40,434 nt of DNA from Eubacteriales bacterium (GCA_045597185.1 JAZODV010000039.1:1-40434); one strand, 5' to 3'. Shown: positions 1 through 40,434, counted from the first letter of the stretch. The notes: generated by a model not told the origin, from the letters alone. Translations and numbers: made by a program.

Positions 1-159
1 GGTTCCCCGTCCTAAACGATGCTTTTCCGCTGTCTTCACCCGCTTTTTTCTTTGTGGCAAAAGGCGCAAAGAAAAAAGCTTGGCAAAAAAGAACACGCCG
101 AAATGGATGTTTCGCCTCTACGGAGGCGAGCGCCGATCGCGGCGGCTCCGGCAAGCCTT
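1..159. repeat. Partial inverted copy of the 273-669 palindromic element (runs off window edge)
   Basis: 1..159 is the reverse complement of 335..493 with 3 mismatches (aligned by hand); similarity stops inside the CAAGCCTT palindrome. Confidence 0.92.
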
Positions 160-219
160 ATCGCCGATAACGATATCGCTCTTACACCCGATCTTCTTGA
201 CTGATAGTAAGATCAATTA

Positions 220-262
220 AAGCAATGCCCCGCGCGGAAATTTTCCGCGCGGGGCATTGCTT
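220..262. terminator. Perfect 21-bp-arm GC-rich hairpin, probable intrinsic terminator
   Basis: AAGCAATGCCCCGCGCGGAAA-T-TTTCCGCGCGGGGCATTGCTT. Confidence 0.7.
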
Positions 263-272
263 ATGTATCCTT

Positions 273-669
273 CAAATTTTGATTTGTCGAACTGTTAGGC
301 GCGAAGCGTTTGAAGTTTCGCTCAAGCCTTTTTAAAGGCTTGTCGGAGCCGCCGCGATCGGCGGTCGCCTCCGGAGAGGCGAAACATCCATTTCGGCGTG
401 TTCTTTTTTGCCAAGCTTTTTTCTTTGCGCCTTTTGCCACAAAGAAAAAAGCGGGTGAAGACAGCGGAAAAGCATCGTTTAGGACGGGGAACCCCCCACT
501 TGTGTGGTTCCCCGAACCCCTCCGTGGCGCTTTTGGAGTCAGGGGTATTTCGCCCTCTGCGGAGGGCGACCAGCGCACGCGCGCTGGAGCAGCGGTCGCT
601 TTTTGCAAAAAGCGACGCAAAAACCTTCAAACGCTTCGCCCGAGCAGTGCGACAAATCCCAATTTGTCG
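273..669. mobile_element. Non-autonomous MITE/REPIN-like palindromic element
   Basis: Imperfect ~46-bp terminal inverted repeats (273-318 vs 621-666), many internal hairpins, a second copy at 1-159, and no credible ORF. Confidence 0.65.
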
Positions 670-744
670 AGTGCCTGTTTCCACAATTTGCAAGTGCTTT
701 CTTGTCGTACTCTGTAGAACTTTATCTCATCCTTGCATAATATG

Positions 745-775
745 GTAGTATCGGTGTTTGCCGATACTACTTTTT
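745..775 (+). promoter_or_regulatory. Dyad GTAGTATCGG-N6-CCGATACTAC followed by T5 upstream of the ZIP gene (operator or terminator)
   Basis: Perfect 10-bp inverted repeat directly after a TAATAT -10-like box (738-743) and before the RBS GAAAGGA. Confidence 0.45.
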
Positions 776-794
776 ATGAAAGGACAGAGTAAAT

Positions 795-1541
795 ATGCTA
801 CTTTGGGTATTCGTTGCCGCGGGGGTCATTGCCGCCGCGACTCTTATCGGAACTCTTATAGGTTACCTATTCAAAAATATAACTCAAAAACAAAACGATG
901 CCGTTATCGCTTTTTCCGCAGGCGTTATGCTTTCCGCGGCGGTCTTCGGACTAATTGAGCCGTCTCTCGACTTTGGCGGCCGTTTCGGCGTTTTTATCAC
1001 CGTTGCGGGCGTTTTTCTCGGCGCGGCGTTTCTGTGCCTTATAGATAAGCTCATACCGAAAATAAACGGTCTTGCATCCGACAAAAAGCAGGGAAGAGCG
1101 CTACTTTTTGCATCGGCTATTGCTATTCACCATCTTCCTGAAGGTGTTGCCGTCGGTGTCAGCTTTGGCACGGGTAACGTCTCGGACATTGCGATGGTGT
1201 GCGGAAGCATTGCGATACAGAATATTCCCGAGGCGGCTGTTATCATTTCTCCTATGCTTCAGAGTGGAATGAGCAAAAAGAAAACAGCCCTCGTCGCGCT
1301 TATCAGCGGCGGGGCTGAGATACTTGGTACTTTTTTCGGCTATTTTGCGGTCAGCGTTGCGACCTTTATAATGCCTGTTGCGTTAGCTTTTGCGGGAGGA
1401 AGTATGCTCTATATCATCGTTGATGAAATGATACCCGAAACACATTCCGAGAGCTATGGCAGAATGGCTACCTATTTAATGCTTGCGGGATTTTGCACGA
1501 TGCTTGTGTTTGACTTCGTCATAGGACTTGTAGCCGCCTGA
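795..1541 (+). CDS. ZIP family (ZupT/GufA-like) divalent metal transporter
   Basis: Hydrophobic 248 aa; FSAGVML, AIAIHHLPEGVAVG, IAIQNIPEA and EMIPETH motifs. Confidence 0.92.
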   Translation: MLLWVFVAAGVIAAATLIGTLIGYLFKNITQKQNDAVIAFSAGVMLSAAVFGLIEPSLDFGGRFGVFITVAGVFLGAAFLCLIDKLIPKINGLASDKKQGRALLFASAIAIHHLPEGVAVGVSFGTGNVSDIAMVCGSIAIQNIPEAAVIISPMLQSGMSKKKTALVALISGGAEILGTFFGYFAVSVATFIMPVALAFAGGSMLYIIVDEMIPETHSESYGRMATYLMLAGFCTMLVFDFVIGLVAA

Positions 1542-2251
1542 TAGAGATTTTCTCGTCCTCGTTTTCCGACTGTTATAACAAGACCGAGAGAACGGAGAAT
1601 ATTAAGACCGCCGTTTGCTCGGTTACGGTTCAGCTTTGATGCTTTTTCGAATTCCTTAAGTGTAAATTCTTCGTTAAGTCCGTCGGGTAGAAAAAAGAGG
1701 TAATCCTCGGGTAATGAAAAATTATACTCCTCAACAAGCTCAAGCGGAATTCGTTCGTGACGGCTGGAGCCGCGTTTGCCTCCGTTTGCCCAACCGTCAA
1801 GATTTCGGTATTCTTCCATGTTTATCATAAGTATAGACAGAGACACACGACTGTCTCTAAGAAATTCCTTTATTTTTGAAATTTCGTAAAGTCCATCGTG
1901 CGGTCTGCCGCATTTTGGACTTTTTCGTTTTTTTGATATCTCGCCGGTTTCTTTGTCTATCCAATACACCCATTTAAGATAGGGAAGAGGCAAAACTATT
2001 CTAACGGGCGCGACCTCTATAAGTCTCGGTAGCTTCTTTTTGAGCGCGAGAAAATTGCGCGTCTGTATTTCGGTTATTGTCTCACCGTCGTATATGTCTG
2101 CGACAAGCCTGCCTATCCTTACTTCTCTGTATTTTTCGTTAGGTTGAAGATAGCGCTTTATTACCGAATGAAGCGTTTTTTCACCGAGTGTTCCGACACC
2201 CGAATCGTTCGATGTCTCGTTTATCGCTTCTTTAAATCTTGTCTTATTCAT
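1472..2251 (-). CDS. Conserved hypothetical protein, possible PD-(D/E)XK nuclease-like fold
   Basis: 259-aa ORF; GTLGEKTLH...ADI...EIQT pattern resembles restriction-like nuclease cores; start overlaps the upstream PPase stop. Confidence 0.6.
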   Translation of the reverse strand: MNKTRFKEAINETSNDSGVGTLGEKTLHSVIKRYLQPNEKYREVRIGRLVADIYDGETITEIQTRNFLALKKKLPRLIEVAPVRIVLPLPYLKWVYWIDKETGEISKKRKSPKCGRPHDGLYEISKIKEFLRDSRVSLSILMINMEEYRNLDGWANGGKRGSSRHERIPLELVEEYNFSLPEDYLFFLPDGLNEEFTLKEFEKASKLNRNRANGGLNILRSLGLVITVGKRGRENLYQAATSPMTKSNTSIVQNPASIK

Positions 2252-2615
2252 TATAAAGCTCTATCTGCGTTTTGTAGTATTTTTCTTGAAAATACACGGT
2301 GCTTTCTATTTCTTCCTTAGTGAAGCACATTCCTTCGGGCGCTGCGACAAGCTTATCCTCAACGTCGTTTTCACGGAAAACGATTGCGATGACACTACAC
2401 ACAAAGCTTTCTACAGGCTCACTCACTCCGAGCAGATAGACGTCAAGCTCCTCTCCGTCGCCGCCTATAATCCCCGGAATATAGCCGTAATTTATGGGAT
2501 AGTTAAGCACTTTAGCGCCTTTTTTGTGTATATATCCGATGGGTCTGTCTATTTTTATTTCAATTCTTTTTCCGAGGTATCCGCGCACAAGGCTTTTTCT
2601 TTCGTTATCTGTCAT
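2244..2615 (-). CDS. Small inorganic pyrophosphatase-like protein (family I)
   Basis: IDRPIG, YPINYGYIPG, DGEELDVY and EDKLV motifs; start set at 2615 by RBS spacing (ORF track gives 2627). Confidence 0.8.
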   Translation of the reverse strand: MTDNERKSLVRGYLGKRIEIKIDRPIGYIHKKGAKVLNYPINYGYIPGIIGGDGEELDVYLLGVSEPVESFVCSVIAIVFRENDVEDKLVAAPEGMCFTKEEIESTVYFQEKYYKTQIELYNE

Positions 2616-2695
2616 ATACGTATTCATCCTTTCAAAAAGGTCATATTAATTATAACAAAAAAGCACCGTTTTTTCAAGAGTTTGGCGCGAATTAC

Positions 2696-2724
2696 TTGAC
2701 GAAACCCTTGCTATAAGCTATAAT
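2696..2724 (+). promoter_or_regulatory. sigmaA-type promoter
   Basis: TTGACG-N17-TATAAT. Confidence 0.75.
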
Positions 2725-2753
2725 ATAACTAATCATATTAACGAAAGAGATAA

Positions 2754-3884
2754 ATGGGTCATATGCAATTTGTAGCACCGTGTATGTTTGGTCTTGAGCG
2801 TTTCGTCGGCGAGGAAATCGATGCGCTTGGACTAAAACGCACCGAAACAATAGACGGACGCGTTATGTTTGAGGGTACTCCGTACGACGTGGCGCGCGCA
2901 AATATTAATCTAAGATGCGCCGAAAGAGTGCTGATTTGTGTTGGCACGTTTGAGGCACGCACCTTTACCGATCTTTTTGACGGAGTAAAGTCCCTTCCGT
3001 GGGAATATTATATAGGCAAAAAGGACGCTTTTCCCGTAAAGGGTCACGCGATAAAAAGTACGCTCTATTCTGTGCCCGACTGTCAGAGCATAATAAAAAA
3101 AGCCGTTGTGGAGCGTCTTTCGTCAAAATACGGCATCAAGTGGTTTGAGGAAAGCGGAAATCTGTGTCAGATAGAATTTTTTATTCTTAAAGATAAGGTT
3201 CAGGTGATGATAGACACGTCGGGTGTCGGACTTCACAAAAGAGGCTACAGACCTGCGGCAGGTGCGGCACCGCTTCGTGAAACGCTCGCGGCAGCTATAG
3301 TGCTGACATCGCGCCCGAGAGAAAATGTTTTGCTTTGGGATCCCTTCTGCGGTTCCGGCACGATACCAATAGAGGCGGTTATGATAATGACGAAACGCGC
3401 CCCGGGGCTTAATCGCGGATTTGCCGCCGAAAAGTATGATTTTCTGCCGAAAAATATATGGATACAGGCAAGGGAAGAGGCTCGCGGCAATATTGATGAT
3501 AGTTCTGCGTTTGAGGCATACGGCAGTGATATTGACAGAGACGTTCTCGAATATGCCAAAGCGAACGCGGTAAGGGCAGGCGTTGAGGGTCATATAAAGT
3601 TCTTCCGAGCCGACGCCACAAAAATAACAAAGCCCGAGGACATACGAGGAACTATAGTATGTAATCCGCAGGACGGTGAAAGACTTCTGACACAGACGGA
3701 CGTGGAAAAGCTATACATAAATATGGGAAATAATTTTGCAAAGCTGTCTCCGTGGCAGATATATATACTTTCGTCCTGTATGAATTTTGAAAAGTTATAT
3801 GGCAAACGCGCCGACAAGGTAAGAAAGCTTTATAACGGGATGATACCGTGTAATCTTTATCAGTATTTTAAATCACAAAGGTAA
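2754..3884 (+). CDS. THUMP-domain class I SAM-dependent RNA methyltransferase (RlmL N-terminal/YpsC-like)
   Basis: LHKRGYR, APLRETLAAA and DPFCGSGTIPIEA motifs; NPPY motif reads NPQD. Confidence 0.9.
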   Translation: MGHMQFVAPCMFGLERFVGEEIDALGLKRTETIDGRVMFEGTPYDVARANINLRCAERVLICVGTFEARTFTDLFDGVKSLPWEYYIGKKDAFPVKGHAIKSTLYSVPDCQSIIKKAVVERLSSKYGIKWFEESGNLCQIEFFILKDKVQVMIDTSGVGLHKRGYRPAAGAAPLRETLAAAIVLTSRPRENVLLWDPFCGSGTIPIEAVMIMTKRAPGLNRGFAAEKYDFLPKNIWIQAREEARGNIDDSSAFEAYGSDIDRDVLEYAKANAVRAGVEGHIKFFRADATKITKPEDIRGTIVCNPQDGERLLTQTDVEKLYINMGNNFAKLSPWQIYILSSCMNFEKLYGKRADKVRKLYNGMIPCNLYQYFKSQR

Positions 3885-3897
3885 GAGAGGCGTTGAA

Positions 3898-4674
3898 GTG
3901 AAGATCGGATTTCTTGATTCTGGAATAGGAGGACTTTCGGTTCTTCTTAATGCACAAAAAGCGATACCCGATGCAGACTTTTTATACTACGCTGACAGCG
4001 ACAACGCGCCGTACGGTGAGAAGACCGAGGGGGAAGTATGTAAATACGTTTTTTGTGCGGTCGATTTTCTTATAAAAAACGGAGCTGACGCCATAGTTAT
4101 AGCCTGTAATACTGCGACAAGTGTAGCCGTAGCCAAGCTTCGCGAACGGTATGATATTCCTATTATAGGTATGGAGCCTGCCGTCAAGCGCGCGCTTGAT
4201 TTTTCTGCCGAGGGAAGAATAATCGTGACAGGAACACCGATCACTCTAAACGGCGACAAGCTGAGGCTTCTTATCGGTGAGCTTGACAAATCTCACGTAG
4301 TTGACCTCCTTCCGCTCCCGGGGCTTGTAAAATTCGCGGAAAAATACAGGTTTGAAGGTGACGACATAACGGCATACATAAAAGATGCTTTTAACGGATT
4401 CAATCTTGAGGATTATTCCTTCCTTGTGCTTGGCTGTACGCATTTTAATTATTTCAAGGATACGCTAAGAAAGGTACTGCCCGACCGCATACGGTTTGTT
4501 GACGGAAACGAAGGAACGGTACGTCAGCTTATAAGACGTATTGGCAGTTGTGCTGGAACAAGAAACGGTGAAACGCGGTACTTTATATCGGGACGTAAAA
4601 TTGATTCAAAAGAAGAGCTGCACAGAATAGAAGTGTTTATGAAACGGCTTGACTTGATGTATGAAATAAACTAA
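3898..4674 (+). CDS. murI: Glutamate racemase
   Basis: DSGIGGLSV, PYGEK, ACNTA and LGCTHF catalytic Cys motifs. Confidence 0.92.
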   Translation: MKIGFLDSGIGGLSVLLNAQKAIPDADFLYYADSDNAPYGEKTEGEVCKYVFCAVDFLIKNGADAIVIACNTATSVAVAKLRERYDIPIIGMEPAVKRALDFSAEGRIIVTGTPITLNGDKLRLLIGELDKSHVVDLLPLPGLVKFAEKYRFEGDDITAYIKDAFNGFNLEDYSFLVLGCTHFNYFKDTLRKVLPDRIRFVDGNEGTVRQLIRRIGSCAGTRNGETRYFISGRKIDSKEELHRIEVFMKRLDLMYEIN

Positions 4675-4704
4675 AAAACACTTACGGTTTCGTAAGTGTT
4701 TTTT
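4673..4704. terminator. Bidirectional intrinsic terminator
   Basis: AAAAAACACTTACG-GTTT-CGTAAGTGTTTTTT between convergent genes. Confidence 0.8.
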
Positions 4705-5323
4705 ACATATACGGATTCAGCATATATCCACGTTTTGTATGTATTATCAGCTTTCTGTCAATTATGGCAAAAGCCTTTTTATTAACGGTACAAATATGTG
4801 TTGATAAGCAATTATTGCTGATTTTCAAAAGCTCAGAGAATGTTTCATAAACGATAGGGTTTTCTTTAGACGAAACGAGAAACTTAACTATAGCGTAGTC
4901 GGTTTTTGATAGAGAAAGAGGATAACCGAGAAGTCTGATGTTGCGGCTTTTTTGCTCAAATTTCAGCACACCGTACGAAGTTGAAAAAGAAAAACATCTG
5001 TGTATAATTTGCTTAAATATATTTTCGTCACATGGAATCGTAATTTGTCGATCAATTCCCTCGATCTCCCTGAATCTCGTGGATCCTTTGACAGCAACGG
5101 CTATGTTTGCAAATGGAATTTTATCGTGGATACCTTCACATATACGTTCAACGTCTGAACGTGACGCTTCATCAAGAAAAATGAGAAAGTTTTTTATTTT
5201 CAAATCTTTAAAAAATTCTATTTTGGAGTCATAAACGAAGAAAAGAGGTATTATTCCAATCTCTGAAAGTGCTTTTTTAATAAAAATATTAAAATCGGAA
5301 TTGTGTGAATATACAGCTATCAA
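4703..5323 (-). CDS. Degenerate receiver plus OmpR-like winged-helix regulator
   Basis: C-terminal LSKTDYAIVKFL...LSTHICTVNKK...IIHTKRGYML resembles the OmpR/PhoB DNA-binding domain; has RBS AAGGAG and its own promoter. Confidence 0.55.
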   Translation of the reverse strand: MIAVYSHNSDFNIFIKKALSEIGIIPLFFVYDSKIEFFKDLKIKNFLIFLDEASRSDVERICEGIHDKIPFANIAVAVKGSTRFREIEGIDRQITIPCDENIFKQIIHRCFSFSTSYGVLKFEQKSRNIRLLGYPLSLSKTDYAIVKFLVSSKENPIVYETFSELLKISNNCLSTHICTVNKKAFAIIDRKLIIHTKRGYMLNPYM

Positions 5324-5351
5324 AAATATATCTCCTTTAAAATTTTATAAA

Positions 5352-5380
5352 ATTTTATCATTTTTATGCGAAAATGTCAA
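5352..5380 (-). promoter_or_regulatory. sigmaA-type promoter for the winged-helix gene
   Basis: Minus strand TTGACA-N17-TAAAAT with TG extension. Confidence 0.7.
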
Positions 5381-5430
5381 TATACAATAGTTTATTATAT
5401 AAATAATGGCAATAAATTTCACCTTGTTAC

Positions 5431-5459
5431 TTGACAAAATTAAACAATTATTGTATAAT
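5431..5459 (+). promoter_or_regulatory. sigmaA promoter of rny
   Basis: Perfect TTGACA-N17-TATAAT. Confidence 0.85.
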
Positions 5460-5537
5460 TGTAAAAGAATTCAATAGAATGCCTAGAATATGCGTTTTTG
5501 CGAATTACATAGTTTTGATAAAAAAAGGAGGTGCTGA

Positions 5538-7088
5538 ATGGGAGTGTATATAGCCATTGCCGCGATCGCAGGTCTGGTCTTAGGTGTTGGCGGAGGGGTT
5601 TTTTGCGGCATCGCATACCGTAAAAAGATTGCGGAGAAAGAAATAGGCTCTGCCGAACAACAAGCTAAGAAGCTTATCTCTGACGGTGAAAAACAGGCGG
5701 AAACTTTGAAAAAAGAAGCCTTACTTGAAGCAAAAGAGGATATTCTTCGTCAGCGAAATGAAGCCGACAGAGAGATCAAGGAACGCCGTTCCGAGGTCAC
5801 CCGAATGGAACGCAGGTTGACTCAAAAGGAAGAATCGCTTGACAAAAAGACGGAGCAGCTTGAACGTAAGAACGAGCAGCTTGACAAGAGCATTCACGAA
5901 AATGAGCTCGAGCGCGCGGAAATTGAAAAAGTGCTTAAACAGCATTTGAAGACTCTTGAAAATCTTTCGGGAATTTCGGTTGAAGATGCAAAGGCACAGC
6001 TCTTCGAACGTGTGGAGTCCGAAACACGTTACGAATTGGCACAAAGAATGGTTGAACTTGAAGAAGAGTTCAAGGAAGAGGCGGACGCAAAGGCGAGAAA
6101 CATAATTTCTCTTGCAATACAGCGTACTGCCGCAGATCAGGTCGTTGAGTCGACTATTTCGGTCGTTAATCTGCCGAGTGAGGAGATGAAGGGTCGAATT
6201 ATCGGACGAGAGGGACGTAACATACAGAAGATCGAAACACTTACGGGTGTCGAGCTTATAATTGATGATACCCCCGAAGCAATTACTCTTTCGGGATTTG
6301 ATCCTGTAAGACGTGAGATAGCAAGACTTGCTCTTGAAAAGCTCATTTCGGACGGAAGAATTCATCCCGCAAGAATTGAAGAAATGGTAGCGAAAGCAAC
6401 GCATGAGGTCGAAGCCGCCGTAAAGCAGGCGGGAGAGAGAGCGACGTTTGAGGTCGGTGTTCACGGAATCAATGCCGAGCTTGTAAGACTTCTCGGAAGA
6501 CTTCGCTACAGACAGAGCTACGGACAGAACGTGCTTAAGCACTCTGTTGAAGTTGCATTCCTTGCAGGAATAATGGCTGATGAGCTTGGGCTTGACAGTA
6601 CACTTGCAAGACGCGCGGGACTTTTACATGATATCGGTAAAGCGTTTCCGCACGATGTTGAAGGCTCACATGTTGAAATTGGTGTAAACGCCGCTAAAAA
6701 GTATAAAGAAAGCCGCGAGGTAGTTCATGCTATTGAGGCACATCACAACGACGTTGAACCCAAAACCATTATTGCTATACTTGTACAGGCGGCAGACGCG
6801 ATTTCGGCTGCAAGACCGGGCGCAAGAAGAGAAGACCTTGAAAATTATATCAAGCGTCTTGAAAAGCTCGAGGAAATAGCAGTAAGCTTTGAAGGCGTTG
6901 AGAAAGCGTTCGCAATCCAGGCGGGACGTGAGCTTCGTGTTATGGTAAAACCCGAAGACGTCAACGACGAATCCATGAAGATCATTGCACGAGATATGGC
7001 TCAGAAGATAAAGAATGAGGTCAAGTACCCAGGACAGATCAAGATAAATGTTATCAGGGAAAGCCGAGCCGTTGATTATGCAAAATAA
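5538..7088 (+). CDS. rny: Ribonuclease Y
   Basis: N-terminal TM helix, coiled coil, KH ([12 protein letters not shown]), HD (LLHDIGK) and [14 protein letters not shown]; RBS AAGGAGGT. Confidence 0.97.
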
Positions 7089-7189
7089 TCACTCGTATTC
7101 ACAAAGAACGTCATTTGACGTGATGATATATATAATATAAAGTCACGATTGATATGTCCGCGGAAGCTCCGCGTTGTGTATATAGAGAA

Positions 7190-7231
7190 GAGGGTGAGTC
7201 AAATGCATTTTTTTGCATTTGACTCACCCTC
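7190..7231. terminator. Perfect 18-bp hairpin, probable terminator between rny and the PAP2 gene
   Basis: GAGGGTGAGTCAAATGCA-T6-TGCATTTGACTCACCCTC. Confidence 0.6.
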
Positions 7232-7368
7232 AACGTTTTTGCTTGACGGTTAAACACCGTCATTTTTGCCTTTATAAAGGCAAAAAACGCAAATTCCGAG
7301 CGACAAAAAAGTCTAACGTCGACTTTTTTGCGCGGGGGGCTTCGTTAATGACTCAGCCCCGATTCTTT

Positions 7369-7950
7369 TTAATCGGCGATTTTATTTTTTGATATTTTTT
7401 TAGATATCATGTCGATAATAAAATTAGTAAGAAAATACGCTCCGATTCCGTAAGCTACGCCGAGAATGAGTCCGCCAAAAACGTCGGTAGGATAGTGAAT
7501 GTAAAAATACAGCCTTGAAAATCCGATAAGAGTAGCAAGTGCCAAAGCAAACGAACCGTATTTTTTATTGCGCATAAACAATGCGGTTGCCGCTGCAAAC
7601 GAAACTGAGGTGTGACCCGAAGGAAAGGATGCGTCGTGCGGTTTCTGTATAAGTATCTCAATCTCTCGCCCAAAATGTTCAAGGGCATAGACCCAAGGGC
7701 GTGGTCGGTCAATAAGTGGCTTTAACAAAAGATTTGTAAATATCAATGAAAAAATCAAAGAGCAAGCCATAGTTATTCCGATAATACGAGTTTTCTTGAA
7801 AAATAGCAGGATTAGGGCAAGAGCTATCCAAAACCAACCCTTGTCTCCAAGAAACGATATAAATTCCATTATTGGGTTCAGAAAATTTGCGGTGAGATGT
7901 TCGCTGATAAAATCGTTGATCGCGAAATCGACCGAATAAACGAAATCCAT
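7369..7950 (-). CDS. PAP2 family phosphatase (undecaprenyl-pyrophosphate phosphatase-like)
   Basis: KPLIDRPRP, SFPSGH and SRLYFYIHYPTDV motifs; start 7950 after RBS AAGGAG. Confidence 0.9.
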   Translation of the reverse strand: MDFVYSVDFAINDFISEHLTANFLNPIMEFISFLGDKGWFWIALALILLFFKKTRIIGITMACSLIFSLIFTNLLLKPLIDRPRPWVYALEHFGREIEILIQKPHDASFPSGHTSVSFAAATALFMRNKKYGSFALALATLIGFSRLYFYIHYPTDVFGGLILGVAYGIGAYFLTNFIIDMISKKISKNKIAD

Positions 7951-8018
7951 TTGTGACTCCTTTGGCGTATATAATGTTAATATAATATCATAAAAACGAA
8001 AATAAATCAATATCACTA

Positions 8019-8047
8019 TTGCGATTTTAAAGAAAATGTGATAGAAT
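8019..8047 (+). promoter_or_regulatory. sigmaA-type promoter
   Basis: TTGCGA-N17-TAGAAT with TG extension. Confidence 0.6.
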
Positions 8048-8076
8048 TAGTGTACGTTAAATTGGAAGTGAAGGAT

Positions 8077-9240
8077 ATGACAAGGAAATTATACTACGAA
8101 GACAGTTATATAAAGGAATTTGATGCCATTGTCGTTTCTTGCCAGGCGCTTGATGATGGCAAATATGCAATAATAACAGACTCAACCGCGTTTTTTCCAG
8201 AAGGAGGCGGTCAGCCGTCGGACATAGGTATTCTCGGCAATGCCAATATAACCTACGCTTATGAGGATGGCGACAATGTCGTTCACATATCGGACGAAGT
8301 TATAAACGTTGGAACAAAAGTGCATGGACGTATAGACTTTGAGAGACGTTTTAGACTCATGCAAAATCACAGCGGAGAACATATTCTATCTGGAATAGTA
8401 AACAGAAAATACGGTTTCAATAACGTTGGCTTCCATATGGGAGAGACAGATCTTACTATTGATTATAACAGCTTTTTGAGCAAGGAAGAGCTAAGAGAAA
8501 TCGAACGCGAGGCAAATATTGCCGTTTGCGGCAATCTAAAAATAACTGCTTGCGTGCCGACGCCCGAAGAACTTTCAAAAATGTCATACAGAAGCAAAAA
8601 AGAACTTTTTGGCGATATTCGCATAGTTGAAATAGAAGGCTATGACAGGTGCGCATGCTGTGCGCCTCATTTGAATAGGACGGGAGAGATAGGCATTATA
8701 AAGGTACTCGATTCTATAAAATACAAAGGTGGCGTTCGTGTTCACTTTAAATGCGGATTTGACGCGCTTGACGATTATAACCGAAAATACGACGCGGTAA
8801 AAGAGATATCAAATACTCTTTCTGTAAAACAGGACAGTGTTGTGGAGGGCTTTTTTAAGAATGAGGAAAGCTATGCCGAATGCCGTGTCAAGCTTTCGGA
8901 GCTGAGAACGGAAATATTAAATATGAAAGCGGCGTCTGTCAAGCAAACGGACGGAAATCTGTGCATCTTTGAAGAGGAGCTTAACGGAGATTACCTTAGA
9001 AGATTTGCTTTGTCGGTCGCGGAAAAGAGCAACGGCATTACCGCTGTATTTTCCGGTGAAGAAGGGAATTATAACTATGTTATTCTAAGCAGAAGCATTG
9101 ATTTAAGAGCTTGTGTCAAAGAAATAAATACGGTTCTTTCGGGCCGTGGAGGAGGAAGTGCCGAGATGATTCAGGGAAAAGCCGCGACAACACGCGCGGT
9201 AGTGGAGGATTTTATATTAAACTATGGCAAACGTACTTGA
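8077..9240 (+). CDS. Alanyl-tRNA editing protein (AlaX-L type with DHHA1 domain)
   Basis: FFPEGGGQP, HSGEHILS, CCAPH zinc motifs and C-terminal GRGGGS. Confidence 0.9.
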   Translation: MTRKLYYEDSYIKEFDAIVVSCQALDDGKYAIITDSTAFFPEGGGQPSDIGILGNANITYAYEDGDNVVHISDEVINVGTKVHGRIDFERRFRLMQNHSGEHILSGIVNRKYGFNNVGFHMGETDLTIDYNSFLSKEELREIEREANIAVCGNLKITACVPTPEELSKMSYRSKKELFGDIRIVEIEGYDRCACCAPHLNRTGEIGIIKVLDSIKYKGGVRVHFKCGFDALDDYNRKYDAVKEISNTLSVKQDSVVEGFFKNEESYAECRVKLSELRTEILNMKAASVKQTDGNLCIFEEELNGDYLRRFALSVAEKSNGITAVFSGEEGNYNYVILSRSIDLRACVKEINTVLSGRGGGSAEMIQGKAATTRAVVEDFILNYGKRT

Positions 9241-10321
9241 TTATTTGATTTGGCGAGGAGACCTGTCTTTTAAGCAATCGACACTAAATGAAGTAGATAA
9301 TATTCTTCTTGTTTTTTTGAATTTTCTTGATTTTGAGGATATTATCCCGAACGAGCTTGAAAAGGGATGCATTTTACTAAAGGATGCCGTTAATAAAAGT
9401 CTTGCAAAGCAGGATGGAAAAAAGCCGCACTACGGTGCGCTTATGCCAAGTGCTGACATTGAGAGAATGGCTAAGCTTATGGCAAAAAGCAACCGCTTTT
9501 CAAACGCAAAGCTTATGGGATACGCTAAAGAGATATGTGTGGAAAAAGAACAGCAGTTTGCCGCTTTTACCGCTGTACTTGATGACGGAAGTTTATTTGT
9601 TTCGTTCAGCGGAACAGACGACACTATAATCGGATGGAAAGAGGATATGAATATGTCCTTTTCTGACGAGATCCCCGGTCAAAAAAGAGCAGTCGAGTAT
9701 CTTGAAGATGTAGCAAATGCCGTTGACGGATCTATTAGAGTCGGAGGTCACAGTAAGGGCGGAAATCTTGCTGTATATGCGGCGGCAAAATGCAAAGAGG
9801 ATGTGCAGCAAAGAATATCAAGAGTATACAACAATGATGGACCGGGATTTTCAAAAGCTTTTCTTGAATCCGAAGGATATATTAATATAAGGTCGAGAAT
9901 ATTGAAGCTTGTTCCTCAGGAATCTGTGGTCGGAATGTTACTTGCAAACGATAACAATTTTACGGTCATTTACAGTAAAAAATCAGGGGTCGTTCAGCAC
10001 AACAGCTTTCTTTGGGAGGTTAGAGGTCGTCATTTTGTCAGACGAAGCGAGCTTGCTAAAAAGAGTCTTGAATTAAGCAATGTAATAAACAGTTGGATAG
10101 AAGAGAAAGATTATGAGACAAGAAAGAATCTTATTAACGTAACCTATGAGATACTAACAGCGTCGGAAGCGAAGACACTCACCGATATAAACAAAGGATA
10201 TCCTGCGCTTTTTAAGGCGATAAAAAAGGTTGATCCAAAAAAGAGAGAGCTTGTTTTAAAGGCAATCTCAGAGCTCGCTGGCGATATAATAAAATCCAAA
10301 CTTACAACAAATGACTATTGA
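9224..10321 (+). CDS. DUF2974 (Mbeg1-like) alpha/beta hydrolase
   Basis: DYLIWRGDLSF, GTDDTIIGWKED, GHSKGGNLA (GxSxG) and NDGPGF. Confidence 0.88.
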   Translation: MANVLDYLIWRGDLSFKQSTLNEVDNILLVFLNFLDFEDIIPNELEKGCILLKDAVNKSLAKQDGKKPHYGALMPSADIERMAKLMAKSNRFSNAKLMGYAKEICVEKEQQFAAFTAVLDDGSLFVSFSGTDDTIIGWKEDMNMSFSDEIPGQKRAVEYLEDVANAVDGSIRVGGHSKGGNLAVYAAAKCKEDVQQRISRVYNNDGPGFSKAFLESEGYINIRSRILKLVPQESVVGMLLANDNNFTVIYSKKSGVVQHNSFLWEVRGRHFVRRSELAKKSLELSNVINSWIEEKDYETRKNLINVTYEILTASEAKTLTDINKGYPALFKAIKKVDPKKRELVLKAISELAGDIIKSKLTTNDY

Positions 10322-10338
10322 TAAGGAGAGAAAATATC

Positions 10339-11133
10339 ATGAGAAAACTTGGTATGAATGCAGGTAGCTTTGAGGGAATTTCTGCTCTTAACAGTCTGAC
10401 TTATATAAAAAGTGCGGGATTCGACAGCTTTTTTACCGGATTTAAGGATGATGAAACTGTCGGAAAAATAGCCGAAGAAGCTGCCAAAAAGGGACTGATC
10501 TACGAAACAATACACGCTCCGTTTAAAGGTATAATAAATAATATTTGGAAGAACACGGAGGAAGGAGAGGAAACTCTTGGTATATTTAAGAGCTGTGCCG
10601 ATGCCTGCGCGCATTATGATATACCTGTTATGGTAGTTCACCTCAGCGCAGGATCAAAACCGCCTTGCGTAAACGATATCGGTCGCTCAAGATGGGACAG
10701 ACTTGTTGAACATGCTGGGAATGTCGGTGTTACCATTGCTTTTGAAAATCAGAGAAAGCTTGCAAACCTTGCGTTTGTCTTTGAACTTTATGACGATGTT
10801 CCTCACGTAAAATTCTGTTGAGATAACGGACACGAGACCTGTTTTGCGCATTCTATGGAATATATGCCGCTTTTCGGTAAGAAGACGGTTGCACTACACA
10901 TTCACGATAATATGAAAGAGCATAATCAGGACATACACCTTTTGCCGTTTGATGGTGCAATAGATTTTAACAGAGTCGCAGATCATATACGAAATTCCGG
11001 ATTTGAAGGAACAGTTATGCTTGAGGCTCTGCCGAAAAACAGCACTGTTTATGTGGGCTATACGCCCGAACAGTATTACGAAAGAGCATATAACGCAGCC
11101 TCAAGACTTCGTAGCCTTATAGACAATCAATAA
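10339..11133 (+). pseudogene. Sugar phosphate isomerase/epimerase (xylose isomerase-like TIM barrel), copy 1, interrupted by an in-frame TGA at 10819-10821
   Basis: ORFs 10318-10821 and 10855-11133 are in the same frame and align end to end with the 11149-11937 paralog, which has TGG at this codon. Confidence 0.85.
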
Positions 11134-11148
11134 TTGGAGGTTTTTATT

Positions 11149-11937
11149 ATGAGAAAACTTGGAATGAACCTGCTGGGATTTCCCGGATACTCTATGCAGG
11201 AAAGCCTTTCGTGTATAAAAGCGGCGGGCTTTGACAGCTTTTTCAGTGGATTTAGAAATGATGAGCAGATGGGTAATATCGCAGACGAGGCAAGCAAAAG
11301 AGGTCTTTTTTACGAAACTGTTCACGCACCTTCAAAAGGAATAAACAATATATGGCTTGATACCGATGAAGGCGAGGAGCCTCTTAAAGATTTTATGGAC
11401 TGTGCAGATGCTTGCGCACATTATGATGTTCCTGTTATGATCATACATCTCAGCAGTGGAGAAGATGCTCCGTGTGTAAGTGATATAGGGCGTTCGAGAT
11501 GGGACAGACTTGTTGAACACGCAGGTAAGCTCGGAGTTACGCTTGCTTTCGAAAATCAAAGAAAGCTTGCAAACCTTGCTTTTATATTTGAACTTTATAA
11601 AGATGTTCCTCACGTAAAATTCTGTTGGGATAACGGACACGAGGCGTGCTTTACAGATGGGATCGAATATATGCCGCTTTTTGGCAAGAAGACGGTTGCA
11701 CTTCACATTCATGATAATACCGTTGAATATAATAAGGATCTTCATTATCTCCCTTTTGATGGAAAAATTGATTTTGACCGTGTTGCGGAGCATATAAGAA
11801 ACGCAAAGTTTGAAGGAACGGTAATGCTTGAGGTCACATATAAAAAAGGTGTGATCTACGAAGGATATACCCCGGAACAGTTTTTTGAAAGAGCATATAA
11901 TGCCGCAGCAAGACTTCGCACACTTATTGACGGCTGA
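11149..11937 (+). CDS. Sugar phosphate isomerase/epimerase (xylose isomerase-like TIM barrel), copy 2, intact
   Basis: HAP, FEN, WDNGH, LHIHDN, LPFDG and MLEV metal-binding motifs; RBS GGAGG. Confidence 0.88.
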   Translation: MRKLGMNLLGFPGYSMQESLSCIKAAGFDSFFSGFRNDEQMGNIADEASKRGLFYETVHAPSKGINNIWLDTDEGEEPLKDFMDCADACAHYDVPVMIIHLSSGEDAPCVSDIGRSRWDRLVEHAGKLGVTLAFENQRKLANLAFIFELYKDVPHVKFCWDNGHEACFTDGIEYMPLFGKKTVALHIHDNTVEYNKDLHYLPFDGKIDFDRVAEHIRNAKFEGTVMLEVTYKKGVIYEGYTPEQFFERAYNAAARLRTLIDG

Positions 11938-11941
11938 TTAT

Positions 11942-12439
11942 ATGGTAAAGACAAAACGGCTTATATTGAAGCAGCTCTCGCCAATGGACAGAGAGAATGT
12001 AGGGGCAATACTTACAGACAAAACCGTTAAAAGAACATATATACTTCCTGATTTCAAAACCGAAGAAGAAATAACGAAAATGTTTGAGCGCCTAATGAAA
12101 TACTCGCGATCAAGAAAGCATTATTTTGTTGGAATATATTTTGAAAAGACGCTCATAGGCTTCATAAACGAAGTTGAGGTAAAAGGGAAGACCATAGAAC
12201 TTGGTTATGTTATAAATCCTGACCATCACAATAGAGGATACATGACCGAAGCGCTTGCCGCAGCTATATGTGATCTTTTTAAAAGAGGATTTCGCAGAAT
12301 CGTAACCGGTGTCTTTGAAGAAAACGTCGCGAGCATAAGGGTTATGAAAAAATGCGGTATGAGAAAAATAAAGAAGGAAGAAGACCTTGAATACAGGGGT
12401 AAAACACATCACTGCCTTTATTATGCTATAGATGCGTAA
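11942..12439 (+). CDS. GNAT family (RimJ/RimL-like) N-acetyltransferase
   Basis: TKRLILK, ELGYVI, HNRGYMTEA and NVASIRVMKKCGM. Confidence 0.88.
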   Translation: MVKTKRLILKQLSPMDRENVGAILTDKTVKRTYILPDFKTEEEITKMFERLMKYSRSRKHYFVGIYFEKTLIGFINEVEVKGKTIELGYVINPDHHNRGYMTEALAAAICDLFKRGFRRIVTGVFEENVASIRVMKKCGMRKIKKEEDLEYRGKTHHCLYYAIDA

Positions 12440-12478
12440 TACAAATAAAAATAATTTTAATTTTTTTCTAAAAACCTA

Positions 12479-12507
12479 TTGACATAGTGGCACTTTTGCG
12501 GTATAAT
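12479..12507 (+). promoter_or_regulatory. sigmaA promoter of tRNA
   Basis: Perfect TTGACA-N17-TATAAT. Confidence 0.88.
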
Positions 12508-12526
12508 AATCAAGCCGTTTTGAAAC

Positions 12527-12603
12527 GGGCCATTAGCTCAGTTGGTTAGAGCTACCGGCTCATAACCGGTCGGTCCGGGGTTCGAGTCCCTGATGGCCCA
12601 CCA
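12527..12603 (+). tRNA. tRNA with CAT anticodon, most likely tRNA-Ile2 (lysidine)
   Basis: Cloverleaf with GGGCCAT/ATGGCCC acceptor, CCGG-CT-CAT-AA-CCGG anticodon arm, GGTTCGAGTCC T arm and encoded CCA; paired 1-72 excludes fMet, and the body resembles Firmicute Ile2. Confidence 0.93.
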
Positions 12604-12641
12604 AAAAATCGACAAGTTTCTTTTGAAGCTTGTCGATTTTT
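12604..12641. terminator. Bidirectional terminator after tRNA
   Basis: AAAAATCGACAAG...CTTGTCGATTTTT. Confidence 0.8.
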
Positions 12642-12654
12642 ACTTGTGTAATTT

Positions 12655-13227
12655 TTATATCGAATAAAGTATCATTCCAAGTCCTGCAGAGATAAGTATC
12701 ATAAGTATCGGAGAGGGCTTTTTCTTTATCACTTTTTTGAAAACAAGTGCGGTCAGAACCAATATTGCTAAAATGATAATTCCCTTATAGTCGATGGTAA
12801 ACGTGTTACCGATAGTTGTAGTACCGAATAACGTACTTATAAGCATTGTGACCGCAGTAGCAAGGATCAAAGCGACCACGCAAGGGCGCACACCGCCAAG
12901 GAACGCCTGAACAGCATTATACTTTAGAAAATTCCGTATCAGCGCTGAGATCAACAGAATTATAATAAAAGAGGGAAGTACCACGCCCAGTGTTGCTGTA
13001 ATCGAGCCGAGTATGCCTCCTTGCGTTGAACCGACGAATGTCGCCATATTGACAGCAATAGGACCGGGAGTTGATTCAGATACCGCGATCATATTTAGTA
13101 GCTCTTCTTCGGTAAGCCACTCGAATGAAAGAGCCTTTTCGCGTATCAGAGAGATCATTCCGTAACCACCGCCAAACGTAAACAGACCAATCTCGAAGAA
13201 GGTCAAAAAAAGCTTTAAATAGATCAT
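12655..13227 (-). CDS. Chromate transporter, short-chain CHR half
   Basis: IGLFTFGGGY and SESTPGPIAVNMAT motifs. Confidence 0.92.
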   Translation of the reverse strand: MIYLKLFLTFFEIGLFTFGGGYGMISLIREKALSFEWLTEEELLNMIAVSESTPGPIAVNMATFVGSTQGGILGSITATLGVVLPSFIIILLISALIRNFLKYNAVQAFLGGVRPCVVALILATAVTMLISTLFGTTTIGNTFTIDYKGIIILAILVLTALVFKKVIKKKPSPILMILISAGLGMILYSI

Positions 13228-13799
13228 TTTTTCTCCTCCTTCTTTTTATGTAACTGCTTCAAGAGATATGCAACCAGCCCCGCACAGCCGCAAATAAGAA
13301 TGTAAAGGATCGTGGAGAACTTCACGGCAAACAGAGAGAATAATACCATGCAGACAACTACCACTGAAACGATAGTAATTGATAAAGCTGTTTTCTTCAT
13401 TTGCTTGAGCATTCTAAACCCTGCAGAGAATATGAGATATATGACGCATACCTGTATTCCTCTGAATGCGTATCCCACAAGTGTGAAGGACAAAAAAGCG
13501 TCAAAAAAAAGTGAAATAACGTATATGATGACAAATGACGGTATACAGATGGCAACTGTAGCAATTATCGAGCCTATAACGCGCAGCTGCTTGTAGCCAA
13601 TATAGGTCGCCGCGTTGATAGCTATAGGACCGGGCGTTGATTCGGCAATAGCCACCATATCAAGGAACTCATCCTTCTCAATATATTGTTTCTTTTCGAC
13701 AAACTCATTTTCAAGCAAGGCGATCATAGCGTATCCGCCGCCAAAGGTGAACAAACCGATTTTTAGCATGGTCAAGAATAGATTTATGTATTTTTTCAT
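13224..13799 (-). CDS. Chromate transporter, short-chain CHR half
   Basis: IGLFTFGGGYAM and AESTPGPIAINAAT motifs; ATGA-coupled to both neighbours. Confidence 0.92.
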   Translation of the reverse strand: MKKYINLFLTMLKIGLFTFGGGYAMIALLENEFVEKKQYIEKDEFLDMVAIAESTPGPIAINAATYIGYKQLRVIGSIIATVAICIPSFVIIYVISLFFDAFLSFTLVGYAFRGIQVCVIYLIFSAGFRMLKQMKKTALSITIVSVVVVCMVLFSLFAVKFSTILYILICGCAGLVAYLLKQLHKKKEEKK

Positions 13800-14353
13800 T
13801 TTTCACTCCGTTTATATAAATAACAGTCTTTATCGTGTGAATATATCACACCGATTGCCTGTAGATAGGAATATATAACCATCGAACCGACAAAGGTCAT
13901 ACCTCGCTTTTTCAGATCCTTTGAAATAGCATCCGACAAATCGTTTGTTGTTCTGTCGGTCTCAAACACGGTTTTGTCATTAGTAAAGGTTTTTAAATAA
14001 TTATGAAAAGAACCGTACTCAACGGCCATCTCCTTGAAGATCCTGCTGTTATTGATGCTTGCATTGATTTTGAGCTTGTTTCTTATAATGTCTTTGTTGT
14101 TCAATAATTCACAGACCTTGTTTACATCGTAAGAAATCACTTTATCAATATCAAAATTGTCGTACGCATGCCGGAAGCTTTCTCGTTTGTTAAGAACACA
14201 TTCCCAAGAGAGTCCTGCCTGAAAGGATTCGAGTATCAACATTTCGTATAAATATTTGTCGTCAAAATTCGGTACACACCATTCGGTATCGTGGTACTTA
14301 ACGTATAAGTCGTTTTTTAAATTACACCATTTGCATCTTTTTTTGCCGTCCAT
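13796..14353 (-). CDS. tag: DNA-3-methyladenine glycosylase I
   Basis: RCKW, YHDTEW, LESFQAGLSW, IIRNKLKI, LKKRGMTFVGS and HDKDC; start moved to the ATG at 14353. Confidence 0.93.
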   Translation of the reverse strand: MDGKKRCKWCNLKNDLYVKYHDTEWCVPNFDDKYLYEMLILESFQAGLSWECVLNKRESFRHAYDNFDIDKVISYDVNKVCELLNNKDIIRNKLKINASINNSRIFKEMAVEYGSFHNYLKTFTNDKTVFETDRTTNDLSDAISKDLKKRGMTFVGSMVIYSYLQAIGVIYSHDKDCYLYKRSEK

Positions 14354-14390
14354 GTCAGTTCGCCCCATTGATTTCCTGTTTGTTGCTTCA

Positions 14391-14460
14391 ATTATACCAC
14401 AAATAAATGAATTCTTCAATATGCTTTTAGCTTGAAAATTTGACTGCAATATGATATAAT
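14391..14460. promoter_or_regulatory. Back-to-back sigmaA promoters (tag operon and MmcQ operon)
   Basis: Minus: TTGAAG-N17-TATAAT (14419-14391); plus: TTGAAA-N17-TATAAT (14432-14460). Confidence 0.7.
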
Positions 14461-14488
14461 TATCAAAAAAGCAGCAGAGGACATAAAA

Positions 14489-14872
14489 GTGACAAGACAA
14501 AATTTATTTGAACTGTGTTTGGATTTCTACGGAACGTCGCCTGACTATCCGTTTGACGATCTTTTGGAAACGGCGGTACTAAGGCACGAGGATAACCGAA
14601 AGTGGTATGCGATCGTGATGAAGGTGTCACGGCGCAAATTTGGATTCGAGAGCGACGAAGTCATCGACGTTGTGAATCTAAAGTTACCGACCGAAATGTT
14701 CGGCTCGTTCGGTACATCTGATGGTGTCTATCCCGCGTATCATATGAATAAGCTGCATTGGATCTCGGTACTCCTGCCGGACGCTGCCGAAGACACTGTC
14801 GAGTTCCTTGTTAACGTGAGCTTTGAGGCTACCAAGAATAAGAAAAAAACAAGAAAGAATACGGGTACATAG
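14489..14872 (+). CDS. MmcQ/YjbR family DNA-binding protein
   Basis: [13 protein letters not shown] and [13 protein letters not shown] motifs. Confidence 0.9.
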
Positions 14873-14876
14873 ACAA

Positions 14877-15527
14877 ATGTTAGAAACAGAAAGACTTATT
14901 CTTCGCCCGTGGCGCGAAGATGATGCAGAAGACTTATACATATATGCGAGAGATGCGGAGGTAGGTCCGCCTGCGGGGTGGCCGCCGCACACGAGCGTAG
15001 AGAATAGCCGTGAGATTATTCGTACGGTTCTGTCTGCACCCGAAACCTATGCCGTGTGTCTGAAAGAGGACGGCAAGCCTATCGGCAGTATTGGGTTTCA
15101 TCGCAAAGATCTTGCAGAAAAAGAAGACGAATACGAGCTCGGATATTGGATTGGAAAACCGTTTTGGGGGCGCAGACTCATTCCCGAAGCCTCTCGTGAG
15201 ATGCTTCGACACGCCTTCGAGGATCTCAAAATGAATCGGATTTGGTGCGGTTATTACGACGGAAATGAGAAATCCCGACGGGTGCAAGAAAAGCTTGGAT
15301 TCGTATATCAGCGCAAAACCGAAGGCATTGAAGTAAGTCTTCTTGGCGAGATTCGAATGGGGCATTCCAATCTTATGACCAAAGAGCGTTGGCAGAAGGT
15401 GGAGCTTTTTCGTAAGCAGAAAAACCTGCTTGATACCTTTCGCAAGAAGAACGCTATCTCTGTCGTGCAATACAATAAAAGTCTTGGAGATTTGCGTGAC
15501 TTAATGGATATGCACGGAGTTGAATAA
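14877..15527 (+). CDS. GNAT (RimJ-like) acetyltransferase with a ~40-aa C-terminal extension
   Basis: [11 protein letters not shown]-like start, [15 protein letters not shown] and [13 protein letters not shown]. Confidence 0.88.
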
Positions 15528-15552
15528 AATACAAACAAAATAACGTAGATTT

Positions 15553-15589
15553 TTGCCATCTCCTGTGTTGTGCTACAGGAGATGGCAAA
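15553..15589. terminator. Intrinsic terminator hairpin
   Basis: TTTGCCATCTCCTGT...ACAGGAGATGGCAAA. Confidence 0.7.
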
Positions 15590-15664
15590 CTTTATGGATG
15601 TTAACACATCAAGATGCAGATCGGTACAGCTATATATGACGCGCTGACGGATTTAAGGGAATAG

Positions 15665-15693
15665 AAAATGGCTACCGTGTGGTAGCCATTTTT
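15665..15693. terminator. Intrinsic terminator hairpin
   Basis: AAAATGGCTACC-GTGT-GGTAGCCATTTT. Confidence 0.7.
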
Positions 15694-15713
15694 GGATAAC
15701 CGACAAACTGAAT

Positions 15714-16250
15714 TCATTGAATTCCTTCGATTAAGTCAGCGAAGAAACTATTTGTAAATTTGTTCATTTCTTCGCACATAGGAATCGTTACGGGTAAATA
15801 ACATTTGTTTCTGTCTAAAACATTCTTTTCCATATAGTCAAGAGTATCGAGTAAAGTTTGACCTCTAACAGAACCTGTAATCAAAGTTTTCACAACGAGG
15901 TATGATTTTCCACCTTCTAACACATGAGCATCGTGTAAAATCTTGCCTTCAATGGTTTCAGGAATTTCACTTCTTTGAGATTCCCAAGCGATTTTTAACG
16001 TTTTGGCAATCTTTTCTTTGTCATAATTCTGTGCCAACATCCATTGCTCAATTTTGGCTTCATCTTTGTAGATAAAGCCATGAAAATATGTCGCTAATTC
16101 CAGACATTCTTCGTCTACGGAATAACTGCTGCAAGCAAGTATTTTGTTGATCATTTTTTGTACAAGTTCAATGTGCCACATATTGTGCATGAGGTCTTTA
16201 TCTGCATAATATGGCTCAACAAATTTGATTAATGCTTTTTTGTTCAACAT
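15714..16250 (-). CDS. Hypothetical protein, degenerate HD-domain-like
   Basis: MHNMWHIELV...LATYFHG...ILHDAHVLE follows HD-fold spacing with HD replaced by HG; has its own promoter and RBS. Confidence 0.6.
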   Translation of the reverse strand: MLNKKALIKFVEPYYADKDLMHNMWHIELVQKMINKILACSSYSVDEECLELATYFHGFIYKDEAKIEQWMLAQNYDKEKIAKTLKIAWESQRSEIPETIEGKILHDAHVLEGGKSYLVVKTLITGSVRGQTLLDTLDYMEKNVLDRNKCYLPVTIPMCEEMNKFTNSFFADLIEGIQ

Positions 16251-16277
16251 TTGTATACCCCGTCAAATTTTTGTTTA

Positions 16278-16306
16278 ATTATACCACAAAAAAGTAAAAA
16301 CCGCAA
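16278..16306 (-). promoter_or_regulatory. sigmaA-type promoter
   Basis: Minus strand TTGCGG-N17-TATAAT with TGTG extension. Confidence 0.65.
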
Positions 16307-16517
16307 TCCTTTTACCAAGAATTACGGTTAAATGGCGGCGACGGAGAAAAGTGATTTTTACTTTGACGCTCGCGTTGCTCGCTTTCCAAGGCAAGTAGCA
16401 GTCCCTACTTTAATTAAAAAAATCAGAAAATATATGTTAAACTTCAGTTTTTTGTACCTTGCTTTAAGCAAAACTTAGAATATAATAAAGAATTTTTAAA
16501 TTTTTTCGTTTTTGCTA

Positions 16518-16546
16518 TTGCAAAAATTAAAATGTTGTGGTATAAT
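16518..16546 (+). promoter_or_regulatory. sigmaA promoter of tRNA-Ser
   Basis: TTGCAA-N17-TATAAT with TG extension. Confidence 0.8.
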
Positions 16547-16583
16547 ACCAACGTTGCGCGAAAACGCAATGTAAAATCAATAC

Positions 16584-16672
16584 GGAGAGATATCGAAGTG
16601 GTCATAACGGGGCTGACTCGAAATCAGTTTGTGCGAAAGCACACGAGGGTTCGAATCCCTCTCTCTCCGCCA
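16584..16672 (+). tRNA. tRNA-Ser(CGA)
   Basis: GGAGAGA/TCTCTCC acceptor, G discriminator plus CCA, anticodon loop CT-CGA-AA, long variable arm and GGTTCGAATCC. Confidence 0.95.
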
Positions 16673-16712
16673 TAAGCAAAGACACCGTCAATTATGACGG
16701 TGTCTTTGCTTA
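16672..16712. terminator. Bidirectional terminator (tRNA-Ser / hpf)
   Basis: ATAAGCAAAGACACCGTCA-ATTA-TGACGGTGTCTTTGCTTAT. Confidence 0.8.
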
Positions 16713-16715
16713 TGA

Positions 16716-17246
16716 TTAATTTTCATGTATAGGAGTTATAAGACCAATGTCTCCGTCTTTTCTTTCATATACAACACAAGTGTCGCCGGTTGTGGAATCT
16801 TCAAAAACATAAAAGTCATGGTCTAGAAGCTTCATTTGCATTATGGCTTCCTCTACCGACATCGGCTTAAAATAAAAGGATTTTTTGCGGATCTTGAATT
16901 CCGTTTCCTCTTCGATATTGTCAAGAACAGGGTCGGGCGCCTCAAAAGCCGAGTCACGTATTCTTTTTCCAAGTCTTGTCTTGAATTTTCTTATCTGTCT
17001 TTCAATAGCTTCTATATCTCTGTCAAGAGCTTCGCGGAACGTAGCTTCTTCCGCTTCTCCTCTAAAGAACGTGTTTGAGGCAGAAATTGTAACTTCAAGT
17101 CTCTCTTTATTTTTCCTTTTGCTGAAGGTTACTGTGGCGTCACCTTCATCGTAAAAATATTTGTCGAGTTTTGCAAGCTTTTTGGCAACAAGAGCCTTTA
17201 AGTCTTCGGAAACCTGCATTTGTCTTCCAACGGTCGTAATTTTCAT
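16716..17246 (-). CDS. hpf: Ribosome hibernation promoting factor (long HPF/RaiA)
   Basis: KKLAKLDKYF, ERQIRKFKTRL and C-terminal KPMSVEEAIMQM...VVYERKDG; RBS AAGGAGG. Confidence 0.93.
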   Translation of the reverse strand: MKITTVGRQMQVSEDLKALVAKKLAKLDKYFYDEGDATVTFSKRKNKERLEVTISASNTFFRGEAEEATFREALDRDIEAIERQIRKFKTRLGKRIRDSAFEAPDPVLDNIEEETEFKIRKKSFYFKPMSVEEAIMQMKLLDHDFYVFEDSTTGDTCVVYERKDGDIGLITPIHEN

Positions 17247-17466
17247 AATCATGCCTCCTTGTGTTTGTTAAGCAGAGTTTTTATTATTGTATCTGCTTCA
17301 TATACAGTATACCATATTTTGTGCTTGTTGTAAAGGGTCAATCAAAAAATTTAATATAAGTTTTTTATTTTTGTATAAAATAACGAATAAAAATTAATAA
17401 ATGAATTTTTTAGCAATGTTGAACTTTTGAAATGTTTGTGGTATAATAAATAATTGAGGTGATATC

Positions 17467-18903
17467 ATGAAAAAGACATATATAACTTCAATGCCCAATC
17501 ATATAGGGGCTTTTTTGAAAGCCAGCCGTTGTTTTTCTTCGCTTGGGATCAACATTACCCGTGTAAGCTATAATAAAGCTGTCGATTCACACACGTTGTT
17601 TATAGATGCTGAGGGAACATCCGAACAACTGAAAAAAGCAGACGACGAGCTTTCAAAGATCGGTTATCTTCAAAACGGAAGAGCAGATTCAAGCATAGTT
17701 CTTATTGAATTTTGTTTAAAAGATGTGCCCGGCAGTGTTACGGATATACTTGTGCTTATAGATCAATTTAAGTTTAACATTTCATATATAAGCTCACAGG
17801 AAAACGGAAGCGACCATCAATTTTTCAAAATGGGCTTGTATATTGATGATCCTGATAAGGTGTCGCATTTTTTGACAGAAGCCGAAAAGATATGCAAGGT
17901 CAGAGTTATTGATTATAACAGCTCGGAAAAGGTCTATGACAATAGTATTTTTTACAGTACGTACGTCTCGGGTCTTGTAAAAAACATGGAGCTTTCGGAT
18001 GAAATAAGGCAACAGCTTCTTGTCTACGTAAATCTTGCTATGCAAACGCTTGACGAGGAAGGACTTTCACCGTATAGAACCTTTGACAGCATAAGCCGTT
18101 TCTCTGAGCTGCTTGCAAAATATCGTGGGGAGAATTTTTTACCTCGTATAACCCAGCACGAAATAACAGAAAACACAAAAATAATACTCATAGAGCCTCC
18201 TTGCGGAAGCAATACGATAATAATAAACAGCAACGGAAAATATTTGTTTATTGACACCGGTTATGCCTGTTACGAAGCCGAGATGTTAGGCATACTGCGA
18301 AAAATCATACCAAGCTTTGATACTATAAGGAAAACGGCGCTTATAACTCACGCAGACGTCGACCATTGCGGGCTTTTGCATCTTTTTGACGAGGTGATTG
18401 CAAGTAAAAAAAGCTTTGCTTGCATTACGGAAGAGTATGCAGGCAGAAACGGTTTCCGTGAACAAAATCTTTTGCATATGCCGTATATAAATATATGTAA
18501 AATGATAACGTCATATAAGCCCGTAGACCCTGCAAAAATAACAGTTCTGTGGAATGACACGGAAAAGATTTCACAGCCGCTTACACAAATAGGATTCTTT
18601 GATTTTGAAGAGCTGCACTTCGAGGTATATGAAGGGAAGGGCGGACACCTTCCGGGTGAGATTGTGCTGATAGATTACGGCAACCATATAGCATTTACTG
18701 GAGACATTTATATAAATGTGAAAGGTCTTACGCCAGAGCAAACCGAATATAACAAATATGCGCCTGTTCTTATGACCTCGGTGGATACCGACCCAAAGCT
18801 TTGTGCGGATGAACGCGTTGCTATTATGCAAAGACTTGGTGTAGGCAGTTGGCAGATATTCGGTTCACATGGATTTAAAAAAGATTATTCCGTAAATTCT
18901 TAA
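17467..18903 (+). CDS. Tandem ACT-like domains fused to an MBL-fold metallo-hydrolase
   Basis: N-terminal PNHIGAF...LGINI and DVPGSV...FNISYI ACT-like repeats; IDTG, THADVDH, GGH, FTGD and GSHG MBL motifs. Confidence 0.75.
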   Translation: MKKTYITSMPNHIGAFLKASRCFSSLGINITRVSYNKAVDSHTLFIDAEGTSEQLKKADDELSKIGYLQNGRADSSIVLIEFCLKDVPGSVTDILVLIDQFKFNISYISSQENGSDHQFFKMGLYIDDPDKVSHFLTEAEKICKVRVIDYNSSEKVYDNSIFYSTYVSGLVKNMELSDEIRQQLLVYVNLAMQTLDEEGLSPYRTFDSISRFSELLAKYRGENFLPRITQHEITENTKIILIEPPCGSNTIIINSNGKYLFIDTGYACYEAEMLGILRKIIPSFDTIRKTALITHADVDHCGLLHLFDEVIASKKSFACITEEYAGRNGFREQNLLHMPYINICKMITSYKPVDPAKITVLWNDTEKISQPLTQIGFFDFEELHFEVYEGKGGHLPGEIVLIDYGNHIAFTGDIYINVKGLTPEQTEYNKYAPVLMTSVDTDPKLCADERVAIMQRLGVGSWQIFGSHGFKKDYSVNS

Positions 18904-18914
18904 ATGCTTATTGA

Positions 18915-20915
<2,001 letters not shown>

Positions 20916-20922
20916 AAAACTA

Positions 20923-20971
20923 TAAAAATATCCGATTTCATCTGTTAAACGGTGAACTCGGATATTTTTTT
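20923..20971 (+). terminator. Intrinsic terminator after ligA
   Basis: AAAAATATCCGA...TCGGATATTTTTT. Confidence 0.7.
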
Positions 20972-21050
20972 ATTTGTTACACAATGTGACGATTTTCGCG
21001 TACATAAGGCTATATAATAATACAAAGAAAAAAGAAAGGATGATAAAAAC

Positions 21051-21386
21051 ATGATCAAAAGTGAAGCACAACTTATGCATACTGAAAAGGAAGGCTGTCT
21101 TATTCTGCATTTGTGCGGAGAAATAGATCATCACAGTGCAAGCGCTCTAAGACAAAACGCAGATGATCTTATATACAGGTATCGCCCGTCAAATGTAATC
21201 TTTGACCTTTCGGAAATAGAATTTATGGATTCCTCTGGCTTGGGCTTTATAATGGGAAGATATGCTCTTCTTCAGAAGTTTGGAGGACGAGTAAGTATAT
21301 TAAATCCAAATAAAAGAGTTGAAAAGATCATTTCTTTGGCAGGACTTGAAAGAATTATAAAAATTGAAAGGACAAATATAAAATGA
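21051..21386 (+). CDS. spoIIAA: Anti-sigma F factor antagonist SpoIIAA
   Basis: STAS domain, GEIDHH and FMDSSGLG phosphoacceptor motif; operon context. Confidence 0.92.
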   Translation: MIKSEAQLMHTEKEGCLILHLCGEIDHHSASALRQNADDLIYRYRPSNVIFDLSEIEFMDSSGLGFIMGRYALLQKFGGRVSILNPNKRVEKIISLAGLERIIKIERTNIK

Positions 21387-21844
21387 AACTTAACAATAAA
21401 ATCAAAAACACTATGAAGCTTACGTTGCCGTCTTTATCTGCAAACGAAGGTATGGCGCGTGCTGCGGTAGCCGCGTTCTGCTCTCAACTCGATCCTGCCA
21501 CCACAGACCTTGCCGATATAAAATGTGCGGTATCGGAGGCGGTAACAAACTGTATAGTACACGCATACAAAGATGCGGTTGGCACTATATACATAACGGT
21601 AAAGCTCATGGAAAACGGATACGTTCATATAGAAATACGGGACAGGGGCTGCGGTATTCCGGATGTTCAAATAGCGCGTCAGCCGTTGTATACCACGGAT
21701 GCGGAAAGCGAACGCTCGGGACTTGGATTTACGGTTATGGAAAGCTTTTGCGATAAGGTGAAAGTAAGATCAAAGCAGGGCGTTGGAACGACAGTCGTTT
21801 TGATCAAACAGATAAGTCATAAAGGAGAAGAAATAAAGCCTTGA
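21383..21844 (+). CDS. spoIIAB: Anti-sigma F factor SpoIIAB
   Basis: SEAVTNCIVHAY, DRGCGI, ERSGLGFTVMESF and GTTV. Confidence 0.95.
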   Translation: MKLNNKIKNTMKLTLPSLSANEGMARAAVAAFCSQLDPATTDLADIKCAVSEAVTNCIVHAYKDAVGTIYITVKLMENGYVHIEIRDRGCGIPDVQIARQPLYTTDAESERSGLGFTVMESFCDKVKVRSKQGVGTTVVLIKQISHKGEEIKP

Positions 21845-22578
21845 ATGTTGCAACCCAAGAAACCGACTTTTCAAAAAATATTGAGCTTATAAGCGCAGCC
21901 CATAACGGCGATACTGATGCTGAAAGTCGGCTCGTCTCCGACAATATCGGGCTTGTAAGAAGTATAGCGTTACGTTTTTGCGGAAGAGGGATTGAGCTTG
22001 ATGACCTTATGCAGATAGGAATACTCGGACTTGTAAAAGCGATAAGGAGCTTTGATGCTGATAGAGGTTTTGCTTTTTCTACGTATGCGGTACCTCTTAT
22101 AATGGGCGAGATAAAGAGAACTCTAAGAGACGAAGGCCTTATAAAAGTGGGAAGAGCGCAGAAGAAGCTTGGCAAGGATATTTTGATGCTAAAAACACAG
22201 ATTATGAACGATGAGGGAAGGGATCCGGGAATTGCAGAACTTGCAAAACTGTGTAACGTAACGGCAGAAGATGCGGCTATGGCACTTGAAGCTATATCGC
22301 CCGTTGCCTCTCTTTCTGACCCCATAGATGGGGACGGAAATTTTACTCTTGAAAGCAAAATACCAGATTCCGAGAACGAGATAGAGAAAATATCAGACAG
22401 AATAGCTCTTTCGCAAGCGATATCAAAATTACCTGAAACGCAAAAGAAAATTTTGATCTTGCGCTTTTTTAAAGGTAAAACGCAACAAAAAACAGCATTT
22501 GAGTTAGGGCTTTCTCAAGTGAAAATATCAAGAGAAGAAAGAAAAATACTAGAGTTTTTAAAGGGAGAGTTAATATAA
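21841..22578 (+). CDS. sigF: Forespore sigma factor SigF
   Basis: DDLMQIG, FSTYAVPLIMGEIKR and SQVKISREE; third gene of spoIIA; TTG start after AAAGGAG. Confidence 0.9.
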   Translation: MNVATQETDFSKNIELISAAHNGDTDAESRLVSDNIGLVRSIALRFCGRGIELDDLMQIGILGLVKAIRSFDADRGFAFSTYAVPLIMGEIKRTLRDEGLIKVGRAQKKLGKDILMLKTQIMNDEGRDPGIAELAKLCNVTAEDAAMALEAISPVASLSDPIDGDGNFTLESKIPDSENEIEKISDRIALSQAISKLPETQKKILILRFFKGKTQQKTAFELGLSQVKISREERKILEFLKGELI

Positions 22579-22600
22579 TTCACAAAAATAAGCGCTCAAA

Positions 22601-22617
22601 TGTAAACAAAATGTTAA
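22601..22617 (+). promoter_or_regulatory. OmpR-family direct-repeat box (WalR/PhoP-like)
   Basis: TGTAAA-N5-TGTTAA matches TGTWAH-N5-TGTWAH, 17 bp upstream of a -35. Confidence 0.45.
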
Positions 22618-22634
22618 AAATGTTGTCAAACCTC

Positions 22635-22663
22635 TTGTGCAAGTTAAGAACTTGTGATAGAAT
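22635..22663 (+). promoter_or_regulatory. sigmaA-type promoter of the putative sRNA
   Basis: TTGTGC-N17-TAGAAT with TG extension; no ORF downstream. Confidence 0.65.
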
Positions 22664-22669
22664 ATGAGC

Positions 22670-22826
22670 ACAATAAATATTAGTAACATTGTCTTGGTAT
22701 CGGTCCCCCCCTCTATGCCGACGCCATAACTTGTTTTAGTCTGTCGGGTTCGAAGCTATCCGTATCGAATCAGTCAGACACGACCCGACTCGTTCCCCCC
22801 CTTAATGCGAGTCGGGTCGACCTTTT
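22670..22826 (+). ncRNA. Putative small RNA with three hairpins and two C7 loops
   Basis: Promoter; stems at 22695-22726, 22739-22779 and 22781-22819; loops TCCCCCCCTCTATG and TCCCCCCCTTAATG; followed by CCTTTTCT. Confidence 0.65.
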
Positions 22827-22830
22827 CTAT

Positions 22831-22871
22831 AGAATTCGAGCCACAGCAAATTTTGCTGTGGCTCGAATTCT
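22831..22871. terminator. Perfect 20-bp-arm hairpin, terminator for lepA and/or the sRNA
   Basis: AGAATTCGAGCCACAGCAAA-T-TTTGCTGTGGCTCGAATTCT. Confidence 0.75.
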
Positions 22872-22873
22872 TG

Positions 22874-24694
22874 TTATTGGTCTTCGGAATCAAGACGGAG
22901 AACTGCCATAAACGCTTCGGGAGAAATCTGGACAGAACCTAGCTGACGCATCTTTTTCTTTCCTTCTTTCTGCTTTTCAAGTAGCTTCTTTTTACGCGTT
23001 ATATCACCGCCGTAGCATTTTGCAAGAACATCCTTCCTCATAGCCTTGACGGTTTCTCTGGCGATTACTTTACCGCCTATCGCCGCTTGTATTGGAACTT
23101 CAAAGAGCTGACGCGGTATGTTTTCCTTAAGGCGTTCAGCTATCTTTCTTGCGCGGGGATATGCCTTTTCTTCATGAACGATAAACGAAAGCGCATCGAC
23201 CTGATCTCCGTTTAACAGGAAATCAAGCTTTACAAGCTTTGACTTTCTGTATTCGAGGATCTCATAATCAAGAGAAGCATAGCCTCTTGAACGGCTCTTA
23301 AGAGCATCAAAGAAATCATAAATTATTTCGTTTAGCGGTAACTCATAATGTAGGTCTACACGTGTCTGATCGAGATATTTCATATCAACAAACGTTCCGC
23401 GTCTGTCCTGACACAGCTCCATAAGACCGCCCACATAATCAACCGGCGTTATGATGTGCGCGGTTACTATAGGTTCTGACGCGTAATCTATTTCATCAGG
23501 CGTGGGGAAATTAGTCGGATTGTCGATCTTGATAAGATCTCCGTTTCTGAGCTTGACCTCGTAAATAACGCTGGGAGCTGTCGTTATAAGGTCAAGATTG
23601 AATTCACGCTCAAGTCTTTCTTCTATGATCTCCATATGAAGAAGTCCCAGGAATCCACAACGGAATCCGAACCCGAGGGCAATTGACGTTTCAGGTTCAA
23701 ATATAAGCGCTGCATCGTTAAGCAATAGCTTTTCAAGAGAATCGCGAAGATCACCGTAGCGCGCTCCGTCAGCGGGGTAAATACCGGCATACACCATCGG
23801 CTTTGCTTGCTTAAATCCGGGAAGAGCCTCTTTTGCGGGATTGGATGCAAGTGTTACGGTATCACCGACGCGAGTGTCTCCTATACTCTTTATACTTGCG
23901 GTAATATAACCGACCTCACCTGCATAAAGCCTGTCCGCCTTGGAAAGTCCGAACGTCTCCATATGACCGACATCCACTATCTCGTATGTTTGTCCCGTAC
24001 TCATCATTTTGATTACGTCACCCGAAGCAACGCTTCCGTCCATAACTCTTACATAGACAACAACGCCAAGATAGCTGTCATAGTATGAGTCGAATATCAA
24101 TGCTTTCAGAGGAGCGTTTTCGTCACCGTTTGGAGCGGGAATATTAGCAACAATATCGTCAAGAACATCGGATATATTAAGACCTGTTTTGGCAGATACC
24201 TCAGGACAGCCTTCAGCCGGGATTCCTATAACGTCTTCAATCTCATCTCGAACTCTGTTAGGATCTGCAGACGGAAGATCTATCTTGTTTATAACAGGTA
24301 GTATTTCGAGTCCTGCATCTGCCGCAAGGTATGCGTTTGCAAGAGTTTGTGCCTCAATACCTTGAGTTGCGTCAACAACAAGGAGTGCGCCTTCACACGC
24401 GTTAAGCGAACGGGATACCTCGTAGTTAAAGTCAACGTGTCCCGGGGTGTCTATAAGATTAAGAATATAGTCCTCTCCGTCGGGTGCAGAGTAGCTAAGC
24501 CTTACAGCTCGAGCTTTAATAGTAATTCCTCTTTCCTTTTCAAGATCCATATTATCAAGCATCTGTTCTGACACATCGCGCTTCTGTACCGCTTCGGTCG
24601 CTTCAAGCAAGCGGTCGGCAAGCGTCGATTTTCCGTGGTCTATGTGGGCTATAATAGAAAAGTTACGTATGTTTTTTTGCTTTCTTTCTGACAT
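22874..24694 (-). CDS. lepA: Elongation factor 4 (LepA)
   Basis: [28 protein letters not shown] and [13 protein letters not shown]. Confidence 0.98.
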
Positions 24695-24844
24695 GCTTTT
24701 CTCCAAGTATTTTTAATTACCCATATTATATAATATTTTTCAAAAAATCACAATAATATTTTTTAAAAATTTTCAAATTCTATTGATTTTTTTGCGTTTA
24801 TACTATATAATGTCGGTGTCACAATGACAGAAAGGGGATGTATG

Positions 24845-25942
24845 ATGTCAAAAATCAAAAAAAATGCCGCAATCATCGGCTTTGGCGGAATGGGATCGTG
24901 GCATGGAAAACATTTTGTAAAAAGTGATTGTGTAAATCTTGTCGGAGTATACGATATTCTCGGACTTGAAGGAATAAGAAAGGACCGCAGAGAGTTTCTT
25001 GAAGAAAACGGAATACGTTTTTATGAGTCTCTTGAAGCAGTATTGGACGATAAAAGTGTTGATTTTATAACGATTGCAACGCCAAACGACAGTCATAAGC
25101 CTATTGCACTTAAGGCAATGTCTGCAGGTAAGCACGTTGTTACGGAAAAGCCTGTCGTTCTTAACAGCTCCGAGCTTGAAGAGCTTATAGCAGCTTCGAA
25201 AAAGTATAACGTTATTTTTACAACTCATCAAAACAGACGTTGGGATGCCGATTATCTTATGATGAAGGACATATATCATTCGGGGAATCTTGGTAAAGTG
25301 TTTAGCATTGAATCAAGAGTACAGGGCTCTCGCGGAATTCCGGGTGACTGGAGAGGAAAGCCTGAACATGGCGGCGGTATGATACTCGACTGGGGCGTTC
25401 ATCTTATAGATCAGATCCTCGGTATAATAGATGATAAAAAGCTTTTGTCGGTGTACTGCAAGTGCGATCATATAACAAACAAGCAGGTTGACGATGGCTT
25501 TAAGCTTGATATGTACTTTGAAGATGACGTCGTTGCTCGCGTTGAAGTAGGCACAAACCATTTTATAAGCATTGGCAGATTATATATGGTCGGTTCTGCA
25601 GGCTCTGCAATCATAAAAGATTGGCACGATGACTGCCATGAGATCATTTGCACTGAATGGAAAGAAGATAACGTAACTCCCGTTGTTACTGCTGCGGGTC
25701 TTACGAAGACTATGGCACCGCGTGACGCAAAAACGACAGAGGAGCGTACCATTTCGAGATATACGTCGAATGTACACGATTACTACCGCAATTTTGTAAA
25801 AGCAATAGACGGAGAAGAGGAGCAGCTTATAACTCACAATCAGCTTCGCCGTTCTATGATGATAATGGAAGCCGCTTTTGAATCCGATAGGCTCGGCAGA
25901 CCTGTTGAGGTAAAGGATATTTCGGCTCCCAGAAAGAACTGA
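24845..25942 (+). CDS. Gfo/Idh/MocA family oxidoreductase
   Basis: IIGFGGMG, ATPNDSH, EKP, NRRWD and GGGMILDWGVHLID; start 24842 or 24845. Confidence 0.92.
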   Translation: MSKIKKNAAIIGFGGMGSWHGKHFVKSDCVNLVGVYDILGLEGIRKDRREFLEENGIRFYESLEAVLDDKSVDFITIATPNDSHKPIALKAMSAGKHVVTEKPVVLNSSELEELIAASKKYNVIFTTHQNRRWDADYLMMKDIYHSGNLGKVFSIESRVQGSRGIPGDWRGKPEHGGGMILDWGVHLIDQILGIIDDKKLLSVYCKCDHITNKQVDDGFKLDMYFEDDVVARVEVGTNHFISIGRLYMVGSAGSAIIKDWHDDCHEIICTEWKEDNVTPVVTAAGLTKTMAPRDAKTTEERTISRYTSNVHDYYRNFVKAIDGEEEQLITHNQLRRSMMIMEAAFESDRLGRPVEVKDISAPRKN

Positions 25943-25952
25943 ATATAAAAAT

Positions 25953-25999
25953 AAAAAGTGACGCCTCAAATGCTAAATGCATCAGAGACGTCACTTTTT
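25953..25999. terminator. Bidirectional terminator
   Basis: AAAAAGTGACG...CGTCACTTTTT between convergent genes. Confidence 0.65.
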
Positions 26000-26762
26000 A
26001 TTCTTCTTCAACAGAATACGCTTCGATTCCTTTGAGGCGTCCTGTTTCTTTAAATCCGTCGATCCCTCCGCGCTGTATAGCACCGAAAATTCTGTAACGA
26101 AGTCCTTTGTGTTTTCGGTCAAGCTCTGCGAGCAGCTTTTTCATTTCTTCACGTTGAGTATTTCCGTCGGCAGGGCAGGGCGATTTTACCACGGGAAGCT
26201 CTACCGAATTTGCAAAGTATCTTACGTCCTTTTCCGGCAGATATATCATAGGTCTTATAAGCGTTATATCGGTTCTGGAAAGATATGTTACAGGTGAAAA
26301 ACAACCGATACGTCCCTCAAAGAAGAGATTAAGCATAAACGTTTCGACAGTATCATCAAAATGGTGACCGAGCGCGACCTTGTTACACCCAAGCTCTTTT
26401 GCAGACGTGTGAATCGCTCCACGACGCATTTTTGCGCAGAGAGAGCAGGGACTTGCCTCTTTACGTTCTTCAAAAATTATTTTTGATATCTGCGTAGGTA
26501 CTACGTGATATTTCACATCAAGTTTATCACAAAGCTCTGCAATTTTTGAAAAATCAACGTTGTCAAAGCCCATATCTATAGTCAGGGCAAGTATTTCAAA
26601 TTTTTGAGGATAAAATCGTCTGAGTCCTGCAAGCGCATAAAGAAGAGCAAGAGAATCCTTACCGCCCGAAATACCTATTGCTATTTTATCTCCGTCCTTG
26701 ATCATGCCGTAATCATCAACGGCACGTCTTACACAGCTTAAAAGATGTTTGGTTTCATTCAT
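25998..26762 (-). CDS. ttcA: tRNA 2-thiocytidine biosynthesis protein TtcA
   Basis: SGGKDS PP-loop, CSLCAKMRRG, GHHFDD, IRPM and SPCP. Confidence 0.9.
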   Translation of the reverse strand: MNETKHLLSCVRRAVDDYGMIKDGDKIAIGISGGKDSLALLYALAGLRRFYPQKFEILALTIDMGFDNVDFSKIAELCDKLDVKYHVVPTQISKIIFEERKEASPCSLCAKMRRGAIHTSAKELGCNKVALGHHFDDTVETFMLNLFFEGRIGCFSPVTYLSRTDITLIRPMIYLPEKDVRYFANSVELPVVKSPCPADGNTQREEMKKLLAELDRKHKGLRYRIFGAIQRGGIDGFKETGRLKGIEAYSVEEE

Positions 26763-27513
26763 TTTTCAAAAAATCTCCAAAGCTACAGCTTTCATATATT
26801 TTTTCGGCATCATCTGTCGGTGTGCCGTCTTCGTTACGCATATACAAGACAGGGGTTATTTTTAGCGACCGTCTTGACGTTCGCGCGGATTCTGTCAAAA
26901 CGATAAACGGCTCGGACCCTTTATTGTGTGCGACAAAAGTCATTTTTATAGGTTCAAGCCCTGACGATTTTAGCGATGACACTATATCACACAGGCGCTC
27001 TGCGCGCATTACCGTGTAAAAATGTCCTTGCGTTCGCATGATTTTTGAAGCAGCAACACAAAAATCCGAAATTCCACCGTTAAGCTCAAATCTGGCGGCA
27101 TTTTTTTCTTTGCTTGGACTTTGCTTTCCGCTTCCAATTATAAAATATGGCGGATTTGCAATGACCGTACCTATAGGTTCGTCAAAGCTGTTGATACTCA
27201 ACTCCCGTATATCGGCAAGTATAGGAGTGATTATATTTTGAAAATTATTTGTTTCGACATTTTTTGTTGCGGTTTCGTGTAATTCCCGTTGTATTTCGAC
27301 TGCATAAATTTTATCAGCTTTATTGTGAGCCGCCAAAAGCAATGAGCATATCCCACTTCCACTTCCAAGCTCAAGCGTTGCGGCTGTTTTGTCGGGCTCG
27401 GCGTATGCAGACAGAAGTATCGCATCTGTTCCAAAGCTGAGACTGTTCGTTTTTTCTATAAGAGTTATTCTGTTGTTTACAACGACTTCACGTTCGTATA
27501 GCGGTTTGTTCAT
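26755..27513 (-). CDS. tRNA1(Val) A37 N6-methyltransferase-like (YabB/TrmN6)
   Basis: FGTDAILL, ELGSGSG, VEIQ, NPPY and ARFE; start 27513. Confidence 0.88.
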   Translation of the reverse strand: MNKPLYEREVVVNNRITLIEKTNSLSFGTDAILLSAYAEPDKTAATLELGSGSGICSLLLAAHNKADKIYAVEIQRELHETATKNVETNNFQNIITPILADIRELSINSFDEPIGTVIANPPYFIIGSGKQSPSKEKNAARFELNGGISDFCVAASKIMRTQGHFYTVMRAERLCDIVSSLKSSGLEPIKMTFVAHNKGSEPFIVLTESARTSRRSLKITPVLYMRNEDGTPTDDAEKIYESCSFGDFLKNE

Positions 27514-27596
27514 AAAAAATTCCTTAAATTCAGTTAAAAAGGCTGCCGATGTATATCGACAGCCTTCGGCTTTACAGACAAAAAACGAATATGTAA

Positions 27597-27770
27597 TTAT
27601 TCTGCCTTTGCCGCACCAACAGGGCAAGCACCTTCGCAAGCGCCACAATCGAGACACTTGTCTGCATCAATAACATACTTTCCGTCTTTTTCGCTGATTG
27701 CTCCAACAGGGCATTCTTCTGCGCATGCTCCGCAACCGAGGCACTCATCTGTATTGATCTTATATGCCAT
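27597..27770 (-). CDS. fdx: 2[4Fe-4S] clostridial-type ferredoxin (57 aa, absent from the ORF track)
   Basis: [57 protein letters not shown]: two CxxCxxCxxxCP motifs; RBS GGAGGTG. Confidence 0.95.
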
Positions 27771-27849
27771 AAAAATTCACCTCCGTACAAAATACTATTA
27801 TGATTATATCACAATCATATAAAAAAATAAATAGGTTTTTCGAAAAAAA

Positions 27850-29010
27850 TCAATTTTTTTCTTCAATTATTTCGGGCTTGGAAATAACTTTGCAGAGTTC
27901 TCTCTTAAAAAGTTTTACCGTTTGTTCTTGACCTGAAACAAATTTTACCTTTACTGTACCCGCAAGAGGGGATATTTCGACAACAGTTCCTTTTCCCTCG
28001 GGAGTTTCAACTATACTGTCAACAGGAGGAGTATTTGCAATCTCTTCCTGATAGGTATCGTATTCGTATCGAAGGCAACACATAAGTCTTCCGCAAGCAC
28101 CAGATATCTTATTTGAATTAAGAGACAAGCTTTGCTCTTTTGCCATTTTTATAGAAACTTGAACAAAATTAGACAGGAATGTTGCACAGCATAGGGGTCT
28201 TCCGCAAACGCCAAGACCGCCCATAAGTTTTGCTTCGTCTCTTATTCCTATTTGTCTAAGCTCTATCCGTGTTCTAAACACCGACGCGAGATCCTTTACA
28301 AGATCACGGAAATCAACTCTTCCAGCACTGGTAAAATAAAAAATAAGCTTTGAATTATCAAAAGTGTACTGTGCATCTACAAGCTTCATATCAAGCTCGT
28401 GTTCTGTTATCTTTTCAAGGCATACCCTGAACGCCTCGGCTTCTTTTTGAGTGTTTTCTTTATTGTGAGTGATGTCTTCTTCAGTTGCTATTCTAACAAC
28501 AGGACGAAGAGGCAGAACGATATCATCGGTTGGAACCATACGATTTCCAAGACATACTTCACCAAATTCAAGACCTCTCGCTGTTTCAACGATTGCTGAT
28601 TCTCCGCATCTTATAGTCATTCCGTTTGGGGAAAAATAATACATCTTACCGACTTTCTTAAATCGGATACCGATTATTTCGGTCCTTGGACGATCATCCT
28701 GCTTGGACTCTTTTTCTGATAAAATGGCATTAATCTCTTCTTCGGTGAAAGTATATTCTTCTGTGGGTTCTTTTTTGTTTGAGTTTGGGAAGCAAATAAA
28801 ATCGTTGTCAAAAAGAATACCGAATTCCTCAACATCAGAAGCTGTAGCCTTAACATTGACACTATTTTCTTCCTTCGATTGTTTCTTTTGATCTTCTTTT
28901 ATAATATTTTCGTTACGGTTCTTATTGTTTCTGTTTCCTCTATGGTGTGGGCGACGCCTATTTTTGTTGCTCCCACTTTTGTTATTGTTGTTATTGATAT
29001 TGTTTTCCAT
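27850..29010 (-). CDS. ricT: PSP1/YaaT (RicT) family protein with a long low-complexity N-terminus
   Basis: RVDFRDLVKDLA, RQIGIRDEAK, CGRPLCC and SGACGRLMCCL. Confidence 0.92.
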   Translation of the reverse strand: MENNINNNNNKSGSNKNRRRPHHRGNRNNKNRNENIIKEDQKKQSKEENSVNVKATASDVEEFGILFDNDFICFPNSNKKEPTEEYTFTEEEINAILSEKESKQDDRPRTEIIGIRFKKVGKMYYFSPNGMTIRCGESAIVETARGLEFGEVCLGNRMVPTDDIVLPLRPVVRIATEEDITHNKENTQKEAEAFRVCLEKITEHELDMKLVDAQYTFDNSKLIFYFTSAGRVDFRDLVKDLASVFRTRIELRQIGIRDEAKLMGGLGVCGRPLCCATFLSNFVQVSIKMAKEQSLSLNSNKISGACGRLMCCLRYEYDTYQEEIANTPPVDSIVETPEGKGTVVEISPLAGTVKVKFVSGQEQTVKLFKRELCKVISKPEIIEEKN

Positions 29011-29036
29011 AGTTTACCACTACTCTCTATATAAAT

Positions 29037-30086
29037 TTATTTGTTGCTTATTTTGGAAGAAAGTGCTGTTACCGTGAGTTTAACGTTCGCATTTTTTTCG
29101 AGCGCCGCAATGGCCTCCTCAAATATTTCTGTTAGCTTAAACAGAAAGGAGGCGGACTTTAATGACGAAAGCTCTATAGCATTCTCTCTGTCTGCGTAAA
29201 AGCAGAGGGGTGCATCTTCATATTTTTTCAGCACTACAAGATCGCGTATCGCAACGGTTACAAGCTCTAACTGTTTTGACAGCTCATCTCTTTTTGACGA
29301 AAGGGAAGAGACAGAGTCAAAAACCTGAGAATTCGAGCTGTTTGTCAAAATGTTTTTTACAAGATCTTTTACCTCACGTCTAAGCTCAAGTATCGGGGCT
29401 CGCTTTTCCGGGTCGAGCAACTCGTATGCTTTTCCGATACTTCCATCGGACGACGCTATTATTTCATAAAATTCGGTATCCGACGAGCTTTTTATTTTTC
29501 TTGCCTCTGAAGAATACTCTTCCGGGGCAGAATTGCACAAATACTCGGACATAATTTCAGTTGAAACAGATTCTGTTCGTATTATAGGGGCTCTGCTACG
29601 TACCGTTTCAAGCAATGAATCGGATTTTTCGCATATCAATAGAAATACTGCATAGGGAGGGGGCTCCTCAAGCGTAAGGAGCAATGCGTTTTGCGCCTCG
29701 TCTGTCATAATATCTGCCTCATCTATAATATATATCTTATAGTCGAGATCGTTTGGATATATGCAAACATCACTTCGTATAAATCTGGACGAATTAATAC
29801 CGATTGTGGATCTATCAGGCTCTTTTTTTACGGTGATAACATCCGGTGAGATATCCTTCTCAATTTTCATACAGTTAGTACATGTATGACACGGAAGCGG
29901 TATACTGTCTTTGCTTTTGTTTTCACATGCTAATGAAGCTGCGATGGTACGCGCAAGAAGGTGACGACCTGTACCTCGTTTGCCTTCAATAATGTATGCG
30001 TGCAAAAAATGTCCATCAAGTATATCATCGCATATTTTTTTGCGAACGGAAATGTTAGCTGCAATATTATCCATATATGCTTTCAC
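29037..30086 (-). CDS. holB: DNA polymerase III delta' subunit
   Basis: HAYIIEG, C..C..C zinc module, AQNALLLTLEEPP and TVRSR; adjacent to ricT. Confidence 0.88.
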   Translation of the reverse strand: MKAYMDNIAANISVRKKICDDILDGHFLHAYIIEGKRGTGRHLLARTIAASLACENKSKDSIPLPCHTCTNCMKIEKDISPDVITVKKEPDRSTIGINSSRFIRSDVCIYPNDLDYKIYIIDEADIMTDEAQNALLLTLEEPPPYAVFLLICEKSDSLLETVRSRAPIIRTESVSTEIMSEYLCNSAPEEYSSEARKIKSSSDTEFYEIIASSDGSIGKAYELLDPEKRAPILELRREVKDLVKNILTNSSNSQVFDSVSSLSSKRDELSKQLELVTVAIRDLVVLKKYEDAPLCFYADRENAIELSSLKSASFLFKLTEIFEEAIAALEKNANVKLTVTALSSKISNK

Positions 30087-30254
30087 AATTTATCACCGCC
30101 GTTCTTAAATATACTGATTTCGATACCGCATCATATTATAACATAATAATTCAATAATGTCAATGGCAAGAATATATGTAAAAAAAGCAAATGAAATGTT
30201 AACAAACAATTTTTGGATAATTACAATTTTGCTCAAAATCTTTAGCTGGTGCTA

Positions 30255-30283
30255 TTGATTTTTGTGTGGGTATGATGTATAAT
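30255..30283 (+). promoter_or_regulatory. sigmaA-type promoter of the glg operon
   Basis: TTGATT-N17-TATAAT. Confidence 0.6.
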
Positions 30284-30312
30284 AATATATGAGAATAATC
30301 GTGGAGGAATTT

Positions 30313-32190
30313 ATGAGTGAGAATATAAAAAGCACCAATGAATTGGGACATTACTATTTTCATCAGGGTTCAAGCTCTCGGGCATATGAGTATCTTGGTG
30401 TTCATAAGATTTCCGACAAATATGTTTTCCGGGTTTGGGCGCCTAACGCTAACAGCGCATATGTGGTAGGAGATTTCAACAACTGGGATGAAAGCTATCC
30501 CATGACAAAGATCACCGAAAAGGGTGTGTGGGAAGCATACGTTGAAGACGATAAATTCTCTGTTGGGTCTCTTTACAAATTTAAATTTAAAAGAGACGGA
30601 AGAGATATATACAAAGCCGACCCTTACGCGTTTTACTGTCAGCTTCCTCCCGAAACAGCCTCGGTTTATTTCAAAACAGATTATAAATGGAAGGACAGCG
30701 GTTGGCTAAAGCACAGAAAGAACTATATGTCGGAGTGCTATTCAAGACCGCTCAATATATACGAGCTTCATCTTGATTCGTGGAAGAGAGATGAAAACGG
30801 CGAGAGCCTTTCCTACAGAGAAATTGCGGAAAAGCTTGCTCCTTACGTAAAAGAAATGGGATTTACGCATGTAGAGCTTATGCCAATAATGGAGCATCCG
30901 TACGGCGGCTCTTGGGGGTATCAGGTATGCGGATATTACGCACCGAGCTCCAGATGGGGAACACCCGATGATTTTCGCTATTTTGTGGATTATATGCACC
31001 GTTCGGGAATAGGAGTTATTCTCGACTGGGTGCCTGCACATTTTCCCAAAGACGCTCACGGTCTTTACGAATTTGACGGTGGGCTTCTATACGAATATCA
31101 AGGGATCGACCGAATTGAACACGAGGGTTGGGGAACGAGGCGTTTTGACGTTGGAAGAGAAGAGGTGCAATCTTTCCTAATCTCAAACGCAGTATATTGG
31201 CTTCACGAGTTTCATGCTGACGGCCTTCGTGTGGATGCCGTGGCTTCTATGCTTTATCTTGATTATGATAAACGTCCCGGAGAATGGGTGCCGAATGTGT
31301 ACGGAGACAACCGTTGCCTTGAAGCTATTGCGTTTTTCAAAAAACTCAACTCTGCAGTAGCAACCGAATTTCCGGATGTTATGATGATAGCAGAAGAATC
31401 TACAGCTTGGGCAAATATTACCGGGTTTGAGAATAACGGACTAGGATTCACATATAAATGGAATATGGGTTGGATGAACGACACTCTTAATTATGCGGAA
31501 ACCGACCCTTATTTCAGAAGCGGTAATCATTCGAGATTGACTTTTCCGATATGCTATTCTTTCGGTGAAAAATATATACTACCCATATCGCATGACGAAG
31601 TTGTACACGGTAAAAAATCATTTCTTGATAAAATGCCCGGAGAATATGAACAGAAATTTGCAGGAGCAAGGCTTTTTTCGACTTACCGAACTTGTTTTCC
31701 AGGCAAAAAGCTTTCCTTTATGGGAGAGGAGATAGGGCAATTCAGAGAATGGGATTACGAAGGTGAGATAGAATGGTTTTTGTTAAAATATCCGTCCCAT
31801 TCGAATTTTCAAAAGTTTGTTAAGGATATTAATCATTTTTATTTGTCGCATCATGCACTTTATGAGCAGGACGATAGCTTTTACGGCTTTGAGTGGATAT
31901 ATCCCGATCTTAATGATATCAGCGTAACGGCGTTCAAGCGAATCGCAAAAAATAGAGACGAGCTTATTGCAGTCTTTAATTTCACACCTGTGGTAAGACA
32001 AGATTTCGTTATTCCGGTGAGTGATAAGAAATATAAAGAGGTGTTCAATACCGATCTTGACTGTTATGGCGGACAAGGGATAAAAAATTTGGGTGTATTA
32101 TCTTCGGTAACAGACGAAAGCTGCAACAAATATATAAAAGTTACGCTACCGCCTCTCGGCTGCGTGATTTTTGAAAAAGCTAAAAAATAA
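30313..32190 (+). CDS. glgB: 1,4-alpha-glucan branching enzyme
   Basis: FRVWAPNA, SWGYQ, DWVPAHF, RVDAVASM, AEES and SHDEVVHGK. Confidence 0.96.
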   Translation: MSENIKSTNELGHYYFHQGSSSRAYEYLGVHKISDKYVFRVWAPNANSAYVVGDFNNWDESYPMTKITEKGVWEAYVEDDKFSVGSLYKFKFKRDGRDIYKADPYAFYCQLPPETASVYFKTDYKWKDSGWLKHRKNYMSECYSRPLNIYELHLDSWKRDENGESLSYREIAEKLAPYVKEMGFTHVELMPIMEHPYGGSWGYQVCGYYAPSSRWGTPDDFRYFVDYMHRSGIGVILDWVPAHFPKDAHGLYEFDGGLLYEYQGIDRIEHEGWGTRRFDVGREEVQSFLISNAVYWLHEFHADGLRVDAVASMLYLDYDKRPGEWVPNVYGDNRCLEAIAFFKKLNSAVATEFPDVMMIAEESTAWANITGFENNGLGFTYKWNMGWMNDTLNYAETDPYFRSGNHSRLTFPICYSFGEKYILPISHDEVVHGKKSFLDKMPGEYEQKFAGARLFSTYRTCFPGKKLSFMGEEIGQFREWDYEGEIEWFLLKYPSHSNFQKFVKDINHFYLSHHALYEQDDSFYGFEWIYPDLNDISVTAFKRIAKNRDELIAVFNFTPVVRQDFVIPVSDKKYKEVFNTDLDCYGGQGIKNLGVLSSVTDESCNKYIKVTLPPLGCVIFEKAKK

Positions 32191-32217
32191 TAAAAATATT
32201 TTTATATGGAGGCAGAC

Positions 32218-33402
32218 ATGATAAAAAAGAAAGAGTGCGTTGCAATGCTGTTAGCAGGCGGCCAAGGAAGCAGGCTTTATGCATTGACGACAAAAACAGC
32301 GAAACCTGCAGTATCATTTGGAGGAAAGTATAGAATCATTGATTTTACTCTTTCCAACTGCGTAAATTCGGGAATTGATACAGTTGGAGTACTCACTCAG
32401 TACCAGCCCCTTGTTCTTAACGAATACATCGGCAACGGTCTCCCGTGGGATCTTGACCGTACGTATGGCGGTGTAAAGATCTTGCCTCCGTATCAGGGTC
32501 AGGAAAGAGCTGACTGGTATCGTGGAACCGCCAATGCAATATATCAAAATATAGAATTTATAGACAGATACGATCCGGAATACGTTCTGGTGCTTTCGGG
32601 TGACCATATTTACAAAATGGATTATTCTGCTATGCTTGATTATCACAAAGAAAATGGCGCAGACTGCACGATAGCGGTTATAAATGTTCCGCTTTCCGAG
32701 GCAAGTCGTTTTGGTATAATGACTACAGACGACTCGGGAAAAATCACAAAATTCACGGAAAAACCCAAGGAACCCGACAGTACAAAAGCGTCTATGGGTA
32801 TTTATGTTTTCAACAAGAAAAAGCTTTTTGAATATCTCATTGCCGATGAAGCTGATAAGAACTCTTCAAACGATTTTGGAAAAAATATTATTCCCAATAT
32901 GCTTAACGCAGGTGAAAGAATGTATGCATACCCGTTTTCCGGATACTGGAAGGACGTCGGAACCATAGACAGCCTTTGGGAGGCAAACATGGATATGCTC
33001 GGAAAACGTCCCAACCTTAAGCTAAACGACGAAAGCTGGCGTATATTCTCAAGACATTACGCGTCGTCTCCTCAATATGTCGGAGATAGCGCGAGGGTTG
33101 AAAATTCTGTTATTACAGAAGGCTGCGAGATACTGGGAACTGTAAAGAACTGTGTGCTTGGAACAGGTGTTAAGGTTTCATACGGCGCACTTGTAAAGGA
33201 TTCGGTTATTATGGAAAACACCGTTATAAGTGAAGGAGCAACCGTCAATTATTCAATTATTGACAGCGATTGTACTATAGGTGCGGGCGCACGAATCGGA
33301 GAAGACAAGAAAAAATCAGCCGGGATCACGGTTCTCGGACGTGGCTGTAGCGTCGAACCTGGCGGAAATATTGCCGCGGGCGAAATGCTTTCCAAAAACT
33401 AA
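32218..33402 (+). CDS. glgC: Glucose-1-phosphate adenylyltransferase
   Basis: [25 protein letters not shown] and YWKDVGT. Confidence 0.96.
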
Positions 33403-33416
33403 AGGAGGAAAATACA

Positions 33417-34550
33417 ATGACTGCAGCAGGATTAATTTTTTCTAATATACACGACGCTTCGATATCCGAGCTTACAAGAATAAGAACAATAGCAAGTGTT
33501 CCGGTCGGTGGAAAATACCGTCTTATAGATTTTGCTCTTTCCAATATGGTAAACTCCGATATAACCAAGGTAGGTATCATTACACACTATAATTACCAAT
33601 CACTTCTTGACCACATAGGAACGGGAAAGGACTGGGACCTTGCGAGACGCTCAGGCGGTATAAAGATACTTCCGCCGTTTATCACAGCGTATGATAGCGA
33701 TGCCGCAAGTAAGCTTTATGTAACAAGACTTGAGGCACTTCTCGGCGTTATGAATTTTATAGGACGCTGTACCGAGGATTATATAGTAATGTCAGACTGT
33801 GACGTTATCGCAAATGTTGATATTTCCGATGTTATCCGTTACCACGAGGCAAACAATGCGGATATAACGCTTGTTGCTAAGAAGATACGTATGTCGGAGC
33901 ATCCGCTTAACAATCATTCGGAAATTCTGTATTCCAACAGCGACGGAGACCTTATCGATGTGGTGGATTATACTCCGCGCGTAGAAGAAGGCGATATAAG
34001 CATGAATATTATGGTATTCAAGCGTATATTCCTCGAAAATGTTTTGCTTGATGCTGCCGCACACGGCTATACCAGCTTCTTTAAGGACATAATTTCAAAA
34101 AATATAGGCTCCGCCAAAATAAAGGTATATCACTTTGATGGATACTATTCGTTAATAGGCTCCCTTGCAAGTTATTTTGAACTTAATATGAAGCTACTTT
34201 CTACGGAAGCAAGAGAAGGTCTTTTCGGTGTCCGTAACCGACCGATACTGACAAAGGTTAGAAACTCGCCGCCTACGAAATACACGTCTGATGCAAAGAT
34301 AAACAATTCACTTATTGCCGACGGTTGCGTTATAGAAGGTCGCGTTGAAAACTCTATACTTTTCCGAGGCGTAAAAATAGGCAAGGGAACGATAGTGAGA
34401 AATTCTATATTGATGCAGGATACTTACGTTGGTTCGGATGCCGCGCTTAACTGTGTGATAGCCGATAAAAACGTCATTATAAAGGATGGAAGAGTGCTAT
34501 CGGGTCACGAGACTATGCCGTTCTTTGTTGGTAAGGGCAAAATGATTTGA
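33417..34550 (+). CDS. glgD: Glucose-1-phosphate adenylyltransferase subunit GlgD
   Basis: GlgC paralog lacking GGxGxRL; GGKYRLIDFALSNM and GKDWDLARR. Confidence 0.93.
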   Translation: MTAAGLIFSNIHDASISELTRIRTIASVPVGGKYRLIDFALSNMVNSDITKVGIITHYNYQSLLDHIGTGKDWDLARRSGGIKILPPFITAYDSDAASKLYVTRLEALLGVMNFIGRCTEDYIVMSDCDVIANVDISDVIRYHEANNADITLVAKKIRMSEHPLNNHSEILYSNSDGDLIDVVDYTPRVEEGDISMNIMVFKRIFLENVLLDAAAHGYTSFFKDIISKNIGSAKIKVYHFDGYYSLIGSLASYFELNMKLLSTEAREGLFGVRNRPILTKVRNSPPTKYTSDAKINNSLIADGCVIEGRVENSILFRGVKIGKGTIVRNSILMQDTYVGSDAALNCVIADKNVIIKDGRVLSGHETMPFFVGKGKMI

Positions 34551-34573
34551 TAAAATTTGAGGTACTGTACTAA

Positions 34574-36013
34574 ATGAAAAAAATATTATTTGTAGGCGCG
34601 GAGGCTATGCCGTTCGCTGCCACCGGGGGCCTTGGAGACGTTCTCGGATCCCTTCCTGCTGCTCTTGCTTCAACAGGCAAAAAGAACGTTGACGTAAGAG
34701 TTATTATGCCGCTTTATTCGGCGATAAAGCCCGAATGGCGTTCACAAATGAAGTGTGAGTTTGTCTTTGAAGTTAAACTTGCATGGCGAAATCAGTATTG
34801 CGCCGTATATTCACTTACAAAGGACAACGTTATTTATTACTTTGTCGATAACGAATATTATTTCAGCCGCAAAGCACTTTACGGAGAATACGACGACGGT
34901 GAACGTTTTGCGTATTTTTGTATGGCTGTTATGGAATTCCTTTGTCGCTCTGAATGGAAGCCCGACGTTCTCCATGCGCACGATTGGCAAGCGGCTCTTT
35001 CTGTCGTCTATCTTAACCGAAAATATCGCGGCGTCGAGGGAATGCAGAATATAAAAACAGCGTTCACAATACACAATATAGAATATCAGGGTAAATATGA
35101 TTTTTCCATACTCGGTGACATATTTTCTCTGGATAACGAAGACCACGGTATTATGGAATACGACGGCTGCATAAATCTGATGAAAGCCGCTATTGAATCA
35201 GCTGACAGAGTGACCACGGTAAGTCCTAGATATTCAAATGAGATACTTGGAGCAGAATATTCGCACGGACTTTCGGGTATTCTTAACACTTATTCCTTTA
35301 AACTCTGCGGAATTCTAAACGGAATCGATTATGATTATTACAACCCAACGACTGATCCGGCTCTCGTGAAGAATTATAACAGACGTTCGGTCAAGTCAGG
35401 TAAGGAAGCAAACAAAAATGATCTTCAGAAAAAAATAGGACTTCCCGAAAGAAACGATGTACCGCTTATATCTGTTATAAGCCGTCTAGCATCTCACAAA
35501 GGGCTTGACCTTATCACTGAAATCGCAGAAAAGCTCCTCGAATCAGATATTCAGATAGTTGTTCTCGGAAAGGGTGAGGAAAAATACGAAGCCTTCTTTA
35601 AAGAGCTTGAACGCCGTTATCCCGACAAAATGAGAGCGCTTATAGAATATGACAGAGACCTTTCGCGTAGAATATATGCGGCAACCGATATATTCCTTAT
35701 GCCGTCAAAGAGCGAGCCTTGCGGTCTGTCTCAGATGATAGCGTCACGTTACGGCGCAATTCCTGTAGTCAGAGAGACGGGAGGACTTTACGACTCGATA
35801 AAAGGATACTGGGAGCATGACGGAGAAATAGAAGGTAACGGATTTACTTTTGCTAACTATAATTCTGCCGAGCTTCTTGAAAGAAGTCTTGCAGCAATAG
35901 CGATTTGGAACGATTGCGACAAACGCAAAAAGCTTGTAAGTAAAATTATGTCTGTCGATTTTTCATGGAACGTGTCAGCCGAAAAATATCTGGCACTCTA
36001 TGAATCAATATGA
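34574..36013 (+). CDS. glgA: Glycogen synthase
   Basis: TGGLGDV, HAHDWQ, TIHNIEYQG and EPCGLSQM. Confidence 0.96.
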   Translation: MKKILFVGAEAMPFAATGGLGDVLGSLPAALASTGKKNVDVRVIMPLYSAIKPEWRSQMKCEFVFEVKLAWRNQYCAVYSLTKDNVIYYFVDNEYYFSRKALYGEYDDGERFAYFCMAVMEFLCRSEWKPDVLHAHDWQAALSVVYLNRKYRGVEGMQNIKTAFTIHNIEYQGKYDFSILGDIFSLDNEDHGIMEYDGCINLMKAAIESADRVTTVSPRYSNEILGAEYSHGLSGILNTYSFKLCGILNGIDYDYYNPTTDPALVKNYNRRSVKSGKEANKNDLQKKIGLPERNDVPLISVISRLASHKGLDLITEIAEKLLESDIQIVVLGKGEEKYEAFFKELERRYPDKMRALIEYDRDLSRRIYAATDIFLMPSKSEPCGLSQMIASRYGAIPVVRETGGLYDSIKGYWEHDGEIEGNGFTFANYNSAELLERSLAAIAIWNDCDKRKKLVSKIMSVDFSWNVSAEKYLALYESI

Positions 36014-38487
36014 AATACAATATATTATTCAAAGGATACACAAAACTGATGAACTACAACCCCAACATCAAGGAAATCAAAGAAAACATCTCAATTAAGC
36101 TTTCTCGTTCGCTCGGTTGTACCGCAGAGGATGCAACAAAAGAACAAATCTATAAAGCAACCGCAATGACTATACGCGATCTTCTCAGTGAAAAGAGAGT
36201 TGATTTCAGAAATGAAGTCAACAAAAAAGAGGGCAAGAGAATCTACTATATGTGTATGGAATTCTTGCTTGGACGTTCTCTCAAGACCAACCTCGGAAAC
36301 CTCGGACTTACCGAAAAATACAGAACAGCTCTCTCTGAGCTTGGATTTGAGCTTGAGGATCTGTTTGAGTGTGAGCCCGACGCAGGTCTTGGAAACGGCG
36401 GCCTTGGACGTCTTGCTGCTTGCTATATGGACTCGCTCGCGTCTTTGGACTATCCCGCAATAGGCTTTTCAATTTGCTATGAGTACGGACTTTTCAAGCA
36501 GAAAATAGTTGACGGTATACAGGTAGAATTGCCCGACATCTGGCTTCCCGGAGGCGAGGTATGGCTCGTCCCGAGAACAGACCGTACCTTCAACGTACGC
36601 TTTGGCGGACAGATAAAGGAAAATTGGACATCCGACGGTCATTGCGAGATAATGTATGAAAATGAAGAAGTTATAGAAGCCGTTCCGTACGATATGATGA
36701 TATCCGGAGCCGACAGCTCTGCTGTCGGTCAGCTCAGACTTTGGCGAGCGAGAGATATAAAGAACTTTAATATGGGACTTTTCACACAAGGTCAATATGC
36801 AAAGGCTCTTGAGGAAAGCACAAACGCAGAGGTAATCTCAAAGGTTCTTTATCCATCCGACAATCATTATGAAGGAAAGCTTTTGAGGCTTACACAGCAA
36901 TATTTCTTGGTGTCGGCTTCTGTTCAAAATATTATAAGAGACCACCTTGCCGTATACGGTACACTTGAAAATCTTCCCGAAAAGGTTTCAATACACATCA
37001 ATGATACGCACCCCGCGATGTGTATTCCCGAGCTTATGAGAATACTCATCGACGAGCATTACTTCGATTGGGATAAGGCGTGGAGCTTCGTGACAAGAAT
37101 CATGTCTTATACAAACCATACGGTTATGCCCGAAGCACTTGAGACCTGGAACGAGGATATATTTAGACTTAAGCTTCCAAGAATTTATATGATAATCAAG
37201 GAGATCAACGAACGCTTCTGCAAGGAAGCGTGGGAAGCATTCCCCGGAAACTGGAATCGCATTTCTCAAATGGCGGTCCTCGGTTACGGTCAGGTACGAA
37301 TGGCGAACCTTTCGGTTATCGGCTCTCATACTGTAAACGGAGTATCAAAGCTTCATTCTCAGATCCTGAAGGATACCGTTTTTAAGGATTTCTACAAGAT
37401 GACACCCGATAAATTTATAAACGTCACAAACGGTATTGCTCACAGACGTTGGCTCTGTTATTCAAATCCCGAGCTTGCGGGACTTCTTGACGAAACAATC
37501 GGTACAGGATACAGAAAAGACCCCGAACAGCTCTCAGAATTTGAAAAATATGCAGATGACACCGCTGTTCTCGAGAGGCTTCGCGCAATAAAGCACCACA
37601 ACAAGGAAAACTTTGCAAAGTTGCTTTATAACAAAACAGGAATTTCTCTTGACGCTCATTCTATCTTTGACGTTCAGATAAAGAGACTTCACGAGTATAA
37701 GCGACAGCTCCTTAACGCACTTAATATTATAGGAACCTATCTCGACCTTAAGGAAAATCCCGATCTTGATATTTATCCGCAGACATATTTGTTTGGTGCA
37801 AAGGCGGCGTCGGGTTATCACCTTGCAAAAGAGATAATCAAGCTTATATGCTATATTCAGAAGGATATTGAAGCGAATCCGAAGATACGCGAAAAGCTGC
37901 GTGTCGTATTCCTTGAGGATTATAACGTAAGTATGGCTGAAGTACTCATTCCGTCTGCTGAAATATCCGAGCAGATATCTCTTGCAGGTAAGGAAGCCAG
38001 CGGAACTGGATGTATGAAGCTTATGATGAACGGCGCGCTTACTATCGGCACCTTTGACGGTGCAAACACAGAAATGCTTGCCGCCGCGGGTAACGACAAT
38101 ATGTATATATTCGGTCTCTCCTGCGCTGAGGTTGAGGATCTTTGGTTCCAAGGATACAATTCTGCTGCATACTGCGTAAGGAACGAAAGACTTTCCAAGA
38201 TAGTAAACTATCTCAACACAGGATTTGCAGGACAGTCATTTGCAGGTATCGCAAACTATCTTATAGCGGGTCAGGGCGTTGCAGACCCATATATGTGTCT
38301 TGCTGATTTCGAATCTTATCATATAACACACAACCGTATGATAGAGGACTACCGCGACAGAAACGCATGGATGCGTAAATCGCTTATCAATATTGCGTCG
38401 TCGGGTTTCTTTGCCGCAGACCGCAGTATAAAAGAATACGCAGACAAAATCTGGCATCTTAATCAGATATCGAATGTTAAGCAATGA
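36010..38487 (+). CDS. glgP: Glycogen phosphorylase
   Basis: GLGNGGLGRLAAC, NDTHP, KRLHEYKRQ and EASGTGCMK; start may be 36049. Confidence 0.96.
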   Translation: MKYNILFKGYTKLMNYNPNIKEIKENISIKLSRSLGCTAEDATKEQIYKATAMTIRDLLSEKRVDFRNEVNKKEGKRIYYMCMEFLLGRSLKTNLGNLGLTEKYRTALSELGFELEDLFECEPDAGLGNGGLGRLAACYMDSLASLDYPAIGFSICYEYGLFKQKIVDGIQVELPDIWLPGGEVWLVPRTDRTFNVRFGGQIKENWTSDGHCEIMYENEEVIEAVPYDMMISGADSSAVGQLRLWRARDIKNFNMGLFTQGQYAKALEESTNAEVISKVLYPSDNHYEGKLLRLTQQYFLVSASVQNIIRDHLAVYGTLENLPEKVSIHINDTHPAMCIPELMRILIDEHYFDWDKAWSFVTRIMSYTNHTVMPEALETWNEDIFRLKLPRIYMIIKEINERFCKEAWEAFPGNWNRISQMAVLGYGQVRMANLSVIGSHTVNGVSKLHSQILKDTVFKDFYKMTPDKFINVTNGIAHRRWLCYSNPELAGLLDETIGTGYRKDPEQLSEFEKYADDTAVLERLRAIKHHNKENFAKLLYNKTGISLDAHSIFDVQIKRLHEYKRQLLNALNIIGTYLDLKENPDLDIYPQTYLFGAKAASGYHLAKEIIKLICYIQKDIEANPKIREKLRVVFLEDYNVSMAEVLIPSAEISEQISLAGKEASGTGCMKLMMNGALTIGTFDGANTEMLAAAGNDNMYIFGLSCAEVEDLWFQGYNSAAYCVRNERLSKIVNYLNTGFAGQSFAGIANYLIAGQGVADPYMCLADFESYHITHNRMIEDYRDRNAWMRKSLINIASSGFFAADRSIKEYADKIWHLNQISNVKQ

Positions 38488-40346
38488 AACAGATTCCAAT
38501 AATTGAAAAGTTTTTATTAAACAACAAGAGGGAGAATGTGTCGAGACTCGGCGCATTCCCCTCGGGGTCTGATATACTTATAAGATTGATCGTACCGCGC
38601 AGTTTAGGCTGCGCTTTCCCCATTTTAAGAATACGGCTTGATGGAACAGATGACAGGGATATACATTCGGATTTTGTAAGCTCTGACGGAATAAACGATA
38701 TATTTGAAATAGAGCTTTCTCCAGACGTCGAAGAAGGATTGCTTTTCTATACGTTTGTATTTCCGAAAGAAAGCGGTGCGTATTTTACTTCTTCGTATAA
38801 TAATGTGGACTTCGAGTTCTCAGAGACCGACGAATCACGTTTTTGTATGATGATATACGAAAAAGAATACAAAACGCCCGATTGGCTAAAATCAGGCGTA
38901 ATGTATCAGATATTCGTAGACCGATTTAATCGAGGAAAGGGAAAAGTCAACTACCGTGACGATTCTATCATAAATGAGGATTGGTACAACGGTGTGCCGC
39001 AGTACGGTGAACGAGCAGGGGCGTTTGTGGAAAACAATATGTTTTTCGGAGGAAACCTTTGGGGCGTTGCCGAAAAATTAGATTATCTAAAGGAGCTTGG
39101 CGTAAGTGTTTTGTATCTTAATCCGATATTTGAAGCAAGATCAAACCATAAATACGACACAAGTAACTATTTAAAAATTGACGATGGATTTGGCGGAGAA
39201 GCCGCATTTGAAAATCTCTTAAAGAAAGCAAAGAAAAAAGGTATAAAGATTATACTTGACGGAGTTTTCAACCATACGGGTGACGATAGCCTGTATTTTG
39301 ACCGCTATAACAAATACGGCGGCGCGTACGCAAATCCTAATTCGGAGTATTTTGACTGGTATACATGGAAGAGATACCCCGAAGAATACGAAAGCTGGTG
39401 GGGTATAAAAATTATGCCTCGACTTAACCAGAATAATCAAAAATGCCGTAGCTTTTTCACGGGTAAAGACGGTGTTGCGGAAAAATATATCCTTGAAGGA
39501 ATTGACGGTTGGCGTCTTGACGTAGCAGACGAGCTTAATGATGATTTTATTGACGAGCTTCGTTATACGGTCAAAAAAGCGTCAAACGGCAATGCCGCTA
39601 TCATCGGTGAGGTCTGGGAAAATGCCGCTCAAAAGATATCCTACGGCTCACGCAGACGGTATTTCAGAGGAAAACAGCTTGACAGTGTAATGAATTACCC
39701 ATTGCGAAGCGCAATAATTGGTTTTGTCAAAAACGGCGACGCAACGGTGCTTTACAATACGCTTACAGAGCTGTATTCGTCATATCCTAGAGAAGCTTCC
39801 GACGCTCTTATGAATATTATCGGAACACACGATACCGAGCGTATTCTGACGGTCGTCGGTGGAGAAGAGGATCAAGGATACGATAACAAAACTCTCGCGT
39901 CAATGAAAATGACACAGGGCGAGCGTCTCAGAGCAAAACAGCTTTTGAAGATTGCATCGACGATACAGTTTACGGTGTTTGGTATTCCGTCACTTTATTC
40001 GGGTGATGAAGCAGGTGTCGAAGGATATCACGATCCCTTCTGCCGTAAGCCCTTCCCTTGGGGCAAGGAAGATGCCGAAATCCTTCTGCATTACAGAAAA
40101 CTTGGCGAGATGAGAAATGCCCACAGTGCTTTTAACGGCGGTGATTTTAACATTATCGATCACAGCGATTCTTATATGATATATGAGAGAAAAGGCAAAA
40201 ATGACCGCGTTGTTATAGCCGTAAACCGAGGCGAAGCTATGAAATTCACGCTCCGTGGTAAGTGGAACGATATTCTCACGGACAAAAAATTTGAAGGAAA
40301 CGTAACGCTTGATAAAGACAGTGCGCTGATATTAGAGAGGATATAA
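38484..40346 (+). CDS. GH13 neopullulanase/amylopullulanase-like glycosidase
   Basis: YQIFVDRF, SNHKYDT, LDGVFNH, GWRLDVADE, GEVWE and GTHDTER. Confidence 0.92.
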   Translation: MKQIPIIEKFLLNNKRENVSRLGAFPSGSDILIRLIVPRSLGCAFPILRIRLDGTDDRDIHSDFVSSDGINDIFEIELSPDVEEGLLFYTFVFPKESGAYFTSSYNNVDFEFSETDESRFCMMIYEKEYKTPDWLKSGVMYQIFVDRFNRGKGKVNYRDDSIINEDWYNGVPQYGERAGAFVENNMFFGGNLWGVAEKLDYLKELGVSVLYLNPIFEARSNHKYDTSNYLKIDDGFGGEAAFENLLKKAKKKGIKIILDGVFNHTGDDSLYFDRYNKYGGAYANPNSEYFDWYTWKRYPEEYESWWGIKIMPRLNQNNQKCRSFFTGKDGVAEKYILEGIDGWRLDVADELNDDFIDELRYTVKKASNGNAAIIGEVWENAAQKISYGSRRRYFRGKQLDSVMNYPLRSAIIGFVKNGDATVLYNTLTELYSSYPREASDALMNIIGTHDTERILTVVGGEEDQGYDNKTLASMKMTQGERLRAKQLLKIASTIQFTVFGIPSLYSGDEAGVEGYHDPFCRKPFPWGKEDAEILLHYRKLGEMRNAHSAFNGGDFNIIDHSDSYMIYERKGKNDRVVIAVNRGEAMKFTLRGKWNDILTDKKFEGNVTLDKDSALILERI

Positions 40347-40348
40347 AA

Positions 40349-40434
40349 ATGGGACTTTTCAAAAGAAAAAGCAAAAACCCAGACAGTATAAAATACAAAA
40401 GGGAAATGGCAGAGCGAATAATCGGTCACCATAT
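40349..40434 (+). CDS. Hypothetical protein, 5' part only (runs off window)
   Basis: RBS GAGAGGA then ATG, open to the end: MGLFKRKSKNPDSIKYKREMAERIIGHH. Confidence 0.6.
   Translation, partial: MGLFKRKSKNPDSIKYKREMAERIIGHH

Follow-up and report, generated by a model that had tools for sequence, protein, structure and literature searches.

A predicted small RNA with two exposed C-rich loops, conserved in one uncultured genus of Clostridia

Several small RNAs of Firmicutes, among them RoxS/RsaE, FsrA and CsfG, have C-rich regions in the single-stranded parts of their structures (PMC4409812, PMC8216469, PMC4152353). For RoxS/RsaE and FsrA, binding to G-rich ribosome-binding sites is either described or proposed (PMC4409812, PMC8216469, PMC4152353, PMC8583004), and the target of CsfG is given as still not known in the parts of the literature cited here (PMC3574147, PMC4409812, PMC8216469, PMC9147052). 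CsfG corresponds to the reverse strand of the Rfam 'ylbH leader', RF00516 (PMC3574147), and LhrC of Listeria belongs to the same broad class of small RNAs (PMC4132741).

The locus described here lies in a stretch of 40,434 nucleotides from an Eubacteriales bacterium (GCA_045597185.1, JAZODV010000039.1:1-40434), the whole of which is referred to as the window. The source assembly is incomplete (1.6 Mb, 200 contigs, 72.7% complete), and sister species are recorded publicly as uncultured Eubacteriales, Clostridia, Oscillospiraceae or Lachnospiraceae bacteria. The original prediction, made from the sequence of the window, placed a promoter-driven small RNA with three stems and C-rich loops downstream of sigF. 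The interval runs between a sigF-like gene (stop codon at 22578) and a convergent lepA (stop codon at 22874). It is free of ORFs as predicted, with none of at least 40 aa across 22579-22804, which rules out a coding region. The features referred to below are, in window coordinates:

21841-22578, plus strand: sigF-like sigma factor gene (Pfam), last of the spoIIAA-spoIIAB-sigF operon; a neighbour, not part of the RNA
22601-22606, plus strand: TGTAAA box, candidate UP-like element or activator site, found at 9/9 homologous promoters
22635-22640, plus strand: -35 hexamer TTGTGC, kept as TTGnnn at equal spacing in 9/9 homologues
22655-22663, plus strand: extended -10 element TGaTAGAAT, kept as TGnTAnAAT in 9/9 homologues
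22670-22828, plus strand: predicted sRNA of ~155-160 nt (fold z -6.87; 155 bits with covariance model R1, 116 bits with R2)
22695-22726, plus strand: hairpin 1, with two G-U pairs and a 12-nt loop (22705-22716, CCCCCCCUCUAU) that holds a C7 run at 22705-22711
22739-22779, plus strand: hairpin 2, with a conserved base GUCUG/CAGAC and a top of varying length, followed by the junction ACACG
22781-22819, plus strand: hairpin 3, with 12 Watson-Crick pairs, one closing G-U pair and a 13-nt loop (22794-22806, UCCCCCCCUUAAU) that holds a C7 run at 22795-22801
22820-22828, plus strand: conserved tail, ACCUUUUCU
22831-22871, no strand assigned: hairpin of 19 pairs separating the sRNA from the convergent lepA, called a plus-strand terminator by a simple scanner

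No Rfam family covers the RNA. Searched against Rfam 15 at gathering thresholds, the window contains two tRNAs only, and a permissive scan of 22500-22950 returned six sub-threshold matches, the best of which (rli61, 25.6 bits against a cut-off of 50) falls mostly on the terminator hairpin. RsaE and ylbH are absent from 22500-22950 even at E <= 10. When 12 homologous or weak-match loci were compared with Rfam, no family and no RF00516 was found; a match to ncr1175 (27.2 bits, cut-off 60) extends over hairpin 3 and the terminator in one homologue (G007), and nothing else matches at the homologues' RNA. Across the whole 1.6-Mb genome, RF00516 (gathering score 50 bits) has no match at E <= 10, with a B. 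subtilis control above the cut-off, and RF01820 (79 bits) has none at E <= 1 with 85 candidates scored. By covariance model, the RNA is neither CsfG/ylbH nor RsaE/RoxS. In the parts covered, the literature searched on CsfG and C-rich sRNAs holds no description of this RNA, which cannot show that it is absent from print.

Of 151 other Clostridia genomes, 20 also give sub-threshold matches to the RF00516 model, at 28-37 bits and consistent within genera (including loci L036-L047). Those shown have a common core, AGAGGAGAAAUUGAAGGAAGAGCUCUAUGGGGAA, on the model strand. These matches look like diverged CsfG genes missed by the 50-bit Rfam cut-off, and their core on the CsfG strand (UUCCCCAUAGAGCUCUUCCUUCAAUUUCUCCUCU) is unlike the RNA studied here.

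The plus strand of 22670-22830 is predicted to fold into three hairpins, at the coordinates originally given for them, with a minimum free energy of -56.8 kcal/mol. Dinucleotide shuffles reach -32.3 +/- 3.6 kcal/mol (z -6.87), and none of the 200 folds as well. The minus strand folds at -46.2 kcal/mol (z -1.96), and 6 of 200 shuffles match it. The stronger fold supports the plus orientation that had been proposed, and the G-U pairs of hairpins 1 and 3 form on this strand only. The C-runs of hairpins 1 and 3 are predicted to be unpaired with probabilities of 0.99 and 1.0, respectively.

Homologues of the RNA, scoring 60-155 bits, were found in 9 of the genus's 10 species genomes. The region was recovered by blastn in three of the nine other genomes, a covariance model built from four sequences (R1) located the RNA in five more, and a second model (R2) was built from all nine. 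The tenth genome, G005 (90% complete), yields a 20-bit terminator-like match only and has no such RNA after its sigF. In the model-fitted alignment of the nine sequences, 93.8% of pair cells are standard, and shifting the 3′ partners by 1-3 columns lowers this to 30-38%. Both sides change in 20 of the 29 pairs, and none of 500 column shuffles reaches the observed values. Such an alignment leans towards the structure of its own model, and MAFFT with RNAalifold was therefore run on the raw sequences as an independent comparison. The same three helices emerge, with 26 pairs of which 17 are compensatory. Compensatory double changes affect 5/9 pairs of hairpin 1 and 9/11 pairs of the main helix of hairpin 3, and 4/7 modelled pairs of hairpin 2 covary; its base, GUCUG/CAGAC, is replaced by GUUUG/CGAAC or GUUCG/CGAAC in G008 and G002. 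Chance hairpins are ruled out by the shuffle z and the covariation. On this comparative evidence the RNA gene is real, and the separate structured gene that had been predicted is conserved, with its own promoter motif, in nine of the ten genomes.

Throughout the homologues the stems vary in sequence, and what is kept is the C-runs of the loops, the hairpin 2 base, the junction ACACG and the tail. Both C-runs are predicted to be unpaired in 9/9 homologues (probability 0.86-1.0), as the original prediction had it for this RNA. Loop 1 is conserved as CCCUCUA(U/A)(G/A) with 2-4 extra C before it (interrupted in G001), and its CCCUCUA is invariant. Loop 3 keeps a run of C5-7 and is variable outside it. 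The near identity of the two loops, a prominent part of the earlier description, is seen in the source genome (G000) and its nearest relative, G004, and does not extend to the other seven homologues, in which loop 1 reads CCCUCUA(U/A)(G/A) and loop 3 shares a C5-6 run only. After hairpin 3 the tail reads ACCUUUUCUAUAG; among the homologues it takes the form CGACCUUUU in 6/9, GCCCUUUUU in G008 and G002, and CACCUUUUU in G006.

The predicted promoter, TTGTGC-N17-TAGAAT with a TG extension, is present upstream of the RNA. The TG occupies 22655-22656 and the -10 hexamer 22658-22663, with a spacer of 17 nt from the -35, and the form TTGnnn-N14-TGnTAnAAT is common to all nine homologues. A simple promoter scanner misses it because the -35 matches the consensus at only 3/6 positions. 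The promoter looks like a housekeeping sigma-A type with an extended -10, and not like a forespore type. No motif resembling the usual sigma-F/G consensus sequences was seen at the nine homologous promoters. Transcription from this promoter would begin near 22670, about 7 nt past the -10, and would end at the U tract.

The TGTAAA box lies 17 nt upstream of the -35 in seven genomes and 28 nt upstream of it, one helical turn further, in G000 and G004. In the source genome, the SRP RNA gene (contig C24, 5292-5556; 159 bits) is also preceded by a TGTAAA box and an extended -10 (C24, about 5227-5290), and a loose regular expression finds 11 promoters of this layout in the genome. Because the SRP RNA gene shows the equal layout, the box may be a UP-like element of strong RNA-gene promoters.

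Hairpin 3 and the U tract, which the homologues retain, are likely the intrinsic terminator of the sRNA. In G001, the next promoter begins about 20 nt past the U tract, and no second terminator is called before it. A further GC-rich hairpin with a U tract was seen downstream by eye in 8/9 homologues, and the scanner confirms it in G008 and G007. Here this is the 22831-22871 hairpin, which had been assigned to lepA as a terminator of its own. The hairpin is indeed there, and the scanner also calls it on the plus strand; we read it as a bidirectional terminator and a possible back-up for the sRNA. Since a second hairpin with a U tract follows the sRNA, some transcripts may be about 200 nt long and end at this hairpin.

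In what was searched, the RNA family does not extend beyond a single uncultured genus of gut Clostridia that form spores. R2 was run on 150 genomes each from the family (97 genera), the order and the class, and no match outside the genus exceeded 33 bits. These large searches used the stricter filters of Infernal with about 20 candidates scored per genome, and still picked up members of the genus, at 95-131 bits with R2 and, in one case, at 64 bits with R1. The weak matches from outside the genus (33 bits or less) are without the promoter, the twin C-loops or both, and one of them, in G044, was set aside as a single C5 hairpin loop and nothing else. Two exact-pattern scans covered one genome for each of 185,579 species. 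The first returned 11 loci, of which 5 are real, and the second 39, of which 8 are real, and every real one comes from the genus. Seven further matches of the second scan (five labelled Clostridia, Ruminococcus or Oscillospiraceae, along with L067 and L060) look like chance by eye. A looser pattern run over metagenomes gave one real locus among at least 118, which repeats the sequence of G007.

In 28 other genera of the family, the RNA is absent downstream of every best sigF-like match. At one of these loci (genome G072, L277:1316-1500, minus strand), the sigF-like gene is followed by an unpaired C7 run with CCCCACCCC, a long hairpin and a tail, CCGACCGACUUUUUAUUU, which resembles that of the present RNA; a promoter is not apparent. 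It is the only one of the 28 genera's loci with such a C7/CCCCACCCC stretch and a terminator after sigF, and blastn does not find the stretch in the four other genomes of its genus. Either a remote relative or a C-rich 3′ UTR of independent origin could account for it.

The reading put forward for the RNA is that of an independent regulatory sRNA whose C-loops pair with G-rich Shine-Dalgarno regions and block initiation without Hfq, a reading to which we give about an even chance of being right. A strong sigma-A promoter with an extended -10 would drive an RNA of ~155-160 nt, which would fold into three hairpins, loops 1 and 3 each presenting 5-7 unpaired cytosines, and hairpin 3 with the U tract would end the transcript. 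The C-loops would then pair with a limited number of mRNAs at their G-rich Shine-Dalgarno regions, and this pairing would block translation initiation with no need for Hfq. Pairing of this kind is proposed because of the analogy with RoxS/RsaE, FsrA and CsfG. The Hfq family (PF17209) was found in 0/10 genus genomes, five of them with a completeness of 90% or more, and control genomes gave the expected result; this fits an Hfq-independent action.

Candidate targets were sought with a crude gene call of the source genome. Among 1324 genes, GGGGG lies within 20 nt upstream of the start in 48 and GGGG in 119. The best predicted duplexes include those with a MerR-family regulator on contig C80 (AUAGAGGGGG, -21.5 kcal/mol), spoIIGA (GAGGGGGG), an ECF-type ABC ATPase and spoIIID (UAUAGAGGGG). 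Around the RNA itself, the ribosome-binding sites of spoIIAA, spoIIAB, sigF and lepA are not G-rich and give duplexes of -3 to -6 kcal/mol. Three sites that are complementary to the loops in the source genome were followed across the genus, namely those of spoIIID, spoIIGA and an oxidoreductase (24842, AAGGGG), and none is kept beyond G000 and the closely related G004. The last of these bears on the G-rich ribosome-binding site that had been noted before 24845: it is real, at 24830-24837, and is not a general feature of the gene, as orthologues outside G000 and G004 use GGAGG or AAGGA. The start of this gene, a GFO/IDH/MocA oxidoreductase, is probably the ATG at 24842 or 24845, behind GAAAGGGG (24829-24847), where the ORF lister chose 24824. 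Upstream of spoIIID, all eight genus genomes in which the gene was found (L087, L091-L097) also have a conserved CATATAT(T/A) motif ~30-40 nt before the start, which resembles a mother-cell (sigma-E type) -10 element.

The exact 9-mer complement of loop 1, TAGAGGGGG, is rare in all genomes of the genus. In G002, G004 and G008 its sole occurrence is at the coordinates of the sRNA gene itself, and across the nine other genus genomes the few matches, whose neighbourhoods were inspected in part, show no shared gene. Because the 9-mer is so rare, a conserved mRNA site of perfect complementarity does not account for the conservation of the 12-nt loop 1. The same word is several-fold rarer than its backward-read counterpart in every genus genome searched (for example 1 versus 9 in G001, G002 and G004).

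The failure of these searches (spoIIID, spoIIGA, oxidoreductase and TAGAGGGGG) to find a conserved complementary mRNA site also bears on a different kind of partner. The RNA could instead be a sponge or scaffold whose C-loops, junction and tail are bound by a protein that is titrated or guided, for example the KH-domain pair KhpA/KhpB; we regard this as unlikely, though well worth weighing. Consistent with it, the CCCUCUA of loop 1, the base of hairpin 2, ACACG and the tail CGACCUUUU are conserved in sequence and not just in pairing. The conservation of the hairpin 2 base, the ACACG junction and the tail exceeds the needs of simple seed pairing, and could reflect a protein partner or a fixed three-dimensional shape. 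KH domains often bind C- or pyrimidine-rich single strands, and the KhpA/B KH-domain family is present in 10/10 genomes of the genus, as forms of about 80 aa in all 10 and of 225-250 aa in 8. However, KhpA/B is widespread whereas the RNA is found in one genus, and nothing ties the two together. The variability of loop 3 outside its C-run suits base pairing equally.

That the G-rich ribosome-binding sites are not conserved in the three cases tested would also agree with base pairing to some other G-rich partner, such as coding regions, 5′ ends or another small RNA, with the RNA acting as sponge or anti-sponge. RoxS is itself under the control of an RNA sponge in B. subtilis, so RNA partners other than mRNAs exist in this class (PMC8216469). 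Yet no candidate partner was found, and there are few G-runs: the 40-kb window has 3 copies of AAGGGG where shuffles have 10.5 +/- 3.4, and one of the three is the antisense of the RNA itself. Pairing outside ribosome-binding sites is judged improbable.

The gene neighbourhood speaks to whether the RNA acts in trans at all. Upstream of it lie ligA and genes for a STAS-domain anti-anti-sigma factor, an anti-sigma F kinase and the SigF-like sigma factor, and lepA follows on the other strand. The kinase scores 183 bits with NCBIfam spIIAB, above its cut-off of 135; the sigF-like gene is matched best by NCBIfam spore_sigF, whose 232 bits fall short of the equivalog cut-off (321). The position downstream of sigF that the original prediction emphasised applies directly in 4 of the 9 genomes (G000, G004, G008 and G002) and with one intervening gene, for an ECF transporter S-component, in G009. 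It does not apply in the other four: in G007, G006 and G003 the RNA follows an aminotransferase gene and an S-component gene, with sigF of G007 on another contig, and in G001 it follows the gene for V-type ATPase subunit D. Downstream, there is a convergent lepA in G000 and G004, a pseudouridine synthase gene in G008 and G002, a gene for a LytR_cpsA_psr protein in G001, and an unknown ORF of 142-157 aa in G007, G006 and G003. Since the neighbours differ among genomes, the link to sigF looks ancestral but dispensable, and no single gene has the RNA as its leader.

No terminator is called between the sigF stop codon (22578) and the sRNA promoter, and likewise in G008, so that transcripts of the spoIIA operon may also run through the sRNA. 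Such read-through, and the adjacency to sigF in up to five of the genomes, would suit a cis element of the sporulation operon, in which a structured 3′ UTR or terminator of spoIIAA-spoIIAB-sigF stabilises or ends the mRNA and has no role in trans. This is very doubtful given that the RNA keeps its own extended -10 promoter in 9/9 homologues, lies away from sigF in four of the nine genomes, is missing from G005 although sigF is there, and does not follow the best sigF-like match in any of 28 further genera of the family. A riboswitch or cis-regulatory leader of the downstream gene would account for the multiple hairpins, the conserved loops and the terminator-like hairpin at the end, and is hardly credible because lepA is convergent here, the downstream genes differ among genomes, and further terminators or fresh promoters separate the RNA from the next gene.

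The preferred reading, a C-loop regulator acting on ribosome-binding sites, can be carried further by speculation. The RNA might be a genus-specific regulator wired doubly into sporulation, once through a constitutive promoter of its own and once as the ancestral 3′ end of the spoIIA (sigF) transcript. Its twin C-loops might clamp two G-rich sites of one partner, or KhpA/KhpB, and so set, without Hfq, which mRNAs with G-rich ribosome-binding sites (here including spoIIGA and spoIIID) are translated when sigma-F is made. This fuller picture is a long shot.

More immediately, a well-supported, covarying sRNA family is added to the Clostridia. To our knowledge, few trans-acting sRNAs of Clostridia are known outside C. 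difficile and the solvent producers, and we know of none from uncultured gut lineages. Here the design with exposed C-runs appears again, in a lineage where Hfq was not found, which supports C-rich loops as a general route of Firmicute sRNAs to ribosome-binding sites. The practical reach is limited, as the family belongs to one uncultured genus and its targets are candidates only.

Compared with the described systems, the RNA shows no detected sequence or model similarity to FsrA of B. subtilis or to LhrC, which has CU-rich loops (no Rfam match at gathering score), and their regulation by Fur and LisRK has no visible counterpart at this locus. It shares with RoxS/RsaE (RF01820) unpaired C-rich regions, including hairpin loops, which in RoxS/RsaE are thought to bind G-rich Shine-Dalgarno sequences, and RoxS/RsaE acts without a proven need for Hfq, as far as the cited accounts go (PMC4409812, PMC4152353, PMC8583004). 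The RNA differs in being longer, with three hairpins, in having C5-7 runs where RoxS/RsaE has UCCC/CCCC motifs, and in its different conserved loop, CCCUCUAUG. RoxS/RsaE is found in Bacilli and Staphylococci (PMC8216469), whereas this RNA belongs to one genus of Clostridia. CsfG (S547), of B. subtilis and other endospore formers, resembles it in coming from a spore-forming Firmicute and in having several C- or CU-rich stretches, placed in loops or between helices, along with a few hairpins and a terminator (PMC3574147, PMC4409812, PMC8216469, PMC9147052). However, CsfG is driven by sigma-F and sigma-G (PMC8216469) whereas the promoter here appears to be of the sigma-A type, and the genomic neighbours are different. 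Ultimately, this RNA is a new, narrow family within the known sRNAs of Firmicutes with C-rich regions, and not a new kind of system.
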